Shown: in pieces, positions 1 through 64,000 of the stretch
Numbering within the stretch: the stretch's first letter is position 1
Layout of the letters: the number at the start of each line of letters is the position of its first letter
NCBI GenBank assembly: GCA_016840165.1
Contig: JAEOSU010000080.1
Coordinates: forward strand, 128,001 to 192,000
Direction of reading: 5' to 3'
Length of the DNA stretch: 64,000 nt
Origin: Promethearchaeota archaeon
Lineage (GTDB): Archaea; Asgardarchaeota; Lokiarchaeia; Sigyniarchaeales; SOKP01
Position numbers and translations under genes: made by a program
The notes under the pieces: model-generated
Told to the model about the DNA's origin: nothing
Databases searched by the model: none
What the model saw: the letters and a program-made list of their open reading frames with translations, nothing else

Positions 1-309
1 ATGAAATTGTTTTTTAATAATTTGTTTGCCTAATAACAATAAATCATTTTCCTCGTCCCATATTATATTACTTGCGGTTCTAGAAGGTAATTCCAGCGAT
101 GGCCTTCCAGTTGCATATATCATCTCGATTAGGTTATCCACGACCTCGTATAAGCGATTAAGCGTTTCATTTCTACTCAGTTCATCTACTTCAATAGTAT
201 CTAGTGGAAGTTTTACTTCCTTAGTATCTTTTCTTTTTGCTTGATAATCTTCGAAAAGCTTTCGAGCTGCTTTTAAATCATATTCTGTTATAGCTTTTTT
301 TTTTGCCAA
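1..309 (-). CDS. top6A: DNA topoisomerase VI subunit A, N-terminal part (runs off the window)
   Basis: Not in the ORF track. TTG at 309 follows an AGGT SD-like motif. Translation MAKKKAITEYDLK...GRPSLELPSRTASNIIWDEENDLLLLG matches the Top6A N-terminal P-S-R-x-x-S-N motif. Lies directly downstream of top6B. Confidence 0.85.
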   Translation of the reverse strand, partial: MAKKKAITEYDLKAARKLFEDYQAKRKDTKEVKLPLDTIEVDELSRNETLNRLYEVVDNLIEMIYATGRPSLELPSRTASNIIWDEENDLLLLGKQIIKKQFH

Positions 310-321
310 TTCAATTACCTA

Positions 322-3300
322 CTATTTTAATTTCCAATGTTTTTTCCCTTTTTTAATTTCAACAATTATGATTCCTTTTCTTTCTAATTCTTTTAATTTA
401 AGCTGTAGGAATCGAGCATCCATCATATCTTTTATTTTCATCTTAAAAATTAATGAAGTGATTGGTTGCCATTCATTAGATAAGAATTTCAATATTTTAT
501 CAGTCGATATTATTGGTAATTGTGTTTGAGTCGTTTTCTTTTCAGTAACTTTTGGTTCTTTTTTGATGGGAACTTTAACGATATTCTTTTGCTCAATAAG
601 AGGAGTTTCTTGGTAGGGTTCTTTTACTTTTTCTTTTAATTCCTCAGCAGTAGCCTTATCATGTAAAAGAGATTCTTGAATAATAGTAATCATTTCATTC
701 TTTTTTAGGTTAGATGAAAGTTCGATATTCTTTTCCTCACAATATTCCATGAGTTCTCCTTTAGTCATATTTTTTAGGGTTTTTGGGGATAAAACTTCCA
801 TTTTTGAAATAGGTGCCTCCTTAGATTTCACAATTGTCTCAGTTTCTTTTAATTTATTGATGTATTGTTCAGACTCAATTTTTGGAGTTTCTGTAGGAGT
901 TATTTTAGCACCGATGGCATTTATCATTAAAGTTTCTAATTCAGAAACAGATATTTTATCCGTATATTTACTATTCCCCTGAGTAGCAATATTATAAATG
1001 CTTTCTACGAAGGTTGGAATATATTTCTCAATATAGCTTGCTCTTTTCTCTTTTTTGCTTAAGTTCGCTTTTCTGTTAAGATAAACACGTAATCTTCTGC
1101 CTATAGCCTCAAGACAATATTTTATTTCTTTTATTAATTCTGGATCATCTGCTAAAGCATTTTTTGACTGGGATTTGAACATAAGATGGACATAAGGACC
1201 TGAAACATTAATTAATAACAATATAGGTCCTTTAGGTAAATTATTATCATATACATCAAGTTTGTAATTCTTCCAATTGACAGTTTGAACTGCTTTAGTA
1301 ATAGCGCAATCAGCGTTATCTCTCAATTTTGGAGTTCGGTTGACATATCTAAATAAAACATCACTAGATCGTTTAGGAGTTTCAAGTTTTTTTGGATCAT
1401 TACAATAAGCTAATACCGCTTCTACGACATAAGCAAGTCCTTTTCCACTTGTAGGAGGTCTAGTCTCAGCAGATACAAAATCGTCATCCCGAGAATAATT
1501 ATCGGTAAAATATTCAAAAATCTGTTCATAGGATTTTAAGGATGGATTTACTGATAATTCTAATATATTTTGTATTGAATGCTTGAGTTTTTCCTTATCA
1601 ACACTTACTTCATTTAAATTGATCCCATTCATGATCTGCAGATTAAACTCGAGAAGATCTTGCTTTGTTAATTGTTTATCGTCTTTTAATTGAACCTGTT
1701 TAGCTAACTGTATTAGTTCTTCAATGGGCTCCTCAAAATCTTCAGTTGCTTCTGAAATTTTTAAACCTATTTCCTTAATTAATGTATTTTCTAAGACGGT
1801 GTCCCCCACAGGAATGGCTGTATCAGTGGGGGGTGCCATGTACTTTATAGACTTAAAAGCGTGGAATAATGAATTGAATTGTTTATTTGTAACTTCTGAT
1901 GGTTTCGATTTAGAGATTTGAACCTCTTCCACCAGATCTTCTAATTCTGATCGATTGATCACTTTTTTTAATTCAACTAAATTGTCCTTATTCGACTCAA
2001 TCAGTTTGTTTAAATCGTTTTTAATCTTTTGCTTTTCTTTATTGATGGCTTTGATATCGACTAGTAATTTATCAATATTTTGTTCTATCTTCTTTTGATC
2101 TTTTTTAGTCTCAGCTTTTTCAATACGATCGCTGTATTTTTTTATTTGTTTTTGGATTTTTTCTAAATCTTTATTAAATTGATTATAATCTGATATCTTT
2201 TCCCAGTATTTCTCTACTAAATCATGTGATTCAATTTTATAAATGATAAGTTTTTCTCGTGGTTTTTTAGATTTCCCAAAAACACGCTTTTCGAAAGTTA
2301 AGAATAGAATATCTTCATTCTTTTTTTCATTTTTTTGGATAAATCCCGACTTAAGAATGAGTAGGTCTAATTCATCCTCTAAACTTCTTTGGGCAGACTT
2401 TATAATTTTTTTTGCTGTATTAGAACTTACTCGGACGAAATTATCTTGTAAAAACGCAGAAACGGTTAGATTTTCGGATTTGGCGATTAAATCCTGCAAA
2501 TCCCCGATATTTGTTGAGGAAGGATGAGGTTTTGCATATTTTGGTTCCCTTGGAAATGAGGAGACTAAACGCTCGAACTTTAATTCCTCACCATAAGGAT
2601 CGATATAGATTATCGTTATATGAGGATTCATAAGTGCGGTTTGTCGAATGTAAATATCCGCTGAACCTCTTTTATATTTTGTATTTAAATAATTAAGTTT
2701 TATGTACGTGCCATGTAAAAAGGGACTGTCAACCTCAGTGGGATGTACTAGATATCTTTTTTCATTTTTAGATGTCGTGAAAAATTCTGAAACGGTGGCA
2801 TAGATGTTGTCACTCGATTTTGATACAGCAATAATTGGCTTACCAGTTGTGTTTTGTGAATCACTAAAAGCACTTGGAGCTCCGAATCCTTGACTACCTC
2901 TAGTCTGCTTTAATTCGAAACTTTTTGATGAAGCTAAGTATTTTCCGAATTTACGTAAATCATTTTTACCCATACCTATTCCATTATCAAAAATCTCGAA
3001 GGAATAACTCATAACATTTTTTTGAGATAACTCAGAAGTTAAAAAACTTGGTGCCTCTGACTCTCTGAGACGTATTATGACTAAAGGTTCTGTATCTATG
3101 ATGGATTCTACTGGCTTAATGATTTCATTCATATCTTCAATGATACGTAAAACTTCCTCTTCTACTTCTAATTCTGATTTGTCAACTATTTCTCCAGATT
3201 CTGTTTCTTTATCTTCGTTAAGTATTTTAGTTTCTTCTGAGATTTCTGCTGGACGGATACCCATCTCCTGCATGAGAACACTTTTAGCTTCATTATTTAA

Positions 3301-3573
3301 TGGTTTTTTTTCATCTTCATCCATTCCATCTTGAAGAATTGACAAATTTCGTAAAGTGAGTTCTTGATCTAATGAAAAGGCAATTTTTGAAGAATCTTTT
3401 TGTAATTCATTCCATTGAAAAGACTCAATTGCATCAAGAGCATTATCCATAAATTCTGCAGCGTATTGGGTATGTTTCCAATAACCAAATTCAAATCCTA
3501 CGAGCTGTGTGCGTTTCCTCATGAACTGAGCAATAGTTCCTTGCTCAATTCTTCCATCATCTTCAGAAGTAAT
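322..3573 (-). CDS. top6B: DNA topoisomerase VI subunit B, greatly expanded (insertions plus C-terminal SAP/HeH and winged helix); first ATG at 3522, probable ATT start at 3573
   Basis: GHKL motifs EFMDNALDA, DNGIG, QTRGSQGFG; KPHP; APP...IPVG; RYVNRTP; NWKNY. The frame stays open upstream of the ATG and encodes the homologous IEQGTIAQF segment. Confidence 0.9.
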   Translation of the reverse strand: MTSEDDGRIEQGTIAQFMRKRTQLVGFEFGYWKHTQYAAEFMDNALDAIESFQWNELQKDSSKIAFSLDQELTLRNLSILQDGMDEDEKKPLNNEAKSVLMQEMGIRPAEISEETKILNEDKETESGEIVDKSELEVEEEVLRIIEDMNEIIKPVESIIDTEPLVIIRLRESEAPSFLTSELSQKNVMSYSFEIFDNGIGMGKNDLRKFGKYLASSKSFELKQTRGSQGFGAPSAFSDSQNTTGKPIIAVSKSSDNIYATVSEFFTTSKNEKRYLVHPTEVDSPFLHGTYIKLNYLNTKYKRGSADIYIRQTALMNPHITIIYIDPYGEELKFERLVSSFPREPKYAKPHPSSTNIGDLQDLIAKSENLTVSAFLQDNFVRVSSNTAKKIIKSAQRSLEDELDLLILKSGFIQKNEKKNEDILFLTFEKRVFGKSKKPREKLIIYKIESHDLVEKYWEKISDYNQFNKDLEKIQKQIKKYSDRIEKAETKKDQKKIEQNIDKLLVDIKAINKEKQKIKNDLNKLIESNKDNLVELKKVINRSELEDLVEEVQISKSKPSEVTNKQFNSLFHAFKSIKYMAPPTDTAIPVGDTVLENTLIKEIGLKISEATEDFEEPIEELIQLAKQVQLKDDKQLTKQDLLEFNLQIMNGINLNEVSVDKEKLKHSIQNILELSVNPSLKSYEQIFEYFTDNYSRDDDFVSAETRPPTSGKGLAYVVEAVLAYCNDPKKLETPKRSSDVLFRYVNRTPKLRDNADCAITKAVQTVNWKNYKLDVYDNNLPKGPILLLINVSGPYVHLMFKSQSKNALADDPELIKEIKYCLEAIGRRLRVYLNRKANLSKKEKRASYIEKYIPTFVESIYNIATQGNSKYTDKISVSELETLMINAIGAKITPTETPKIESEQYINKLKETETIVKSKEAPISKMEVLSPKTLKNMTKGELMEYCEEKNIELSSNLKKNEMITIIQESLLHDKATAEELKEKVKEPYQETPLIEQKNIVKVPIKKEPKVTEKKTTQTQLPIISTDKILKFLSNEWQPITSLIFKMKIKDMMDARFLQLKLKELERKGIIIVEIKKGKKHWKLK

Positions 3574-3793
3574 TTTAACAACCTACATTATAATATTAAT
3601 CTCAATAAGAAAACCTTAGATCATTATTTTTAATTGTATATCTATTGGTATTAAAACTATGACCTTATGGTAATTTTTCATAATCTTTTTATTTATTTTT
3701 CAAAATCTATCTATTTATTCATTTTGAACTAAAATTGATTTCTTATTTAAATTTTATCCTAGCAGAAAAATTTATCAAAAAGAGTGTAATGAA

Positions 3794-5074
3794 TTAATTA
3801 ATACCTCTAATACGATAGGCTTCTAATGCTACATCTATGATTTTAGATGCAATATAACGTTTAGTATTTTTTTCTACATGAGTAATGTGTTTTTGCTTAT
3901 CAATAATATATACTTCATTATCCTTACTCATAAAGCCTATATCTTCTCTGGCAATATCATTAGCTACTATTAAATCAGCATCTGATTTTAGAAGCCTTTC
4001 ATAAGCCCGATTTATTAATTCAGTTCTAGATACATTTGATTCTGCTTTAAAAGCAACGATGAAGGCTTTGTAGTTTTTCTTCCGAGCAACATCAATTATT
4101 TTTGGAGTAAGTTTCATGTTTACTTGTAATTCTTCAACATTATGAGATGATATTTTACCATCGATACGTTCGACGGGTTTATAATCTGATATAGCAGCAG
4201 CAGAGATGAAAAAATGATAATCTTTATAACTTAGTTCATCTTTAACCGTTCTAATAAAATCCTCAGTTGAAACCACGTTTATTGTTTCGATATACTCAGG
4301 TATTTTGACCATACATTTACCTGCAATTAAGAGTACATCCGCACCCCTCGCAGCAGCTTCTTTTGCAAGTTCAATACCCATTCTTCCTGAAGATCTATTC
4401 GATACAAATCGAACAGAATCTATTGCCTCTCGAGTTGGACCAGCTGTTATTAAAACTTTCATTCCTTCCAAATCTTTCTTCGCTATAACTAAATCAATTA
4501 CGCGATCGATTACATCCTCAACTTTTGCAACTTTAGCTTTCCCTTCTGAAATTCTCGGCCCTAAGATATCAATTCCATATTTTTTAAGTTTAATTATATT
4601 TTGCTCGATTATGGGGTGAAACATGCTTTCATGCATCGCAGGAACCACAACGATGGGTAAATCAGAACCAAAAGCAGTGGAAACAACTGTAGTGACTGGT
4701 GTATCATCAATACCATTAGCAATTTTTGAGATTGTATTCGAAGTAGCAGGACATACTAATATTAAATCTGCCTTACTTGATGCATTTGGTCTATCTCCAG
4801 CAAGAAAAACATGTTCTACCGCACCAGTTAATTTGGTAATAACAGGATTCCCAGTAGCCCAATGCATTATAGAAGGGTTTATTAATTCTGTTGCAGCTCT
4901 AGACATGACCGTTATAACTTCAGCACCTAATCTCATTAACTCTCTTGCAACTATTGGTGCTGTAATTACTGCAACTGATCCAGTTAAACATAAGCATATA
5001 GTTTTACCTCGTAAGATTGTTCCCTTAGTTTCTACGATGTCCTTAGATGGATGATGATACTTATCTCTCAACAT
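3794..5074 (-). CDS. coaBC: Bifunctional phosphopantothenoylcysteine decarboxylase/ligase
   Basis: LTGSVA, PATSNTISKIA, PAMH, TAGPTRE.ID.VRF.SN.SSG.MG, AAISDY. Confidence 0.95.
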   Translation of the reverse strand: MLRDKYHHPSKDIVETKGTILRGKTICLCLTGSVAVITAPIVARELMRLGAEVITVMSRAATELINPSIMHWATGNPVITKLTGAVEHVFLAGDRPNASSKADLILVCPATSNTISKIANGIDDTPVTTVVSTAFGSDLPIVVVPAMHESMFHPIIEQNIIKLKKYGIDILGPRISEGKAKVAKVEDVIDRVIDLVIAKKDLEGMKVLITAGPTREAIDSVRFVSNRSSGRMGIELAKEAAARGADVLLIAGKCMVKIPEYIETINVVSTEDFIRTVKDELSYKDYHFFISAAAISDYKPVERIDGKISSHNVEELQVNMKLTPKIIDVARKKNYKAFIVAFKAESNVSRTELINRAYERLLKSDADLIVANDIAREDIGFMSKDNEVYIIDKQKHITHVEKNTKRYIASKIIDVALEAYRIRGIN

Positions 5075-5218
5075 TTACATTCTCGTATATTAATTGTTCA
5101 ATATTATAAAAATATATATAAAATATAAAAATACTGGAAAATTAGATTTTTGTTTTAGAAACTTAGATTTAAACTATATTTATATTGAATGTTCTAACTT
5201 GAAATATATAAAAAAGAT

Positions 5219-7588
5219 TTACTCATTCTTCTCGATGATATTTAAATTAAAACCTAGTTTTGCTGTAAGATTTTCAAACTTTTGCATATAACTTTTATCT
5301 ACTTTTTTAGTGTTTTTAATATCCAAAATTTTTGAAAATTGATTGCCATAATACGTTTTACTAATTTCAGATAAGTCAAACCACACTCCTTTTTGCTCAA
5401 AATGCTTAATGATCATTGATTTTTGAAATTCACTCTCTCTTATATTCACAATTCTTTTAGAATATTTAATAAAGGGAGTATTTCGCATTTTTTTTAAATC
5501 ATAAACCTTAGTGGAACCCAATTTAGGGTTACTAAGATCCTCTTCTATATATTTGTGTATTTGATTTAGAATTTGTTTCTTTAATTGTTTTATAGTGATA
5601 TCATCTCTCATTGATTCTTCTATAAATCTTGTATAAGGTAATTGTAGCCCAGATAATTCCGTTGATAGATTAAGGAGTGTTAGAATTTGAGTCGTATAAT
5701 CTTTAAGATTCGATTTTAACGTATTAAATACGTATTCTTTTTCTTTTTTAATGAAATTAAATAAAAATTTTTGGAATGCTTTAATAAATTTTCTGTAACT
5801 TGGTATTAAAGTTTTATTTGGATTATTCAAAACAAGATTATAAGCATTAAACGGATTTATTTTCTTTTTTATTACTTTACTCACCAAAGATAATGGATAA
5901 TACCCTTCAAGATAATCCATACCTTTTGAAACGCCTTTTATTGCTTCATAGAAAGAGCATTTTTTAATAACATTGACTACTTTTATAATATTCCCTTCAA
6001 TTTTAACCGGTGTTTTTTGACAAAAACATAAATCAAAAGGTTTTAAATCATGAAAAAGACGGTTATTTTGATCAGGTATGATAATTTGAGAACTATATGC
6101 ATTCACAATGCTCCCCTGGTACGGTTTAATTGCTAAATCCCATTCAATAATCATACTATTCTTTATATTTGAAATTTCCTGTAGAGTTTCATAACTATAT
6201 TCAATTGATTTTCTTAATAAAGAGACTCCATCTATGGGATTTATTTTATATTTATCATTTTCTCCCCAAAACCGATTTTTATAATAGAAGATATCTGGAA
6301 ATTTCGTTAAATCATCTTTAAACAACTCTTTAAAAATTAAGTAATTTATCCCTATTTCTGAAGATTTGATCGTTGAATTGTTTAATCCAAAAAACCCAAT
6401 ATGTTTAATTATGTACAAGTATGCAGGATTAAAAATATTCTCCTTATTATGATTGGTTTCGTATGTATTCCTTCGTTTTCTAAAATCTACTTTTGATCTT
6501 ATGACTTTATGCTTTTCAGCGATAAGTTTTAAGTATGAAAATTTTTTTAAATATACTTTTCTTTCTAACTCTTTTATTTCTGCTTTATAAGCTTTATAAT
6601 CATCATAATATTGATCAACATTTATTTCAAACGTTTCAAATTGCTGTTTCATCAATTTTAATTTATCAATGATGCAAAAATTATCAATCTCATCGAAGAA
6701 TTTGGTTATCAACTCGTTCTCAAATGCTTTAAAATTTTCAGAATCTAATATATCTTTGAATTCTGTTGTATAATCATTAATCTTATCAATCTCTTTTTTT
6801 ATAAAATAGAATGAAAAATATTTTTCGTTAAAATCACTAGAATTTGTCATTCTTTTCATATGAACTAAAATTTTTGAGAGAAAGGACATATTTACAATCT
6901 CATAAGTTTCCAAAATCTTATCAGTAAAGCTAATGATCTTCAATAAATTGTAAAATGAATATTTTGATATTGCCTTGAGAAATAATAAAAATCCTTTTTC
7001 AATATGATTGTTAAAACGGAAAACTTGATCTTCTATTTCATTTTCTTGGGCAGATTTTATAAATTCGAAGAATTCAATGAATAAATTATTATCTATAGCG
7101 GTAAGAAGATATTTTTCAATCATATCTTCGCATTCATATTGATTTAAAATGGCTTTATTAAGGTAATTTAGGCCTTCTACAGAATTTTTACCATCAAAAC
7201 ATGATTTTGCTAATAATGTATAGTTTTTGCTTTTTTTTTTTGAACCGAAATCTTCAGATGTAAAATTAAATTTATCAAGATTTTTGATTATTCTAAGAGA
7301 TAATTCCGGTTCTAAAGATAGTAGAAGTTTTATTATATGAATGCAGATTTTATCTTCCCTATTGCTGTGGATTAAAAACAACGGGCAATCATGAAAGATT
7401 TCATTTTTTGCCTCATCTATAATTATATGAAACTCTCGCTCATCATCTAAAATTGTACTTCTAATTTTTATTGGATGATCTTTTAAAGAAATAATAGTTA
7501 ATTTTGTATTTGGATAATCTTGAGCTTTATTAAAGAGATCTTGGCCAAATCTATCAATAATTGTTTGATAAATAACATTTTTTGACAT
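5219..7588 (-). CDS. Large helical protein with N-terminal SWIM-like Zn finger
   Basis: HDC-x13-CIH motif after a beta-hairpin, resembling SWIM (CxC...CxH); last gene of the MoxR-VWA operon. Confidence 0.6.
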   Translation of the reverse strand: MSKNVIYQTIIDRFGQDLFNKAQDYPNTKLTIISLKDHPIKIRSTILDDEREFHIIIDEAKNEIFHDCPLFLIHSNREDKICIHIIKLLLSLEPELSLRIIKNLDKFNFTSEDFGSKKKSKNYTLLAKSCFDGKNSVEGLNYLNKAILNQYECEDMIEKYLLTAIDNNLFIEFFEFIKSAQENEIEDQVFRFNNHIEKGFLLFLKAISKYSFYNLLKIISFTDKILETYEIVNMSFLSKILVHMKRMTNSSDFNEKYFSFYFIKKEIDKINDYTTEFKDILDSENFKAFENELITKFFDEIDNFCIIDKLKLMKQQFETFEINVDQYYDDYKAYKAEIKELERKVYLKKFSYLKLIAEKHKVIRSKVDFRKRRNTYETNHNKENIFNPAYLYIIKHIGFFGLNNSTIKSSEIGINYLIFKELFKDDLTKFPDIFYYKNRFWGENDKYKINPIDGVSLLRKSIEYSYETLQEISNIKNSMIIEWDLAIKPYQGSIVNAYSSQIIIPDQNNRLFHDLKPFDLCFCQKTPVKIEGNIIKVVNVIKKCSFYEAIKGVSKGMDYLEGYYPLSLVSKVIKKKINPFNAYNLVLNNPNKTLIPSYRKFIKAFQKFLFNFIKKEKEYVFNTLKSNLKDYTTQILTLLNLSTELSGLQLPYTRFIEESMRDDITIKQLKKQILNQIHKYIEEDLSNPKLGSTKVYDLKKMRNTPFIKYSKRIVNIRESEFQKSMIIKHFEQKGVWFDLSEISKTYYGNQFSKILDIKNTKKVDKSYMQKFENLTAKLGFNLNIIEKNE

Positions 7589-7595
7589 TTTTACT

Positions 7596-10088
7596 TCAAA
7601 ATCGTGATTTTATAATATCGGATATTAATTTAGGAAATTCATTCCAATCCTTTATTGTAAGTAACTGTCCTCCAGCAGTTTTAACCATTTTTTCTGCCTC
7701 TTTTAAATTATATGATGCTTCTGGACAGATTAATATGAAATCGACTCCTAATGATCGCATTACTCTCAATTCATGAATCGAAGCTTTTATATCAAATACT
7801 TCTGCATCAGTAAATAATATATTTAACTTTTCTCGAGAAGTTGAATGGTCTTTAAACTGTTTATTAGCCCATTCAAGAGCATTTTGCATTCTTGTGCCTC
7901 CCCGAGCACTTATAGAGAGTAACTCATCTGCTAATTTCTCTAAATCAACTTTTTCATCTAGTTTTTTTAGAACATGAGTATCTGATTCGAAGAAAGTTAT
8001 GGCAAATTCATCTTTTCGCATGCCATAGCACATCATTGTGACACATATGCTCATATAAGCAAGTTTATCGCCTGACATAGAACCACTAATATCTAGTTCA
8101 ATACAACATGATCTTAACCCTTTTGCGGTTTCATAAACGTAGAAATCATCGTAATCAATATGATCTAGTTTTTTTCCTTTCTCAAGCAAGTTAAAAAGAG
8201 TTTCCTCTAAATCAATATTTTCAAAATCATCTCCTACTGAATATGGTCTTACTATATTAATAGGTATTGGCCCCGTTGTAGCAGATCCTAATCTGGCTCT
8301 AGAATAATATATGCCTAATTCTATTAGGAGCTTCTTCGCCAACTCCTTTACTTTCTGTTTAGATCCCTCTGGTAGATCTTTACGATGAATAAACCATTCT
8401 TTGAGTAAGTTTTCTCCGCTTCCTGCTGATAAACATGCAATCATTTTATCTTGACCTTCATTTCCACCAATGGTTTGTGCCACTTTAAGAGCCTCACTTA
8501 AATTAAAATGCCCAAGTGCTCCTAAAGCATCTCTATTTTCATTTGATAATGCGCTTGCAATTAATTCTTTCATTCTATCATAATTTATTTGGTCTTTGAT
8601 TTGATCCATAAGATTCTGTATCTTTTGAAAGTCAGCACTTTTATTATCAATCATTTTTTTTAATAACTGATAATTTGGTTCAATCAATTCAAAGATATCT
8701 TCATCAGACATATTAAGTTTCTCTCCAACTCGTTGAATATCTTCCGATTTTGGATCAAGCCCAATCTTTCTTAAAAACTCTGTTGCATCTCTTAGCTGAT
8801 CAGCATTTTTACATACATCTAATGTCTGCGAAGTTAAATCAGGGAGATTTTGAGCTATCTTTTGACTACAATGCATATTTTCACAGCTATTCATTAGTTG
8901 TTGTATCTGATGAGAGAGGTTTTTGAATGCTTCATATTTTAGAGGTTGATTTTTGGCATTTTCTATAGCATTCTTTAGTGCTTGATTAAATAATTCATTC
9001 CAAGATTTGTTTGCATATGCACTTTTAGTAAGAGACTCTAATGATAAATTCATTTTATTATTCATTTTTTGTTCATGAAATTTATCAAGTAATTCAGCCC
9101 TCAAATTACTTCCAAAAAATTGATCCAGTGAATTAGCTAAATTATAATTATGTTCAAATGATGAATTTTCTAAGGAATTGTTAAGAATTTTTTCCTTGTT
9201 AAAATTCGGCAACTCTCCTAATGTCTTTGCTGCATTGAATAGTTGTTCTAAATCTTTAATCTGGTCTCGAAGTTGGTTTTGTAAACGCGCTAACTCATTT
9301 TTTATTTCATTTTGACTCGAAGTCTCATTAAGAAACTTCATAGTCTTTAATAAATCATTTAATTTACCTGAATTTAGTAAATCTTCCAAATCTTTTTTTA
9401 TATCCTCACCATTAAGAGCCTTACTTGAAATTTTCTCCCATTCTCTCAAAGATTTATCTTGAATTAGATCATTCAAACCAAGTTCTGATCCTGCTCTTAT
9501 ATCCGCAGGTTCTAGCGAGTTAATTTTTTGTTCAAACCTCTTTTTTGCCTCTTCAATCAATTGTTCGAGAGATGAAATTTCTTCTTTAAACAAGTCTGAA
9601 TTATCACCAAAAAACTCGAGTGCAGATTTATACGGCTCTTCCTCTCTTTTTTCATTTAATTCTTCTAAAAATTTCTCTAAATTTTCGATAGATTCTTGAT
9701 TCACGGTATTTGATATCTCTATCTCATCGATTAATTCCTGTATTTTATCCAATTCAGATTTAAGGTTTTCATCCAAAAAATCTTTTTTATCAGTTACAAG
9801 ATCGTCTTGAAAGAAGGAATCAAGCATATCTTTTTTATAATTAGGGAATAAAATCTGAAAAGCAATATCTTTTGCCAGTTCTTGATTATCTGGAAATGAG
9901 GTAACTACGCTAATTTCAATATAATCATTTGGGTTAACGCTTCCTTTTCTATAATATCTTGAAAGGATTAATTTTGGGATAGATAACACTTGTCTTGAGG
10001 AGGGAATCTGGACGATATCAGGATTAGTTCGCATTTTCCTGATGAAGTCAACGGCAAATTCACATGGATTCTCAGGGAAGACACTCAT
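7596..10088 (-). CDS. VWA-domain protein (MoxR partner) with N-terminal AAA-lid-like domain
   Basis: MIDAS DISGSM...GGT...FTD in the C-terminal domain, preceded by RPY..GDD...IDLEET typical of MoxR-associated VWA proteins. Confidence 0.85.
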   Translation of the reverse strand: MSVFPENPCEFAVDFIRKMRTNPDIVQIPSSRQVLSIPKLILSRYYRKGSVNPNDYIEISVVTSFPDNQELAKDIAFQILFPNYKKDMLDSFFQDDLVTDKKDFLDENLKSELDKIQELIDEIEISNTVNQESIENLEKFLEELNEKREEEPYKSALEFFGDNSDLFKEEISSLEQLIEEAKKRFEQKINSLEPADIRAGSELGLNDLIQDKSLREWEKISSKALNGEDIKKDLEDLLNSGKLNDLLKTMKFLNETSSQNEIKNELARLQNQLRDQIKDLEQLFNAAKTLGELPNFNKEKILNNSLENSSFEHNYNLANSLDQFFGSNLRAELLDKFHEQKMNNKMNLSLESLTKSAYANKSWNELFNQALKNAIENAKNQPLKYEAFKNLSHQIQQLMNSCENMHCSQKIAQNLPDLTSQTLDVCKNADQLRDATEFLRKIGLDPKSEDIQRVGEKLNMSDEDIFELIEPNYQLLKKMIDNKSADFQKIQNLMDQIKDQINYDRMKELIASALSNENRDALGALGHFNLSEALKVAQTIGGNEGQDKMIACLSAGSGENLLKEWFIHRKDLPEGSKQKVKELAKKLLIELGIYYSRARLGSATTGPIPINIVRPYSVGDDFENIDLEETLFNLLEKGKKLDHIDYDDFYVYETAKGLRSCCIELDISGSMSGDKLAYMSICVTMMCYGMRKDEFAITFFESDTHVLKKLDEKVDLEKLADELLSISARGGTRMQNALEWANKQFKDHSTSREKLNILFTDAEVFDIKASIHELRVMRSLGVDFILICPEASYNLKEAEKMVKTAGGQLLTIKDWNEFPKLISDIIKSRF

Positions 10089-10106
10089 CGAATTTAATAG
10101 ACCTCC

Positions 10107-11048
10107 TTAAACTCCAAGGGTTTTATGTATGATATTTTCGATTATATTTTCGACTTTTATACCGGGTTTTGGTTTTATACTACCCAGCAAAACATGTCGA
10201 GTAATCTCTGAGAGATATTCATACATCGATTTTTTTTCTTTTACTTCTCCTTTTTTCTCTAAAAATTTCCTTCTCGCTAATAACTTAGCAATAGCAATCC
10301 CAGCTCTAATAGATGCAGGAACTTCAATATCGATTTTATTTCTCCGAGTTTCCTCAATGATTGTATAAATTAATTCTAATTCTGACTCTTCGATAATAAA
10401 GTGTTCTGGGAGATTAATTCTAATAATATCTAATTCAGTAGACTTTTCAGGATATGTTAACTTTATCCAGACTTTGATTCGGTCTTTTAAAGCTTCTGAG
10501 AGTCTATGTGTTCCTGACAATTCCTCGGGATTCATTGCAGAGATGAAAAAAAAATCATCGCTGGCTTTTATTCTGCCTAAATGAGGTATACCGATAGAGG
10601 CTTCTTCTAATGGTTCTAATAAAGTATTTTGAGAATATTCTGTGGCACGATTTATTTCATTTGCTAAAAAGGTTCCTCCCTCCAACATCGCACTCAATAA
10701 CGGTCCAGGATTAAAAGCTTCTAAGACAAACCCTTTCTTCAAAGTTATCGCCGGATCAAATGACCCTATAAAATGTGAGGGTTTAATGCTCTCATCCATT
10801 GTGAGCCAATGAAAGCTTTTATTTTTATTTTCTTTTGCCCTTAAACTTGCGAAGTATCTGCACAGGATTGTTTTACCCACACCAGGTGGACCGACGAGGG
10901 CAGGAAAAAGACCAGTTGCCTCTGCGTCCCTGAGTAACTCTAAAGCTCTTCCATATTGTCCAGATAAGACAATTTTTATTTCTTCTTCGGAAATATCTTT
11001 AATAAGTTGTTGATTAAACAATTGCTCAAATCTTTCTTTATTAATCAT
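10107..11048 (-). CDS. MoxR-family AAA+ ATPase
   Basis: Walker A GPPGVGKT, PGPL, variant Walker B FLANEINRA, AMNP, LSEALKDR, ASIR. Confidence 0.9.
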   Translation of the reverse strand: MINKERFEQLFNQQLIKDISEEEIKIVLSGQYGRALELLRDAEATGLFPALVGPPGVGKTILCRYFASLRAKENKNKSFHWLTMDESIKPSHFIGSFDPAITLKKGFVLEAFNPGPLLSAMLEGGTFLANEINRATEYSQNTLLEPLEEASIGIPHLGRIKASDDFFFISAMNPEELSGTHRLSEALKDRIKVWIKLTYPEKSTELDIIRINLPEHFIIEESELELIYTIIEETRRNKIDIEVPASIRAGIAIAKLLARRKFLEKKGEVKEKKSMYEYLSEITRHVLLGSIKPKPGIKVENIIENIIHKTLGV

Positions 11049-11244
11049 CTATAAAACTCATTTGAATTATTTGTAATTCTAGTAGGACTAATATGTGTAT
11101 ATTTAATTATTGGGAATTTAAAACTTTAAAGTTAATATTTTAAAATTATAATTTTATTAAATTCTGGTCAAATTCGTAAAAACGATGAATTGATGTGCTA
11201 ATAATAATTATTTATATATAGGAAAAAGAGTATTTTATATTTTA

Positions 11245-12174
11245 ATGAAAGAGACGCAAAACCCTCATAACCCTACCATGAAATTATCAGAGACTGAAAT
11301 CGCAATAGATTCTATTCTCGATTCAAGGAGGAGAGAAAATAAAAAAGCTAAAACGATTACTGGAATTCCTTATCCATTTCTTAAATGGGCAGGAGGTAAA
11401 AGACAATTGCTTTCACAGATGGAAAAGTTCATACCAAAAGAATTTAATAGATATATCGAACCGTTTGTAGGGGGTGGGGCATTATTTTTCTTTTTATTAC
11501 CGAAAAAAGCTATTCTATTAGATAATAACTTTGAATTGATTAATTGTTATAAAGTTATTAAAAAAAATGTGAATGAGCTTGTACAGTGTTTAAAAAAACA
11601 TACCTATAATAAGGAATATTACTATAAGATTCGAGCGCTTGATCGAAACATTGAAAAATACAGCATGTTATCAGATTCTGAAAAAGCTGCTAGGATGATC
11701 TTCTTAAATAAAACTGGCTATAATGGATTATATAGAGTAAATCAAAAGGGATTTTTTAATGTACCTTTTGGTAAATATAAAAATCCTAAAATCTGTGATA
11801 GAAAAAATCTTTTCGCAGTCCATCATGCTTTACAGTCAGTCAAAATAATTCATAATTCATTTGAACATTGCTTGGATTATGCTGAAGAGGAGGATTTCGT
11901 ATATTTAGATCCCCCATATTATCCTATTTCTGACACTTCATTATTTACAAGTTATACTAAATTTAATTTCGGAAAAGATTCGCAGATAAAACTACATAGT
12001 GTCTTTAAAAAATTGGATCAAAAAGGCTGCCAGATCCTTTTAAACAACTCATATTCGGATTTCATTTTAAATTTATATAAAGATTTTCGAATAGAGATTT
12101 TGAAAGCTAAAAGAGCAATTAATTCAAAGTCTAATAAAAGAGGCGAGATTAAGGAAGTTTTAATTATGAACTAA
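11245..12174 (+). CDS. Dam-family (D12 class) DNA adenine methyltransferase, orphan
   Basis: PFLKWAGGK, EPFVGGGA, NGLYRVN..G.FNVPFG, YLDPPY. Confidence 0.92.
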   Translation: MKETQNPHNPTMKLSETEIAIDSILDSRRRENKKAKTITGIPYPFLKWAGGKRQLLSQMEKFIPKEFNRYIEPFVGGGALFFFLLPKKAILLDNNFELINCYKVIKKNVNELVQCLKKHTYNKEYYYKIRALDRNIEKYSMLSDSEKAARMIFLNKTGYNGLYRVNQKGFFNVPFGKYKNPKICDRKNLFAVHHALQSVKIIHNSFEHCLDYAEEEDFVYLDPPYYPISDTSLFTSYTKFNFGKDSQIKLHSVFKKLDQKGCQILLNNSYSDFILNLYKDFRIEILKAKRAINSKSNKRGEIKEVLIMN

Positions 12175-12216
12175 TACTATATTATTCTTAAATTACTTTA
12201 ATGTTGAGATCTTAAG

Positions 12217-14586
12217 ATGCAAGTAGAGGAGTTGGGATTTAGAGAAAGAACATCAAGAATAAAGGAAAGAATAATCTCACAACCACATGAAATATGTTTA
12301 GATAGAGCAAAACTGTTTACAGAATCGTATCAAAATACTAAGGATGAACCTCAAATTATTCGATTTGCTAAAGCCTTTCGCCATGTTTTAAATAATATGA
12401 CTATAAAGATCTGGGATGATGAATTTATAATAGGAAATAGATGTTCCAAATTAGTTGGTACACCTCTATTCCCAGAAGTGCGGGTTGATACTCTTGAACA
12501 AGATATTGATACTTTTGAAAATCGACCAGCACAGAAGATGTATATTAAATCAGAAGATCGAGATCTTATGAAAAAAATCATTATTCCCTATTGGAAAAAT
12601 AATGAAGAAACAGTAAAAGAAAAGTTTATGGGTAGTTTAGATCCTTCTGTTAGAGAAGTAATGGACACCCTTGTTTTCACAGTGGAAGCTGAAATGACAA
12701 ACGGAGTTGGCCATTTTATCCCTGGTCATGATAACCTTATAAGATTTGGATTGGGCTCCATCATTAAGAAGGCAGAGGAGAAACTAACGAGGATAGATGA
12801 AAATCCAGAAAAAGAAATTTTCCTTAAATCTGTGATAATTGAGTGTAAAGCAGTTCAAGAGTTCATATTAAGATATTATGATCTTGCTCAAAACTTAGCA
12901 TTGGAAGAGGGTAATGAAAGAAGAGAAAGAGAGTTAAGTGAAATCGCAAAAGTTTGCTTAAATATTTCATCTAAGCCTCCAAATTCATTTAAAGAGGCTC
13001 TTCAATTGATATTTTTTAATCATTTGGCTTGCAGTATTGAGGATGGGGGATACGCAATAAGTATCGGCCGGTTAGACCAGATTTTATATCCCTTTTTCCT
13101 AAATGATATAGAAGAAGAAAGAATAACAATCGAAGAAGTCCAATTTCTCACTGAATGCTTTTTTTTAAAACTTTCAACTCTTTGGAACTATGTTTTTTAC
13201 CTTGGGATTAGTGCTGTTGAGGGCCCTCCAATCGCGCAAAATGTCACCATTGGAGGATGTAATAGAAAAGGTGAAGATGCTGTTAATGAGCTTTCCTATG
13301 TAATATTAGACGCTTATTCAAATTTAAAATCTGTACAACCTACATTCTCAGTAAGAGTAAATAAAAATACCCCAGTTCAATTCTTGAAAAAAGTAGGCGA
13401 ATCAATAAAATCGGGAACAAGTATAGCATTATTTAATGATGATGTTATGATTAAAGGATTAATAAATCGAGGATTTTCTTTAGAGGACGCACGAGAATAC
13501 GCTCCTATTGGATGTGTTGAACCTCAACATCCGCATAAATCCTTTGGATCAACTAATGCTAATCAACTTAACATAGTAAAATGTTTAGAATTGGCATTGA
13601 CTAATGGTTTTGATATGTTTATTAGAAGAGAAATAGGAGTAAAAGATAGTAAACCTATCAGAACCTATGATGATTTATGGAATGCATTTGTAGAACAGAT
13701 GAAATTCTTTATAAGTAATATGGTACTTGCGATGAAAAGCCTTGATGAAACTATAGCCCAAATTAAACCGCAACCCTATTTATCTGCCTGTATCGACGAT
13801 TGTATTGAAAGAGGTTTAGATATAACAAATGGAGGCGCAATTTATAATTTCACTGGCCCTCAATTGATAGGATTGGCAACAGTTGCAGACAGTTTAGCGG
13901 TTATAAAAAAAGTTGTCTTTGAAGAGAAACTTCTTACTTTAGAGCAACTAACTCAAATTCTAATGAAAAATTATAGAGGTACTTATAATAATAGAAAAGG
14001 GAATGAATGGCGCGAAATTTTCATAAATAAAGTTCCTAAATTTGGAAATGATAATGATTATGTTGATCAGATAGCAGTTGATGTCGCTAAAATCTATTGC
14101 CATGAGATATATAAATACCAAAACTTTCGAGGAGGGAAGTTTAATCCTGGTATATATTCAACATCTTTACACTTAACGTTTGGTGCGTTCTCTGGAGCAT
14201 CAGCGGATGGAAGAAAATCAAGGGAGCCACTCTCCAATGGAGTGGGTCCTACCCATAGTAGAGATAAGAAGGGTCCTACAGCAATCCTAAATTCTGTGAA
14301 AAAATTGTATAATGAATTAATGACCAATGGAAATTCACTTCTGTTAGCTTTTCATCCCAACAGTATGTCTGAGGAGATTTTTATACCATTAGTTCAAAGT
14401 TTTTTTACAAAAGAGGGAGGTTATCAACTTCAATTCAATGTTGTAGGAAAGAAAACTCTCTGTGATGCTCAAAGGAATCCAGAGAATTATAGTGGTTTAG
14501 TAGTTAGAATTGCTGGCTATTCAGTATTATTTAATGAATTAACTAAAAATGCGCAAGATGAAATAATTGCCAGAACAGTTTATTAG
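12217..14586 (+). CDS. Glycyl radical enzyme (PflD/eliminase-type)
   Basis: GRLDQ, single-Cys GCVEP loop, PKFGND, C-terminal VRIAGYS glycyl motif. Confidence 0.92.
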   Translation: MQVEELGFRERTSRIKERIISQPHEICLDRAKLFTESYQNTKDEPQIIRFAKAFRHVLNNMTIKIWDDEFIIGNRCSKLVGTPLFPEVRVDTLEQDIDTFENRPAQKMYIKSEDRDLMKKIIIPYWKNNEETVKEKFMGSLDPSVREVMDTLVFTVEAEMTNGVGHFIPGHDNLIRFGLGSIIKKAEEKLTRIDENPEKEIFLKSVIIECKAVQEFILRYYDLAQNLALEEGNERRERELSEIAKVCLNISSKPPNSFKEALQLIFFNHLACSIEDGGYAISIGRLDQILYPFFLNDIEEERITIEEVQFLTECFFLKLSTLWNYVFYLGISAVEGPPIAQNVTIGGCNRKGEDAVNELSYVILDAYSNLKSVQPTFSVRVNKNTPVQFLKKVGESIKSGTSIALFNDDVMIKGLINRGFSLEDAREYAPIGCVEPQHPHKSFGSTNANQLNIVKCLELALTNGFDMFIRREIGVKDSKPIRTYDDLWNAFVEQMKFFISNMVLAMKSLDETIAQIKPQPYLSACIDDCIERGLDITNGGAIYNFTGPQLIGLATVADSLAVIKKVVFEEKLLTLEQLTQILMKNYRGTYNNRKGNEWREIFINKVPKFGNDNDYVDQIAVDVAKIYCHEIYKYQNFRGGKFNPGIYSTSLHLTFGAFSGASADGRKSREPLSNGVGPTHSRDKKGPTAILNSVKKLYNELMTNGNSLLLAFHPNSMSEEIFIPLVQSFFTKEGGYQLQFNVVGKKTLCDAQRNPENYSGLVVRIAGYSVLFNELTKNAQDEIIARTVY

Positions 14587-14647
14587 TAAATCCAAAAAAT
14601 TTTTAGCGACTTATGTTTTTACTATTTATTACAAGTTTCATAGATTT

Positions 14648-14749
14648 GGGCCTGTAGATTAGTCGCAGATGGATGCCCTCATGAACGAAGCATCTTGAAA
14701 CGCGTGATTCGCATTCACGAGACCGCGGGTTCAATTCCCGCCAGGTCCA
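14648..14749 (+). tRNA. tRNA-Ala(CGC) with a 30-nt intron at about position 24/25 (14671-14700)
   Basis: Acceptor GGGCCTG/CAGGTCC-A with G3:U70; anticodon arm CGTGA-TTCGCAT-TCACG; T arm GCGGG-TTCAATT-CCCGC; D stem GATT/GAT^C is restored by removing the insert. Confidence 0.85.
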
Positions 14750-14869
14750 CTCTTAATTGAAAGCTTTTTGGTGTAAAAAATAATTATTAATTGGTTTACT
14801 TCTACATATTCATAGAATTATGAATATATTTTTTTAAATAATCTCATTTTATACAATTAAATATCCTAG

Positions 14870-15616
14870 ATGATGATGAAGCTCTTAGTAATCATTCCTG
14901 CATTTAATGAAGAGAAGACTATTGAGAATGTAGTAAAAAGTATTCCTAATATTCCTAATATAGATCAAGATGTGCTCGTTATCGATGATGGAAGCAGTGA
15001 TAATACTTTAATATATGCTAAAAAACAAGGAGCTGAGACTCGCTCAAATAGAAGAAATATGGGACTTGGTTCGGCTTTTAAATTAGGTTTAAATTATGTT
15101 TTACAAGAAAAAGTCGATTATATAGCAATTTTGGATGCTGATGGACAATATGAGCCATATGGATTAAAAAGACTCATCAATCCAATTATTAATGAAAATT
15201 ATGATTTGGTTATCGGTAATCGTTTCATTAATGGAGGATATTTTGAAGCAAGAACTATAAAACGTCTGGGAAATCTCTTTATTTCTACACTTATATCGAA
15301 AGTATTATTAAGATTAGAGATAGTCTATGATATTCAATCTTCTTTTAGGGCATTCAATAAAAAGTTAGCTATATTTATTTTAAACAATATTAACGCGAAA
15401 TATAATTATGCTCAAGAAATGTTTATTTTAGCTAGCCTATATAGATTCAGGATTAAGCAGATCCCGGTTATATGTAAAAAGAGACATTCAGGAAAATCCA
15501 GACTTATTAAAAACCCAGCTCTCCATATAGTTCGAATATTATGGGTTTGTCTTAAAACATTTATAAAAAATTTTTTTATAAGGAATTACTCTTTTCCCTC
15601 ATCAAGTCCTAATTGA
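14870..15616 (+). CDS. GT2 glycosyltransferase (DPM1-like)
   Basis: IPAFNEE, DDGSSD, DADGQ, IGNRF. Confidence 0.9.
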   Translation: MMMKLLVIIPAFNEEKTIENVVKSIPNIPNIDQDVLVIDDGSSDNTLIYAKKQGAETRSNRRNMGLGSAFKLGLNYVLQEKVDYIAILDADGQYEPYGLKRLINPIINENYDLVIGNRFINGGYFEARTIKRLGNLFISTLISKVLLRLEIVYDIQSSFRAFNKKLAIFILNNINAKYNYAQEMFILASLYRFRIKQIPVICKKRHSGKSRLIKNPALHIVRILWVCLKTFIKNFFIRNYSFPSSSPN

Positions 15617-16344
15617 GAGATCATCATTCTTTTTAAATCCTGTCTATTTTTTGGCAGCCCAAACATATCTGCATATTTGTCTGTAGTCATTAATTCATGG
15701 CTTCTTCCTTTTTTTTCTGCAGATATTAATTCATTATCAAGGAGATACTTAACATGTTCGTATGCACCAGTACCTCTAATTTTTATGACAGTTGACTTTA
15801 AAATTGGTTGCTTTAAGGCAATTATAGTAAGGGTTCTTAAATACTTTTCCGCTATCGCCCCACCTTTAGTAAATTTGGAAATAGTTTCTGTATATTCCGG
15901 TCTTAGCTGCATTTGGTAGCGCTCTCCAACTTGCGCTATGACAAGCGCACTCGAGCGATCTAAATATTCATATGCAAGTTCGGTGATTAATTCTTCCACC
16001 AACTTTTTTGAGATTTCTAGTTTAGTGGCAATTTCTTCTATATCCAATGGACTTCCAGCAGCATAAAGAGCTCCTTCAATTAAATTTTTTTGGATAATCC
16101 GAAATTCTTTATCTTCATCTAAAGTTTCTTTTTCTATTTTTTCTTCTCCAATATCCATTTCATCGCTGTCCTCACTCTCAATATCTTCGATTTGCTCACT
16201 ATCTTGATCAATAGTATCATTTATTTCAGTATCAGATTCATTATTTTCATGGGATCCTTGTTCTGGATCAGATATGGATTCAACTTCTTTTTGATTTTCA
16301 TCTTTTAAATATTCCTCAATTTGATTTTCTTCCTCATTATCCAT
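15586..16344 (-). CDS. scpB: SMC-Scp complex subunit ScpB with acidic N-terminal extension
   Basis: IEGALYAAG, TLTIIALKQPI, KIRG, TTDKYADMFGL; operon with scpA and smc. Confidence 0.92.
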   Translation of the reverse strand: MDNEEENQIEEYLKDENQKEVESISDPEQGSHENNESDTEINDTIDQDSEQIEDIESEDSDEMDIGEEKIEKETLDEDKEFRIIQKNLIEGALYAAGSPLDIEEIATKLEISKKLVEELITELAYEYLDRSSALVIAQVGERYQMQLRPEYTETISKFTKGGAIAEKYLRTLTIIALKQPILKSTVIKIRGTGAYEHVKYLLDNELISAEKKGRSHELMTTDKYADMFGLPKNRQDLKRMMISQLGLDEGKE

Positions 16345-16359
16345 GGTTTAATCTCCCAA

Positions 16360-17355
16360 TTATCTTATATTAATTATAAAATCCCTAAAATCCTCTTCCT
16401 GGTTTAAGGTTAACTTATTTCCCGTTGAGAGAAACATTAATGCTAAAAACATCCTTACAAATGCAAATCTTCTTCCAATATCAGATGGTTCTTCATTTTT
16501 AATTATTTGAGCTAAATCAAAAAAAGTAGTCTCTACACCTTCTAAGTTTATTTTTGCTTTTATTCGATTAAACCAGGACTCATGTAATTCCTCTATTGAT
16601 TGTTCTCTTCCACTGATATGCTTTAATAATTCTTTTGGTAACTGAGCTTTTGATCTCATCTGGATTTTTTGTTCTTTTAATTGTTCTCTTCGTAATCGTC
16701 TCCGCCTTAATTTCTCTTTATTTTGCATTGTTTCTATTATAGCAGAGCGCATAGCTTCGAATAACTCCTCTTTTGTTGCAATAAGCATTTTTGGCTGCAA
16801 TGGTTGAGATAATGTTTTCGGGATGGTTCTAGCATGCGATTGCCTGAACTTTTCGAGCTCCTCTTTTTTCTGTATTTCCTCCTCTTGTTTAATGATGCTC
16901 GAGATTTTATAGTGATGTAATGATGCAGAGGTTTTGAGAGCAATTCCTGAAATTTTGTAATTTATTAGACTTTCATGGAGCATGTTATCGAAAAATTTGT
17001 CTACCAGTGAAGCTAAGTCGTAAAATGCTACATTTGAATCTTTTGCGAGCTCCGTATCCAACAAACTCGAATAAGGAGGTTTTTGCCAGAATTTCAATTC
17101 CATTTTTTCCTTATACAATAAAGCAGGGTCATCATCTTCCTCTACTCCCGCAATTAATTCTTCTTCTAACTCAACTTCTTGCGTTCGATCAATAAAATCC
17201 GGGTGAGAAACAATCTCCTCCAGTAATTTAATTATATCTTTCTTTTTTGATTTAGAAGGAATTGTAATATTATTTTTTCCAGCAAAATCTCTTAATTGTG
17301 CAACAGTCCATTCAGTAAATTTGTTTTCTTCTTTAGCTTCACTTTCTTTTGAAAT
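16360..17355 (-). CDS. scpA: Kleisin ScpA with N-terminal SAP/HeH extension (probable ATT start at 17355; ORF track starts at 17118)
   Basis: DLASLVDKFF..INYKISGIAL..SASL..YK (N-terminal kleisin domain); FLALMFL...KLTLNQEEDFRDF (C-terminal winged helix); frame open to 17370 with AGGTGA 7 nt before ATT. Confidence 0.8.
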   Translation of the reverse strand: MSKESEAKEENKFTEWTVAQLRDFAGKNNITIPSKSKKKDIIKLLEEIVSHPDFIDRTQEVELEEELIAGVEEDDDPALLYKEKMELKFWQKPPYSSLLDTELAKDSNVAFYDLASLVDKFFDNMLHESLINYKISGIALKTSASLHHYKISSIIKQEEEIQKKEELEKFRQSHARTIPKTLSQPLQPKMLIATKEELFEAMRSAIIETMQNKEKLRRRRLRREQLKEQKIQMRSKAQLPKELLKHISGREQSIEELHESWFNRIKAKINLEGVETTFFDLAQIIKNEEPSDIGRRFAFVRMFLALMFLSTGNKLTLNQEEDFRDFIINIR

Positions 17356-17387
17356 TTCTATTTCACCTAATTAAAATGAATACTTAA

Positions 17388-20300
17388 TTAACTTTCCTCG
17401 ATGTTTGTGGGTACATCCGGTAATTCTAATAATTTTTTAGCCTCCTCCTCTAAATCGACGCTAAATATATCCGTTATACCACTTTGCTGCATTGTGACCC
17501 CATATATTCTATCTGCATTTACAATATTCTCTTCTCGATGACTAATAACCATGAATTGAGCTTGTTGAGCAAATTCTTTAATCACCATGCTTACTCTATG
17601 AACATTTGGACCGTCAAGGGCAGCATCTATTTCATCCATTATATAAAAGGGTGCGGGATAGAACTCCTGCACAGCAAAGATGAATGAGAGAGCTACGAGC
17701 GTTTTCTCTCCTCCACTAAGAATTTCCAAGCTTGAGATCTTCTTTCCTCTTGGTCGTGCTTCTATACTTACACCTCCTTCGAAAGGTTTATCCGGACGAT
17801 CTAAAATCATTTTAGCAGAGCCACCTGGGGATAATTTTTGAAAAATTCGCGAAAATTCTCGATTAATTTCATGATATGCTTTCATAAAAGTACGAGTTTT
17901 CTCAAGTTCAATCTTTTCTATAGCATCTAAGATAGCTTTACGTTCACGTTGGATTGTTTGTCTTCGCATATCGATCTCATCAAAGCGTTCTTTAACGGCA
18001 TCAAATTGTTCTATTGCTTTGAGATTTACAGGTTCCAAAGCATTTTTCTTTTTAGATGCTTCAGATATATCCGATTGGAGTCCAGATTCGGATAAATCAT
18101 CTGTAACAGGAGGAATAACACCATAATCTTTAGAACGATGATAAAGGGTTTCAATTTGATCTTTAGTAATTATAATTCTTGATTCATAATTATTTATTTT
18201 CGAATTTTCCATAGAATAATCTGTTTTTAAATCAGTGATTATTTTCTGATAGTTCTTTTGCTTATTCCAAGATTCATCTTTTTGTTGAATAAATTGATTT
18301 AATTCTTCTTGTTTGAGATTTTTGTTTTGTTTTTCTTGTGATAAATTCTCTTCGAATTTTTTTATTTCTATGGAGATTTTTTCAATTTCTTTCTCAGTAT
18401 CATCAATATCTTGATGTAATGCTAAAATTTTGTTTTCTCTTTCTTTATTTTTATTGATTTCATTTAAATTTCCTTGATTTTTCTGTAAATCATTATTAAG
18501 CTTATTTAGATTCTTTTGAGCGGCTTTCTGGAGCTCTATTTCTTTGCTTTTTTCTTGTCTTAATCCATCAATGATGTTTTGTATTTCATCAACTTTTGAT
18601 TGCAGGCTTTCAATCTGTTTTTTATTTTCCTCAACATTTTTCTTGCTAGCTTCAATATTTATCTTTGCATCTGAATTTTCTTTTGATAAATCCTCAATAG
18701 ACGTAATAATCATCATTATATTATCTAAAGATCTCAATTTGTTCATAGTTTCTTCTAAAATCTTATTTTGTTCGTCGATCTGAACCCTTATACTTTCAGT
18801 GTTTTCCCAAAATTTCTCCTTTTTACCAATTAATTCATTTATATTCGAATTGATGGATTCTTGTTCCCTGTTAACTGAGTCAATTTTATTTTTTATTTCA
18901 TTTATTGTCTCTTTCTTTGAGTCAATGTATTTTTTTAAATCTTCAATATTCGTCTCTATTTCAATAATACTATCAAAAAGAGATTGAATTCCCTGTAATT
19001 CTTGGAGATTTATCTGTAATTGTTCCAACTCTTTTTGTTTCGAATCGATTTTACCTTGAATTATTTCAATATTTTCCCAGTACTTAGATTTTAGATCTTT
19101 TAATTTTTTGATATCATCTTCATAATTTTCTTTTTCTTTTTCATTAATTTGATTACTCCTTTGACTTATTTCCTCTTCAGATTTACTTATAGTCTCACTC
19201 GCCTCAGAGATTTTTCTATTAACTTCATCTAATCGTTTAGTATACAGAGCAAAGTCTTCGGAATCCCGTTTTTTGTTAATATTAACCTCAGTTAATTTAT
19301 TCTCTATGGTATTTAAATCATCTGTTTGAGATGCAATGTTTAGAGAAATCGCCTCGAGTTGTTTATATAGGTCCTGACTCTTAGACATAGTTAGTTTTCT
19401 AAGAGAAATATAGACATTTTCAAGGATTTCCATAAGATCTTGAACAAAACTATCGAAGTTAGTCGTCGATTCTTGAATTTCAACATCAGCAGATTCTTTT
19501 ACTTTAGAAATTAACTGATCAATGGTAGAATCAACATTATCAGTAAATAGAGAAAGGGTTTGGAGTATTGAATTAATAGATTTCGAGGTTTCGCTTTCTT
19601 CATCAGTCTCACCACTAACGTCCTCAATGGTTTTCATAATATCTACGATATCTAATACAAATTTACGGAAATCATCAGCTGAAGTTTCAATAGCCTCAGC
19701 ATTTGATTGTTGTATATTACTCTTTATTGATTCTACACTAATATTGATATTTTGCGTTAACATATTTAGGATTTGAAGTATACCGGTTATATCTTCTGTA
19801 TTTCTCTCATATTCTTTTTCTGTTTTTTCAATTTTTAAAGAAAGTTCTTCTTTTTCTTTTATTAAATCATTTAAGCGTCTTTGAATATTTTCCTTTTTAG
19901 AAACGAGATTATTTTCGTCATTTTCTACTTTAGCGAGATTACTCTTTAGATTATTAACTTTTAACTCTGAATCACTCTTTTCTCGTTCAAGGTTTGTGAA
20001 GTCTCGGTTTACTAATTTTAATTTTGTATTTAGGTTTTCTATTTTTGCTTTGTGGTCATATATTTCTGATTCTATAGAATCTTGCTTCATTATCAATAAT
20101 TCTAAATCTTGTTCATATTTTCTGAATGTTGAATTTTCTTGTTGATATTCTTTCTTTAACTTATTTAATTCATTATTAATTGCTGATTTTTTATTCAGCA
20201 TTTCCTTTAAAACGATTTCTGTATCTTTACCCTCACTTAATTCTTTAATTCTGTTCTCAATTAATGTCTTTTTTTCCTCCATTTCCGCTATTCTCGTGTT

Positions 20301-21836
20301 ATTAATATTAATTTCCGTAGTTAAAGAGGATAAGGAGGATTGAAAGGCTAATTGATTTGAATTTAATTCACTTTGCTTATCCTGTAATTCTTTAATTTGA
20401 TTCTCTAGATTTTTCTGGTTTTGATTTTCTTTTGATATAGCTGATTTCAATTCATTTATTTTCTTTCTTATTGCGAGCTCCTCTTTTTTTGTAGCATCTA
20501 TTGCATCCTCTATACTTTCTGCCTCTCCTTTTAATTTTTTAAGATCCTCCTCTAATTTTATTTTCTTCTCTTCATTCTTCTTGATGTTCTCTTTAAGTAC
20601 TTTGATTTGAGCATTATCAGATGAAATATTTTGCTTCACATTTGAAATATCTGATTTAAACTTAGATTGTTCTTCATTTTTAAGCTTGATTTGATTATCT
20701 AAATCAGCTTGATTTTGCTGTCTTGTTTCTATTTCTTCTTTTGATTCTTCGATTAGTTTTTCAGTTTCAGAAATTTTGTTAGTAAATTCGCTTATAATTG
20801 AATCATAGGTTTGTCCCTCCTCAAGTTTCATCTGTTTATTCTCTAATGATACAATTTCTTTAGAATATTTATCAATAGTTTTCTTTGCAATTTCTAAACT
20901 GGTCTGATGAGAAGAGAGTTGAGTTTTTAATTGAGTAATATTTTCGTTAATAGTTTCTTTTTCCTTTTCCTTCTCAGTAATTGTTTTTTGGATGTTATCC
21001 ATGAGGAATGATTCCTGTTTTAATATTTCTTCTTGTCTAGTTATCCTCTCTTCCAGTTCCTCAATAATTTTGGTTGATTGCTCAACATTTTGCTGTAAAT
21101 TTTCTTCCTCCTCTTTTAATTTCGAAATCTTTAGAGCGATTAATTGAGCATTATAATATTTTATTTTTTCATCTAATTCCTTCCAAGCTAATGCATCATT
21201 CTTTTCTTTTTCAACTTTCTTCAACTGAGAGGATACCTCTTTAAAGATAGCTTCGAATTGACCCAAATCTCTCTCAGCTTTTTCTAGTTCTTTCATTGTT
21301 GCATCTTTCATTTCATCGTATTTCTGAAGGCCTATGAGTTCTTCAATAAAATCCCTTCGATTCTCCGGATTCATATGAGTCAATTCAACAATTTTCCCTT
21401 GTAAAACAAACTGATTTGTTCCATCAGGATCTATATTCGCAGTAGCTAGAGCATTTAGAATTTGCTGACGAGTTGCTCTTTTGCCATTTATTTTATATCC
21501 GCCCCCACCACCACGTTTAATTGAACGAGATACTTCAAATGTGTCACCTGGAGTAGGGAAAATATTCTCAGAATTATCGAAATATAGGCTAACCTTCGCT
21601 CTCTGAGAAGGATTCTTTCCTCTAGACCCCGCAAATATTAAATCTTCCAGACTCTTAGCTCTCATCGTCTTTTTGCTTAACCTTCCTAATGCAAATGTTA
21701 ATGCATCAATAATATTGGATTTTCCTGCTCCGTTTGGTCCCACAATGCAAGTAAAGCCACTTGAAAGCTTAATTGTTACAGTCCGGTCGCCAAAACTTTT
21801 AAACCCAGTCATTGATATTTTTTTTATGTGAGTCAT
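17388..21836 (-). CDS. smc: SMC-family ATPase with atypical central domain (start ATG 21836 or TTG 21851)
   Basis: GFKSF, GPNGAGKSN, Q-loop VLQG, PVN, LSGGEK, MDEIDAALD, ISH; followed by scpA and scpB. Confidence 0.93.
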   Translation of the reverse strand: MTHIKKISMTGFKSFGDRTVTIKLSSGFTCIVGPNGAGKSNIIDALTFALGRLSKKTMRAKSLEDLIFAGSRGKNPSQRAKVSLYFDNSENIFPTPGDTFEVSRSIKRGGGGGYKINGKRATRQQILNALATANIDPDGTNQFVLQGKIVELTHMNPENRRDFIEELIGLQKYDEMKDATMKELEKAERDLGQFEAIFKEVSSQLKKVEKEKNDALAWKELDEKIKYYNAQLIALKISKLKEEEENLQQNVEQSTKIIEELEERITRQEEILKQESFLMDNIQKTITEKEKEKETINENITQLKTQLSSHQTSLEIAKKTIDKYSKEIVSLENKQMKLEEGQTYDSIISEFTNKISETEKLIEESKEEIETRQQNQADLDNQIKLKNEEQSKFKSDISNVKQNISSDNAQIKVLKENIKKNEEKKIKLEEDLKKLKGEAESIEDAIDATKKEELAIRKKINELKSAISKENQNQKNLENQIKELQDKQSELNSNQLAFQSSLSSLTTEININNTRIAEMEEKKTLIENRIKELSEGKDTEIVLKEMLNKKSAINNELNKLKKEYQQENSTFRKYEQDLELLIMKQDSIESEIYDHKAKIENLNTKLKLVNRDFTNLEREKSDSELKVNNLKSNLAKVENDENNLVSKKENIQRRLNDLIKEKEELSLKIEKTEKEYERNTEDITGILQILNMLTQNINISVESIKSNIQQSNAEAIETSADDFRKFVLDIVDIMKTIEDVSGETDEESETSKSINSILQTLSLFTDNVDSTIDQLISKVKESADVEIQESTTNFDSFVQDLMEILENVYISLRKLTMSKSQDLYKQLEAISLNIASQTDDLNTIENKLTEVNINKKRDSEDFALYTKRLDEVNRKISEASETISKSEEEISQRSNQINEKEKENYEDDIKKLKDLKSKYWENIEIIQGKIDSKQKELEQLQINLQELQGIQSLFDSIIEIETNIEDLKKYIDSKKETINEIKNKIDSVNREQESINSNINELIGKKEKFWENTESIRVQIDEQNKILEETMNKLRSLDNIMMIITSIEDLSKENSDAKINIEASKKNVEENKKQIESLQSKVDEIQNIIDGLRQEKSKEIELQKAAQKNLNKLNNDLQKNQGNLNEINKNKERENKILALHQDIDDTEKEIEKISIEIKKFEENLSQEKQNKNLKQEELNQFIQQKDESWNKQKNYQKIITDLKTDYSMENSKINNYESRIIITKDQIETLYHRSKDYGVIPPVTDDLSESGLQSDISEASKKKNALEPVNLKAIEQFDAVKERFDEIDMRRQTIQRERKAILDAIEKIELEKTRTFMKAYHEINREFSRIFQKLSPGGSAKMILDRPDKPFEGGVSIEARPRGKKISSLEILSGGEKTLVALSFIFAVQEFYPAPFYIMDEIDAALDGPNVHRVSMVIKEFAQQAQFMVISHREENIVNADRIYGVTMQQSGITDIFSVDLEEEAKKLLELPDVPTNIEES

Positions 21837-22016
21837 CACATTATTCCTCAAATTGATTCAGATTTCTATACTTACAAGAAGATTTGAATAAAAATCATTC
21901 CAAAATCGTTGTTTATTTCTTGATTCTTTATAACTTAAAGAATTATTACAACTATATATATAATCATTATTTAAATAGTTAAGATTTTTGGAATATTTGA
22001 CTTATAAAATTAGTTA

Positions 22017-23207
22017 TTATTTGCCAAATATGGAATCTACAATCGCCTTAAGCTGTTTAGGATTAATAAATAAATAAAAAGATGTATCATCTGAAATCTT
22101 GCTAAAGATAGAACCCCTTTCAAATTTAAAACTCTTTTTAGAGATATTGATTAATCCCACACTCCTTAAATTTCGCAAAATGTCATTATATTGAGTTTTA
22201 CTGGCAATATATTCTATTGATTCACATGAGATGATATATAACTCTTTTAGCTTTTTATTAGATATGTAGTAATTAGAATTTCTTAAGAAAAAGTTTGCTA
22301 GATTATCCAGAAATATAATAATAAGGAGTTCTTCTTCAGAAATATAGGAAAGCAACGAAAATTCGTCTGAAATTTGGATGGAGTCAAATTGATTTTGAAT
22401 GAGTGAGATAAAATCTAAATGACTGATATATTTTGGATCTTTAAGAAGAGGATATAATTCTTTAAATATTTCAATTCCTTTTCCAGGCACGGGTACATAA
22501 TGTTCAAAAATTAAGTCTGTGATGTATTCAATCAATTCAATATCTATTTCGTGCATAAAAGTTAATGAAACTCTTTGTTTTAGAATATCTAATAATTCAG
22601 AATAAGAATAGAATTCTAATTTTTTTTTGTAATCAAACTCATTTAAAAGATCAAAAGTCTCACTTCGATTTACTCTATTTACTGTAGAAATTATTGTTGT
22701 TTTCGTCTCTTTTCCATAATTCAAAAATTTTTTGAAGTTTTGAGGTTTTAAATCTTCAATATTATTAAAAACCATAATCAACGGATTAGTAATTTTACTG
22801 GTTATCAGTTTAAATGTATTCCATAACTCAGATACACTAGCCTTTAAAAATGAAGTTAAATTTAGCTCAAAATTGCACATAAACGAGAGATCTGAGATTA
22901 AACCGAAAAAAATTTCATGCAGATTTTTGTCTTTACAATCTACACTAACTTCATAGATTATTGAATCCAATTGATTTTGATAGATTAGGTCTTTAGTAAC
23001 TTTATTTATTATAACTTTTTTACCTATTCCTTGCAGTCCTTGATATAGGACATTGCAACAGAAATTATCCGATAATGAATCGTTTAGAAGAGATTTAAGA
23101 TAATTCTCTTCTTTAGCTCGATATAATATTTTTGGAGGGACATAATTAACATCAAATAATGCTTTAGGACCAATATAATCATTAAATGTTTCAGATTTTA
23201 CTATCAT
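22017..23207 (-). CDS. Divergent Cdc6/Orc1-like AAA+ protein with degenerate Walker motifs
   Basis: YVPPKILYR.KE, GLQGIGKK, VDC, YSYSELLDILKQR, C-terminal winged helix (L.NLRSVGLI). Confidence 0.75.
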   Translation of the reverse strand: MIVKSETFNDYIGPKALFDVNYVPPKILYRAKEENYLKSLLNDSLSDNFCCNVLYQGLQGIGKKVIINKVTKDLIYQNQLDSIIYEVSVDCKDKNLHEIFFGLISDLSFMCNFELNLTSFLKASVSELWNTFKLITSKITNPLIMVFNNIEDLKPQNFKKFLNYGKETKTTIISTVNRVNRSETFDLLNEFDYKKKLEFYSYSELLDILKQRVSLTFMHEIDIELIEYITDLIFEHYVPVPGKGIEIFKELYPLLKDPKYISHLDFISLIQNQFDSIQISDEFSLLSYISEEELLIIIFLDNLANFFLRNSNYYISNKKLKELYIISCESIEYIASKTQYNDILRNLRSVGLINISKKSFKFERGSIFSKISDDTSFYLFINPKQLKAIVDSIFGK

Positions 23208-23340
23208 TTTATCTAAATTTAATTTTTAGATATAAATTTAATAATAACTATTTAAACCCCCCCAGAGAGTGGGAGGTGATTGGAAGTAAATTTAATTTTT
23301 TATAATTTAAAATTAGAATTATAGGGAAAAGAAAACCTGT

Positions 23341-24159
23341 TTATAACGAGATAATATTTACCTTTATATCAGTTTTTTCTAGTTTTTCATCTAATCTCTG
23401 CTTCCTTAGCTTATTTGCAAACTTTATATCGATTTTATCATAAATATATCCATTTGAGCTATAAGGAGCTTCAATTACTCTTAAAAGCGAAGGAGAGTAA
23501 TGTTCAGGAACAAAAGAAATGATTTTACTTTTACCTGAAAATTTTCTTTTAAAAAATTCTCCATAGGTATTAGAGGCTACAACGGGAATCCTATTTTCTA
23601 ATGCTCGAGCTTTTAAATAAATATCCCAGTTATTTAACCCCATATCTCTTATCTGAGTAGGAGAGAACAAAATCTCAGCTTCTTTTTCAGAAGCTAACCT
23701 TGGGGTTTCAAAGAAAGCCATATCAAAACAGATTAATATTGCAAAATTAAATGATTTCAATTTAAATATATTTAAAACCAATGAAGATTCAAACTTTTTA
23801 CGTTCATAAGAATAAAGATGAATTTTATCTTGACGACCAATCTCTTCACCATATTTATCGAAGAAATAGGAAGTAATAAATGGTTTTTTAGTTGTTGGGC
23901 GCTTTTCCCATATCCCTCCTGAAATAATATTAATACTATAATCCGTCGCGAGTTTTTTTACAAATTCATAATCTTGACCTCTTTCTTTTTGAAAGTTTAG
24001 GGCTATATCTTTCGAATAAGGTACCCACCTCTCAGGTAAACAAGCAATTTCACAATCATTATGCTCTTCAAGTAAGTTACTTATTAATCCTTCAATCTCT
24101 AAATAGCATTTTTTTTTATTTGGATATATTTCTGGTTGAATAGAAGCAACATTTAACAT
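23341..24159 (-). CDS. Carbon-nitrogen hydrolase (nitrilase superfamily)
   Basis: E-K-C triad: LPE, KIHL, ICFD; ARALEN. Confidence 0.9.
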   Translation of the reverse strand: MLNVASIQPEIYPNKKKCYLEIEGLISNLLEEHNDCEIACLPERWVPYSKDIALNFQKERGQDYEFVKKLATDYSINIISGGIWEKRPTTKKPFITSYFFDKYGEEIGRQDKIHLYSYERKKFESSLVLNIFKLKSFNFAILICFDMAFFETPRLASEKEAEILFSPTQIRDMGLNNWDIYLKARALENRIPVVASNTYGEFFKRKFSGKSKIISFVPEHYSPSLLRVIEAPYSSNGYIYDKIDIKFANKLRKQRLDEKLEKTDIKVNIISL

Positions 24160-24170
24160 TTTGAATCTAT

Positions 24171-24914
24171 TTAGACTTTTTTTTTATTCAAGTTAGACAC
24201 AATATCAAAAAGTTCATATAACTGATGGATTTCATAATCTGGCATACTTTTATCATCTAAATTTTGTTCAGATAAAGAGAGATCATATTTCCCTCCTCGA
24301 TGAATGTAAATTGTATATATGTTATTCAAATTTGCCGGAATAATATCTTTCTCTATATTATCTCCTACATATATAGTCTCATTCCCTTTAACACCAAATT
24401 TCTCTAAAAAATATTCAAAAAGTTTTGGATTCGGTTTCCGAATTCCAATCTCATCGGTGATTACTATTAAATCAACTAATTTGTCAATTTCAAGTCTTAA
24501 AATTTTTTCATATTGTTTGATTGGAATTCCATCACTAATTATGGCAGATTTAATTCCCATATCTTTGATTTTTTTAAGAGTTGGTTTCACATCGTCATAA
24601 AGTTTTATAGAATCAATTTTTTCTTGATGATAAGCCATTACAGCTGCAGCAATGTATTTATATTGTTCATTAAAAGAGATGGAAAAATCTTCGATGGTGT
24701 TTAATCTTCTGATAAAATAATCATAATGTTTAGAAGAATTAGATCCATATTCGTTTACAATCTCATTTAATAGGTTGATAGCATTTTTACGGTCTAATTT
24801 TAATCCTAGTTTAATCATTGCATCAATTCCTTTAATGCGAGCTCTTTCTGAAAGTCCAGTAGAATCAAAAAGGCAATCATCTAAATCAAATCCTATCAAT
24901 TTTATTGGACACAT
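24171..24914 (-). CDS. HAD-superfamily hydrolase
   Basis: FDLDD, ISDG, RKP, VGDN.EKD. Confidence 0.9.
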   Translation of the reverse strand: MCPIKLIGFDLDDCLFDSTGLSERARIKGIDAMIKLGLKLDRKNAINLLNEIVNEYGSNSSKHYDYFIRRLNTIEDFSISFNEQYKYIAAAVMAYHQEKIDSIKLYDDVKPTLKKIKDMGIKSAIISDGIPIKQYEKILRLEIDKLVDLIVITDEIGIRKPNPKLFEYFLEKFGVKGNETIYVGDNIEKDIIPANLNNIYTIYIHRGGKYDLSLSEQNLDDKSMPDYEIHQLYELFDIVSNLNKKKV

Positions 24915-25129
24915 TATCTTTAGTAAAGGAAAATCAAATTTATTGGATTTAAAATTATATTTGAATTTTTAGTGTATGAAATCTCTACTACGGCTTTTAG
25001 ATATTTAGTTAAGTTAAATTTATTTATCTTTAAATATATATAATGTTTAAATATTAATTTATTATGCTTTAGAATTTAAATATTTAATTCGGTTTGCTGA
25101 ACTTCATTACATTTGTGGGGATTTAATTC

Positions 25130-26251
25130 TTGAGAACTATTACTGCATTGTGTTACTTTCATAGAAAAATTGGACCCATAGTTTTTTACTCTTATCCTGA
25201 AAACTTACTAGATGACCAATTATCTTTAAGACTTGCAAATATAATGGATCAAACAGTTAGTGAAGGTTTTTTTATTCATTCAATTGAAAATAGGAAATTT
25301 ATGAATTTTTATTTTGAAATCCGTTCTGATTGGGCTCGTGGAAACAAGGAAATGCTAATGATTTCTATTGTTTTTGATCGTCAAATCTCTTCCGATTTAG
25401 AAATAAATGTGAAAACTTTATGTGCAGAATTTTCTGAGAAACTTTTAACAAATGAAAACATCTTTACAGCATTTTATATTAATGACATCGATAATTTTGA
25501 TGAAAAAGATAAAGAACTGATTTTTAATAATAATTCTTTGATTAATTCGTGGGTAAAAGAATTATACTGGGCTGTTTTAGAAGAGACTCGTGAAAGAACT
25601 GAAGAGGAAAAAATCGCAACTTTGTTAAATAAAAAACATATCTTTTCAACGCTTAGAAAACTATCAAAAGGACCTATTACTTTGGAAGGTCTGAGAGAAT
25701 GGTTTGATGATGAATTCCCGAAATTAGATTTTAAAGAGCTTATTGACTCCTTAGCAGAAAAACAATTTATTTTTATCAACCAAATAGGGTTTGTTGAAAA
25801 ATATGTACTTTTATTGAAAGAAGTAAATGCGGAACGAATCCCTCCAGACAGCGTGATTGAATATATAGAAGGTGCACCTGAACAAGTTGAAAGGGAATTA
25901 ATTGATCTTTTACTGCCAAAAGTGCAGGAATATTTTAGCAGTTATGAAAATAAATCGAAAATGGAATTAGAAAAAGATACGTATACGTTATTTCAAATTG
26001 TATCTGATCCAAAGAAATATAATGTACTTTCAGAACTCAGGAATGGATTAATTTCAAAAGATAATCTACCTAAATTAGTCTCCAAAAGAACACTAGAATA
26101 TTTAAACTCTTCATTAGATTTCCTTAAACAGCATGATATTATTGAAGAGTTGAAGTTTAAAGGAAAACGATACGTGGTACTCAAAACTGATATACAAATT
26201 ACCACTTCTTTCCCCGAATATTTAAGAAAGTTATTACCGAAAGAAAGTTAA
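25130..26251 (+). CDS. Longin/uDENN (folliculin/NPRL2-like) protein with C-terminal winged-helix-like domains
   Basis: N-terminal ALCYFHRKIGP and FEI.SDWARG motifs; C-terminal L..L...GPITLE.L and LDFLKQHDII wHTH-like segments. Confidence 0.65.
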   Translation: MRTITALCYFHRKIGPIVFYSYPENLLDDQLSLRLANIMDQTVSEGFFIHSIENRKFMNFYFEIRSDWARGNKEMLMISIVFDRQISSDLEINVKTLCAEFSEKLLTNENIFTAFYINDIDNFDEKDKELIFNNNSLINSWVKELYWAVLEETRERTEEEKIATLLNKKHIFSTLRKLSKGPITLEGLREWFDDEFPKLDFKELIDSLAEKQFIFINQIGFVEKYVLLLKEVNAERIPPDSVIEYIEGAPEQVERELIDLLLPKVQEYFSSYENKSKMELEKDTYTLFQIVSDPKKYNVLSELRNGLISKDNLPKLVSKRTLEYLNSSLDFLKQHDIIEELKFKGKRYVVLKTDIQITTSFPEYLRKLLPKES

Positions 26252-26294
26252 GAAAACTTATAGAAATAGGGACTCAAACAATAATAGTTTTAAT

Positions 26295-26555
26295 ATGGCT
26301 GAAGATAACGAATCATTAGAAGATTTAAAATATCTATTAGGAAATATGGGAATTGATATACTTTTAGCTATAGGGGAAGGCGCAAAAGATTTTGAAACTA
26401 TTAAGATATTCTCAGGTTTACCTTTAATATGTGTTAAAGGCCGCATCCCTGTTCTGTTGGAGCTTAATCTTGCGAACAAGGATAATGATGAATATTATTT
26501 AACAGAAAAAGGTTTGCGCTTCAAAAAAGAAATGAATTCAATAATAAAGAAATAA
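26295..26555 (+). CDS. Small winged-helix protein
   Basis: ILLAIGEG...LLELNLA...YYLTEKG. Confidence 0.7.
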   Translation: MAEDNESLEDLKYLLGNMGIDILLAIGEGAKDFETIKIFSGLPLICVKGRIPVLLELNLANKDNDEYYLTEKGLRFKKEMNSIIKK

Positions 26556-26556
26556 A

Positions 26557-26637
26557 TTAGATTTCAGATTGGGGCGACAACGTCCTTGCTACGAGCAATA
26601 GCTCTAATCATTTGTCATAAGTTCATCATCAATCTAA
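26557..26637 (-). ncRNA. Box C/D guide RNA, predicted to target the 23S rRNA G2251 equivalent
   Basis: Terminal stem TTAGATT/AATCTAA; box C ATGATGA (26629-26623); box D CTGA (26567-26564); guide TGTCGCCCCAAT complementary to the P-loop UGGGGCGGCA. Confidence 0.8.
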
Positions 26638-27105
26638 ATCATTATTATCTAAGTCATTGTGAGTTAAATATTTTTTGTAATATTTTTTTTGATAGTACCC
26701 AGGTTCTTTATAACCACCTATTTTATTAATAAGATTGCTTAAACCATCTTCTTGTGAGAGCTCTGTTTTTATCAGATTATATAATTCAATTGAGAGTTCT
26801 TTTCTGTTTAATAAGTATTCTAATATCGCAAATGCATCACTTAAATTATCACAGCGCCTTATGAAATCAAAAACACCAGGATTGGTTATATTTTCCTTAT
26901 AATCTTCAAATGGATTTTTTTCTGATTCCTTTTTTATACGGATAGCGTCAATTGAAAGTTGTTTCTTTTTTTGAACTATCTCTGAGGTTAAGTTCGGAAA
27001 ATGTTTTTCTAAATCCTCTTTAGCATATATTATATTTAATCCATTCTCTTGATTAATTTCAGAATTATTGACGATCTTTTTCTTTTCTTTGATTTTTTTT
27101 TCCAT
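26629..27105 (-). CDS. DUF2095-like archaeal protein
   Basis: FPNL..EI, P.V.DFIRRC, GYKEPGYY. Confidence 0.75.
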   Translation of the reverse strand: MEKKIKEKKKIVNNSEINQENGLNIIYAKEDLEKHFPNLTSEIVQKKKQLSIDAIRIKKESEKNPFEDYKENITNPGVFDFIRRCDNLSDAFAILEYLLNRKELSIELYNLIKTELSQEDGLSNLINKIGGYKEPGYYQKKYYKKYLTHNDLDNNDLD

Positions 27106-27286
27106 TTTAAAGTAATTTAAAGGTAAAAATGCTCATTTGAGAGTTAATTAACATAATCCGTATAAAAATATATAATAATCTATTAAAATTATTCAAGAAA
27201 AACTTTAATTAAATCTAAATAAAAACAATAAAATTAATTAATTTCTCATTATTTAATATACCAAGATAGACACAGTTGTTTTTATT

Positions 27287-27871
27287 ATGAAGTCGGGATA
27301 TGCCTATGTCAAGGAAACCTTTGAGAAACATGAAAAAGAATACCAATCTCCAAATTGGAAACGAGGAATAGAATATCGAAAAGGTAAGGCCATCCAAAGA
27401 GTTGAATATCCATTAAATATTAGCCGTGCCAGAAATTTAGGATATAAAGCTAAACAAGGGTATGTAGTTGTTAGAGCGAAAATTAGAAAAGGTGGCATGC
27501 ATAAAGTAAGACCAAAGCGAGGTAGAAAACCTCGGGCGTTAGGTGTCTCCAAATATACAACAGGTAAGAATCTACGCTGGATAGCTGAAGAACGCGTTCA
27601 AAGGAAATATCCAAATATGCAAGTACTCAATAGTTATAAAGTATATTCTGATGGAAAAAGTTGGTATTATGAGGTAATTTTAGTCGATCCGAATCATCCT
27701 GTTATAAAAAATGACCCTAAAATTAACTGGATTTGTCAAGCACATCAAAAGAGAAGAGCCAATCGTGGTTTGACCTCTGCTGGTAAAAAGTCTCGTGGTT
27801 TACATAAAAAAGGATGGGGTTCAGAAAAGACTAGACCCAGTATAAGAGCTAATAAAGGACGAGGTAAATAA
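27287..27871 (+). CDS. rpl15e: 50S ribosomal protein eL15
   Basis: ARNLGYKAKQG, IAEER, LNSY, YEVILVDP.HP, RGLTSAGKKSRGL. Confidence 0.97.
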   Translation: MKSGYAYVKETFEKHEKEYQSPNWKRGIEYRKGKAIQRVEYPLNISRARNLGYKAKQGYVVVRAKIRKGGMHKVRPKRGRKPRALGVSKYTTGKNLRWIAEERVQRKYPNMQVLNSYKVYSDGKSWYYEVILVDPNHPVIKNDPKINWICQAHQKRRANRGLTSAGKKSRGLHKKGWGSEKTRPSIRANKGRGK

Positions 27872-27916
27872 TTTCTCTTCCTATTATATTCTAATCCTTA
27901 ATTTTTTAAAAAAAAT

Positions 27917-28726
27917 TTATAATTTGTTTATACTACAAGTCATTCCGCCGTCTAATATTAGATTATGGCCTGTAATATAATCTGCTGCTGGAGAGGCTAA
28001 GAATAGGGCAACCCCGGCAACATCTGTAGTTTCTCCAACCCTATCAATGGGAAGAGATACTTTTCTTAATTTAATCCATTCCTTAATGAACTCTCGACTT
28101 TCATAAATTGGAGTAAAAAAGATTCCTGGACAAATAGCATTTACAGTTATATTATTAGCTCCTAGCTCGAGAGCCCACAATTTAGTGAACATAATGAGTC
28201 CAGCTTTACTTACGCTGTATATACCAATAAGAGGATTAGCACCACATTCCGTTCCGGCACATGAAGTAATATTAATAATTTTTCCCGCAATTGGTCTATA
28301 AGATTGGTTTTTCATTTTTTTATGGAATATTTTAGTCATATTCCACGCTCCTTTCAAATTTACATCCATAATTCTGTCGTATTCTGTTTCTTTGGCACTA
28401 AGTGAAAAAGAACTTGCCCTTTTTCCTACTCCTCTAACTCCTGCATTATTTACCAAAATAAAAACATTATCAAATCTACTAAAGGTTTGTTTACTCATCT
28501 CTTTAACTTCATCAACTTTAGAAATGTCTGCTTTCACTAGTAGAATATCAGATTTAACCGATTTTAAAATTATCTCACGAGTTTCTTCGATTCCTTTCAA
28601 GTTGATGTCATTTAGTACCAGATCAGCTCCTTTTTGAGCGAATCCTTTTGCCATCTCACGGCCAAAACCACTTCCTGCACCAGTTATCAAAACTGTCCTA
28701 TTTTCTAAAAATTTTTCATTATTCAT
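27917..28726 (-). CDS. Short-chain dehydrogenase/reductase
   Basis: TGAGSGFG, NNAG, YSVSK, VNAICPG. Confidence 0.93.
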   Translation of the reverse strand: MNNEKFLENRTVLITGAGSGFGREMAKGFAQKGADLVLNDINLKGIEETREIILKSVKSDILLVKADISKVDEVKEMSKQTFSRFDNVFILVNNAGVRGVGKRASSFSLSAKETEYDRIMDVNLKGAWNMTKIFHKKMKNQSYRPIAGKIINITSCAGTECGANPLIGIYSVSKAGLIMFTKLWALELGANNITVNAICPGIFFTPIYESREFIKEWIKLRKVSLPIDRVGETTDVAGVALFLASPAADYITGHNLILDGGMTCSINKL

Positions 28727-28766
28727 ATTGACTCAATTTATTTTTTCATTATAAAAATAAAAGAAA

Positions 28767-30512
28767 TTAATTTCCAAATAAACCTTTATTTTTCTTAAAC
28801 AAGCCTAATAATTTCATTGCGGGTGGTGTTTCGAATGCAATTTCAATATCTAAAACAGCAGGTTTTTTGGATTGGATTGCCCGCTCCAAAGCCGGTCTTA
28901 TATCTTCTGGTTTGTTTAATGTTTCCCCATAGCATCCAAAACTACGAGCAATTTCAGTATAATTAATTGGTGGAAAATCTACATCACAATATCTTTTACC
29001 AAAATTGAGTTTTTGATTAGACTTTATCATTCCCCATGCACAATTATTCGCAATTACTATAATAATAGGTAAATTCAATCTGACTGCTGTCTCTAATTCT
29101 TGTACATTGAAAAGAAAGCTTCCATCTCCAGTTAAACAGATTACTAGTTTATCTGGTTTAGCCATTTGTACACCAATAGCATAAGGAATTCCAGTACCCA
29201 AATGACCCATTGAGACCGATCTAAAAAAGCTTCTTGGAAGACGAGGTTTAAGAGAGATTAAATCGAGGGCAAATACATAAATATCACCACCATCAATGAC
29301 TATTTGCGCATCATCAGGAAGAAAATCTAACATTTCATATATCAATCGGTGTGGTTTCATAGGTAATTTATCAAATTTCAACATTTTTTCTATCTGATTT
29401 TTATCTTGTTTTCTTACATCTTGTAGATAATCATTCCATTGCGACCATTCCGTTATAGTTCCTTTAGGGAAACTCTTTTCCATCTCTTCTAGGAGCTGGA
29501 TTATAACTGATTTCGCATCTCCGATTATAGCAACACTTACCGGCCTATTCTTTCCAATTTCAGAAGGATCAATATCAACTTGGATAAGTTTTTGATTTTG
29601 GTTCCAAATAGGTGATGATCCATAAATAATTGTATGATCCCATTTGCACCCAAATGAAAGAATTACATCAGCTTCAGCAGCAGCTCTTCTATATGCTATA
29701 GCAGTTAATTTCCCTCCTACAAAGGTCTCATCCATTGTAACCGCTCCGATACCACTTGAAGTTGTCCCAATAGGAATTTTATAAGTTTCAGATAATTTAT
29801 TTATTTCATTAAAAGCTTCTGAAGCCAGAACACCCCCACCAGCAACAATTAAAGGTTTCTTAGCTGATTTTAACAATTCTACGGCTTTTTTTATTCCTTC
29901 AATATTACCAGCTGGTCTGAAGATCGGACGATATTGTTCTGGAGTTAAGATTTTTTTAAAATCTTCCTCTTTAGCTTCTCTTACTAAAGCAGTTTCTCTT
30001 AATTCTAAAAAGACAGGTCCTCTTCTTCCACACATTGCTGCCTTCATACATCTTTGGACTGCGTATGGAATTTCATGAGGTTCTTCGACGGAAACTTGTA
30101 GTTTTGTGATTGGTTTCATTAGACTCATTTGATCCAAATCACCTTGTAACATCCCAATATTTTCAAACATTCTGCCAACTTGAGCACCAATTACTAGCAT
30201 TGGTATGGAATCCGCATTTGCTGCCGCAACGGCAGGTATCAAATGAGATACACCGGGACCTGCTGTACCTAAACAAACACCAATTTCTCCCGTTGCTCTT
30301 GCCCAAGCATCTGCCATATGACCCCCTGCTTGTTCATGTCTAACCATCACGGTGTCAATTCCCTCTTCACGACCCCACCGTTCAATAGCGTCATAAATTT
30401 TTAACAATTCTCCCCCAACAATGCCAAAAATCGTAGTTATTCCTTCATTTATAAGGCATTTGACTAGTAAATCTCCACCATTCTTCATCTGTTTTGACAT
30501 ATTAATAAACAT
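28767..30512 (-). CDS. Thiamine-pyrophosphate enzyme, acetolactate synthase/2-hydroxyacyl-CoA lyase-like
   Basis: RHEQ, GPG, GDGSF...NN TPP motif. Confidence 0.9.
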   Translation of the reverse strand: MFINMSKQMKNGGDLLVKCLINEGITTIFGIVGGELLKIYDAIERWGREEGIDTVMVRHEQAGGHMADAWARATGEIGVCLGTAGPGVSHLIPAVAAANADSIPMLVIGAQVGRMFENIGMLQGDLDQMSLMKPITKLQVSVEEPHEIPYAVQRCMKAAMCGRRGPVFLELRETALVREAKEEDFKKILTPEQYRPIFRPAGNIEGIKKAVELLKSAKKPLIVAGGGVLASEAFNEINKLSETYKIPIGTTSSGIGAVTMDETFVGGKLTAIAYRRAAAEADVILSFGCKWDHTIIYGSSPIWNQNQKLIQVDIDPSEIGKNRPVSVAIIGDAKSVIIQLLEEMEKSFPKGTITEWSQWNDYLQDVRKQDKNQIEKMLKFDKLPMKPHRLIYEMLDFLPDDAQIVIDGGDIYVFALDLISLKPRLPRSFFRSVSMGHLGTGIPYAIGVQMAKPDKLVICLTGDGSFLFNVQELETAVRLNLPIIIVIANNCAWGMIKSNQKLNFGKRYCDVDFPPINYTEIARSFGCYGETLNKPEDIRPALERAIQSKKPAVLDIEIAFETPPAMKLLGLFKKNKGLFGN

Positions 30513-30594
30513 TAAAAATAAAAATTAAATTTTGGTAAAATCAAAATTTTTACATTAGTATCTAAAAAAACTAAGATCTGTTGAGGAAAATAAT

Positions 30595-31884
30595 TTAAAA
30601 TACTTTTGGATAAAAATTAAGAGGTCCTGTAGGTTCCCTCAACTCAAATTTTCCTCTAAGTATTAAATTTTTAAGTTCAATAGCAAGTTTTATCGCATTA
30701 TATCTATCAGATTGCCTTAGAACTACTGGGATTTCCTCCCCTTCGAATTTAATAGTTTTTAAATCACATTCAAAAGCATTTTCAGGGCAAAAGTAAACAC
30801 ATGTACCACAGTTAAAGCAACGTGTGCGATCAATCGAAGTAATTTTTCCTTTTTCTATTATAAATGCATTAGTGGGGCATTCTCCAATAATTTCGCAACT
30901 TCTACACTCTTTGCATACACTTGGATTAAAACTAACGTAAAAATTGTTGTCCCATACATCTCCATATGAAATCTGCCCTATTTTATTTCTCCCTACCACA
31001 TTAAGGATTACTAAAGGAACTTCATTATCACTCTTTATGATTTGATTTAACACATTTTCATTAAGAATTGGGATCGGTACAGCTATACTGCATATATTTT
31101 CTAATCCATAAGATGTTTTAAAAGCACCCATATACTCAGGTTTCATTCCTTTAAAATCAGCAATAGTCTGCATATTAGGTTTAAGTTTATCATTACGAGT
31201 TCCGGGTCCAAATATAATCCCTTCACCTCCATTAACAAGAATCTTAGTTCCAACACCTAATACATCCGCATCGGGGTCATTTTGAAAGGGATTTAACGCC
31301 CCACATCCAGAAAATGTGAGTTGTTTCTTATGACCAGCTAACGGTAAAACAGAAAATATTGTATCGACCGGATCTTGACTAGGATTCAACATTGCAAAAT
31401 AATTTTTTATTGCTTGCCTTGTTCCCATCATCCTTGCGAACTGCATATCATCTAACGTTATTTCTCGTTCCAATCTTTCTCCATTCTCTCCCTCTGCGCA
31501 TACTTTTATCGTTTTACCTTCAACCAAATCCCTAAAGAGCATCCCACCGGAATAATTTTTAATTGTAGTACTATGATTTGTACCATATAATATGAGATCT
31601 ACTATCCCAAGAAATTCGTTTGGACAGGGTCCCGGGAAAGCGGTGATGCCATTTAGCGATACTTTTGTAAATTTTCTGATTTTTTTAGGAGGAGTTAGTC
31701 GAAAAGAAAAAATTCCTGCGATACCACTCATTAAAGCTTTAGTTGCAGTAGTGATCACATCAACATCCTCAAATCTAACCTTCTCTCCATCTTCTAATTT
31801 TTCAATAAGTTCTTGAACAGTTAAAATTACTGCTGTACCTTTAGAAATTTTCTGATTTATCTCACTATAAGTTCGTTTTTTCAT
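30595..31884 (-). CDS. DUF39 (homocysteine-biosynthesis family)/methanogenesis-marker-16-like protein with 2x[4Fe-4S] ferredoxin domain
   Basis: RT..EIN.KI, VDVITTAT, GPCPNE.LG, SGCG..NP.QNDP, two Cys4 ferredoxin motifs (CxxCxxCx5CP, CxxCxxCxxxCP). Confidence 0.75.
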   Translation of the reverse strand: MKKRTYSEINQKISKGTAVILTVQELIEKLEDGEKVRFEDVDVITTATKALMSGIAGIFSFRLTPPKKIRKFTKVSLNGITAFPGPCPNEFLGIVDLILYGTNHSTTIKNYSGGMLFRDLVEGKTIKVCAEGENGERLEREITLDDMQFARMMGTRQAIKNYFAMLNPSQDPVDTIFSVLPLAGHKKQLTFSGCGALNPFQNDPDADVLGVGTKILVNGGEGIIFGPGTRNDKLKPNMQTIADFKGMKPEYMGAFKTSYGLENICSIAVPIPILNENVLNQIIKSDNEVPLVILNVVGRNKIGQISYGDVWDNNFYVSFNPSVCKECRSCEIIGECPTNAFIIEKGKITSIDRTRCFNCGTCVYFCPENAFECDLKTIKFEGEEIPVVLRQSDRYNAIKLAIELKNLILRGKFELREPTGPLNFYPKVF

Positions 31885-32019
31885 AAACCATATCTCATCT
31901 CGAGAACAATAAAAAATTTAATCTTAAATTTATAATAAAATTTTTTTATTATACAAATGCTTACATTTCTTAAAGAATTATTGCATGATCTGGTAGTTTA
32001 AATCGAGGTTTAACTTTTA

Positions 32020-32742
32020 TTGCCCTATTTTGAATCGAGATTGCGAGTGAATTTCAATGACTTGGATGAAATTCATCGTGTATTAGAATTCTGTGAAAAA
32101 TTGCAAATAAACAATTTGATTTTAGAACCTTTAAATGATTCAAAGCATTTTCATGAAGATTTTTTATCGAAAATCAATAAAGACACAAAAATCAACATCT
32201 ATATTCGATTTAATTTAACACCCAGAACTTTAAATGAATTTAAAGAGGATTTGAAATTATATCGAAATCTTCCCTATATTCTTTCTTTGGAGACTAATGT
32301 GAAAGAGATTCAAATTCAAGCCGCTAAAGATTCAAGAATTCAACTTTTATCTTACTCAGATCCAGTTAATATGAAAACAGCAACACCTGGGGTAATCTCT
32401 CTGGCCAAACAAAATGGAACCTTTATAGAATGTTCCTTAGCACCTATAATGATAAAGAATAGAGCCTTGCAATCAAAAAATCTTCGATTAATATATCGTT
32501 TCTTACAATTAATACTGAGAATTAATCCTTACTTTATTATTAGTGGGAATTTCGAAACTATATATGATTTAAGACATCCTAGGAACTTATGCAGTATTTG
32601 TAATACCTTGCTTGGAATGCCACTAGACAAGGCAAAAAATGCTTTTTCAAGAAACGTTGATATATTGTTAAAACAAGTAATAGAACGAAAAGAAAATAAG
32701 TTAGCCCAATCTGGTGTACGTTTAATTAAAGGGGATAAATAA
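32020..32742 (+). CDS. rnp3: RNase P subunit p30 (Rpp30)
   Basis: LAKQNG.FIE, IISG.....YDLRHPR; adjacent to pop5. Confidence 0.8.
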   Translation: MPYFESRLRVNFNDLDEIHRVLEFCEKLQINNLILEPLNDSKHFHEDFLSKINKDTKINIYIRFNLTPRTLNEFKEDLKLYRNLPYILSLETNVKEIQIQAAKDSRIQLLSYSDPVNMKTATPGVISLAKQNGTFIECSLAPIMIKNRALQSKNLRLIYRFLQLILRINPYFIISGNFETIYDLRHPRNLCSICNTLLGMPLDKAKNAFSRNVDILLKQVIERKENKLAQSGVRLIKGDK

Positions 32743-32745
32743 ATT

Positions 32746-33066
32746 ATGAAAGAGGAAAGACAAAGATATATTTTATTTAAAATTATAAAGGATGATCCAA
32801 TATTTCTTAGCGATAAAATGCTATTGAATTCAATTTGGCATTCAATATGGAAATATTTTGGAATGGAGGGAGCTACGAAAATTGGTTTATGGTTAGTTGA
32901 GTATAATACAGATGAGGGCTATGGAATTATACGATGCTCTCATATAACAAAAGAGATGATAATTTCTGCATTAACTATGATTCAGGAAATATCAGGGGTA
33001 AGAATAATTTTGTCTCCGATTAAAACATCAGGGACTCTTAATAAAATTAAAAAGTATATTAAATAA
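32746..33066 (+). CDS. rnp2: RNase P subunit Pop5/Rpp14
   Basis: RQRYILF, FG..G, GIIRC, TSGT. Confidence 0.9.
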   Translation: MKEERQRYILFKIIKDDPIFLSDKMLLNSIWHSIWKYFGMEGATKIGLWLVEYNTDEGYGIIRCSHITKEMIISALTMIQEISGVRIILSPIKTSGTLNKIKKYIK

Positions 33067-33084
33067 AATAAATGAACCATTAGG

Positions 33085-33519
33085 ATGTCCAAAGAATTTT
33101 TAACAGATGCGATTATCGAAAAGAAGGTAAAAGTCGCTAATTATTTTCCTAATCTTTTTTTAAAATCGAAAGGAAAGTTTAAGGGCTATCCTAATATCCT
33201 TGTAGTTCGGTTATTAACAAAAAAGTTTGCTAAATTATCAATTTATCCTTTAAAGAGCACCAAAATAGTTAAAATAATTCTCAGTGGTTTTGATTTTCAA
33301 AATGCAATGATTCAAAATACTATTAAAAAATTAAAAAATTATAATATAATTCACACTTCAGGACTCACATCCTTAGGGAAGAGAGCCTATTATGAATGCT
33401 ATTTAGATTTAAGTTTTAGTGATAAAGATTATAAATATTTAAAATCCGTATTAGATAATGTTAAAAATATATTTGAAGATATAAAGATTGTAGAAATTGG
33501 TTTGAATTTGAAGAGTTAA
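33085..33519 (+). CDS. Hypothetical protein
   Basis: ORF in operon-like spacing after pop5; contains IIHTSG motif. Confidence 0.5.
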   Translation: MSKEFLTDAIIEKKVKVANYFPNLFLKSKGKFKGYPNILVVRLLTKKFAKLSIYPLKSTKIVKIILSGFDFQNAMIQNTIKKLKNYNIIHTSGLTSLGKRAYYECYLDLSFSDKDYKYLKSVLDNVKNIFEDIKIVEIGLNLKS

Positions 33520-33523
33520 AAAG

Positions 33524-33976
33524 ATGAAGATATGGAATATTTCTCTAAGTTATGGTGAAAACGATACTAAAGAATTTGAGTTATTCGATACTTTTGAATT
33601 TTTCAATGGATATCTAAAAATAAAGCGTAGTTATTTTGAAAAACTGTTGAAAGCTGTTAATATGACTAAAAAATATAAAATTGAGAAAGCTATTTCAAAA
33701 GTAATCGATCCTGAAAAAAAGGATTGGACATTGAATCCTTGGATGCTTTTTTTAGTAAAGGATAATGAAAAAGAGAACCCTTTTTGGCTCCTAATAAAGA
33801 GGGAAAAGGATTTATCAGGGACCCTTGTAGCTATCGGGCCTAAACAATTTAGAGATTACAATTCAAGTCTAAATAGTGAGGCAAAACGAGAATTGAAAAG
33901 ATTGATAAATTTTATTATTGTTTATTTGAATAAGTTTAATTGTTTGATTCTTATTCCTAATTTTCTGAGAAAATAA
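33524..33976 (+). CDS. Hypothetical protein
   Basis: 150-aa ORF 4 nt after the previous gene. Confidence 0.55.
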   Translation: MKIWNISLSYGENDTKEFELFDTFEFFNGYLKIKRSYFEKLLKAVNMTKKYKIEKAISKVIDPEKKDWTLNPWMLFLVKDNEKENPFWLLIKREKDLSGTLVAIGPKQFRDYNSSLNSEAKRELKRLINFIIVYLNKFNCLILIPNFLRK

Positions 33977-34010
33977 CCTTCTCATAAAGAGAGTGAAGCA
34001 AATTTTTGCT

Positions 34011-34442
34011 TTATATTATTTTTTCACATTCCTCATTAACAGCTTTCATAGTGCTATTAAAATCTTGCCACCAATCTTGTCCTTGTTGTGCTACTAAAAT
34101 AGCATCTACTTTATTAGTGTCTAAGCACCTAATCTCTTCCTTTTGAGCTTTCACTTTATCTTGCCAAATTTGACTGAAAATATTTTGTAAATTAATTTTA
34201 ACTTTTTTTACTAATTCCTCGTAAGTCACACTTACATCCTCTGTTTTTTGGAGCTTCTGGAGTTGATCAAACTTCACTTTTTCTTTAGCCTTATTTAAAT
34301 CGCTACAATTAATTATAATTGTAAAAGGCTCATTTTTTCCATATTTACAATATTTTTGAATTTCACAAGGAGTACAATATTTTTCAAAGCTAATATTGAA
34401 ATCCTCCAGACCAATTATCGAGTAATTTAAGATATTTGACAT
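34011..34442 (-). CDS. Hypothetical Cys-containing protein
   Basis: CxxCx4C...C cluster; 143 aa. Confidence 0.55.
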   Translation of the reverse strand: MSNILNYSIIGLEDFNISFEKYCTPCEIQKYCKYGKNEPFTIIINCSDLNKAKEKVKFDQLQKLQKTEDVSVTYEELVKKVKINLQNIFSQIWQDKVKAQKEEIRCLDTNKVDAILVAQQGQDWWQDFNSTMKAVNEECEKII

Positions 34443-34772
34443 GGAATGCTCTCTTAAAGGATGTTTAAATAATAAAAACCTTTAAAATATTAATATTTAA
34501 GGCAAAAGAAGACAAAAATTTTTTAACCATATTTTATTAGATTATGATGTCTTTGCGTGTTCCTGCAACAGTACCTTCTTTTTTTAAGGTTTAATTTTAA
34601 AATAACAAGATTAATCTTTCAGAAACAGGATATATTTGTTCAAACATTTCTTTAGTTAAATATGATTTTGTTTCTAACTAATTCGTCAATATATATAAAA
34701 TTTCTATAATTACGAATAACCATATCCACATATTTAATTTTTCTTTAAATATATTCGGCTAGATTTACTACT

Positions 34773-36902
34773 ATGGCCTCTGATAATAAACAAAAATCCT
34801 TGCCACGACGATGCACCTATTGCAACGCTCGATTTAACGATGAACTCCGCCAACTTCTAGTGGAAGATGACGAACCCATTTATTGTGAATTATGTGGAAC
34901 CGAAGTGAGAATTCACTCTACGCAAGAGTCTCAAACTCATAAAAAAGGCTCTAAAAAAGGACGACCCTGCTCCAAAAAGAAACATAAAAAGAAAAGATCT
35001 AAAAAAAAGCGAAAACAAGAAACCCAGCACCTAAATCCGATCACCCATATCGGCTTTGACCCCGAATTCCCCCTCATCTTCAAAGAAAACCTCATGCTCG
35101 TCCTCTCGCGAATCATATATCTCGCCATCAAAAAGGTCGACGATATTGAAGCTCTGAAAAATAGTAACCGCGACATTTCAAAAGAACTGATCGCCCAGCT
35201 TGAACACATCCTTGAACCAACCACGTGGGCGAAAATTAAGGTCAATTTTCTTGGAAAGCTTTATAAGCTTACAATTGACCAGTTCTATGAGCACTTAAAA
35301 CGACTCCAGAAAAAAATCCAGGAGAATGAGCAATACCGCGAGCACTTTATCATCTTTCTGCGCTATATCATTAACAACACCTTTAGAATCATTTCAGAGA
35401 TGTGGGAAGCCCCTGAAATCCCCAAATTCTTTCATGTAATCCGGAAAGACCTCAAAAATTACGGGTTCGATGCGTATACTAAGGAAGATCACAGTGAAGA
35501 ACAAGTAATTGAAAAAAATGTTGACAACACCTCCGAAAAATTTATAGTTATTGAAGAAAATGAGAATGTGGAAGCTCAAGAAGAATTCTTAGCTAACCCA
35601 ATTGGTTTTAATCTCAACGAAGAAAAAAAAAGCATCATTAGAAATTTTGTTATAAATTTATTCGGAAATGATCCAATAAACTGCTATAAAGATATCATCA
35701 ATGATGAAAATTTTGGATCATTAAGATCCATTGCAGATCGCTTAGAAATATCAAGACCGACCCTTAAAAGTTATCTTTCGACCTGGTTCAAAATATTGTA
35801 TAGGAAAAAAGCAGTAAATAATGTTTTTAAATTATTCTGGAAAGAAAATTCTTCCAAACAAAAGGAAAAAATAATATTTAACGAGTTAATTGAAAAATAT
35901 ATCCGTTTATATCCAGATAGAATCTATTTAATTCCAACAAGAAATAGCTTATTAGCGAGTGAATTAAAGGGAATAATAAGCAAAAATACTTTTAGGCCTT
36001 GGGTAATAGATTACCTTGTTCAACTTAGGTTTAAAAGCCAAGATAAAGCAATTAAAATTTATAATGAAATATGGGGCAAAAATTGTGCTAGGAGAAGAAA
36101 GATTAAATATGTGGATATAAAAGATTTTATCCATCATAGAAGTCATGGAAAAGCTTTTTTGCTAACATCTAAAGAAGATTTTGAACAAATACAGGGTTAC
36201 CCTACAGAGAGAAACATTAGTATAGCATGTGGAGAGGAACATAAATTTTCTATCCAGGTTAGAAAGTTAATTTACGACTATAATTGGTGTCCATACTGTA
36301 ATGAGTACCTTTGTGAAAAGTTCCTAGGGAGTTATTTGGGATATCTATTTAAAACATCTTTCAAATCTCAAGTTTCTCTAAATGAGGCTTTTTGCATTGA
36401 TAAAAAAGAGGAAATCGTAAAAACAGTAGAAATAGATGGTATTAGGTATAAAATTTCTATTTTTCCTGGAAGATTGCGATATGATCATTATAGTGCTAGC
36501 GTTTATTTGACAGGAAAAAAGGAAGTCACTTATAGGTTTTTTGTTGCAGCAGAATACGATGGAATCCATCATGATGAGGAGAATATAATGCAAAATCCGT
36601 TTTGCGATAGTAATGAGGAATATGCTTCTATAGTAGCGAGGGACACTATTAAAAATGAAATCTCTTATGAAAAAAAAGTAATTCTGATAAGGCTAAAAGA
36701 GAAAGATGGTTTCAATCGGAGAAGACTGCAGTATAACCAAAAAGAGACTATGAGAGAAATTATATCGCAATTTAAAAGACAAATCAAAGAATTATTTGAT
36801 ATTGAGGAGGTTGAGCTAAAATATGATCCATATATTAGAATTGATCCTTTTGGAGAAAAAGAAATTTATCGACTACAAGGTTCTTTAGATAGATTCTTAT
36901 AA
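34773..36902 (+). CDS. Multidomain Zn-ribbon/HTH protein with Vsr/DUF559-like endonuclease and C-terminal PIP box
   Basis: CxxC...CxxC; SLRSIADRLEISRPTL HTH; C..EH.F...WCPYC; LRYD...AEYDGIHH...RD..K....ILIRL; QGSLDRFL. Confidence 0.7.
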   Translation: MASDNKQKSLPRRCTYCNARFNDELRQLLVEDDEPIYCELCGTEVRIHSTQESQTHKKGSKKGRPCSKKKHKKKRSKKKRKQETQHLNPITHIGFDPEFPLIFKENLMLVLSRIIYLAIKKVDDIEALKNSNRDISKELIAQLEHILEPTTWAKIKVNFLGKLYKLTIDQFYEHLKRLQKKIQENEQYREHFIIFLRYIINNTFRIISEMWEAPEIPKFFHVIRKDLKNYGFDAYTKEDHSEEQVIEKNVDNTSEKFIVIEENENVEAQEEFLANPIGFNLNEEKKSIIRNFVINLFGNDPINCYKDIINDENFGSLRSIADRLEISRPTLKSYLSTWFKILYRKKAVNNVFKLFWKENSSKQKEKIIFNELIEKYIRLYPDRIYLIPTRNSLLASELKGIISKNTFRPWVIDYLVQLRFKSQDKAIKIYNEIWGKNCARRRKIKYVDIKDFIHHRSHGKAFLLTSKEDFEQIQGYPTERNISIACGEEHKFSIQVRKLIYDYNWCPYCNEYLCEKFLGSYLGYLFKTSFKSQVSLNEAFCIDKKEEIVKTVEIDGIRYKISIFPGRLRYDHYSASVYLTGKKEVTYRFFVAAEYDGIHHDEENIMQNPFCDSNEEYASIVARDTIKNEISYEKKVILIRLKEKDGFNRRRLQYNQKETMREIISQFKRQIKELFDIEEVELKYDPYIRIDPFGEKEIYRLQGSLDRFL

Positions 36903-37020
36903 TTTTTTTCCAAAAATTTTTTAGGCATTCACTATAAAAATTAATTATTAAAGCAATAATTAATGATTATTACAAGCACTAAAAATTCAAGCTTCTAAAA
37001 CATAAAATTATTCTTTTCGA

Positions 37021-37137
37021 GGGAAAGTGGCTTGGGAGAGATGATGTTTACTTGCGAGACGTCTCTTCATTGGCTTAGCCTGGTATAGCGCACGGCTGAT
37101 AACCGTGAGGTCGGGGGTTCGAAGCCCCCCTTTCCCA
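37021..37137 (+). tRNA. tRNA-Ile(GAT) with a 43-nt intron in the 5' strand of the D arm
   Basis: GGGAAAG/CTTTCCC-A; CACGG-CTGATAA-CCGTG; GGGGG-TTCGAAG-CCCCC; removing 43 nt between the two TGGCTT copies yields a 74-nt cloverleaf. Confidence 0.88.
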
Positions 37138-37256
37138 TTCAATAAATTATACATATCTATAGAATTTTATCAATGTTATATATATAAATGATAATAACTC
37201 ATTCTTTTAATTTTAAATATTGATTTAAACAATAATACCTTATATTGGAGAGGTAA

Positions 37257-37850
37257 ATGAAATTTATTATAATTTCGGGAACACCGGGAACTGGAAAGAC
37301 CACAATTTCTAATAATTTGCTTAAGTATATTAATGCAAAAGTCATTTCGTTGAATGAACTTGTTATTGAAAGAAATTTCGTCTTAGAATATGATCAGGAA
37401 AGAGAAACATCTATTATTGATGAGAAGAAGTTAATTAAAAATTTGGATAAAATGATTAAAAATTATGTGAAAACGTCTATAGATTACCTAATCATTGAGG
37501 GGCATTTCTCGGATATTATTCCAGAAAAATATATGGATCTCATTATTATACTACGATGTCACCCAGATGAGTTATTTGTTAGATTGAAAAAACGAGGATA
37601 TATGAATAAAAAGATTTTAGAAAATATCCAGTCAGAAATTTTAGGGAGTTGTGCTAATTATTTTATTTCAAAGGAAAGAGAATTACCTTTGTATGAAATC
37701 GATACCACTAATTCCAAAATAAAGGAGATTTCAAAAAAGATTCTTGATATTATAAACGGTAATGTGGATATAAATGATTATCTGATTGGTGAGATTGATT
37801 GGCTTGAAGAGATTTCAAATCAAGACCGATTAAATGAATTTTTTAAATAA
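37257..37850 (+). CDS. AK6/Fap7-type adenylate kinase
   Basis: GTPGTGKTT, IIEGH, RL..RGY...KI.EN. Confidence 0.9.
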   Translation: MKFIIISGTPGTGKTTISNNLLKYINAKVISLNELVIERNFVLEYDQERETSIIDEKKLIKNLDKMIKNYVKTSIDYLIIEGHFSDIIPEKYMDLIIILRCHPDELFVRLKKRGYMNKKILENIQSEILGSCANYFISKERELPLYEIDTTNSKIKEISKKILDIINGNVDINDYLIGEIDWLEEISNQDRLNEFFK

Positions 37851-37881
37851 TTTTGAATAAGAGTATGAAAAGATTAGGTCT

Positions 37882-39522
37882 ATGATTTTTGAAGTAAATG
37901 ATGTAGATGCAATGGGACGTATAGGAATAATCAAAGTCAATAATAAAGAAATGATTACTCCAAATTTATTTCCTGTTGTACATCCTATAAATAATTCTGT
38001 TCCAATAAGCGATTTAAAAAAAATGGGGGCAGATTGTCTTTTTACTAATTCATATATACTTTATCAAAATGAAAATATAAAAGAAAAAGTGCTTAAGAAC
38101 GGAATTCATAAACATCTCAACTTCAATGGGATCATTGCGACAGATAGCGGTGCATTTCAGCAGTATATGTACAATAATCATGGTTTTGAAATAAAGCCTG
38201 AAATTATTGAAAAGTTCCAAGAGGATATTGAATCTGATTTTCCCGTTATCTTAGATATTCCAGTGCAACCAGATGATGATTATAAGACTGCAAAAATTAA
38301 AGTCGAATTAACAATTAAGAGAGCTAAAGATAATATTACAAGAAGAACAAGTCAAAAATCTCACTGGATTGCTCCTGTACATGGAGGAATTTATACTGAC
38401 TTACTAAGGAAAAGTGCGGTTGAGATAAGTAAATTAGATTTTGCGATATTTGCGTTAGGTGGTCTGGTCAAGTTATTTTTAGATTATAGATTTAAGTTAG
38501 CAATTGAAATGCTCTTAAATGTTAAAGAAAACATTATTCCAAATAAACCAATTCACATGTTTGGATTAGGTTTGCCGCAATTTTTCTCTCTTGCTGTTGC
38601 CTGTGGATGTGATCTTATGGATTCTGCTGCTTATATCTTATTTGCTAAAGAAGAGAGATACTTTACACTTTCAACTGGTACAAAATCTTTAAATGATTTA
38701 GAAGAATTTCCATGCAATTGTCCAATATGTTCAAAACATACACCACAGGAACTAAAAAATCTAAGTAAGGAATTAAGAATTAGAATGTTAGCAAAGCATA
38801 ATCTTTATGTTTCATTTTCAGAACTAAATACAATTCGTCAATCTATTAGGGAAGGAAATTTATGGGAATTAGTTGAGCTAAGAGTACGAAATCATCCTAA
38901 TTTAGTCAAAGCTTTGAAAGTAATAAGAGAGCATAAAACATTATTTGAGAGCCATGAAAAATTATATAAAAAACATGGAAGATTATATACTTCTAAAGAA
39001 AGTTTAGAGAGACCACTTATTTATAGATATCAAGAGAGAATTAAAAATAAATATAGGGTACCACAGGAGGCTAAATATCTTCTTATTTTACCTGAACTTG
39101 ATGTAAAGGGGAAAAATTCACCTTCAATATTGAACTGGTTAAATTGTTTAGATCAAAATGCAATGATTAATAGACGTGATGTTCACGTAGTTTTTAGTTC
39201 ATTTATTTATGGAATTATTCCAATTGAGTTGACGGATACGTTTCCAATGGGCCAATTTGAATCTATCGAATTTGAAAGTTCATTTTGTGAGAATTATATG
39301 GAAAAAGTCAAACAATTTTTCGAAAAACATGGTAATCGATATCATAAATGTGCGATTTTGATTCCAGAATACTATATAGATCAATTTCATAATCAACAGA
39401 AGTTTTTAGAAAATAATGGTTTAAATTCACTGAAATTACATCTTAAGTCTCAATATAAATCTAATTTCAAAGAGTTTAAAGATATTGATTCAATTATTAA
39501 ATTTTTTACTGGTGATGACTAA
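37882..39522 (+). CDS. tgtA: Archaeosine tRNA-guanine(15) transglycosylase
   Basis: TDSGAFQ, HMFG, GCDLMDSAAY, CxCxxC, HNL, EG.LWELVE.R.R.HP. Confidence 0.95.
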   Translation: MIFEVNDVDAMGRIGIIKVNNKEMITPNLFPVVHPINNSVPISDLKKMGADCLFTNSYILYQNENIKEKVLKNGIHKHLNFNGIIATDSGAFQQYMYNNHGFEIKPEIIEKFQEDIESDFPVILDIPVQPDDDYKTAKIKVELTIKRAKDNITRRTSQKSHWIAPVHGGIYTDLLRKSAVEISKLDFAIFALGGLVKLFLDYRFKLAIEMLLNVKENIIPNKPIHMFGLGLPQFFSLAVACGCDLMDSAAYILFAKEERYFTLSTGTKSLNDLEEFPCNCPICSKHTPQELKNLSKELRIRMLAKHNLYVSFSELNTIRQSIREGNLWELVELRVRNHPNLVKALKVIREHKTLFESHEKLYKKHGRLYTSKESLERPLIYRYQERIKNKYRVPQEAKYLLILPELDVKGKNSPSILNWLNCLDQNAMINRRDVHVVFSSFIYGIIPIELTDTFPMGQFESIEFESSFCENYMEKVKQFFEKHGNRYHKCAILIPEYYIDQFHNQQKFLENNGLNSLKLHLKSQYKSNFKEFKDIDSIIKFFTGDD

Positions 39523-39527
39523 ATTCT

Positions 39528-39950
39528 ATGATTTTAGAAGAAATATATGCTTATGGGCATGAAAATATTAGCTGCTCTCACTCTAGTACTATTGAACTAA
39601 CAAAGGATTCATATGTTACGAAAAGAGGGACATGCATTTTAGGGATTAAAGCTACAAAAGCCTGTAGTGATTTGAATGAAATTACAAAAGAAAAAATAAG
39701 ACATGGAAAAAAGTTATCTATATTAATCAAAATCGATGATAATTGTGAGGAATTTTATGGATTTGGGCATGCTAATTTAAAGTTGCTAAATAGAAAAGAA
39801 ATGGTTTTTCGAAAGAGTAATTTTATATGCGATAGAACAGTTTTAATACGATGCTCTAAAGCTTCTAATGATTTAAATAAAGAGCTCATAAACAAAATAA
39901 TGGACTCCAAAAAAAGATTCTTAATTATAATCTCAGATAATGACTCATAA
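39528..39950 (+). CDS. DUF371 protein
   Basis: GHENI...H..T.ELTKD....RG.CI.G, VFRKS. Confidence 0.88.
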   Translation: MILEEIYAYGHENISCSHSSTIELTKDSYVTKRGTCILGIKATKACSDLNEITKEKIRHGKKLSILIKIDDNCEEFYGFGHANLKLLNRKEMVFRKSNFICDRTVLIRCSKASNDLNKELINKIMDSKKRFLIIISDNDS

Positions 39951-41094
39951 AGCAGAAAATAATGAACAAGAAGGTTTATTTATAAGGCTAAATAAACATG
40001 ACGTTCAATCTTTCATAGATTTAGTACAAAGACAATTTAAATCTAAACCTACCATCGAATATAGATATAAATTTATTAAAGAAAGAGATTTTATACTAAT
40101 TCCTTTAAATCGAAGTTCTATGGATGAGATACAGAATTATATTGAAAGCAATAGGTCCTTGAAATATGAGATTGTTAGTAGAAAGGTTATTAAAAATCCA
40201 AAATTTAAATATAAGACTATAGAGGATCTTCTAAAAGAAGAAAGACCTGAATGGAATTATAAGTTAATTCCAAAATCTTATGATATTATTGGATCCATTG
40301 CAATAATCGAGTTTCCCAACTTAGATAACTTATCCCAGAAAGAAAAAAACCTCTTCAAAGAAGATGTAGCAAAAGCCGTAGTTAATGTAAATAAATCTGT
40401 TAAATCAGTCTACGAAAAAGTCAGCCAAGTAAAGGGTGAATATCGTTTAAGAAATCTTCAAATCTTATTTGGAAACGATGATCCTGAGACAGTTCATAAA
40501 GAAAATCATGCCATTTTTAAATTAAATGTAAAAAAGACTTATTTTACTCCCAGATTAGTAACTGAACGCAAAAGAATAGCTAATTCGAATATATGTAAAG
40601 GAGAATTAATTGTGGATATGTTTGCGGGAGTGGGACCATTTTCAATCCAAATCGCAAAGAAAAGAGACGTACAAATTTATTCTTTTGATATAAATGTCGA
40701 TGCCTATAAGTATCTAAAAGAAAATATCTTTTTAAACAATGTAGAAAAAAAAATTTTTCCATATAATATTAATATTAAAACATTATTAGAATCTGAAAGC
40801 CAACTAAATATTTTATTGAGGGGGAAAATAAATAGAATTATCATGAATTTACCTGAAAAATCTTTAGAATTTCTCGATGTAGCTTGCTTTTTAATGAAAA
40901 AGAATGGTGGAATAATTCACAATTACCAATTTTGCAGTAAACCCAAACCAATTGAGCTAGGAATTAAAAAATTTTCTCATACTTTATCTAAATATCAATA
41001 CCAAATCGAAAAGGTTATTCATGCAAATATAGTAAAATCTTATTCACCCCTTATGGATCTCATTTCTCTAGATGTAAAAATTATAGCAAAATAA
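39940..41094 (+). CDS. trm5: tRNA m1G37 methyltransferase, Trm5 family
   Basis: YDIIG.IAI, H.EN, DMFAGVGPF, MNLP. Confidence 0.9.
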   Translation: MTHKAENNEQEGLFIRLNKHDVQSFIDLVQRQFKSKPTIEYRYKFIKERDFILIPLNRSSMDEIQNYIESNRSLKYEIVSRKVIKNPKFKYKTIEDLLKEERPEWNYKLIPKSYDIIGSIAIIEFPNLDNLSQKEKNLFKEDVAKAVVNVNKSVKSVYEKVSQVKGEYRLRNLQILFGNDDPETVHKENHAIFKLNVKKTYFTPRLVTERKRIANSNICKGELIVDMFAGVGPFSIQIAKKRDVQIYSFDINVDAYKYLKENIFLNNVEKKIFPYNINIKTLLESESQLNILLRGKINRIIMNLPEKSLEFLDVACFLMKKNGGIIHNYQFCSKPKPIELGIKKFSHTLSKYQYQIEKVIHANIVKSYSPLMDLISLDVKIIAK

Positions 41095-41161
41095 TCGCTC
41101 TTAGATTCCCTCTTATAAAGAGATAAGGAGCTTATTAATAAAATATAATCTGATTTGGGAG

Positions 41162-41236
41162 TGGACTTGGCAGGATTCGAACCTGCGATCTTCGGATTAG
41201 AAGTCCGACGCCATATCCAGGCTTGGCTACAAGTCC
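41162..41236 (-). tRNA. tRNA-Arg(TCT), no intron
   Basis: GGACTTG/CAAGTCC; TCGGA-CTTCTAA-TCCGA; GCAGG-TTCGAAT-CCTGC. Confidence 0.95.
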
Positions 41237-41415
41237 ATATTACGCTTAGTTATTTTTAAAAATTCAATTTTAGCTTTAAATTTTATTATTCTCTAACGAG
41301 CTATCTTGAATTAAGTGATTATTAATAAATAATTAATAGATTTTTTTTAATAATTTGCTGCATGTTTACTTTTATAGGACATTATTTTAGATAGAGGTTT
41401 ATATTCGATATTAAT

Positions 41416-42153
41416 ATGAAAATGCTGAAGACAAAGGTTTATATTCATAGAAAAATACCTTATGCTTTTAATTGGAATGAATATAACCATTCCCAAAAGT
41501 TCTCTCAATTATTTGGGAATCACCAAGAAATTAAAAGAATGAGCGCCTATTTGGAGAAAATTCACCATGGAGATATTCCAAATTATCTTTTTAATGAAGT
41601 AAATTCTCCAAGAGTTTCTCAATTTAAAGTAAAAGGGATTAGACATGCTTTCCTTAGTAGTTTTAGCAAAAAATTAATTCGACAAGGAGCTATTTCTTAC
41701 TTAGATTCAAATTCTAAATTACCCTTATATGTCCAAAAAGTGTATAACACATACAGAAAGAATGGAATTACGAGGGTTCCTGGGCATGAACCAGTTCTCA
41801 AGAACATATTGATTAAAGATACGAATTCAATTGCTATTGAAGTACCAATTTGGAAAAAATTTGGGGAGTATTTTATCACAGGTCATATCGATTTAATTCA
41901 AATTGTAAATGATACTGTTAAAGTTGTAGATTATAAGCCTGAGGGAAATTTTATTGTTTCTTTACCTCAGGTGGCTTCATATGGATTAATAATTAAATCA
42001 ATACTTAATCTAAGTAAAATTACATGCGTCTCTTTCAATAAAAAAGAAGGTTGGGAATTCAATCCTGAGATATTGAACACGAAAGTCAGAGCTTTTTTGG
42101 AATTACATAGAATTAATGAAAGACCATGGGAAAAATTCATAGAAAATTTATGA
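41416..42153 (+). CDS. PD-(D/E)XK (RecB-like) nuclease
   Basis: H...IEVP...GHIDL...VVDYKP...QVASY. Confidence 0.82.
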   Translation: MKMLKTKVYIHRKIPYAFNWNEYNHSQKFSQLFGNHQEIKRMSAYLEKIHHGDIPNYLFNEVNSPRVSQFKVKGIRHAFLSSFSKKLIRQGAISYLDSNSKLPLYVQKVYNTYRKNGITRVPGHEPVLKNILIKDTNSIAIEVPIWKKFGEYFITGHIDLIQIVNDTVKVVDYKPEGNFIVSLPQVASYGLIIKSILNLSKITCVSFNKKEGWEFNPEILNTKVRAFLELHRINERPWEKFIENL

Positions 42154-42160
42154 AAAATAC

Positions 42161-42421
42161 CTATTTTACTCTTTTTTTTTGTTCTTTGGAGTCTTCTTCT
42201 TTCTCTGTAAAATATTTTCTTACTAAAAAATAGCTCGCAATAAGTGATATAAGCTCAACAACAAAACTAAGGAACGCAATGATCGTTCCATTCTGGTCTA
42301 AATAATTTAAGAGAATAGCAACTCCGAGTCCAGAAGAAACTAGTAGAAATAGTAAAAAACCTTTAGCAATTTGGGGTATAGAATCTTTAATATAATTCAA
42401 TTCTTTCTTTATCCAAGACAT
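42161..42421 (-). CDS. Small two-TM membrane protein
   Basis: Two hydrophobic segments and a charged tail. Confidence 0.6.
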   Translation of the reverse strand: MSWIKKELNYIKDSIPQIAKGFLLFLLVSSGLGVAILLNYLDQNGTIIAFLSFVVELISLIASYFLVRKYFTEKEEDSKEQKKRVK

Positions 42422-42508
42422 ACATAAATACCTACTCTAGCTATAGAAGAGAATAATCTATTTAATTAAAAATATGATGATTTTAATATTTTTGTTTAAA
42501 ATCTCTCC

Positions 42509-44911
42509 TTATTTATTTTTAAATTTATAATATAAGGCATTATCTAAAATTTTACCAATTTTTGTTGCTATTATTTTGGATATCAAATATCGTTCACCAT
42601 CAAGCATTTGAGCAATATCATTAGAAGTAGGTATGTGATCCAGTCTTTTTCCTAAAACCTCATTAAGGATTGATTGAATATCCAGATCAATTTTGCTAGA
42701 TTCTAATAAGAGTTCATCTGGTATAAATTGCTTGAGTTTTTCTATAGTAAAGCGATAATAATCAACGAATCCATTAAGATAGTCATTATTTTTTTCACTA
42801 TGTAGTTTAATGTTGTCTGCACAAGTTTTTGTATCTTTTTCTTGCCAGTAAAACCGATTAGGATTAATTCCTTTGCGAGTGATTCCCATTAAAGCGGAAG
42901 TGATTCTCCTTTCAATCCAATTTAAAGTACTTTCTTGTTGAATCTCAATTATTTCATTTCTTTTTAGTTCTTTCTTCTTTTGCTCTTCTTTAATTACTTG
43001 TTTTACAGAAGATCTTCTTGACTCTTCAAATATTTCTAATCTTTTTATAAGATCGAATGCAATACAGTATGAGATGGGAGATATCAAATCTGCTTTTAAA
43101 GTTAAAGGTTTTATACCATCATATATGAAACTAGGATTATTTCTTAATTCGTTTATACAATTTTTTAAAGATCCAGATATAAATCTTGACATAATAAATC
43201 CATTGACTAAAAATATTTGATTTTTGGCATTAAAGACCGTAACTAATTCCTTTTGTCTCTTCATAATACGTTTAATAATTAGCTCTTCTAACTTTACATT
43301 TACCCAATCTTCATTCTCTAGAGTGCCCTCCATTTTTTTAATGGCTTCATTGATAAGACTCTTATCATTTGTAATTTTGTGGTATAATTCAATAATTCTG
43401 CTAAGTTGCCTAAAGATTTTTGAGAAATTATAAAAATAGATATCTTTTACAATGTTATCAATGATTTCATCAAAATTTAAAATAAATATGATTTGAGAGT
43501 AGTTGTTTAAATTTAGTTCATGAAAAAAAATCTTATCAATAATTTGTTTTTTTCGTGCAAACTCTCTTATATCATTTATAGAGCACCCTATTTTCTCCTC
43601 TAGAATCATCCATAATTTTGCTAACTGTGGCTCATCCCTATATATTAACTTATTTAGTCCATATTCCAAGAAATTTTTATTATTTTCGATAAAATTTTTT
43701 ATCTCAGGAATTTGTATATTACACAGTACTTGCTTTGCTGAGTATAATAAGTCTTTATTCTTATCATTTAAGTATAAAAGATCCTGTTTTTTAATATTAT
43801 AACGAAGCATTTTTTTCTTTACATCTTCAACTAAAGTCTCATCAACATTAAAAGTTTGTAAGATGTCATGAATGCCCCTTTTGTTCATATTAAAAATGAT
43901 TTCATCAAAACTAGATTCACTTATGCATTCCAAATAATACAAAAAATCATTAGGATGCGTTTTTAATTGTTTGATTAACTCCTTTCTAATTAATAGCTTA
44001 ATTTCTTGCTCAAATAAATCAAATTCAATTTTTTCATGCATCTTATTTCGGATATACTCAATAATATCATGTTTGAGTTTATTAGCTTCTTGAAAAACGA
44101 TTAAACCCTCAACAGAAATTGGAAATTTGTTGAATTCATAATTATAGACCCTCTTTTTTATCATTCTTACTGGCATTGCTTCAATTTGAAGTTCCTTATA
44201 CGAGTTAAATTCAAATTCTTGTTGAACTTTTTGAATAAGTCGGTTCAATGTTGATATTTCTAAAAATAAGTCTTCCTTTTCTTCTATTTCTAACTTTTTT
44301 TCTAAACTAACGGATATTGCTTTAAATGCTGAACTTTCTTCCAATATCTCTTCTCTCAGATTATTATTATATCCCATTAGATCTCCAACAAAATCATAAA
44401 AGTAAAAGGGAGGATTGTTTGAAATAATATGAATCATTTTTTCTTCGATATTATTTTCAATTTCTCTTAACTTTTTTGATTGCTCATCCTCTTGAAGTTT
44501 AGCAATTCTTTCTTCTATTAATAAAGCTATAAATAAATTTTCTATGTTAATCAATTGAAATAACATATCAATTTCTTGTTGGAAAGAATCTTTTAATAGC
44601 ATTTCAATCTCTTCCATTAAAATCCTTTTTTCCTTCAATTCTAACTCTCTAGCAGCCTCATAAGAAAATTTATTCTTTTCATAAACATCAGAAACCTTGA
44701 TACCTATATTATGGTAAAGATGAACTGCTGCAGTTGCGATAAGTAGCTTATCTAAAGTATTAGTGTTATCTACAAGTTCAAAAACCTTCTGTTTGTCTTT
44801 TTCTCGGTTCAAATGAGAGATTATAGCATTCGTTGTTTTAAAGTATCTTTTAGCGCTTTCAATTGCCGTTTTCTTACGTTTAATTCCACTTATCATACTT
44901 CTTTTAACCAC
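42509..44911 (-). CDS. Large hypothetical helical protein (800 aa)
   Basis: Long ORF overlapping the upstream gene by 19 nt. Confidence 0.75.
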   Translation of the reverse strand: MVKRSMISGIKRKKTAIESAKRYFKTTNAIISHLNREKDKQKVFELVDNTNTLDKLLIATAAVHLYHNIGIKVSDVYEKNKFSYEAARELELKEKRILMEEIEMLLKDSFQQEIDMLFQLINIENLFIALLIEERIAKLQEDEQSKKLREIENNIEEKMIHIISNNPPFYFYDFVGDLMGYNNNLREEILEESSAFKAISVSLEKKLEIEEKEDLFLEISTLNRLIQKVQQEFEFNSYKELQIEAMPVRMIKKRVYNYEFNKFPISVEGLIVFQEANKLKHDIIEYIRNKMHEKIEFDLFEQEIKLLIRKELIKQLKTHPNDFLYYLECISESSFDEIIFNMNKRGIHDILQTFNVDETLVEDVKKKMLRYNIKKQDLLYLNDKNKDLLYSAKQVLCNIQIPEIKNFIENNKNFLEYGLNKLIYRDEPQLAKLWMILEEKIGCSINDIREFARKKQIIDKIFFHELNLNNYSQIIFILNFDEIIDNIVKDIYFYNFSKIFRQLSRIIELYHKITNDKSLINEAIKKMEGTLENEDWVNVKLEELIIKRIMKRQKELVTVFNAKNQIFLVNGFIMSRFISGSLKNCINELRNNPSFIYDGIKPLTLKADLISPISYCIAFDLIKRLEIFEESRRSSVKQVIKEEQKKKELKRNEIIEIQQESTLNWIERRITSALMGITRKGINPNRFYWQEKDTKTCADNIKLHSEKNNDYLNGFVDYYRFTIEKLKQFIPDELLLESSKIDLDIQSILNEVLGKRLDHIPTSNDIAQMLDGERYLISKIIATKIGKILDNALYYKFKNK

Positions 44912-47232
44912 TCTCTATAAACTTCTTTAAAATTATCTAATATTTCAATGTTCACTTTATTATGCCAATATTTGAAATTTAAAACATGAAATAGATCAGC
45001 AATGAATAAGTCATTCTCATCATTAGTAAGGTTATGTTGCAATATGAGTGTTTTAGGGCGAGGAATTAATGAAGAGAAAAACTTTAGACTTTTTTCATCA
45101 ATATAAGTGAGGAATGAAACCTCATCATCAATATGAAAAAAATCTAGTGGCGTTATTGAATCATTCTCTATTACAATTAAATTTAGTTGTTGTATAATTT
45201 TATCACGCATATATTTAGGAAATTCCGTTCTGATACTAATACAATATTTATATAATTCATAAAATTCTAAAAGTAGGGTCTTTTCTTCGGAATCTGGTAC
45301 TTTCCCGATATAATCATCTAAGAATAATATAAAGTTCTCAATTTTTTGTTCTTTCTTCTCTCTTGATTCAAAATAATTAATAAAATCGATATAGATATCT
45401 TTTAATGACCAAACTTTTTGTTCTTCTATTTTAAAAAACTTTTTTGCATAATCTCTAACCCAACTTAAAATATAGTCTTTCCATACTAAAGTTATACCCC
45501 CTATTCTCCTTTGCAAAAACCTATGAAACTTATTGGCAAAAGTAACTGGATCAGCTAATTCTTTTTCATTCTCTTCTTTTAAAAATCGATTTATAGTCGA
45601 ATATCTTAGAATATAATTTAATAAGTATTTCAATTCAAAAGAAAATTTTTCAAATTTATCCAAATGAGGTTTAATCTTACTGGAGTTTGACTCCATCTGA
45701 ATTTCAACAAATGAAACTAACTCTCCAATATTTAATTCAATTTTCTCAAAAAATAATTTTAAATTCTCACCAATTATATTCTTAAATACCCTTATTATAT
45801 TATCCTCATTATATTGTTGAGTTTTTGAAACTTGTTCTGATTTTATTTCTATTTTATTTAAAAAATATGATTCAAATTTGTCTAGAATTGTATTTCCAAG
45901 AACTTTTGCTGGTTTCTTTTCTGTGGCTAAACTTTCTCTCACCCTATAAATTAAATTTTGAGCTATCAAATATAACTTTCTATAAGAGAGAAATGCTGGT
46001 AATTCTTTTTTAATTAAGTTGAGGTTCGAGTTAAAAAGTTCAGAAAAATAATTAATAGCGGATTGCAACTCAATTGCTATTAATGTTTCCTTTTTTTGGA
46101 TTTTATTTGATATAGAAAATAATGCCAAATCAATATACTCTCCAAAGTTCTCTCCTTGTTTGGTATCAAAACCACTTGTAATTGAAGATTTATACTTTTG
46201 TAAAATCTCATTAAGGTTTCCTCGCTCGCCTGAACTTAAAAATGAATGAGATTCTTTTAGAAAAGAATTAAGTTCAATTTCTATCTCATTTAAGTAAATA
46301 TCAACTTTTTTAATCAAATCGTTTCCATTTTGTATATCATTTTTTTGGTTTAGTTTCTTTTCAAGTGATTTTATAATAAATTTCGCAATTCTTTCTTGAG
46401 ATTCATCAACTGTTCCTGTATTTGCCAGCATTAATAAATTAGAACCTAATTTTAAAGTGTTATCTATGATAAAGTTTATACTCGGTTCGGAAAGAGTAAA
46501 TTTTAAATGCTCATTTGCAATATGTTCCTCGTATGGTGTTTCTATTTTTTTAAATACCGGATTTTTAAATATTATCTCTTTTGGTTTTTTATTCCAAAAG
46601 ATATCTACCTCATTAATGAGAGATGCATAAGCTGTTAGCATTTCCTTTTCAGTTGGTAAAGATTTACTTATTCCAACAAGTTTTTTATTCCACTTATCCT
46701 CAATTAAATCTCCAAAAAGTTTCTTAATGAACCTGTTTATGAATTTGTTTAAAACCTGTGATTTTTGATCTAGATTTAATTCAGGGCGTTCGGTAAATTC
46801 TTCAATTTCATAAAATAACTCATTAATTTTATCAACAGAATTTTTTGATTTATGGATATCAATATGCCCCGTATCTGGCTTTAAAGTAATAAGTAGACTT
46901 TCACAATCTTTATACTTACCTGGTATCATTAACATTGATTTTGGATAAATTTTAGTTCTTGAACTCTGATCCCCTACATTAAACAATTCATATTCAATAC
47001 TAAATACCTCAGACCCTGTATAATCCCTCAATATAGCATTGTACATTCTAAGAAACTGAATTACTTTTTGGGTCAACTGATTTACTTTCGCACGGGTTAA
47101 TTTTCCAGGACCTATAATATCTCCAACAATTATTTCCTTTGGTGAGGAATAGCCAAATATCAATGAAAATTGATAATTAATCAGTTCTCTGGTTGTTATC
47201 ATAATTTCAAACAATCTCAAATAAAAGGTCAA
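44893..47232 (-). CDS. Large hypothetical protein (about 770 aa)
   Basis: Long ORF; true start may be the internal ATG (MITTRELINY). Confidence 0.75.
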   Translation of the reverse strand: MTFYLRLFEIMITTRELINYQFSLIFGYSSPKEIIVGDIIGPGKLTRAKVNQLTQKVIQFLRMYNAILRDYTGSEVFSIEYELFNVGDQSSRTKIYPKSMLMIPGKYKDCESLLITLKPDTGHIDIHKSKNSVDKINELFYEIEEFTERPELNLDQKSQVLNKFINRFIKKLFGDLIEDKWNKKLVGISKSLPTEKEMLTAYASLINEVDIFWNKKPKEIIFKNPVFKKIETPYEEHIANEHLKFTLSEPSINFIIDNTLKLGSNLLMLANTGTVDESQERIAKFIIKSLEKKLNQKNDIQNGNDLIKKVDIYLNEIEIELNSFLKESHSFLSSGERGNLNEILQKYKSSITSGFDTKQGENFGEYIDLALFSISNKIQKKETLIAIELQSAINYFSELFNSNLNLIKKELPAFLSYRKLYLIAQNLIYRVRESLATEKKPAKVLGNTILDKFESYFLNKIEIKSEQVSKTQQYNEDNIIRVFKNIIGENLKLFFEKIELNIGELVSFVEIQMESNSSKIKPHLDKFEKFSFELKYLLNYILRYSTINRFLKEENEKELADPVTFANKFHRFLQRRIGGITLVWKDYILSWVRDYAKKFFKIEEQKVWSLKDIYIDFINYFESREKKEQKIENFILFLDDYIGKVPDSEEKTLLLEFYELYKYCISIRTEFPKYMRDKIIQQLNLIVIENDSITPLDFFHIDDEVSFLTYIDEKSLKFFSSLIPRPKTLILQHNLTNDENDLFIADLFHVLNFKYWHNKVNIEILDNFKEVYREWLKEV

Positions 47233-47477
47233 AAATTTTTTTTTTAGACCTTTCTAAAATTAAATAACTTATAGTAGAAGTAGTATTAAAATTTATTTTG
47301 GATAAAAATTCTAAACTTTTTTCTCCTAATGGTGCTGTCATTATTTAATAACATTTTCTGGAATTATTTCTATGTATTGAATTAGAATTTCAAAATAAAT
47401 AAATAATAAGATTTTATTTAATTCTATATTAGAGAAATAATTTTAATTAATAACTAAGGAAGAAGGTTTTTTAAAAA

Positions 47478-47882
47478 TTGCAATTTGGTTCAGATCTCGG
47501 GATTCGTGATGATGATATTGAAAAAATTAGCCCTCAAGTTACATTTATTACTTCAAATGCAGATATTGAAGCAATAGCGTTAGTATCCCAAGAGGGATAC
47601 CAAATAGCATTTTCAGCGCTTCCTCAATATCAAGTTGATGGTGATCAATTTTGTGGTTTAGCAAGCGCATTATTAATGACGGGAAGCTCAACAATTCAAA
47701 CGTTATTTCAAGAAGATTTGAGCGAAATAATTGTAAGGGCAGAAAATGGATATATAGTCATTAGCAACGCGGGAAGATTAGTGATTGTCTGTGCTGGAAC
47801 AATTATTGACACCTTAATGAAAACAGTTAAAGTAATGAGGATAGCATCTAAGAATTTAAGTAAAATATTTGAAAATAGATAA
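47478..47882 (+). CDS. Roadblock/LC7 domain protein
   Basis: IEAIALVSQEG..I...GLASALL..G...LSEIIVRAENGYIVI. Confidence 0.88.
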   Translation: MQFGSDLGIRDDDIEKISPQVTFITSNADIEAIALVSQEGYQIAFSALPQYQVDGDQFCGLASALLMTGSSTIQTLFQEDLSEIIVRAENGYIVISNAGRLVIVCAGTIIDTLMKTVKVMRIASKNLSKIFENR

Positions 47883-47891
47883 GAGAAAATA

Positions 47892-47899
47892 TTTATAAG
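47892..47899 (+). promoter_or_regulatory. TATA box (with purine-rich BRE) upstream of the trpB2 leader
   Basis: AGAGAAAATA-TTTATAAG. Confidence 0.45.
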
Positions 47900-47944
47900 T
47901 ATGCTAATCTTTTTAGAATCTAAATAAACCCATGGTTCAATTTA

Positions 47945-47998
47945 ATGCTGATTTTTTTTATTAATGATAGGACTTGGCATTGTTTTTGGCATCCTTAG
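47945..47998 (+). CDS. Putative Trp-rich leader peptide MLIFFINDRTWHCFWHP
   Basis: ATG to TAG, two TGG codons (a third is in frame upstream), directly 5' of trpB2. Confidence 0.45.
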   Translation: MLIFFINDRTWHCFWHP

Positions 47999-48148
47999 TA
48001 ATGCCTAATCATTGGTTTAAAATCTTATTTATCTTGTTTTTAAGTTTTGAAACACTTGCTTAATCCAAAATATTGCATTTAGCAATATTGCCTATATTTT
48101 TTTGAATTCCAATTAAATTATGAAACAATTTATATTATTATACAAAAA

Positions 48149-49573
48149 TTGTTAATGATAAGTGAAAGAAAAATGAATAATTTTCTTAATTCGAGGGTTA
48201 TATTAAAACCAGACGAAACACCAAAAGAATGGGTAAATATTTTACCATATCTTCCCATTCCAATGACGCCTTTAGTAAATCCAATGGATGGAAAACCCGC
48301 CTCTTTTGAACTAGCTACTATGATTTTTCCAAAAAGTTGCGTTTTACAGGATACTTCTATGGAGGAAAATATTCCTATTCCAAAGGAACTGAGGGATCTT
48401 TACGTAAGAACCTACAGGCCATCCCCGCTACATCGAGCATATGGTTTAGAAACATTTATTGGAGTAAAAGGAGAGGATATTAAAATTTTTTATAAAAATG
48501 AATCTCTATCTCCTACGGGGTCTCATAAACCTAATACTGCTTTAGCACAAGCATATTATGCTCAAAAAGAAGGGGTAAAAGAACTAGTTACTGAAACGGG
48601 TGCAGGTCAATGGGGTTCCGGACTGTCATTTGGATGCAGTTTATTTAATATTAAGTGCACAGTCTATATGGTTAGAGCAAGTTTTTTGCAGAAACCAGGT
48701 AGAAAAATCCTTATGCAAGCTTTCAATGCAGAAGTCCATGCTAGCCCATCAAATCTTACCGAATCCGGGAAATTATACTATGATAAAGACCAGAATCATC
48801 CTGGTAGTTTAGGAATTGCCATTTCAGAAGCAGTTGAACATAGTTTATCAGATGCGAATATAAAATATTCATTAGGAAGCGTAGTTAATTTTGTTTTATT
48901 ACACCAAACGATAGTAGGTCAAGAACTTAAGATACAATTTAACAAGATAAAGTTAATACCTGATATTTTAATAGGTTGTATGGGAGGAGGTTCTAATTTT
49001 GGTGGGTTTATAATACCCTATATCAAAGATAAAATCAATGGAGATATGCCCGATTTAGAAGTGATTGGTGTTGAACCTAGAGCATGTCCAAGTGTTTGCA
49101 AAGGAAAATATATTTGGGATTATGGTGATTCTGCAAAAAAAGCACCAATTTTAAAAATGTATACATTAGGCCACAATTTTATTCCAAGCCCCATTCATGC
49201 GGGAGGGCTAAGATACCACGGAATGGCACCAATAATCTCGATTTTAAACAAAAAGAAAGTAATACGTTCAGTGATGCATCATCAAACGGAAGTTATTGAG
49301 GCGGGGTTGATATTTGCAAAATCAGAAGGGATAATCCCTGCTCCTGAAGCATGTCACGCTGTAAAAGAAGCAATTGATCAAGCATTAAAAGCAAAAGAAA
49401 ATAATGAAAAGAAGGTAATAGCGTTTAATTTTAGTGGACATGGTTTCTTCGATTTATCTGCATATAATGAATATCTATCGAATAAATTGATCGATTATGA
49501 ATTGCCCGGTTTCGAGATTCAATCATCACTGAGTTCGGATGATATGCCAAAGGTTAATGAAGCAGAATTTTAA
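48149..49573 (+). CDS. trpB2: Tryptophan synthase beta chain type 2
   Basis: GSHKPN, TETGAGQWG, GSLGIAISEA, GGGSN, HAGGLRYHG, SGHG. Confidence 0.95.
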   Translation: MLMISERKMNNFLNSRVILKPDETPKEWVNILPYLPIPMTPLVNPMDGKPASFELATMIFPKSCVLQDTSMEENIPIPKELRDLYVRTYRPSPLHRAYGLETFIGVKGEDIKIFYKNESLSPTGSHKPNTALAQAYYAQKEGVKELVTETGAGQWGSGLSFGCSLFNIKCTVYMVRASFLQKPGRKILMQAFNAEVHASPSNLTESGKLYYDKDQNHPGSLGIAISEAVEHSLSDANIKYSLGSVVNFVLLHQTIVGQELKIQFNKIKLIPDILIGCMGGGSNFGGFIIPYIKDKINGDMPDLEVIGVEPRACPSVCKGKYIWDYGDSAKKAPILKMYTLGHNFIPSPIHAGGLRYHGMAPIISILNKKKVIRSVMHHQTEVIEAGLIFAKSEGIIPAPEACHAVKEAIDQALKAKENNEKKVIAFNFSGHGFFDLSAYNEYLSNKLIDYELPGFEIQSSLSSDDMPKVNEAEF

Positions 49574-49574
49574 A

Positions 49575-49589
49575 TTTTTTTTTTTTTTT
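49575..49589 (+). terminator. Oligo(T) terminator after trpB2
   Basis: T15 tract right after the stop codon. Confidence 0.5.
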
Positions 49590-49650
49590 ATAATAATTTT
49601 AAAATTTAACAGAAAATTTCTTAGTTATAATACAAATAGAGAATAAAGAT

Positions 49651-50733
49651 TTGAATATTCTTTCATTAGTCATTGTTAGCATTTTATATGTTTTTGGAGT
49701 GTTTTTATTATACATTTCATATTTGTCTAAAAAAAAGGGGGACAAAGGAGCATATATTAATAATATTTTCAATTCCATTATTTTCTTAGTAAGTATTACC
49801 GTTAATCTAATTATTGTGAATCTCTTCCATTTTTCTAATATCGATTTCATAATTTTTCCTTTTGATGTTTTTATAATTGTATTTATTTTGTTTTTTTTCC
49901 CTATTTTCTATTTATCTGTTTATCGAGAAAAAAAGAATATAACCACACGTTTACCTTATAATTCAAAAAATCATTATCCTTTATTTAAAGAATTACCATT
50001 GAAATATGAGCTATATCGTAAATTAACGCATCTGATTGTATTAGGAATTATATTTTTTTATTTTACTTTAGGGTTTTGGGTTCAAAATTTTTTTTTAAAC
50101 ATTTTAGATTTTTTTCCTGAAATAATTTCTGATTTATTTTTATCATTTTATAATATTGAAGGTGATAAGATGATTTTTACTCAGTATTTGGTCGTATTTT
50201 TAGTCAGCATAACACTAATAAGCTTTTTTACAGCAGATTTTACGAGAATTTTAAAACCAGAATTGTACCCGTTAAAACCCATAAATAAAATACTTAGAAA
50301 AAAAGAGCTAGGGCTAAGATTCGGACCACATATCTCAATGGCAATTGGTTGTTTCTCCATAATTATACTTTATGGATTATTTCAACCAATTGGACCAATT
50401 GTTATTTGCAGCTCAATGACAATGGCAATATTCGGTGATATTACAGCAAATTTAATTGGTAGAACAATAGGCAAAAAAACAATAAGAGATACAAAAAAGA
50501 CTTATGAGGGTTTAATCGCTGGTATAATAGCGGCATTTATTTCTGGAATTATTAGTTTACTTTTCTTAAATGAATTTTATTCAATTTCTCTCATATTCTT
50601 AATTATTGGTCCTTCTATTGGTTCTTTAATAGTTGGTATAATAGATTATTTAAGCTTAGAAATTGATGATAATCTAACCAATAACTTCTTTCTATCAACA
50701 ATATTGTTTTTTATTTCACTTTTAATTTTATAG
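49651..50733 (+). CDS. Dolichol/phytol kinase-like membrane protein (CTP-dependent kinase family)
   Basis: RKLTH, LRKKE, GD..A.LIGR, KKTYEG, DDNL. Confidence 0.85.
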   Translation: MNILSLVIVSILYVFGVFLLYISYLSKKKGDKGAYINNIFNSIIFLVSITVNLIIVNLFHFSNIDFIIFPFDVFIIVFILFFFPIFYLSVYREKKNITTRLPYNSKNHYPLFKELPLKYELYRKLTHLIVLGIIFFYFTLGFWVQNFFLNILDFFPEIISDLFLSFYNIEGDKMIFTQYLVVFLVSITLISFFTADFTRILKPELYPLKPINKILRKKELGLRFGPHISMAIGCFSIIILYGLFQPIGPIVICSSMTMAIFGDITANLIGRTIGKKTIRDTKKTYEGLIAGIIAAFISGIISLLFLNEFYSISLIFLIIGPSIGSLIVGIIDYLSLEIDDNLTNNFFLSTILFFISLLIL

Positions 50734-50791
50734 GATTTTTTTTTCTCAATATACCCAAATTTTTTCAATAAAAATAATTTTATTTCAAAAG

Positions 50792-51298
50792 ATGTTAGAA
50801 GAAAAATTAAAAATAGATAAAATAAAAAAGGGCACTGTTATAGATCACATTGATGCCGGTTATGCGCTTACAATTCTTAATCTTACAGGTTTGGATGAAA
50901 CTACAAACCTCATGACTATTGGTGTGAACGTGTCTTCAAAAAAGTACTCTAAAAAAGATATAATAAAAATTGAAGGTGTTTTCCTAAATGAAATACAAAT
51001 GCAGCAGATTTCAATATTATCTCCTAATAATTCTATCTCTTTAATTGATAATTATAAGGTAATTGAAAAAAAGAAAGTAAAAATCCCTAAAGTTATAAAA
51101 AGATTGATCGTGTGTGTTAATAAAACCTGTATTTCAAATTCTAATAAGGAACCTATTGATTCGGAATTTATAGTTTTAGAAGAGAAACCATTGAAGATTC
51201 AATGTTCCTATTGCAATCGGATATATAAGCTAAATGAGATAAGGTTTAGCTCAAAGGGAAAAACTGAGAAGAAAGTTAAACAAAAATTTCAATTGTAA
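50792..51298 (+). CDS. pyrI: Aspartate carbamoyltransferase regulatory chain
   Basis: GTVIDHI, KKDIIKIE, C.N..CIS, CSYC. Confidence 0.95.
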   Translation: MLEEKLKIDKIKKGTVIDHIDAGYALTILNLTGLDETTNLMTIGVNVSSKKYSKKDIIKIEGVFLNEIQMQQISILSPNNSISLIDNYKVIEKKKVKIPKVIKRLIVCVNKTCISNSNKEPIDSEFIVLEEKPLKIQCSYCNRIYKLNEIRFSSKGKTEKKVKQKFQL

Positions 51299-51303
51299 TC
51301 ATA

Positions 51304-51720
51304 TTATAGAAAAGCCAAAAGAGTATGAGTGATTACACCTACAATCATGAATAGAAGGAAGAAGATTCCAATTCCTGGTTTAATTATATTTTTCCAATTC
51401 CACTCCTCTTTATCATAATTGTACCGTAATACTATAAAATTAAATAAGAAGGGTGACAAAAACCAAAAACATAACATCCAGATTAACATTGGCCAACCAA
51501 TAAATCCGATTAATCGCCCTATTACGGCACTTAATGCCCCAGTAGCAGCTCTTACCCAATATAGTTTAGTCTCTTTTTCTAACCTTATGTCTAAATTAGT
51601 CTTATGCTTTTTTTCCTCTTGTTGTTCTTGCTTACTTGATAATTTTCGTTTTTCTTTAATTAATTTTTTTCTTTCTTTCTTAATGTTAATTCTCTTAGGA
51701 CGATTATCTTTTTTTACCAT
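51304..51720 (-). CDS. EMC6/Rab5ip-like three-TM membrane protein
   Basis: LYWVR..TGALSA..G.LIG.IGW; G.G.FF..F..V....HTL. Confidence 0.65.
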   Translation of the reverse strand: MVKKDNRPKRINIKKERKKLIKEKRKLSSKQEQQEEKKHKTNLDIRLEKETKLYWVRAATGALSAVIGRLIGFIGWPMLIWMLCFWFLSPFLFNFIVLRYNYDKEEWNWKNIIKPGIGIFFLLFMIVGVITHTLLAFL

Positions 51721-51815
51721 AATGATAATTATAAATATTATTTATTATAAAAATCATTATCTATCTTGAATTATGTGGTTGTAATAATTTTGGAAGGAGA
51801 TTAACTAAAATAACT

Positions 51816-53855
51816 ATGAAATTTTCTAATTTTGATGTATACGCCATTAGTAAAGAACTGGATTCTATTCTCTCTGAAGCAAGAATTACTAATATCTATG
51901 AAGTTGAAGACCTTTTAATCTTAAAAATTCACACCAGAACATTTGGGAAAATGAATTTAATAATAAAAGATGATTCCCGAATTAATATCACAGAATATGA
52001 GTATCCTATACCAAAATATCCTACGCAATTTACACGGTCTCTCAGAAAGTTTCTTAAAAATAGGAAAATAATATCTGTTTCTCAATATAAATTTGATCGA
52101 ATTATTATAATCGAACTAAGTAGTTTTAATTCGGACTCTTGGAAATTTGTTATAGAGCTTTTTAATAAAGGTAATTACATCCTATTGAATGAGTATAATG
52201 TCATAAAAATTGCTAAAAGTTATAAAAAATTTAGGGATAGAGATATTTTAGCTAACAGAGAATATTCATTTCCTTTATCAAGAGGGGAAAGTTTCTTATT
52301 ATTAAAGGAGGAGGATTTTTTAGATCTGATATCGAATGCTGAAGGTGAAATTGTACGAGTGTTAGCAAACTTAATCTCATTTTCTGGTTTATATAGTGAA
52401 GAAATATGCTTTCGAGCCAACGTCGAAAAAAGTAAAAACGTCAAAGATCTTAATATGAATGAAAAAAAAGAGCTATTTAATAATTTTAAAATCTTGAGAA
52501 ATGAAATTCTATTTGGAGAAATAAAAGCTCATATAGTATATGATGAAGAGAGAAATCCAATTCACGTATTTCCCATTGAATTAGAGTTGTTTAAAGATTT
52601 TGAAAAAGAATATTTTGATTCTTTTAATAAAGCAGTTGATAAATTCTATTCTAGATTAGACTCACAAGATTTAAAACAACCTTATGATGCAAAAATTAAC
52701 CAGAAACTAGTTGAACAAGAGAAAATTTTGAAAAGACAAAGTGAATATTTGAAGGAGTTAAAGGAAGAGAAGATTAAATATTATGAGTATGGAGATTTTA
52801 TTTATACTAACCTAAACGCCTTAGAGAGATTATTTGGAGTAATAAAAGGAGCTAGAAATAAAGGTTACAATTATTACGAGATAAGTGATATATTAAAAGA
52901 GGCAAAGGAAAATAATATAGACGATCTTGAATTATTCCTAAAAATTAACCCCAGAACTAAAAAGATATTTGTTAATGTTAATAAAACTGAAGTTAAGTTA
53001 GATTTAATGAAAAGTGTGGGAGAAAACGCGAACATTTTCTATAATAGGGGGAAAAAAATAGAGAAAAAAATTATTGGTACTTTAAAAGCTATTTCTGAGA
53101 CTGAAGAACAAATAGAAAACCTGAAGGATGAAAAACTACAATTGGATGAAAAAGTAGAGGTTTTAATTAAACCTCCAAAAAAGAAATGGTTTGAAAAATA
53201 TAGGTGGTTTATATCTTCAGAGCAATTTTTAGTGATCGGAGGGAAAGATGCAAGTTCAAACGAAGCTATTTTTAAAAAACATTTAGATACGCACGATATC
53301 GTTCTTCATACGAATTTCCCTGGATCTCCTTTATTGATTATTAAAAACCTAAAAAATGATATTATCCCTGAAAATACAATAAAGGAAGCAGCAGAATTTG
53401 TTGCTAGTTATTCACGAGCTTGGAAGGAGAACTGGGGAGTAATCGATGTTTTTTATGTTAAACCAGAGCAAGTTTCTAAATCGCCCCCATCTGGTGAATT
53501 TTTACCGAAAGGCTCTTTTATGATTTCAGGAAAAAAGAATTTTATTAAAAACACCAAAACTCAATTAGCAATTGCATTAAAATTTATCAGAAGAACTGAA
53601 GGGAGTGGTAATGGTGAGGAGATTTATTATCCAAAAATCATAATTGGTCCAATTTCTGCTATTAAAACCAGATATGATTCCTATTTAATGATTAAACCTT
53701 CCAAATCAGGTTATAATAAAGGAAAGATTGCTAGCGAAATTAAAACTATTTTTCTTAACATCTCTAGCAAGGAGAAAAAGAAATGGGTGGATCTTCTCTC
53801 GTTAGATGATATTGTCAATATTCTCCCAGCTGGATTATCAGAGATCGAGAAGTAG
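51816..53855 (+). CDS. rqcH: Ribosome quality control protein RqcH/NEMF (NFACT)
   Basis: LRK.L, FDRI, ELF..GN, WFEKYRWF, GGKDA..NE, SGEFL.KGSFMI.GKKN. Confidence 0.93.
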   Translation: MKFSNFDVYAISKELDSILSEARITNIYEVEDLLILKIHTRTFGKMNLIIKDDSRINITEYEYPIPKYPTQFTRSLRKFLKNRKIISVSQYKFDRIIIIELSSFNSDSWKFVIELFNKGNYILLNEYNVIKIAKSYKKFRDRDILANREYSFPLSRGESFLLLKEEDFLDLISNAEGEIVRVLANLISFSGLYSEEICFRANVEKSKNVKDLNMNEKKELFNNFKILRNEILFGEIKAHIVYDEERNPIHVFPIELELFKDFEKEYFDSFNKAVDKFYSRLDSQDLKQPYDAKINQKLVEQEKILKRQSEYLKELKEEKIKYYEYGDFIYTNLNALERLFGVIKGARNKGYNYYEISDILKEAKENNIDDLELFLKINPRTKKIFVNVNKTEVKLDLMKSVGENANIFYNRGKKIEKKIIGTLKAISETEEQIENLKDEKLQLDEKVEVLIKPPKKKWFEKYRWFISSEQFLVIGGKDASSNEAIFKKHLDTHDIVLHTNFPGSPLLIIKNLKNDIIPENTIKEAAEFVASYSRAWKENWGVIDVFYVKPEQVSKSPPSGEFLPKGSFMISGKKNFIKNTKTQLAIALKFIRRTEGSGNGEEIYYPKIIIGPISAIKTRYDSYLMIKPSKSGYNKGKIASEIKTIFLNISSKEKKKWVDLLSLDDIVNILPAGLSEIEK

Positions 53856-53929
53856 AATTATAGAAAATAAAAATCTTCTTAAAGTTTATTTTTATCAACC
53901 ATTCTTAACTACTTTAAAAATTTACTTTA

Positions 53930-54340
53930 TTATTGAACAAAGTAAAAATAAGCAATGATAACTATCAAGCCAAAAAATGTGAAACCAAAGACCCATGAAT
54001 TTCTGTAAGCTTGGATTAAGGATAAAATAAATAATAGAAGCACTATCTTAAAATCTAAAGGTTTACCAGACAGTTCTTTGTAATTTCCAATACTAATCAT
54101 GCCAAAAAGAAAGAAAAGTAAAATTACCAAGGTTTTGATAATGATATCGATATAAAACCAAATTGTATTTTCAATCATAAAGATAGTTATTATCTGAGTA
54201 TTGAATAAAAGAGAAATGACTAATAATATACCACTGATAATTGCGGTCAAAAGTACACTCTTATATGCAAATTCTTCATCCAGTTTTGATTTCACAATAC
54301 TTTTTTTTGATCTAGTATCGTTCTTCTTAAATTTAGACAT
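53930..54340 (-). CDS. Four-TM membrane protein
   Basis: Hydrophobicity pattern; GNYKE loop. Confidence 0.65.
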   Translation of the reverse strand: MSKFKKNDTRSKKSIVKSKLDEEFAYKSVLLTAIISGILLVISLLFNTQIITIFMIENTIWFYIDIIIKTLVILLFFLFGMISIGNYKELSGKPLDFKIVLLLFILSLIQAYRNSWVFGFTFFGLIVIIAYFYFVQ

Positions 54341-54342
54341 TG

Positions 54343-55158
54343 TTAACTTCTTATTTTTTCAATTTTACCTTTCAATTTAATAATTTGGAATATATAATAT
54401 CCATACAGAGATCCTATCACGGTAAAGATTATTGATGCTAAAGTTATATAGATGAGCTCTTCTGCGGAAATAATGGGATTATAAGCATAAAATTGAACGA
54501 ATAATGAAACTACGTTCATTAATATAATCCCCTCATCATAATTTTGCGACTCTCCGAAAATAATCATAAAGGGTGAGTAAATTCCAGCTTCAATCCTGAT
54601 ATCCTGATCCCCTCCTTCTGAACTTTCTACAGGAAGTTGAAATTCATAAACAATACTTTCTCCATCTGAATCTAGTTGAGCAGCACCTACTCCATTAATT
54701 TCTGAATCTTCATAAAAGCTTGATTCATTGATATAATAATCCCGGTATTCAAAATCTCCTTTACTTAAGTTTAAAAATTGAATTATTTTTGCATCTTCAT
54801 AATCTAAAGGATCTAAAGATTCATCTTCAGAGGTTAATATTCCAATAAACTCATTAGTTTGATGTTCTGTTAATTCAAATAAAATCGCTAAATACAGAAA
54901 GAGTTCATGCTGAACAATCCAAAGATCAATTTCTAGTCCATCTTCTGTATTAGAAAGATTCTGATAGAGAAAGATTTTAGTTTTTATGGCATCATTCCAT
55001 TCATCAACTTCTTTATCAATGTGTCCATCAATTATTGGTTGTGTTCCAAATTCTAAAATGATCTCTGTATCTGCTCCAAGAGCACTCATTACTGAGGAAA
55101 ATGAAATTAATAATATAATGAAAAATGAAAAAATTTTATTAATGTTATTATTCTTCAA
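54343..55158 (-). CDS. Secreted, C-terminally anchored acidic protein with CBM9/DOMON-like domain
   Basis: Signal peptide; P.IDG....EW.DA; LYLAI; YEFQLP; C-terminal TM helix. Confidence 0.65.
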   Translation of the reverse strand: MKNNNINKIFSFFIILLISFSSVMSALGADTEIILEFGTQPIIDGHIDKEVDEWNDAIKTKIFLYQNLSNTEDGLEIDLWIVQHELFLYLAILFELTEHQTNEFIGILTSEDESLDPLDYEDAKIIQFLNLSKGDFEYRDYYINESSFYEDSEINGVGAAQLDSDGESIVYEFQLPVESSEGGDQDIRIEAGIYSPFMIIFGESQNYDEGIILMNVVSLFVQFYAYNPIISAEELIYITLASIIFTVIGSLYGYYIFQIIKLKGKIEKIRS

Positions 55159-55483
55159 TTTACAGAGCCACTGTAGTTGAGATTTATTAGTTAGAATATT
55201 TTAAATCTTAAAATTGATAATTAAATTTGGTTTTTTAATTTTCTTATACCTTCATAAATTCAAACAGTATTTTTAAAATTTCATGAAAAAATAAGAAATT
55301 ATGCAATATCATGATAATAATTGAAGCTATGATCATAATCAAAGAGCGATGGATTCTTTGATAATTTATTAATAGATATCCCTAATAATTATTAAGTTGT
55401 TAAAAATACAAGCACTAAGAAGATTTCTTATCAAAATATTAAAAAATATTAGCTTTTTATAGATAGATTTAGAATTACTCTAA

Positions 55484-56035
55484 ATGTTAATAGATATTGT
55501 TTCTGATTTATATCAATTACTCGACATTATCTCTATGCACTTTTTCCCACTTTTATTTTTAGTATTAAAATACTTTATTTCTTTTATTTTACTCTCTATA
55601 GGGATTTTATATTTACTGAGCCTTAAAGGAATTTTCTTGAAGAAGAAATTATATAATAAATATAATGACAATGATTTCAATAACCTGAGAATTATAATAG
55701 GAGTTACATTCATAATATTAGCTTTTGGCATCCTTTTTAATTACTTAATCTATTTTTTTATTTGGCTTTTTCAATATTTTGATGGATTTCTTCTTGTTAT
55801 AATAAACTTTTTTCTTGGGAGTTCTTTTTTGAATACTCTTAAACTTAATAACCTCATAAGCCAAGGAATAGCATTAGGTTCGTTTGTCGCGATATTACAA
55901 TTTATCCTCGCAATTTTTTATTTCCTTAATGATAGAATTGTTTTGATGAGCTCTAAGAATGCCTCATCTTTATTTATAACCTCCGTTATCAGTATTTTAT
56001 TATTTGGATTTGAATGTTTACCTTATTTGCTATAG
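55484..56035 (+). CDS. Integral membrane protein
   Basis: Multiple TM segments. Confidence 0.6.
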   Translation: MLIDIVSDLYQLLDIISMHFFPLLFLVLKYFISFILLSIGILYLLSLKGIFLKKKLYNKYNDNDFNNLRIIIGVTFIILAFGILFNYLIYFFIWLFQYFDGFLLVIINFFLGSSFLNTLKLNNLISQGIALGSFVAILQFILAIFYFLNDRIVLMSSKNASSLFITSVISILLFGFECLPYLL

Positions 56036-56110
56036 TTTCATAAATTAAGAAAAAGTCAGTTGTAAAAAGCCTAAAAACTATAAATGAATATTTTAGTATT
56101 ACAAAATAAA

Positions 56111-56128
56111 GAGCGAAAGATTTATATA
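56111..56128 (+). promoter_or_regulatory. BRE/TATA promoter of tfb
   Basis: GAGCGAAAGA-TTTATATA. Confidence 0.55.
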
Positions 56129-56295
56129 ACTAATGTACATATAATTATGTTGCATTCAGTCTTTTCAGTCACGAATCAGTAGTAATAGAATTAAAATCAG
56201 TTTTCAATTAATTTATACGGGTTATAATTGAGATACTTGGTTTAGTTTATTTAGATTAGGTTAAAGTATTATATAAAATATTTGAGGTTTTAAGT

Positions 56296-57183
56296 ATGGA
56301 AGTTAAATCAGAAATTAGTAATTTATCAAATTTATGCCCAGAATGTGGAGGAAAAACTATTCCCATTCAAGAAAAGGGTGAGATTGTATGTAGTCAATGC
56401 GGTTTAGTAGTTAACGAGAGAGTTATGGATGTCTCCCATAGTGGAAAAAGAGCTTTTACAAAACAAGAAAAAGAGCAGAGAGAGAGAACGGGATCTCCTA
56501 TTTCTATTCTATTGCCTGATATGGGATTAAGTACAATTATAGATAAATCTAACATAAAGAGTCCCGATTTAAAAAGAGCCGCAAAGTGGAATTCTCGAAT
56601 GACATGGGATAAAAGAAACATGTTAATTGCCACGACTGAATTGAAGAGAATTGGGAGTAATCTTAATTTACCAAATCATATAAAAAAAACAGCAATCAGA
56701 TTATATATTGAAGCATTTAAAAAGAAATTACTAAGAGGACGTTCTATTAATGGTATGGTCGCTGCTTGTCTATATTTTGCCTGTAGGGAAAGCAAAATTC
56801 CAAGGACACTTCAAGAGATCTTAGAAGAAACGTCTGTAGATGCAAAAAGTGTGAGAAGGTGTTATAGAACCATTATTCGTGAATTAAATTTAAAAGCGCC
56901 TTCTACAGATCCGATTTCCTTGATACCACGATTTATTGCTGAGTTAAATTTAGATGCTGTAGCTGAAAAAGCTACGATTAGAGTATTAACATCCTTTATT
57001 AAGAAGTTTTCCACAAGTGGCAAAGACCCTAAAGGGTTATGCGCTGGAGCGCTATATTTGGTTTGCAAATTTAAAGATAAGAGAATATCTCAAAAAGAAA
57101 TAGCAAATATAGTTGGAGTGACAGAAGTTACTCTTCGTTCAAGGTACAAGGAATTAGTCACTAAGTTAAATCTGAAGTTTTAA
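56296..57183 (+). CDS. tfb: Transcription initiation factor IIB
   Basis: CPECG...CSQCG Zn ribbon; RAF...RTG.P; RGRS; GKDPKG; VTEVTLRSRYKE. Confidence 0.97.
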   Translation: MEVKSEISNLSNLCPECGGKTIPIQEKGEIVCSQCGLVVNERVMDVSHSGKRAFTKQEKEQRERTGSPISILLPDMGLSTIIDKSNIKSPDLKRAAKWNSRMTWDKRNMLIATTELKRIGSNLNLPNHIKKTAIRLYIEAFKKKLLRGRSINGMVAACLYFACRESKIPRTLQEILEETSVDAKSVRRCYRTIIRELNLKAPSTDPISLIPRFIAELNLDAVAEKATIRVLTSFIKKFSTSGKDPKGLCAGALYLVCKFKDKRISQKEIANIVGVTEVTLRSRYKELVTKLNLKF

Positions 57184-57770
57184 GTCTCTTGATTTTTTTT
57201 TTGTAATAATATTTTTAGAAAATCTGGATATGTTAGTAAATAACTCTGAGCATTAGGCAATTGTTGCTTTATTTTAATAAATAACTGAGAATAATGCTCT
57301 GCTCTATCTTTTTGTTTAAGCATTTCATTTCTAGTTTGTTCTCTAATTGGTTCTACCGGTATTCCTTTTAACACAGATCTGGCAGGTATAGTTAAACCGG
57401 GAGGGACTTCACTTTTATTAAGAATTATTGAACCCTCACCTATAGAAGTTTCTTCATATATTAGACTTCCTTCCATTACTTGAACATAATCTTCCATGAA
57501 GCATCCTAAAATGGTAACACCTGATTCAATAATGCAATATCGCCCTATATGAATTGAGCTCTTCTGCAATCTTGTAAACAGCATTACTCCATTAAATATT
57601 GTAGAATACTCCCCTATATTAATTTGGGAACTTTCGCCTCGAATTATAGATCCTGGCCAAATTACGGCATTATCATTTACTTTGACGTTTCCAATTAAAG
57701 TTGAAAGTGGTGAAACATAAGCATTACTACTAATCTCAGGTTTTTTTCCATTATACTCTAATAGTACCAT
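57180..57770 (-). CDS. Gamma-carbonic-anhydrase-like left-handed beta-helix protein lacking the Zn-binding His residues
   Basis: P.I...AYV.P...LIG.V, IIRG, hexapeptide repeats, G.P...IRE. Confidence 0.8.
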   Translation of the reverse strand: MVLLEYNGKKPEISSNAYVSPLSTLIGNVKVNDNAVIWPGSIIRGESSQINIGEYSTIFNGVMLFTRLQKSSIHIGRYCIIESGVTILGCFMEDYVQVMEGSLIYEETSIGEGSIILNKSEVPPGLTIPARSVLKGIPVEPIREQTRNEMLKQKDRAEHYSQLFIKIKQQLPNAQSYLLTYPDFLKILLQKKNQET

Positions 57771-57897
57771 TATTATCTACTTCTGATATTACAATATATT
57801 CTGAATAACAATAAGATAATTTTAATAAATTTAAATTTATTTATTTAAATAAGATTTCTGATAAAAATAGTAATTATGGGTCTTAAAACTTAAAAAA

Positions 57898-58719
57898 TTA
57901 GAGAGTAGTATATTTTTTTAGTGGATTTCTTGAATTATAAACGTAAAATTCATCATAGGGAAACTTCAAACTTAGAAAATTGCATAGTTTACTCAAAGCT
58001 AATAATTCACAATTAAAAAATGAAAACTCAATAAGATTTATACCTAAATCAAATGCATAACTAATTGTAGATTTATTTGTTTTTTCAGTGATATAACAAT
58101 CACATCCTTCACTCAAAAGTTCATGAAAATTCCTAATGAAAAGATCCTCACCACTTACAATACAAATACTATTTATTTCTTTTTTTAATTCTCCAAGGTA
58201 AAGAATGGATTTAATATTTAAATTTGAATCTATCCTATGAATTAATTTTTCTAAAGTAAATCTTTCATTTGAATCAGGATAAAGATTTGGAATGCATATT
58301 CTACCAATTGGAATATGAAAACCTTTATAGTTCTTAATTTCAAATGGATGATCTAATTTTAAGTATAAAGCATCCATTATTGTATTACTAATCCCCCCTT
58401 CAGCAATGTAAAAGGGGTAACCCAAAACAAAAATTGAGATAGGATATTTTGAGAGTATCGATAATTTATTTATTAAATTTGGTTTAAAATTCTTAATCGA
58501 TTCACTAACTAACCCATTGAGTGAAATAATGAGATTTATTTTATTTTTAACTGCAAAATATAAAGCTTTTAAACTCAAATCAACTGTAAGCATTACTCGT
58601 TTTATTGATTTCTCATTATTGTAATCGCCATAATGAAAGCCATATATTTCTGAATCTATTTGAAACTGCTCAGGAGCTACCTCCTTTTTAATAAATGAGC
58701 TTAATTCTTTTAAATACAT
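57898..58719 (-). CDS. Nif3-like protein with degenerate metal sites
   Basis: AP......D..G, V.LTVDL, GG....., GR, CDCYIT; the HH and H..E ligands are lost. Confidence 0.75.
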   Translation of the reverse strand: MYLKELSSFIKKEVAPEQFQIDSEIYGFHYGDYNNEKSIKRVMLTVDLSLKALYFAVKNKINLIISLNGLVSESIKNFKPNLINKLSILSKYPISIFVLGYPFYIAEGGISNTIMDALYLKLDHPFEIKNYKGFHIPIGRICIPNLYPDSNERFTLEKLIHRIDSNLNIKSILYLGELKKEINSICIVSGEDLFIRNFHELLSEGCDCYITEKTNKSTISYAFDLGINLIEFSFFNCELLALSKLCNFLSLKFPYDEFYVYNSRNPLKKYTTL

Positions 58720-58855
58720 TAAAATCCAATTTTTTATTAAACATAATGAGGAACTATAAAAAAAAAGAAACTCTGTAATGATTTTTAATATTAAATATTG
58801 TTAATATTTAATATATTTCAATATAATATTATGAAAAAAATCAAGTGAACTTTAA

Positions 58856-59269
58856 ATGGAAGAAAAGAATTGTATTTTCTGTCAAATCGTCAATAAAGAA
58901 GTTGCCTCAAAAATTATATATGAAAATGAATATAATATTGCTTTTCTGGATATTTTTCCTATTGGAGAAGGCCATACTATAGTAATACCAAAAAAACATT
59001 ACAATAATATTGAAGTCATTCCTGAGAAAGATTTGATTGAAATTATAAAAACCATTAAATACTTGTCAAAGTTGCTTCATGATAAATTAAATTTCGATGG
59101 ATATAATATTCTTCAAAATAATTTCAAAGCTGCGGGTCAAGTTGTGCAACATTTTCATTTTCATATAATTCCTAGAAATTTTAATGATTCTAGATTCAGA
59201 TTAGCTATTCCACGAGAAAAAGCAAGTGATAACGATTTAAATCAAATTATGAAGAAGATTAAGGCTTAA
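58856..59269 (+). CDS. HIT-family hydrolase
   Basis: CIFC, AFLDI.P...GH, AGQ.V.HFHFHIIPR. Confidence 0.95.
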   Translation: MEEKNCIFCQIVNKEVASKIIYENEYNIAFLDIFPIGEGHTIVIPKKHYNNIEVIPEKDLIEIIKTIKYLSKLLHDKLNFDGYNILQNNFKAAGQVVQHFHFHIIPRNFNDSRFRLAIPREKASDNDLNQIMKKIKA

Positions 59270-59353
59270 ATGCTTACTAGTTATAAATACATGGGATTTA
59301 AAAATATTGATTTATAACTTTGATTAGTATAGCTTTAATATTGAGGTTCAATA

Positions 59354-59548
59354 ATGAAAAGTTTATTTAATAACCTAAAAAAAAAGATACATAATTTTCT
59401 CAAGGATGATTTCGGGGGGAATCTAATTGAATATGCTCTTCTTATAGGTTTTGCTCTATTTCTATTTTTTTTAATTGTAGGAATTGTTACTAATCTCTTA
59501 GATTGGACTCTGGGACTCAAAGACGACTTTTTTAATCTTTTTGGTTAG
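59354..59548 (+). CDS. Flp-like (type IVb) pilin
   Basis: Basic leader, FLKDDFG^GNLIEYALLI, hydrophobic helix, 64 aa. Confidence 0.65.
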   Translation: MKSLFNNLKKKIHNFLKDDFGGNLIEYALLIGFALFLFFLIVGIVTNLLDWTLGLKDDFFNLFG

Positions 59549-59927
59549 TTACTTTCTTTTCTACAAAATTTTCTATGATTTTAAGATTAAATTTATCAGT
59601 CCAAATATGTAGATTATTTAAAACAAACATTTTATCAACATTAATGTATTCAATAAAATCATCCAAAGGTATTCTATTAGCACCTTTAAATAAATTAATA
59701 ATTTTTTTATTAATTTCAGAATCTTCAGGTGGAAATAAACTTCTCTTTTTAGCTTTCAATCTTTCTAGAATATCATCAAACCTGCCATAATCAAAAAAAT
59801 GTTCCACTATTCGACTGATTACTGCAGCTGGGCTATTTCCAAATACACCTACAAGTTCTTCCACTTGATTCATACTACTTTTACTCAATGTAACAGTTGT
59901 TCTTAATGTTTCTATCATAAAGTACAA
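59532..59927 (-). CDS. Ribbon-helix-helix domain protein
   Basis: RTTVTLS....NQVEELV...G.SPAAVIS.IV..F. Confidence 0.65.
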   Translation of the reverse strand: MYFMIETLRTTVTLSKSSMNQVEELVGVFGNSPAAVISRIVEHFFDYGRFDDILERLKAKKRSLFPPEDSEINKKIINLFKGANRIPLDDFIEYINVDKMFVLNNLHIWTDKFNLKIIENFVEKKVTNQKD

Positions 59928-60118
59928 TTTTTATTAATTTAAGTTCAATAATACGAATATTTTTGTCGCTTATAAACTTATGCTAAATGATGATAATAAT
60001 GCATAAATAAGCATCTTTTTATATTTAATGATTCTATATTATATTAAAGAACATGTTTTAGAGATTTTAGCTAAAATGTCGAAAATATGTCGAATTCTTT
60101 ATTGAATAAAAGATCAAT

Positions 60119-60385
60119 GTGGAGGAAAAAAATATGGCTAATAAAGTAATAATGAGCAATTTTGAAAAAAAGGACTTTGTTACTCCATTGCAAAATAATT
60201 TAATAAAAGTTCTTGAGAAAGATGGTCCTATTACACGAAGAGAGTTGGTTAAAGTTTTGAAAATTCCAAGAACAACGATTTATGATAATCTTTTAAAGTT
60301 ACAGAGAAGAAAGTTAATTGAAAAATTCTCAAGAAATAATGGAAGAAGAGGTAGACCTTTGGTTTTCTGGAGAATTAAAGAATAA
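60119..60385 (+). CDS. Winged-helix transcriptional regulator
   Basis: GPITRREL..L.IPRTTIYDNL.KL....LI...GRP. Confidence 0.85.
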   Translation: MEEKNMANKVIMSNFEKKDFVTPLQNNLIKVLEKDGPITRRELVKVLKIPRTTIYDNLLKLQRRKLIEKFSRNNGRRGRPLVFWRIKE

Positions 60386-60636
60386 TAAAATTCATTTTTT
60401 TCATTATATTTTTTTATTTAAGATACTGCATTATTTCGACTGCAAATTTTATAATTAAATAATAAAAAAATGTATTAGATAATAATATAATGAAATGGAT
60501 CCCAGTTTAGAATTATTTTATAATATTTAAATATCGTTATTAACATTTTAACTATCTTTTAGGCTTTAAAAGCATTTAATTTTTCCATGGGAAATTTTGC
60601 AGACAGACTTAAACTATAGATCGCATAAAAGTTGGT

Positions 60637-62427
60637 TTATTTAGGTATATAATAGTATTCATTTATTCTTTTTTGATAATCATCCTTGTTACTTCCGATT
60701 TTATTTACCCGTGGTCTTTTAGTAACCGAATCTCGTCTAAAAGTGATATCCATAATTTTCAGAAATGCATTAAAACCATCTCTTAGATTTTGTGGTACCC
60801 CTGCTATTCCATTTAGTCCAGGATTTCCTTTAAAGACAAGAATAGAATCAGCAATGAAATCTTGAGTAATTATATCATGTTCAACTACGAAAGCTGCTTT
60901 TTTTAATTCTTCTATCGACTTTCTTAATAATTGAGCAACTTGCAATCTCATTTCAACATCTAAAAATGCTGATGGTTCATCAAATAAGTAAAGATCTGCT
61001 TCTGTCATCAAACATTTTGCTATGGCGACCCTCTGCAATTCACCACCGCTCAATTCAGAGATCATTCGCTCTTTTATATTTTCCAAATTTAAGTTATTAA
61101 TTAATCTTTTTTTATATGACTGACTCAAATGTGAGCTAAGCTTAATACTTTTAATAACTTGACTAATACTTTCTTCATTTTCCATCTTTATATATTGAGG
61201 TTTAACGGATACCTTTAGGTTTTCTCCTTTATTTTCTTTGATATTATTTGATATGATATTAATAAATGTTGTCTTTCCGATTCCATTAGGCCCTAATATA
61301 CCAATAATCTCACCTAAATGTATTTCACTACCTTTTACTTCTAGCTGAAAATCTCCTTGAGAGACTTCTAAATCATCATAAGAAAATAAGATATCTCCTG
61401 AGCCAAATAATGAATCTAACGGAGGACGTGCATGAAATTTAATTGGTTCTTCACGAAATCTTAAATTTTCATCTTTAATATATCCATTAAGGTATATATT
61501 AATTCCCACGCGTACTCCTTGGGGGTGAGATAAAATACCATATACTCCAGGAATCCCATAAAATAATGAAACATAATCGCTTAAATAATCTAATATCGCA
61601 AGATCATGTTCAACCACTATTACAATCTTATCGTTGTCAGTTAACGATCTAATTAATTTTGCCATATTAATCCTTTCACTGACGTCTAAGTAGGAGCTAG
61701 GTTCGTCTATAAGATATACATCCCCATCTTTTAGATAAGCTGCAGCAGTAGCAACTCTCTGCAATTCACCACCTGAGAGAACTTCAATTTCTCTTTCTAA
61801 GATCTCGTTTAAGTTTAAATCATCAACAATTTTATCAAGCTTATCATCAAAATCGTTTTTCTTAAGTAAATCATATACTTTACCCGATACGTATTTAGGA
61901 ATATTAGTAATATCTTGGGGTTTGTGTATAATTTTTAAGTTTTCTTTTTGTAAATCAACAAAATATTGTTGGAGTTCAGAACCTTTAAAAAAATCAATAA
62001 TTTCATCATCTTTCGGGACATCACCATTAAACCTACCAAAGTTTATCCTTATATCTCCTGACAATATTTTAAGCATTGTACTCTTTCCAATGCCATTTTG
62101 CCCAATCAAACCTAACACTTTCCCTTTTTTTGGAATTGCCATTCGAAATAAAGTGAATTGATCTGGACCATAACGGTAAGTAATCTGATTCTTGAGGGGA
62201 TCAGGTAAATTAACAATACTTATTGCATTAAAAGGACATTTCTTTATACAAATACCACATCCAGTACATAGATTTTCAATAATTTCTACATTTTTTCCGT
62301 CTGGACTTAACACTATGGTGTTATCTCCTGTTCTTACTCTTGGACAATATTTTATACATGGTTTCTCTCCAAATGGACTGCATTTTTCTGGTTTACATCG
62401 ATCTTTATTAAGAACGGCTATTCTCAT
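60637..62427 (-). CDS. Ribosome recycling ATPase ABCE1/RLI
   Basis: N-terminal Fe-S domain; two ABC domains (GQNGIGKS, LSGGELQR twice); TFRRD...RPRVNK. Confidence 0.97.
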   Translation of the reverse strand: MRIAVLNKDRCKPEKCSPFGEKPCIKYCPRVRTGDNTIVLSPDGKNVEIIENLCTGCGICIKKCPFNAISIVNLPDPLKNQITYRYGPDQFTLFRMAIPKKGKVLGLIGQNGIGKSTMLKILSGDIRINFGRFNGDVPKDDEIIDFFKGSELQQYFVDLQKENLKIIHKPQDITNIPKYVSGKVYDLLKKNDFDDKLDKIVDDLNLNEILEREIEVLSGGELQRVATAAAYLKDGDVYLIDEPSSYLDVSERINMAKLIRSLTDNDKIVIVVEHDLAILDYLSDYVSLFYGIPGVYGILSHPQGVRVGINIYLNGYIKDENLRFREEPIKFHARPPLDSLFGSGDILFSYDDLEVSQGDFQLEVKGSEIHLGEIIGILGPNGIGKTTFINIISNNIKENKGENLKVSVKPQYIKMENEESISQVIKSIKLSSHLSQSYKKRLINNLNLENIKERMISELSGGELQRVAIAKCLMTEADLYLFDEPSAFLDVEMRLQVAQLLRKSIEELKKAAFVVEHDIITQDFIADSILVFKGNPGLNGIAGVPQNLRDGFNAFLKIMDITFRRDSVTKRPRVNKIGSNKDDYQKRINEYYYIPK

Positions 62428-62514
62428 TATTGATCACTAAAATTTGAAATGAAAAATGATAAATAATTTTTATCATTTAATTATTAAAGAGTTTCGCTTA
62501 TTTTGGTGTAGAAT

Positions 62515-64000
62515 ATGAATATAAAGTTTTCCATTCACTGGTTAGAAGATATTATCAATGAGATTATGGATAGAAAAGTTTCTAGAATTACTTTATCTAC
62601 AGGAAAAACACCTTCAGGCCATGTTCACATAGGAATATTAAGAGAGATTCTTATTTGTGATGCTTTAAGAAGATTATTAGAAAAGAAAGATAAAATTGTA
62701 AGATCATTACTTTTTTTAGATTCTCTTGATGCAGCAAAGAGATTTCCTGATTATATTAAAAAAGGCTTTCAAGATGAACATTTAGGAAAACCATTCTCAT
62801 ATATTCCTTGTCCATATAAAGAATGTGGTTGTGAGAGCTACGCTCATCATTTTGGTCAAGAATTAATATCCACTTTTGATGATTTTGGAATAAAAAATCA
62901 GATAATATGGTCTCATGAATTATATTCTAAAAAAGAGATGCAAGATAAAATTAAAACAGCATTAGAAAAAACTGAACAAATTAAAGACATTTTAAAAAAA
63001 TATATACTCCCTACACTCGATGATCAAAGAAAAAAAGAATTTCTAAAATCGCAAGAAACTTGGATGCCTGCTATGGTAATATGTGAAAAATGTAACAGAA
63101 TTCAGTTTAAATCAAGAGATGGGTCAATTTTACCGAATAGGGTTTTAGAATATATAAAAAAGGAGGAAAGTGTCAAATATGAATGCCAATCATGTAATTT
63201 CAAGTCAAAAATCTCAATTTATAGTGGAAGACTTAAACTAAATTGGCGCGTTGATTGGCCTGCAAAATGGGCCTTGTTTAAAACAACTTGCGAACCAGCA
63301 GGAAAGGATCATGCTGTAAAAGGTGGTGCTTATGACACCGGATTAGAATTATGTCAGAAAATATATGACTATAAGGGCCCCATAAGAGTAGCTTATGAAT
63401 GGTTACGATTAGGAGAACGCGATATGAAAACATCCAAGGGAATTGTATTTACACCGAAAAGATATTTAGAGTTAGCAGATCCGAATATCTATAGAATGTT
63501 AATTTTAAGGACAAATCCTATGAAGCATATCGCGTTAAGAATTGAAGAACTACCTCAATATCATGACCAATATGACAAATTAGAGAACATTTATTATGGT
63601 TATGAATCTACTGATACAGAAGAAGAAATTGCATTTTCAAAATATTTGTATCCATTAACAAAAGGAGAAAATGTCACAGAGGAAAAACCCTTAAAAATCC
63701 CTTTTAATTTATTAATTTTTTTATCCCAAATTCAAAATATTTTACCTCTTGAGAAACTATATCAAAAGGCAAATCTAGTTATTAATGATGAAAGATTTGA
63801 AAATGTTTACACGTTAAATGATTTCAAGTGGCTTTTAGATAGAACATTAAACTGGGTTAATTATGTTAAAACCATTATAAAAGAGGAAAAAGATCCAAAA
63901 GTAAAAAAAAATATTATGAATAAAGTTACACTTTTTAATATTCCCGAAGTAATAGATACATCTATTCTAGAAAAGTTGAATTATACTCAAATTAATGGAT
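62515..64000 (+). CDS. lysS: Lysine-tRNA ligase class I (partial, runs off the window)
   Basis: Not in the ORF track. ATG at 62515 gives MNIKFSIHW...GKTPSGHVHIG; LNWRVDWPAKW; EPAGKDH; MKTSKG. Confidence 0.95.
   Translation, partial: MNIKFSIHWLEDIINEIMDRKVSRITLSTGKTPSGHVHIGILREILICDALRRLLEKKDKIVRSLLFLDSLDAAKRFPDYIKKGFQDEHLGKPFSYIPCPYKECGCESYAHHFGQELISTFDDFGIKNQIIWSHELYSKKEMQDKIKTALEKTEQIKDILKKYILPTLDDQRKKEFLKSQETWMPAMVICEKCNRIQFKSRDGSILPNRVLEYIKKEESVKYECQSCNFKSKISIYSGRLKLNWRVDWPAKWALFKTTCEPAGKDHAVKGGAYDTGLELCQKIYDYKGPIRVAYEWLRLGERDMKTSKGIVFTPKRYLELADPNIYRMLILRTNPMKHIALRIEELPQYHDQYDKLENIYYGYESTDTEEEIAFSKYLYPLTKGENVTEEKPLKIPFNLLIFLSQIQNILPLEKLYQKANLVINDERFENVYTLNDFKWLLDRTLNWVNYVKTIIKEEKDPKVKKNIMNKVTLFNIPEVIDTSILEKLNYTQING

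Follow-up and report, generated by a model that had tools for sequence, protein, structure and literature searches.

A condensin-type SMC protein of an Asgard archaeon with a duplicated helical tip in place of the hinge

The hinge is regarded as a universal and mechanistically important part of SMC proteins proper, where dimerisation and DNA binding are ascribed to it, along with a possible role as a DNA gate. The window analyzed here, a stretch of 64,000 nucleotides from a Promethearchaeota archaeon, contains a long smc gene whose product was reported in a preliminary description to have neither a hinge nor a zinc hook, raising the question of what occupies the apex of this protein and what kind of complex it forms.

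The operon and its ATPase heads

The ORF list of the window revealed three ORFs arranged head to tail on the minus strand as a tight smc-scpA-scpB operon, listed at 17388-21851 (SMC), 16360-17118 (ScpA-like) and 15586-16344 (ScpB), with an Orc1/Cdc6-like gene, a glycosyltransferase and a CN-hydrolase as further neighbours. The listed smc ORF begins at TTG 21851, five codons upstream of an ATG at 21836, and this ATG is most likely the true start because the homologues open with MTHIKK, MTLIKQ or MTYIKR. SMC residue numbers follow the listed coordinates, in which aa 6 is the ATG at nt 21836. The frame of the scpA-like gene is open upstream of TTG 17118, and the listed ORF misses an N-terminal extension that is also conserved in genome G144; the start is probably not this TTG but the ATT at 17355, located 7 nt after AGGTGA. 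The genes and the SMC head are placed as follows:

17388-21836, minus strand: smc, 1482 aa from the ATG at 21836
21327-21836, minus strand: N-terminal half of the ATPase head (aa 6-175), with Walker A at 38-45 and Q-loop at 149-153
17391-17981, minus strand: C-terminal half of the ATPase head (aa 1291-1487), with signature LSGGEK, Walker B/D-loop and H-loop
16360-17355, minus strand: scpA-like kleisin, ~331 aa if ATT 17355 is used
17215-17307, minus strand: HeH/LEM/SAP-like motif in the N-terminal extension of the kleisin (aa 17-47)
15586-16344, minus strand: scpB (kite), 252 aa; PF04079 3e-35, TIGR00281 99.6 bits

The canonical SMC head motifs and the operon with scpA and scpB, both claimed earlier, were recovered in full. 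The signature is at 1378-1383, the Walker B/D-loop at 1402-1413 and the H-loop at 1435-1439, and with all motifs present the ABC heads are catalytically complete. Across 46 homologues, the mean identity is 0.83 in the N-terminal and 0.93 in the C-terminal half of the head. SMC_N (PF02463) matches with 2e-46, covering aa 8-1460, while the protein scores 603 bits against TIGR02168 (above the cut-off of 567) and 619 bits against TIGR02169 (below the cut-off of 729). By score and by head tree, the long protein is classed as a true condensin-type SMC.

Other identities were considered and rejected, including Rad50/SbcC (105-111 bits vs cut-offs of 700-1087, with no PF04423 match, no CxxC and no Mre11 partner), ASRP (NCBIfam NF045487; 168 bits vs 300) and arcadin-4 (27 bits vs 860). 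ClsN and Sph were likewise rejected in favour of a condensin-type SMC, whose operon also encodes a kleisin and a kite. ASRP, ClsN/coalescin, Sph and arcadin-4 are also archaeal SMC-superfamily ATPases, some of them hinge-less, but they lack a ScpA/ScpB operon. The SMC-like ATPases of defence systems (JetC, LmuB, AriA) gave head-level or weak matches only, with the partner genes unmatched.

The ScpB assignment is clear, with 121.5 bits against PF04079 (cut-off 27.4) and TIGR00281 exceeding its cut-off of 89.2; an acidic N-terminal tail (aa 1-85) precedes the ScpB domain (aa 88-238). The adjoining gene is assigned as a ScpA-like kleisin on sub-threshold scores: PF02616 gives 16.6 bits vs a cut-off of 24.6, and Pfam ScpA matches four of the five kleisin orthologues, with a best value of 5.5e-4. 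In PDB, a profile of these five orthologues matched two parts of solved ScpA structures, the N-domain at E 0.004 (6ivh) and the C-terminal winged helix at E 0.08 (5xns/4i99), all four top matches being ScpA. For the motif in the N-terminal extension, Pfam gave matches that do not reach the family cut-offs, to HeH at E 1e-4 and to Rho_N at E 1.2e-3.

The missing hinge and the helical tip

The Pfam search found no match to SMC_hinge or Rad50_zn_hook at E<=1, either with the whole SMC or with aa 600-950, as had been expected, although PF06470, as a positive control, does detect another gene of the same genome. The G-x6-G-x3-GG hinge motif is absent from the sequence of the long SMC, only five Gly residues lie between aa 500 and 1000, and Pro is absent between aa 170 and 1246 (~1070 residues). 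The protein contains a single Cys (C35, in the head), no CxxC and no PF04423 match, in line with the reported absence of a hook. When a profile was built from 14 canonical Asgard SMCs, it aligned with aa 6-582 and 979-1473, while hinge positions 497-682 of this profile have no counterpart; their place is occupied by aa 583-978, consisting of extra coiled coil and an acidic helical tip. The arms and the tip are placed as follows:

19800-21326, minus strand: N-terminal arm helix (aa 176-684), with ~98-aa tandem repeats at about aa 304-570
19623-19799, minus strand: apex repeat unit 1 (aa 685-743), helical in AlphaFold2, identity 0.80
19587-19622, minus strand: variable acidic turn at the tip (aa 744-755), identity 0.32, its length varying among homologues
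19410-19586, minus strand: apex repeat unit 2 (aa 756-814), with conservation continuing to aa 835 (nt 19347)
17982-19346, minus strand: C-terminal arm helix (aa 836-1290), with ~90-aa tandem repeats at about aa 913-1101

The whole tip (aa 685-835, nt 19347-19799) carries a net charge of -18. The internal repeat of this acidic midpoint proved to be longer than first noted: HHalign aligned unit 1 with unit 2 over 59 gapless columns at 98.6% (E 8e-16), while controls with arm segments remained <1%. Among homologues, the tip shows an identity of 0.77-0.80, compared with 0.46-0.61 for the arms and 0.32 for the turn, and the hydrophobic content is 0.37-0.39 in the tip vs 0.26-0.29 in the arms. Since conservation and hydrophobic content both exceed those of the arms, and the duplication is detected at 98.6%, the tip is judged to be functional.

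The AlphaFold2 monomer of aa 600-920 (pLDDT 85.6) is an entirely helical two-helix hairpin, with no strands and with a single turn at aa 748-753, where the loop has a pLDDT of ~65. The best fold matches of the tip model are hairpins of chemoreceptors, the dynein stalk and SMC arms, and not hinges. The top match, PDB 2ch7 (Foldseek E 6e-4), has a VIA Z of 13.5 over 299 residues, a Z of ~13 being within the range for any long helical hairpin. The likeness to this chemoreceptor (MCP) signalling hairpin, in which long helices run antiparallel and the tip is likewise conserved, is one of fold only, and an MCP signalling domain was rejected by sequence (Pfam MCPsignal 14.7 bits vs cut-off 34.6).

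An assembly chimera at the midpoint, or a hinge that has diverged past recognition, is very improbable. A missing Pfam match by itself cannot separate divergence from replacement, but full-length orthologues of 1464-1497 aa occur in >120 protein clusters and ~100 genomes, which come from many studies, and outside the heads no part is better conserved than the tip. The midpoint is also without beta strands and nearly without Gly, and the sister SMC of the long clade retains a recognisable hinge. Because this sister in the head tree still bears a hinge, the alpha/beta hinge was replaced, and its replacement is a helical hairpin tip built from the duplicated 59-residue unit. The absence of a hinge at the midpoint was thereby upheld, and sequence and model together point to a new, conserved and internally duplicated helical apex.

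The Pro-free stretch and the predicted hairpin indicate a long antiparallel coiled-coil arm. Canonical-SMC HMM positions 265-341 match the N-terminal arm twice, this arm has periodicities of 98 and 195 residues, and its aa 583-684 form an extension without canonical counterpart. HMM positions 683-1185 map to aa 979-1473, with aa 979-1290 representing the entire canonical C arm, and the C-terminal arm shows periodicities of 90 and 180 residues. Each strand has grown to ~540-570 residues via tandem duplications of 90-98 residues, giving arms ~1.6 times the usual length (the canonical strand has ~330 residues). This lengthening was not part of the preliminary description. The basal member P0141 (1296 aa) has the tip and shorter arms.

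Distribution and phylogeny

The tip module was found in three families of one order, in 88 of 102 sampled genomes of family f1, 10 of 10 of f2 and 1 of 1 of f28, while it was detected in 0 of 7 genomes from other orders of the class and in about 0 of 124 from other families of the phylum. The long SMC forms a paralogous module limited to a single order of Lokiarchaeales-type Asgard archaea, and our literature search found no published description of this hinge-less, long-armed family. An exhaustive search with the tip returned 34 clusters only, comprising long SMCs, fragments and a few non-SMC proteins that carry the module. These non-SMC proteins, with Lys-rich tails, are present in the sister family f2, and two tip modules stand in tandem in them, with loops of 3-5 residues between. 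They were not found in f1, in which each genome has exactly one tip match.

In four genomes (G147, G040, G089 and G144), the long smc is accompanied by its own scpA and scpB, and in three of these (G147, G089 and G144) a canonical hinge SMC of 1195 aa is adjoined by its own short scpB. A strong hinge was found in none of the genomes of five genera (0/34 in the host's genus, 0/37 in a neighbouring one, and 0/4, 0/5 and 0/5), while it is kept in genera g4 (4/5) and g6 (4/7) and in family f2 (6/10). With no canonical hinge SMC found in the host's genus, the long SMC is the sole condensin-type SMC found in the host. The search for a second canonical SMC, proposed earlier, did reveal a hinge-bearing SMC in the host genome, but it is highly divergent, possibly SMC5/6-like, and not canonical. 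A separate Rad50, bearing a CPLC hook, is encoded elsewhere in the host genome.

The head tree, constructed from 35 sequences that are all from Asgard archaea, revealed a long clade with a support of 100/100, whose internal order agrees with the genus and family groups. The sister of this clade (94/89) is an SMC of family f22, with 1201 aa, which keeps G-x6-G-x3-GG. The long clade joins the f22 SMC and the canonical SMCs in one group (99/97), which is split from the SMC5/6-like clade at 100/100, placing the long SMC well inside the condensin type. A recent duplication within the order was rejected by the AU test (p 0.02), for which the tested group was named after the tree was seen; both this rejection and the f22 sister relation could be open to long-branch effects. 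The complex had been attributed to the lineage closest to eukaryotes. It is indeed Asgard, but it is a paralogue of one order and not the ancestral SMC; since it is a paralogous module that co-exists with a hinge SMC in some genera, the hinge-less form is a derived trait and says little about the eukaryotic ancestor.

The proposed complex and its alternatives

In the reading that we favour, with a probability of roughly 0.6, the operon encodes a paralogous complex of the Smc-ScpAB type, restricted to one order, in which the hinge was swapped for a dimerising tip on long arms, and which serves as the condensin-type chromosome organiser of the cell. With 540-570 residues per strand, the arm would measure ~80-85 nm, compared with ~50 nm for canonical Smc. 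The hydrophobic faces at both repeat ends (e.g., ILQILNML and FVLDIVDIM) are too wide for a two-helix coil. The two wide patches of each hairpin may come together with the patches of another hairpin in a four-helix bundle, the form in which chemoreceptors pair two signalling hairpins, and because of this packing the two SMC subunits would be held together at their tips, with zipping between the arms as an aid. The tip is on these grounds a putative dimerisation module. The ATP-driven engagement of the heads and the bridging by the kleisin would operate as in Smc-ScpAB. A hinge-like contact of the acidic tip with DNA is unlikely, and DNA contacts may have shifted to the heads and to N-terminal additions of the kleisin, here the HeH-like motif. 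The role as chromosome organiser is suggested by the distribution alone, and the divergent hinge-bearing SMC could carry some chromosome functions.

A further proposal, which we regard as less likely than not, is that the tip is pseudo-palindromic, its homologous units being antiparallel, and constitutes a new SMC dimerisation device that could join subunits side by side in a rod or ring of ~85 nm or head to tail over ~170 nm or in chains, and that has displaced canonical condensin in several Lokiarchaeal genera. In this case, the complex would be an SMC motor free of a hinge, and its architecture would differ from that of all complexes studied. It is rather unlikely that the tip is not the dimer interface but a docking or regulatory surface, with the SMCs joined by arm zipping, ATP-engaged heads and the kleisin; its targets might be a loader, a membrane or cytoskeletal anchor, or the heads or arms by folding back. 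Such docking would suit the plain hairpin of the AlphaFold2 monomer and the non-SMC proteins with Lys-rich tails, which are compatible with a protein-protein interaction module, and arm contacts alone are described as contributing to dimerisation of hinge-less B. subtilis Smc (PMC5526789). The wide hydrophobic faces, however, need further helices, the tandem modules with their short loops fit module-module packing, and f1 offers no partner carrying the module, since non-SMC paralogues were not found there and each genome has a single match.

A specialised function of the complex, in repair, plasmid or virus restriction, or element segregation, with the loss of the canonical SMC unrelated, is improbable. 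The complex arose as an extra paralogue beside the canonical SMC, SMC-like ATPases are frequent in defence systems, and PADLOC gave head-level matches of the long SMC to mad3, AriA, LmuB and JetC. These scores (<=177 bits at best, with a head model of 374 positions, and <=49 bits for JetC) nevertheless lie far below the SMC equivalog scores of 603-619 bits, and neither ScpA nor ScpB of the operon matches any PADLOC model. The long SMC is moreover near-universal and single-copy in the order, has heads that are 83-93% conserved, and always occurs with ScpA and ScpB and with no nuclease or other effector.

Compared with Smc-ScpAB of B. subtilis and Pyrococcus, the favoured complex shares the head motifs, the intramolecular antiparallel coiled coil and the adjacent ScpA-like kleisin and ScpB kite, and except for aa 583-978 its arms align collinearly with the canonical ones. 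It differs in the duplicated all-helical acidic tip without a hinge, in strands of ~540-570 vs ~330 residues, in the HeH-like addition to the kleisin and in the 85-residue acidic tail of ScpB. Like Rad50/SbcC, it has an SMC-like ATPase in which a small non-hinge element at the coiled-coil apex would dimerise the protein, but it is without a zinc hook (one Cys) or an Mre11 partner. The Gruber laboratory has reportedly swapped the hinge of B. subtilis Smc for a Rad50 hook and tuned the length of its arms. Such engineered proteins likewise have heads of the condensin type, and ScpAB, while their apex is foreign or missing, whereas the swap described here is natural, ancient, fixed in an order and accompanied by longer arms. 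Hinge-less B. subtilis Smc mutants are cited in PMC5526789. In marine Actinobacteria, a "hinge-less" SMC cluster has been described (Sussfeld et al. 2025, PMC12153180), in which the SMC-type heads and coiled coil are accompanied by neither a hinge nor a CxxC; it is bacterial, and the exhaustive tip search detected no sequence relation to the Loki tip.

A free-living archaeal lineage that keeps the heads, kleisin and kite, swaps the hinge for an acidic helical hairpin on arms ~60% longer and, in several genera, then loses the canonical SMC protein provides a natural test of what the hinge is for. Should chromosome organisation be the role of the long complex, SMC function in nature would require neither the hinge fold nor contacts between hinge and DNA, arm length would be retunable by matched duplications in both strands, and SMC modules could duplicate and substitute for each other within Asgard archaea. 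The question of the tip is directly testable because the tip is a small soluble fragment, and the sister family f2, which carries the long SMC family, includes closed genomes and may include cultured strains.

The operon of the long SMC

The smc, scpA and scpB ORFs are closely spaced and all lie on the minus strand of the window.

17388-21851, minus strand: smc ORF, 1487 aa as listed (P0001, the long SMC)
16360-17118, minus strand: scpA ORF as listed
15586-16344, minus strand: scpB ORF

Judged from the sequence, the true start of smc is most likely Met6 (ATG at 21836), because the homologues all begin with MTHIKK, MTLIKQ or MTYIKR. The Pfam SMC_N match spans aa 8-1460 (2e-46), while among the NCBIfam models the protein attained 603 bits on SMC_prok_B (cut-off 567) and 619 bits on SMC_prok_A (cut-off 729), and stayed far under the cut-offs of the Rad50, ASRP, RecN and arcadin models. 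The full set of head motifs was located in P0001 (Walker A, Q-loop, LSGGEK, Walker B/D-loop and H-loop), in agreement with the fully canonical SMC head of the preliminary description. The scpB product, which carries an 85-residue acidic tail at its N-terminus, matches PF04079 at 3e-35 and scores over the cut-off of TIGR00281; its assignment by these models is unambiguous and, together with the close spacing, bears out the proposed operon of smc with scpB.

The scpA gene had also been placed in this operon. Its listed ORF obtained only 16.6 bits on the Pfam ScpA model, while a profile of five orthologues compared with the PDB matched the solved ScpA N-domain 6ivh (E 0.004) and the ScpA C-terminal winged helices 5xns and 4i99 (E 0.08), with the best four matches all being ScpA. 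On this weak but two-ended evidence the adjacent kleisin appears to be ScpA-type, and the claim was accepted in that form. What looks like a 270-nt gap separating smc from scpA was observed to be an open scpA frame without ATG, GTG or TTG (17119-17355, minus strand). The frame stays open upstream of 17118 up to an ATT at 17355, 7 nt after AGGTGA, and this ATT is the probable scpA start. The protein sequence of the 79 further codons is conserved in G144, a genome of another genus, and contains a HeH/LEM/SAP-like motif, with sub-threshold matches to Pfam HeH (1e-4) and Rho_N (1e-3). This HeH-like add-on is found at the kleisin N-terminus in this genus and G144, while the add-on is C2H2 zinc-finger-like (CPYCGK...H..C) in genomes G147 (locus L020) and G040 (L022), and a Lys-rich, Lys/Ser-rich stretch in G089 (L024).

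In addition, smc is preceded at a distance of 165 nt by a same-strand ORF of 396 aa (22017-23207, minus). No Pfam family matched it, and its resemblance to Orc1/Cdc6 is weak (TIGR02928, E 3.5e-12; 46 bits, where the cut-off is 181). This ORF was rejected as a conserved fourth subunit, since tblastn did not find it adjoining the long smc in four other genomes.

The apex in place of the hinge

As had been expected, neither the whole long SMC nor aa 600-950 matched SMC_hinge or Rad50_zn_hook of Pfam at E<=1. The protein contains no CxxC and no G-x6-G-x3-GG anywhere, and its single Cys (C35) is the lone head cysteine noted earlier along with the absence of both motifs; only five Gly occur in aa 500-1000 and Pro is absent from aa 170-1246. 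The identities of Rad50 and ASRP were rejected on the lack of a zinc hook and on their scores. A profile HMM of 14 canonical, hinge-bearing Asgard SMCs was then matched to the long SMC, as follows.

HMM positions 1-341: aa 6-345 of the long SMC
HMM positions 265-496: aa 353-582
HMM positions 683-1185: aa 979-1473
HMM positions 497-682 (hinge): no counterpart

About 90 arm residues of the HMM are matched twice, and the pattern of matches therefore places aa 583-978 where the hinge would lie. The tip, aa 685-835, is the best-conserved stretch of the protein outside the heads, and its net charge is -18.

Mean identity over 46 homologues and hydrophobic content, by region of the long SMC
Tip, aa 685-835: mean identity 0.77-0.80; hydrophobic content 0.37-0.39
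Arms: mean identity 0.46-0.61; hydrophobic content 0.26-0.29
Turn at tip: mean identity 0.32; hydrophobic content not compared

The internal repeat reported for the midpoint proved to be a pair of homologous units, aa 685-743 and 756-814, aligned over 59 gapless columns with an HHalign probability of 98.6% (E 8e-16), while controls against segments of the arms gave <1%. The AlphaFold2 model of aa 600-920, made with 35 sequences (pLDDT 85.6), is purely helical, with a helix up to aa 747, a turn at 748-753 and helices at 754-771 and 773-907, in keeping with the all-helical character first described. The best Foldseek match of this model was the cytoplasmic hairpin of a chemoreceptor (2ch7, E 6e-4), and VIA-align placed the dynein stalk, 2ch7, JetC and the arms of SMC proteins at Z 12-14, the range expected of any long helical hairpin. 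A wide VIA search likewise yielded nothing but long helical hairpins. Structures containing a hinge were matched over their coiled coils only, so the predicted central domain does not correspond to the canonical hinge fold. A degenerate hinge was rejected on the purely helical model, the near-absence of Gly, the conservation of the tip among full-length orthologues and the recognisable hinge of the sister SMC (see below). The tip profile, searched against PDB sequences, gave generic coiled-coil matches on the flanks and none on the core, while an ESM Atlas feature search with the tip gave a top score of 0.88 and no named family.

Distribution, ancestry and arm length

More than 120 homologous protein clusters (64-99% identity, ~1470-1487 aa) were obtained from Lokiarchaeia/Promethearchaeota MAGs, among them the original LCGC14 Lokiarchaeum, and none of them contains PF06470. 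Only 34 clusters came out of an exhaustive phmmer search of 1.84 billion representatives with the tip as query, and the tip is carried at 110 species-level genome loci. The long SMC is thus not an assembly artefact, and the assembly chimera considered in the preliminary description was rejected on these full-size homologues. Among the anonymised genome samples, the tip was detected in 88/102 genomes of family f1, 10/10 of f2 and 1/1 of f28, all of one order, in 0/7 genomes from other orders of the class, and in no further family of the phylum except for one junk match.

TACK and Asgard archaea are reported to have two SMC complexes, one canonical and one SMC5/6-related, with hints of further whole-complex duplication in some Asgard lineages, and hinge loss is unmentioned in both sources (PMC8665677; bioRxiv 10.1101/2024.01.07.573240). 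A cluster of hinge-less SMCs has been reported from marine Actinobacteria (PMC12153180), while our full-text literature search found no published description of a Lokiarchaeal one; the hinge-less long SMC complex is a real finding.

The long SMC occurs together with a canonical ~1195-aa SMC, whose hinge is strong (E ~1e-32), in genera g4 and g6 and family f2. The long smc of G147, G040, G089 and G144 has a dedicated long scpA and scpB downstream, and a short scpB adjoins the canonical smc in three of these (G147, G089 and G144); therefore the whole module has been duplicated. No strong hinge was found in this genus (g1, 0/34 genomes), g2 (0/37), g3 (0/4), g5 (0/5) or g53 (0/5), many of these genomes being >95% complete; the long complex and an SMC5/6-like one are therefore what this genus relies on. 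A second canonical SMC had been suggested as something to look for in the genome. The PF06470 search did reveal a second, hinge-bearing SMC, but its hinge is weak and the protein (~1140 aa, contig C54) is divergent, clusters with SMC5/6-like proteins and is possibly SMC5/6-like itself, not canonical. In its operon (L128 4199-10117; G000:C54:290198-296116), a 418-aa ORF with a faint match to MukF_C (kleisin winged-helix) precedes the ~1137-aa SMC and a pair of small ORFs of 216 and 174 aa, which could be kites. A Rad50 with a CPLC hook is also encoded in this genome.

The head-domain tree (35 Asgard sequences, 398 columns, LG+C20+F+G4), a check that the preliminary description had proposed, revealed the long SMCs as one clade (support 100/100). 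The only SMC of family f22 (L130 771-4376, G102:C7) is placed as the sister of this clade (94/89); it is a 1201-aa protein with a reduced hinge that keeps G-x6-G-x3-GG and whose Pfam match is confined to positions 19-71 (21.8 bits); scpA and scpB do not adjoin this smc. This pair in turn groups with the canonical Asgard SMCs as their sister (87/74), and all three split from the SMC5/6-like clade at 100/100. A recent origin of the long SMC as an in-order duplicate of the Lokiarchaeal canonical SMC is disfavoured by an AU test against uniting the two (p 0.02), in which the group was chosen after the tree was seen and to which long branches may contribute. What stands is an ancestor with a hinge, which was later replaced.

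The arm strands of the long SMC (~aa 176-747 and 754-1290) have ~540-570 residues each, in contrast to ~330 residues per strand in canonical SMCs, which at roughly 0.15 nm per residue would give arms of ~80-85 nm against 50 nm. BLAST of the protein on itself gave the identity match alone. Arm repeats were sought by masked-window BLAST and autocorrelation, using only recurrent offsets (90, 98, 180, 195 and, at the tip, 71), since most coiled-coil matches are noise without composition correction. Recurrent offsets in the N arm were 98 (z 2.3) and 195 residues (z 4.3), and in the C arm 90 (z 3.7) and 180 (z 3.0).

20142-20942, minus strand: old N arm tandem repeats of ~98 aa
18549-19115, minus strand: old C arm tandem repeats of ~90 aa

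These offsets fit matched tandem duplications that would have lengthened both coiled-coil strands. P0141 (labelled Sigynarchaeota, 1296 aa), which branches basally among the long SMCs, combines the tip with shorter arms, so hinge replacement may predate most of the arm lengthening.

Possible role of the tip and related proteins

The tip module is also carried by non-SMC proteins of ~920-1290 aa (P0143, P0144, P0150, P0155 and P0147; L131-L136, e.g. G178:C1:3819000-3824000), found in the sister family f2 only, in which two tandem modules are followed by a region rich in beta structure and then by a long tail rich in Lys. Another protein, P0137, has one module and an Ala/Lys/Pro-rich, histone H1-like tail. 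These carriers may be chromatin proteins. AlphaFold2 modelled the two-module region as four long helices running up-down-up-down with loops of 3-5 residues, for which Foldseek gave TM 0.3 or less, and the model offers only a hint that two modules pack side by side.

We infer that the tip would act as an apical contact joining two SMC subunits, because its conservation rivals that of the heads, because the hydrophobic faces at either end of each unit are wider than a two-helix coil can accommodate (e.g. ILQILNML and FVLDIVDIM, forming two patches about 40 residues apart), because its closest fold analogue, the chemoreceptor hairpin, forms four-helix bundles, and because the f2 paralogues hold their two modules as four helices with short loops. 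A complex prediction with two copies of aa 640-880, run without controls, scored 0.00 and weighs neither for nor against such dimerisation. Alternatively, the arms and heads alone would hold the dimer and the tip would be a docking surface. According to PMC5526789, hinge-less B. subtilis Smc dimerises in part through arm contacts. DNA binding by the acidic tip is unlikely.

It is likewise unlikely that the long complex is a defence system; this reading was rejected, since the gene occurs almost universally in the order as a single copy, the branching of the long clade follows the genus and family groups, no effector gene accompanies the operon, and no PADLOC model matched the partners ScpA and ScpB. 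Elsewhere in this genome, a 535-aa protein (L003 1366-2970; G000:C72:18704-20308, minus strand) has a ~160-aa N-terminal domain, a strong SMC_N head (129 bits) with no coiled coil, and a C-terminal CxxC...CxxC zinc ribbon; this protein may represent an SMC-like ATPase of the defence type that consists of a head only.

Follow-up and report, generated by a model that had tools for sequence, protein, structure and literature searches.

Where does an SMC complex hold its DNA, and how has evolution added extra DNA contacts to it? Kleisins are normally treated as the connectors of such complexes, DNA being bound via their partner subunits. The locus described here raises both questions, as an earlier note on this DNA had proposed that the apparent gap between smc and scpA hides a DNA-binding-type domain belonging to the kleisin itself. 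No description of a prokaryotic kleisin carrying a SAP or HeH domain was found in the literature, and recently published surveys of Asgard SMC complexes mention neither HeH nor ScpA. In the archaeal lineage closest to eukaryotes, a kleisin that itself bears a domain of DNA-binding type would offer a simple and testable system in which to address the two questions.

The window, i.e., the whole stretch of DNA that was analysed, comprises 64,000 nucleotides of a Promethearchaeota archaeon (GCA_016840165.1, contig JAEOSU010000080.1, positions 128,001-192,000; C63:128001-192000 of genome G000). The genome measures 3.6 Mb, has a GC content of 31.6%, and is 99.7% complete. The features discussed below are collected in Table 1. 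Directly upstream of smc lies an ORF of 396 aa (22017-23207, minus strand) that gave no Pfam match at E<=0.01.

Table 1. Positions and supporting evidence of the features discussed; positions are those of the window unless a contig (C) or locus (L) is named.
Feature	Position	Strand	Basis
Top6B, ~1083 aa	322..3573	minus	carries Rho_N/HeH-type domain
Rho_N/HeH-type domain near Top6B C-terminus	676..777	minus	Pfam Rho_N E=2.9e-7, 30.8 bits (cut-off 24.9)
ScpB	15586..16344	minus	Pfam SMC_ScpB 3e-35 over residues 88-238, TIGR00281
scpA (kleisin), 331 codons + stop, probable ATT start	16360..17355	minus	open frame; start fixed by orthologue comparison
Kleisin C-terminal winged-helix domain (predicted)	16363..16596	minus	Pfam SMC_ScpA, AF2
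Kleisin N-terminal helical domain (from KFWQKPP) and long central helices (predicted)	16636..17100	minus	AF2 helices 95-126, 133-173, 195-235
SHP-D/E-F-x-D-R motif and acidic linker of ScpA, residues 53-85, predicted disordered	17101..17199	minus	AF2, conservation
HeH/SAP-type domain of ScpA, residues ~13-52 (helix 18-27, extended basic loop, helix 38-49)	17200..17319	minus	Pfam clan, AF2, fold search
Probable ATT initiation codon of scpA	17353..17355	minus	orthologue comparison
Shine-Dalgarno sequence AGGTGA	17363..17368	minus	7 nt before ATT (GGTG 8 nt before); complementary to 16S 3' end
SMC, ~1487 aa	17388..21851	minus	SMC_N 2e-46
Gelsolin-repeat protein ending in HeH/SAP-type domain	C104:52321-53235 (L065:522-1436)	minus	HMM of ScpA domain
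GIFT/ABC_transp_aux-like protein ending in HeH/SAP-type domain	C30:285911-287089 (L066:512-1690)	minus	HMM of ScpA domain

Reading frame and selection in the scpA extension

Between the TAA at 17373-17371 and the stop at 16362-16360, scpA has an uninterrupted minus-strand frame of 336 codons. Its first ATG, GTG, or TTG is the TTG at 17118, with 84 codons ahead of it; when the genome's 1848 open frames with 250 or more codons are ranked, this start-free stretch is the fifth longest. Positions 17119-17355 run from the ATT taken here as the start codon through the base before this first canonical start. A search with the 336-aa frame returned 355 relatives, for which every taxon label present was Asgard (Promethearchaeota or Lokiarchaeia-type); most of them are 329-347 aa long, and their matches extend over 98-100% of the frame and take in the N-terminal domain. 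Full-length, extended ScpA was present in all 68 sampled genomes of the window's family, and 45 distinct orthologous sequences contained zero stops and zero frameshifts in the extension.

Selection was assessed by the Nei-Gojobori method, for the window against its five nearest relatives and as the median over 820 pairs. Against the nearest relatives, dN/dS was 0.05-0.08 for the HeH segment (pS 0.49-0.60), 0.03-0.07 for the linker, and 0.02-0.04 for the kleisin core, and the corresponding medians were 0.13, 0.15, and 0.08. Comparison of orthologous sequences thus confirms that the extension is translated and under purifying selection. The earlier note, whose quoted peptide is exact, had regarded the smc-scpA gap as an open in-frame extension of scpA and had made this view depend on conservation and translation; on both counts it holds.

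Gene callers nevertheless shortened the closest relatives (89-96% identity; P0001, P0004-P0011, P0018) at internal TTG or GTG codons. This is what would be expected if the extension were an untranslated or decaying remnant and functional ScpA began at TTG 17118 or ATG 17100, as these programs assume; the extension is indeed without any ATG, GTG, or TTG, and the shortened product would equal a ScpA of standard length. A canonical start is absent in four of the five nearest relatives too. What decides against a remnant is the low dN/dS of the HeH segment at saturating synonymous change, together with the intact frames of all 45 sequences, a Shine-Dalgarno sequence that is conserved at the right spacing, the presence, in orthologues, of ATG or GTG at the very codon that is ATT in the window (see below), and the lack of conservation of the internal Met at 17100, with which L, I, T, or V is aligned in relatives. 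The remnant reading is largely refuted already by these observations, and we consider it hardly credible. A short isoform initiated at ATG 17100 and shared among relatives is unlikely because this Met is not conserved, and the idea was set aside. An SMC-ScpA fusion by frameshift or readthrough was rejected, as scpA is read in another frame than smc and has its TAA past the smc stop (17390-17388).

Start codon of scpA

After the TAA stop, the minus strand reads TTA GGT GAA ATA GAA ATT TCA, a sequence that contains both the Shine-Dalgarno hexamer and the ATT listed in Table 1. The 3' end of the 16S rRNA of this genome, located on C49, is GGATCACCTCCT and carries the anti-Shine-Dalgarno sequence, and genome-wide the spacing of GGTG upstream of likely starts peaks at 7-8 nt. 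To locate the start, 45 distinct orthologous start regions of the family were compared at the homologous codon, 15-16 codons before a conserved Trp. This codon is ATT in 26 regions, ATA in seven, and ATC in three; it is GTT or GTA with an ATC one codon upstream in four (the ATC at 4 nt spacing), and GTT only in one; and it is GTG in one (L037, annotated as beginning MPEE), ATG in two (L012, L056), and AAA with an ATG one codon downstream in one (L020). In the 36 regions with ATT, ATA, or ATC, the codon lies 6-8 nt after GGTG or, in three regions, 4 nt after AGGTA. The ATG or GTG is likely the start in the four regions that have one (L037, L012, L056, L020), and the start is uncertain in the five with GTT or GTA at the homologous codon.

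An SD-like GGTG or AGGT stands upstream of the homologous start in 43 of the 45 regions, in any reading frame. GGTG is kept whether or not it is in frame and is therefore to be read as a Shine-Dalgarno sequence and not as a start codon. An in-frame stop lies one to three codons upstream of the ATT, ATA, or ATC in L010, L014, L017, L021, L032, and most of genus g12, which leaves no other start there. Because of the Shine-Dalgarno spacing, the orthologous start codons, and these upstream stops, the start of scpA is probably the ATT at 17355; the sole alternative is the ATA at 17361-17359, two codons further upstream. Taken together, the spacing, the canonical starts found at the same codon in orthologues, and the lack of an alternative start in the regions compared point to near-cognate (AUH) initiation led by a Shine-Dalgarno sequence.

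The ATT and its Shine-Dalgarno sequence are retained when scpA does not directly follow smc (L033/L034, and loci without smc), and coupling to smc translation is therefore not required. Termination-reinitiation as a requirement was accordingly rejected, the two elements being kept behind another gene or a long spacer. The inserted gene in the near relative (L033:2077-2691, L034:1572-2165), situated between smc and scpA, encodes 197-204 aa and has no Pfam match.

A genome-wide scan considered codons within 12 codons of an in-frame stop that were preceded by no canonical start and followed by 150 or more open codons. GGTG was found 7-8 nt upstream of 19 ATT and 10 ATA codons, compared with 33 ATG, 16 TTG, and five GTG codons, and with 0-4 occurrences for each of the control codons AAT, TTA, TTT, TAT, and GAA. 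Judged from these counts, ATT and ATA look like regular start codons throughout this genome. Reviews list only AUG, GUG, and UUG starts for archaea (PMC7531240), and no description of AUU or AUA starts in Asgard archaea was found in the literature. Gene finders miss the HeH domain because scpA starts at ATT; more generally, automated annotation shortens ScpA and other proteins of these genomes because their starts are ATT, ATA, or ATC, so that inventories of the domains of Asgard chromatin proteins are incomplete.

As a side observation on the translation apparatus, ARAGORN reported 11 tRNAs in the genome, or 22 when introns were allowed. It reported no tRNA-Met, and a crude anticodon-stem pattern matched T-loops only. 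The low number suggests many intron-containing or atypical tRNA genes.

Domain architecture of the extended ScpA

When the 84-aa extension was compared with Pfam, it matched HeH (E=1.9e-5, 24.7 bits; cut-off 28.9), Rho_N (2.6e-4, 21.3 bits; cut-off 24.9), and SAP (0.15), so that the window's own scores are below the curated cut-offs. Among 45 full-length homologues, Ish1 was matched in 39 (best 2e-8), Rho_N in 27, HeH in 26, and SAP in eight; the four profiles belong to one clan. AF2, run on the whole of ScpA and on residues 1-60, predicted two helices joined by the extended basic loop (Table 1) at a pLDDT of ~80-89, i.e., the arrangement of two helices and an extended loop of ~10 residues within ~35-40 residues that defines the fold of the HeH clan. 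The structural neighbours of this model were the C-terminus of T4 endonuclease VII, the N-terminus of Rho, the SAP domain of CDNF/MANF, the LEM domain of emerin, and the SAP domains of PIAS1, SLX4, Tho1, FAN1, and Ku70 (Z 4.5-6.7). Each single match is weak (Foldseek E of at least 0.6, Z of at most 6.7), which is expected because the domain has only 40 residues. Foldseek gave no match against the PDB at E<=0.001, and searching PDB sequences with a profile of the HeH alignment returned nothing significant. Residues that are invariant or nearly so include L21, F24, N28, I30, K35, K38, and I41, and some forms of ScpA carry two tandem HeH domains (P0092, P0103). Fold prediction and profile matches support membership of the HeH/SAP/LEM/Rho_N clan, in agreement with the helix-extension-helix signature that had been noticed in the peptide, and SAP, LEM, and Rho_N structures dominate the fold search.

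Just after the domain stands the SHP-D/E-F-x-D-R motif, in which P52, F54, D56, and R57 are invariant or nearly so. The acidic linker described in the earlier note follows: residues 60-83 are acidic, and their AF2 pLDDT is below 50.

In its remaining architecture and its gene context, the protein is a kleisin. Pfam SMC_ScpA matched residues 233-334 of the 336-aa frame weakly (E=0.007; best 3e-5 in homologues), and AF2 predicted a winged helix at residues 254-330, composed of three helices and a beta hairpin (315-330). The predicted combination of an N-terminal helical domain and a C-terminal winged helix, encoded with SMC and kite partners, is that expected of a kleisin. The window has the order smc-scpA-scpB, as do most of the loci fetched from two families; a few loci lack smc inside the 1.5-kb flank. 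In other Asgard families, the ScpA frames are 225-262 aa long and match the kleisin core only (profile positions ~83-170), which bears out the assertion that standard ScpA is without this domain. Database names of the extended homologues are mostly 'hypothetical' or 'kleisin family', and some bear automatic HeH/Ish1 labels. The neighbouring ScpB also begins with an extension, a strongly acidic one of ~85 residues (residues 1-85; 16090-16344, minus strand), ahead of its ScpB domain (88-238).

The SMC partner and its apparently missing hinge

The SMC encoded next to the extended kleisin has canonical heads, and its PDB matches are to SMC heads only (best 5xei, at 6e-121). Residues 550-1000 gave no match to SMC_hinge (PF06470) even at E<=10, and no hinge match was obtained among PDB structures; by sequence, the protein therefore appears to depart from a canonical SMC with a central hinge. 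The sole PF06470 match of the genome is to a separate protein of 1152 aa on C54. In all five genomes checked (G000, G032, G174, G177, G236), a ~1490-aa SMC without PF06470 adjoins the extended kleisin. An additional canonical, hinge-bearing SMC of ~1200 aa occurs elsewhere in three of them (G032, G174, G177), so that the two systems coexist in some genera; no such protein was found in the 99.7%-complete genome of the window, where the hinge-less protein is apparently the sole SMC of condensin type. Other Asgard families encode a short ScpA next to a hinge-bearing SMC of ~1200 aa.

The earlier note had suggested that the HeH domain might replace the DNA binding normally provided by the hinge. 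The co-occurrence of extended kleisin and hinge-less SMC fits this suggestion, with the qualification that it represents one clade and a single event and is therefore not independent evidence. Any compensatory role of the domain for the missing hinge is accordingly put forward here as a conjecture from that association.

Further copies of the domain in the genome

Top6B in the same window had been said to carry this type of domain, and its Rho_N match is indeed above the cut-off (Table 1); the Top6B and ScpA domains align at 20% identity. An HMM built from the ScpA domain found two further copies in the genome, both C-terminal, on the gelsolin-repeat and GIFT/ABC_transp_aux-like proteins of Table 1. 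Of the proposal that ScpA and Top6B share a chromatin-targeting tag, the part concerning domain type stands for both proteins, and the part concerning chromatin calls for a qualification, as the domain is not confined to chromosome proteins. A fusion of gelsolin repeats with HeH could connect actin regulation with the ligand of the HeH domain.

Several observations on top6B itself are recorded here. It starts at an ATT (3571-3573, minus strand) that follows AGGT by 7 nt and lies 17 codons upstream of the first ATG (3522). For most of the family, ATT or ATC stands at the homologous codon; L068 and L088 have ATG there, L077 has GTG, and in L080 a TAA directly precedes the ATT. The N-terminus of Top6B is split over two frames in five relatives (G116:C199, G299:C98, G322:C185, G324:C43, G326:C5), query residues 1-38 being found in a frame of 42-56 aa and residues 35-99 in the long frame; this split could be a frameshift, an insertion, or recoding.

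Proposed function of the HeH module

HeH-clan domains can bind protein (LEM-BAF, MANF/CDNF SAP-BiP) or RNA (Rho), and the fold as such is compatible with different ligands. The most informative observation concerns the sister genera, where comparison of orthologues shows that the HeH module is replaced by other basic modules at the same N-terminal position, namely, a C2HC-type zinc finger with a K-rich stretch (L097 of G177; L023) or H1-like, K/S/T-rich tails of 60-170 aa (L022, L024-L030, L098 of G032). An acidic stretch and a conserved P-x-I-K-E-V-I motif come after each of these modules. This interchange of different basic modules is the strongest argument at hand for a nucleic-acid-binding role of the position.

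The gelsolin-domain and GIFT-like proteins are not obvious DNA proteins, and the presence of the domain on them keeps alive a reading in which the HeH module is a protein-protein adaptor that would dock ScpA, Top6B, and these two proteins onto a single shared partner or scaffold. The best structural neighbours include CDNF/MANF SAP-BiP complexes and emerin LEM-BAF, and the strongly conserved SHP-E/D-F-x-D-R after the domain has the look of a docking motif. The K-rich H1-like tails and the zinc finger of the sister genera are, however, typical nucleic-acid binders, and the conserved basic loop (K35, K38) fits contacts with the backbone; on balance, we regard an adaptor function as unlikely. A second possibility is that the module binds RNA or single-stranded nucleic acid like the N-terminal region of Rho and couples the SMC complex to transcripts or R-loops, as might be read from the Rho_N profile in 27 of the 45 homologues and from the Rho structures among the top neighbours. 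In Rho, RNA is bound by the adjoining OB fold and not by the HeH helices. No OB fold follows the HeH domain in the AF2 model of ScpA, and the best family-level matches are Ish1 and HeH and not Rho_N, which makes an RNA-binding role quite improbable.

We therefore favour, at a probability of roughly 0.6, the reading in which scpA is a 331-codon, ATT-started gene and its HeH module is a flexibly tethered anchor for double-stranded DNA (chromatin) next to the head/neck DNA clamp of a long, hinge-less SMC; support for DNA binding by this domain is indirect and comes from the conserved K35/K38 loop and the interchange with other basic modules. In SMC-ScpAB, the N-terminal domain of the kleisin binds the SMC neck and its C-terminal winged helix binds the SMC cap. 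Translation would begin at the near-cognate ATT, positioned by the AGGTGA Shine-Dalgarno sequence 7 nt upstream, and would yield a protein of four parts: the HeH domain of ~40 residues with its conserved basic loop (K35, K38); the conserved short motif, followed by an acidic, disordered linker of ~30 residues; an ordinary kleisin N-terminal domain; and the central helices with the C-terminal winged helix. The HeH module may thus provide a kleisin-borne DNA contact for loading of the complex or for its anchoring in loop extrusion, and the acidic linker might mask the module until the complex engages DNA.

On a wider scale, it may tentatively be proposed that this Asgard order runs a distinct SMC machine, in which a ~1490-aa SMC with a replaced hinge would work with a kleisin bearing an interchangeable N-terminal DNA-binding cassette (HeH, tandem HeH, zinc finger, or H1-like tail), and in which a deliberately weak AUH start would set expression. 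This is a doubtful generalisation at present; if it is true, the kleisin, and neither the hinge nor the accessory subunits, would hold the fixed DNA anchor of the complex.

Comparison with known systems

Initiation at AUU is known from the bacterial genes infC (IF3) and pcnB of E. coli. Like these, scpA has a near-cognate AUU behind a good Shine-Dalgarno sequence that is conserved across relatives; unlike them, it is archaeal, its codon drifts among ATT, ATA, and ATC, and the use of AUH codons in the genome looks genome-wide and not confined to one regulatory gene.

With the SMC-ScpAB complexes (ScpA of Bacillus subtilis; Pyrococcus 5xei, 5xns, 4i99), the system shares the kleisin N-terminal helical domain, central region, and C-terminal winged helix, the smc-scpA-scpB gene order, and the ScpB kite. 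It differs from them in the ~85 extra N-terminal residues of ScpA (HeH domain and acidic linker) and the ATT start, in an SMC that exceeds the usual length by ~300 aa and in which no hinge was detected, and in the weak match of ScpA to the Pfam model. The N-terminal module itself resembles other HeH-clan domains (Tho1 SAP, 1h1j; the SAP domains of Ku70, PIAS1, SLX4, and FAN1; the LEM domains of yeast Heh1/Heh2 and emerin; the N-terminus of Rho) in its length of ~35-40 residues, its helix-loop-helix arrangement, its conserved Leu/Ile pattern, and its basic residues before helix 2, whereas the ScpA copy is fused to a kleisin and the score of the window's copy is below the curated cut-off of each family.

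DNA anchors at the kleisin are known from eukaryotes, namely, the 'safety belt' of condensin Brn1-Ycg1 and Nse4 with Nse1/Nse3 in SMC5/6. These would share with the proposed system a DNA contact that lies close to the SMC heads, on the kleisin or at it, a likeness that is a functional analogy only and implies no homology, and they differ from it in that the contact is made by a HAWK or KITE partner or by a peptide belt, where the Asgard protein would use a small domain inside the kleisin chain.

Follow-up and report, generated by a model that had tools for sequence, protein, structure and literature searches.

Genomic context of the element

The window analyzed here is a stretch of 64,000 nt from contig JAEOSU010000080.1 of a Loki-type Asgard archaeon from marine sediment. 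Two convergent ORFs within it are separated by a gap of 73 nt: an ORF for a small winged-helix protein, which ends at position 26555, and an ORF on the minus strand (26629-27105) whose product matches the Pfam family DUF2095 (E 4.7e-10). The gap is occupied by an 81-nt element on the minus strand (26557..26637) with the hallmarks of a box C/D RNA: a box C of the RUGAUGA type lies close to the 5' end and a box D, CUGA, close to the 3' end. Its limits were taken from the sequence, from the ends of the block conserved in relatives, which coincide with these coordinates, and from a covariance-model match of 101.9 bits; metagenome contigs show the same limits of conservation, one record matching positions 26553-26639. 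An earlier note on this DNA had read the minus strand as UUAGAUU-G-AUGAUGA-ACUUAUGACAA-AUGA-...-UGUCGCCCCAAU-CUGA-AAUCUAA, and we read the same letters. The overlap of box C with the DUF2095 stop codon that it described is also present: the UGA at 26631-26629 and box C (26629-26623) have the base A26629 in common, and the remainder of the codon falls in the terminal stem and the bulge.

The gene order around the element is kept in all loci of the genus (51/51), and the DUF2095 neighbor protein shows 41-58% identity outside the two closest genomes. Two wetland metatranscriptome contigs of a relative (~93% identity) span positions 26576-26729, covering two thirds of the element together with the end of the DUF2095 ORF; transcript end and strand are not readable from these contigs. 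Such bridging contigs would fit co-transcription, with DNA carry-over as an alternative source. Archaeal C/D sRNAs are often co-transcribed with neighboring genes. The probable source of this RNA is the 3' end of the DUF2095 mRNA, either by joint transcription or by processing.

Terminal and internal K-turn motifs

The ends of the RNA form a terminal motif in which the strand UUAGAUU (26631..26637) pairs with AAUCUAA (26557..26563), located directly 3' of box D. The perfect 7-bp stem claimed previously was confirmed by reading the sequence, as was the K-turn geometry: the stem is followed by a 3-nt bulge G-A-U, of which the G (26630) lies between the 5' stem strand and box C, and by the sheared GA, while box D abuts the stem on the other side. 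Box C, AUGAUGA (26623..26629, its first base being the last of the DUF2095 stop codon), is found in nearly all homologues, two g14 rows reading AUGAUGU when registered on the terminal stem; box D, CUGA (26564..26567), is invariant. The fold of the whole RNA is not unusually stable compared with shuffled sequences (z = -1.2); for C/D RNAs, folds more stable than those of shuffles are not expected.

Following box C, the D'-side guide block ACUUAUGACAA (26612..26622) leads to a proximal D'-like AUGA (26608..26611) within a 3-4 nt insert specific to the window's subclade, a spacer base U (26607) and the D' box UAGA (26603..26606), whose GA abuts an internal hairpin, GCUAU-UGCUC-GUAGC (26588..26602). 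The hairpin is followed by a 3-nt bulge AAG (A26587-A26586-G26585, 26585..26587) and by the C' box AGGACGU (26580..26586), composed of the last two bulge nucleotides A-G, a sheared GA (26583-26584) that is invariant in relatives, and the remaining CGU (26580..26582). The 12-nt spacer UGUCGCCCCAAU (26568..26579), which constitutes the D guide, fills the space between C' and box D.

The C' box had been described as degenerate, a description that comparison with relatives does not bear out. An invariant GA stands 15 nt before box D in 43 of the 55 parsed homologues, a distance made up of the sheared GA, three box nucleotides and a 12-nt spacer, which marks a functional C'; relatives read AUGAUGU, GAUGA, GAUGACG or AAUGA at this position. 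On the other side of the hairpin, a GA directly precedes the stem in 50/55 homologues, often as UUGA, CUGA or GUGA. The hairpin ends 3 nt before the GA of C', and the complete layout of GA, stem, three nucleotides and GA is seen in 55 of 58 sequences. In archaeal sRNAs the internal motif is usually a K-loop; judged by this layout, the hairpin is the canonical stem of a complete predicted internal K-turn that replaces it. The stem is known in several covariant forms, GCUAU/AUAGC, GCUUU/AAAGC (in four relatives), GUUAU/AUAAC, AACUAU/AUAGUU and GAUCU/GGAUC. In the Promethearchaeum and Lokiarchaeum versions, it is a mini-hairpin of 2-3 bp only, and the RNA measures ~66-76 nt.

The hairpin loop UGCUC (26593-26597, minus strand) is nearly invariant in the window's family, despite the covarying stem.

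Other pairings were considered and rejected. An alternative hairpin GAGC/GCUC is not maintained in relatives with a different stem sequence (such as g12, with GAAC), and pairing of GACAA with a UUGUC inside the D spacer shows no compensation when either side changes. For a stem enclosing UGACAA (formed between the D' box region and the 5' portion of the D' spacer), the variation is at least equally well explained by pairing with helix 89 of the 23S rRNA.

Conservation and covariation of the family

A 161-nt query retrieved copies with 79-93% identity from 22 of 24 congeneric genomes, the match being limited to the 81-nt element; its flanks are not alignable among congeners. With a covariance model based on the genus, 126 of 151 genomes of the order gave a single strong match each (114/131, 10/14 and 1/1 in three families and 0/4 in a fourth), and conservation, the absence of which the earlier note had named as an argument against its own reading, is thus present order-wide. 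For five congeners without a match, the syntenic contig stops before the locus (G100 and G061), the neighboring gene is missing (G021), or the neighbor is only 40-43% identical (G010 and G020); none of them demonstrates loss.

In the order-wide alignment, which was fitted to the covariance model and thereby favors the modelled structure, all 14 modelled pairs changed on both sides (9/9 in the terminal stem and 5/5 in the hairpin), and 91.6% of the cells were paired, versus 58% in shuffles and at most 48% with slid partners. The same compensations are already visible in a genus-level MAFFT alignment. For the hairpin, 98.4% of the cells are paired. From its boxes, covarying stems and distribution, we read the element as a genuine box C/D guide sRNA conserved throughout this order of Loki-type Asgard archaea.

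A search of GTDB species genomes with an exact pattern gave 107 matches, nearly all of them labelled Promethearchaeota or Promethearchaeia, including Promethearchaeum syntrophicum MK-D1 (NZ_CP042905.2; G038:C1:252942-253017, minus strand), Candidatus Lokiarchaeum ossiferum B35 (CP104013.1; G051:C1:3324169-3324234, minus strand) and Candidatus Harpocratesius repetitus. In the phylum-wide search with the covariance model, no true member of the family was found beyond the order; the weak matches were other C/D sRNAs, some of which carry a P-loop guide in another slot.

Several matches labelled Thor-, Odin-, Hod- or Hermodarchaeota carry sequences characteristic of the window's family, with 25-28% G+C. 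Contig DATKTW010000128.1 (29% G+C), filed as Candidatus Nanopelagicaceae bacterium (an actinobacterial MAG), also has a full-length copy of the sRNA at positions 4988-5052, in the version characteristic of the window's genus, and looks like a mis-binned Loki contig.

Pairing of the D guide with the 23S P loop

The 23S rRNAs of the same genus are 3334-3368 nt long. An LSU covariance search of the organism's own genome gave no 23S match, and BLAST located its 23S gene split over two contig ends (C64:52628-53751, minus strand, and C49:1-984). The 3' part, at the end of contig C64, contains the P loop, and the stretch reads GGCUGGGGCGGCUC.

Positions 3-11 of the D guide (GUCGCCCCA) form nine contiguous pairs with the P-loop sequence UGGGGCGGC, of which eight are Watson-Crick pairs and one is a G.U pair, and position 2 gives an A.C mismatch with the own 23S. 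Position 5 lies opposite the second G of the target; in E. coli rrlH, UGGGGCGG has G2251 as its second G. The selection of the G2251 equivalent by the fifth nucleotide from box D, as proposed in the earlier note, therefore stands, and the guide pairs with the host's own 23S on contig C64. The details of the duplex were amended: since the target in this lineage reads UGGGGCGGCU and not ...GGCA, the duplex has 9 bp rather than 10. It is the most stable one for this guide in the 16S and 23S rRNAs of a congener (-19.4 kcal/mol).

The block that is invariant in the genus, GUCGCCCCAA (GUCGCCCCA(A)), very nearly coincides with the paired block, and the bases 5' of it vary. In 23S rRNAs of the Promethearchaeum type, the pair 2248-2256 is flipped (CGGUGGGGCGCC); guide position 2 is C in 9/9 sequences of this type, where it pairs with G2248, and A or G in all lineages with C2248. 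The Promethearchaeum-type guides retain the U opposite C2256, which results in a mismatch. The change of position 2 together with 2248 was probably one evolutionary event, and it is consistent with the P-loop assignment without being decisive. Given these pairings, the target of the D guide is almost certainly the P-loop G2251 equivalent, with Gm as the predicted product.

A P-loop guide (UGCCGUCCCAAU-CCGA) also occupies the D' slot of a compact canonical C/D sRNA from a different Asgard family (G178:C129:24146-24221, L134), the D guide of this sRNA being unrelated. Guides for the G2251 equivalent thus seem widespread in the phylum, in non-homologous contexts.

The own 23S diverges from that of relatives directly after AAGAGU (E. 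coli ~2473), continuing into CCCUAAAUCUGGAGCAAU, and the related genomes G076 and G078 have an insert of ~135 nt near this region, which suggests introns or insertions in domain V of the 23S rRNA.

The D'-side guide and helix 89

The target of the D' guide had previously been left unassigned. It is assignable to 23S positions 2457-2467 (E. coli numbering), and base complementarity across the order makes the base of helix 89 the probable target of this second guide. Within the guide block, GACAA is kept order-wide (GACGA in two divergent rows) and is complementary to UUGUC at 2457-2461; the bases 5' of GACAA vary. The window guide ACUUAUGACAA pairs with the own UUGUCACGAGU at 10 of 11 positions, with one A.C mismatch. 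The guide ACUUGUGACAA of genera g13 and g15 forms a perfect 11-bp duplex with the site, and for UCGUGACAA of G070 the duplex has 9 Watson-Crick bp. In the Harpocratesius and Lokiarchaeum types, the guide UCCUAUGACAA fits the 23S sequence of these organisms, UUGUCGCAGG, and the MK-D1-type guide has CCC facing GGG of helix 89. The 5' part of the guide tracks the helix-89 strand (CUU/CUC with GAG, CC with GG, CCC with GGG), these changes amounting to few independent events.

A second arrangement of the same guides was found in a distant Asgard genus, g30, which has genomes of 2 Mb. A compact C/D sRNA in three of the four searched genomes (G223:C115:11234-11344, L147; G166:C5:32312-32390; G156:C2:98438-98530) carries both guides in swapped slots, the D' slot being taken by the P-loop guide (CGCCGUCCCAGU or CGUCGCCCCAGU) and the D slot by (C/G/A)CUCAUGACAA(C/A), directly before a canonical CUGA. 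The helix-89 guide, CCUCAUGACAAC-CUGA, here stands in a canonical 12-nt slot, from which the fifth-nucleotide rule leads to U2460, and the 23S rRNA of a g30 congener fits both guides. Among 400 Asgard genomes, the swapped-guide pattern matched only genus g30, and we count this genus as independent support for the helix-89 assignment.

The register of the D' guide leaves room for another view, according to which the RNA is a single-guide C/D sRNA: the D guide alone would direct methylation and, in the window's subclade at least, the D' block would either be a relic or assist the folding of domain V as an accessory pairing or chaperone element. Between box C and the GA of D', 22 of the 55 homologues, the window's RNA (16 nt) among them, have a spacer of 15-17 nt, a length that places position N+5 outside the helix-89 duplex, so that the 3-4 nt insert of the subclade makes the register of any D' methylation doubtful. 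The D' GA is missing altogether in 5/55 homologues, and the proximal NNGA is not conserved within the genus, its GA being lost in G022, G019, G013 and G012 and the whole insert being absent in G023, G016 and others. Against a single-guide RNA, the pairing block is still selected in long-spacer forms (the perfect 11 bp of g13 and g15 being an example), a spacer of 12-13 nt is kept in 28/55 homologues, and g30 has the same guide in a canonical slot beside CUGA. On this evidence we regard a single-guide RNA as a real possibility, though a doubtful one.

A different target for the D'-side guide, the 23S sequence GUCGUGAG (E. coli 2592-2599, near helix 93), is rather improbable. With the rRNA of a congener as the target, it forms the best duplex in 16S and 23S for the window-type guide, at -10.5 kcal/mol compared with -9.2 kcal/mol for the helix-89 site; yet the helix-89 site ranks first for five of the seven guides tested, and GUCGUGAG is not at the top for the other five. 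Pairing with GUCGUGAG would leave the invariant 3' AA of the guide unpaired and the conservation of GACAA unexplained. This site is identical among the lineages examined, although the 5' part of the guide varies, and the CC/CCC changes that follow GG/GGG of helix 89 would have no explanation. We therefore retain the base of helix 89 as the probable target of the second guide.

Comparison with known C/D RNAs

C/D-guided methylation of 23S G2520, which corresponds to E. coli G2251, was predicted in three of seven species by Dennis et al. 2015 (PMC4644070), and their target table assigns G2520/U2544 to one sRNA and G2490/G2520 to another. These sRNAs resemble the Loki element in RNA class, in the predicted P-loop (helix 80) nucleotide, in the two-guide logic and in a second target nearby in domain V. 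They differ in their thermophilic, non-Asgard hosts and in their second targets (U2544 and G2490 in alignment numbering), whereas the second guide of the Loki element pairs with 2457-2467, and its covarying hairpin between D' and C' gives a full K-turn. The comparison covers class, targets and architecture.

In yeast, snR67 guides Gm2619, the equivalent of Gm2251 (PMC11121408), in agreement with what the earlier note had stated. The snR67 family (RF01177) addresses the same P-loop nucleotide and differs in its second guide, which is for U2724 and not for the base of helix 89. The guide core UGUCGCCCCA-CUGA, with its U opposite G2256, is also present in the consensus of the trypanosome snoTBR7 (RF00295). 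Likeness to snR67 and TBR7 is limited to the boxes and to a guide dictated by the target; the guide is the same because the target is shared. An Rfam search at gathering thresholds gave no match for the locus. Comparison with the eukaryotic snoRNA models yielded scores below threshold throughout, 12.6 of 55 bits for snR67, 20.5 of 45 for TBR7 and 15.2 of 37 for snoU31b (RF01285), and membership in these families is unsupported; the best score to any Rfam snoRNA family was 24.5 of 41 bits, for snR60/Z15. As the family is missing from Rfam, genome annotation will miss it.

The stretched architecture had also been taken as more eukaryote-like than archaeal, a view that is not upheld by archaeal RNAs of similar design. 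Self-complementary stretches between D' and C' occur in sR102 and sR105 of Methanococcus maripaludis and in sR474 of Ignicoccus hospitalis, according to the sequences printed in PMC4644070 (Additional file 1), the hairpins being our reading of these sequences and not a claim of that paper. These archaeal C/D sRNAs of ~70-85 nt share the stretched architecture and differ in guides and targets, and the Promethearchaeum/Lokiarchaeum branch of the present family falls within ~66-76 nt. A full-text literature search found no description of C/D sRNAs in Lokiarchaeia and nothing specific on those of Asgard archaea.

Both oddities of the Loki-order family, the guides swapped relative to g30 and the internal hairpin, would be explained if it had arisen by circular permutation from an older two-guide sRNA of Asgard archaea, a type that g30 has retained. 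The ancestral order would have been C, P-loop guide, D', loop, C', helix-89 guide and D. Opening of such an RNA in the D'-C' loop, together with closing of its terminal stem, would let the guides swap slots, and the old terminal K-turn stem would become the present internal hairpin. We give this scenario only a slim chance of being correct. In a weaker variant, the Asgard P-loop guide would share ancestry with the guides of eukaryotic snR67 and TBR7.

Proposed function

Taking the pairings, boxes and covariation together, we consider it very probable that the element is a box C/D guide sRNA of Lokiarchaeia with a P-loop D guide and a D'-side pairing to helix 89, which would assemble into an sRNP. 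The genome has adjacent genes for fibrillarin (242 bits) and Nop5 (203 bits) on contig C100 and, in addition, two genes of the L7Ae family. The terminal C/D K-turn and the internal C'/D' K-turn, in which the covarying hairpin takes the place of the usual K-loop, would each bind L7Ae, and a Nop5 dimer with two fibrillarins would then assemble on the sRNA. Pairing of the 12-nt D spacer with the P loop (E. coli 2249-2257) would position the G2251 equivalent five nucleotides from box D, with its 2'-OH in the fibrillarin active site, and lead to Gm2251. The D'-side spacer would pair with 2457-2467 at the base of helix 89, and in homologues with a D' spacer of 12-13 nt the predicted product is Um2460. 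In the window's subclade, with its 16-nt spacer, this pairing may only hold the pre-rRNA, as an accessory or chaperone; alternatively, the proximal AUGA could serve as D' and direct methylation to C2461.

That the element is instead a conserved 3'-UTR or terminator common to the convergent DUF2095 and winged-helix genes, and not a free-standing guide, is extremely improbable: the filled intergenic gap, the overlapped stop codon, the gene order kept throughout the genus and the RNA contigs joining ORF and element would suit it, but a terminator has no need for invariant RUGAUGA/CUGA boxes, two GA-GA K-turns and an invariant stretch of 10 nt that can pair with the P loop, the whole-RNA fold lacks unusual stability, and the bridging contigs are equally compatible with a guide RNA, given the frequent co-transcription of archaeal C/D sRNAs.

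Gm2251 of the P loop is among the very few rRNA modifications common to all three domains, and in bacteria it is made by a protein enzyme, RlmB. Loki-type Asgard archaea are the closest known relatives of eukaryotes, and the guide sRNA proposed here suggests that they use an RNA guide for Gm2251, as eukaryotes do with snR67. The element is a further case of a known RNA class, and guiding of G2251 methylation by C/D RNA was already known; with its second predicted target beside the peptidyl transferase center, the family could be the first anchored C/D example from Lokiarchaeia. The presence of the guide in the cultured or enriched strains MK-D1 and L. ossiferum makes the prediction directly testable.

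Other RNA genes in the window and the genome

The genome was scanned for more C/D sRNAs, candidates having to combine the C and D boxes with a stem of ≥4 bp and an rRNA duplex of ≥9 bp; the scan gave 9 matches with the rRNA targets and 9 with reversed targets, which makes it uninformative on the number of guides in the genome.

In the window, Rfam models matched a full tRNA at 41162-41236 (minus strand) and, partially, another tRNA at 37071-37129 (plus strand; model positions 8-63, 40.5 bits), perhaps an atypical tRNA gene, for instance one with an intron. The same genome has a second stretched C/D-like RNA at ~210230-210345 of contig C63, ~18 kb past the end of the window. This RNA has the same internal layout, with AUGA, a 7-bp hairpin CCUAAUU/AAUUAGG and then GAU-GA, and differs in its guides; its D-side guide, AAUCUUAUAGUUACAU, resembles an sRNA guide in the Asgard family of G243 and G252, UAGAUUAUAGUUACU.
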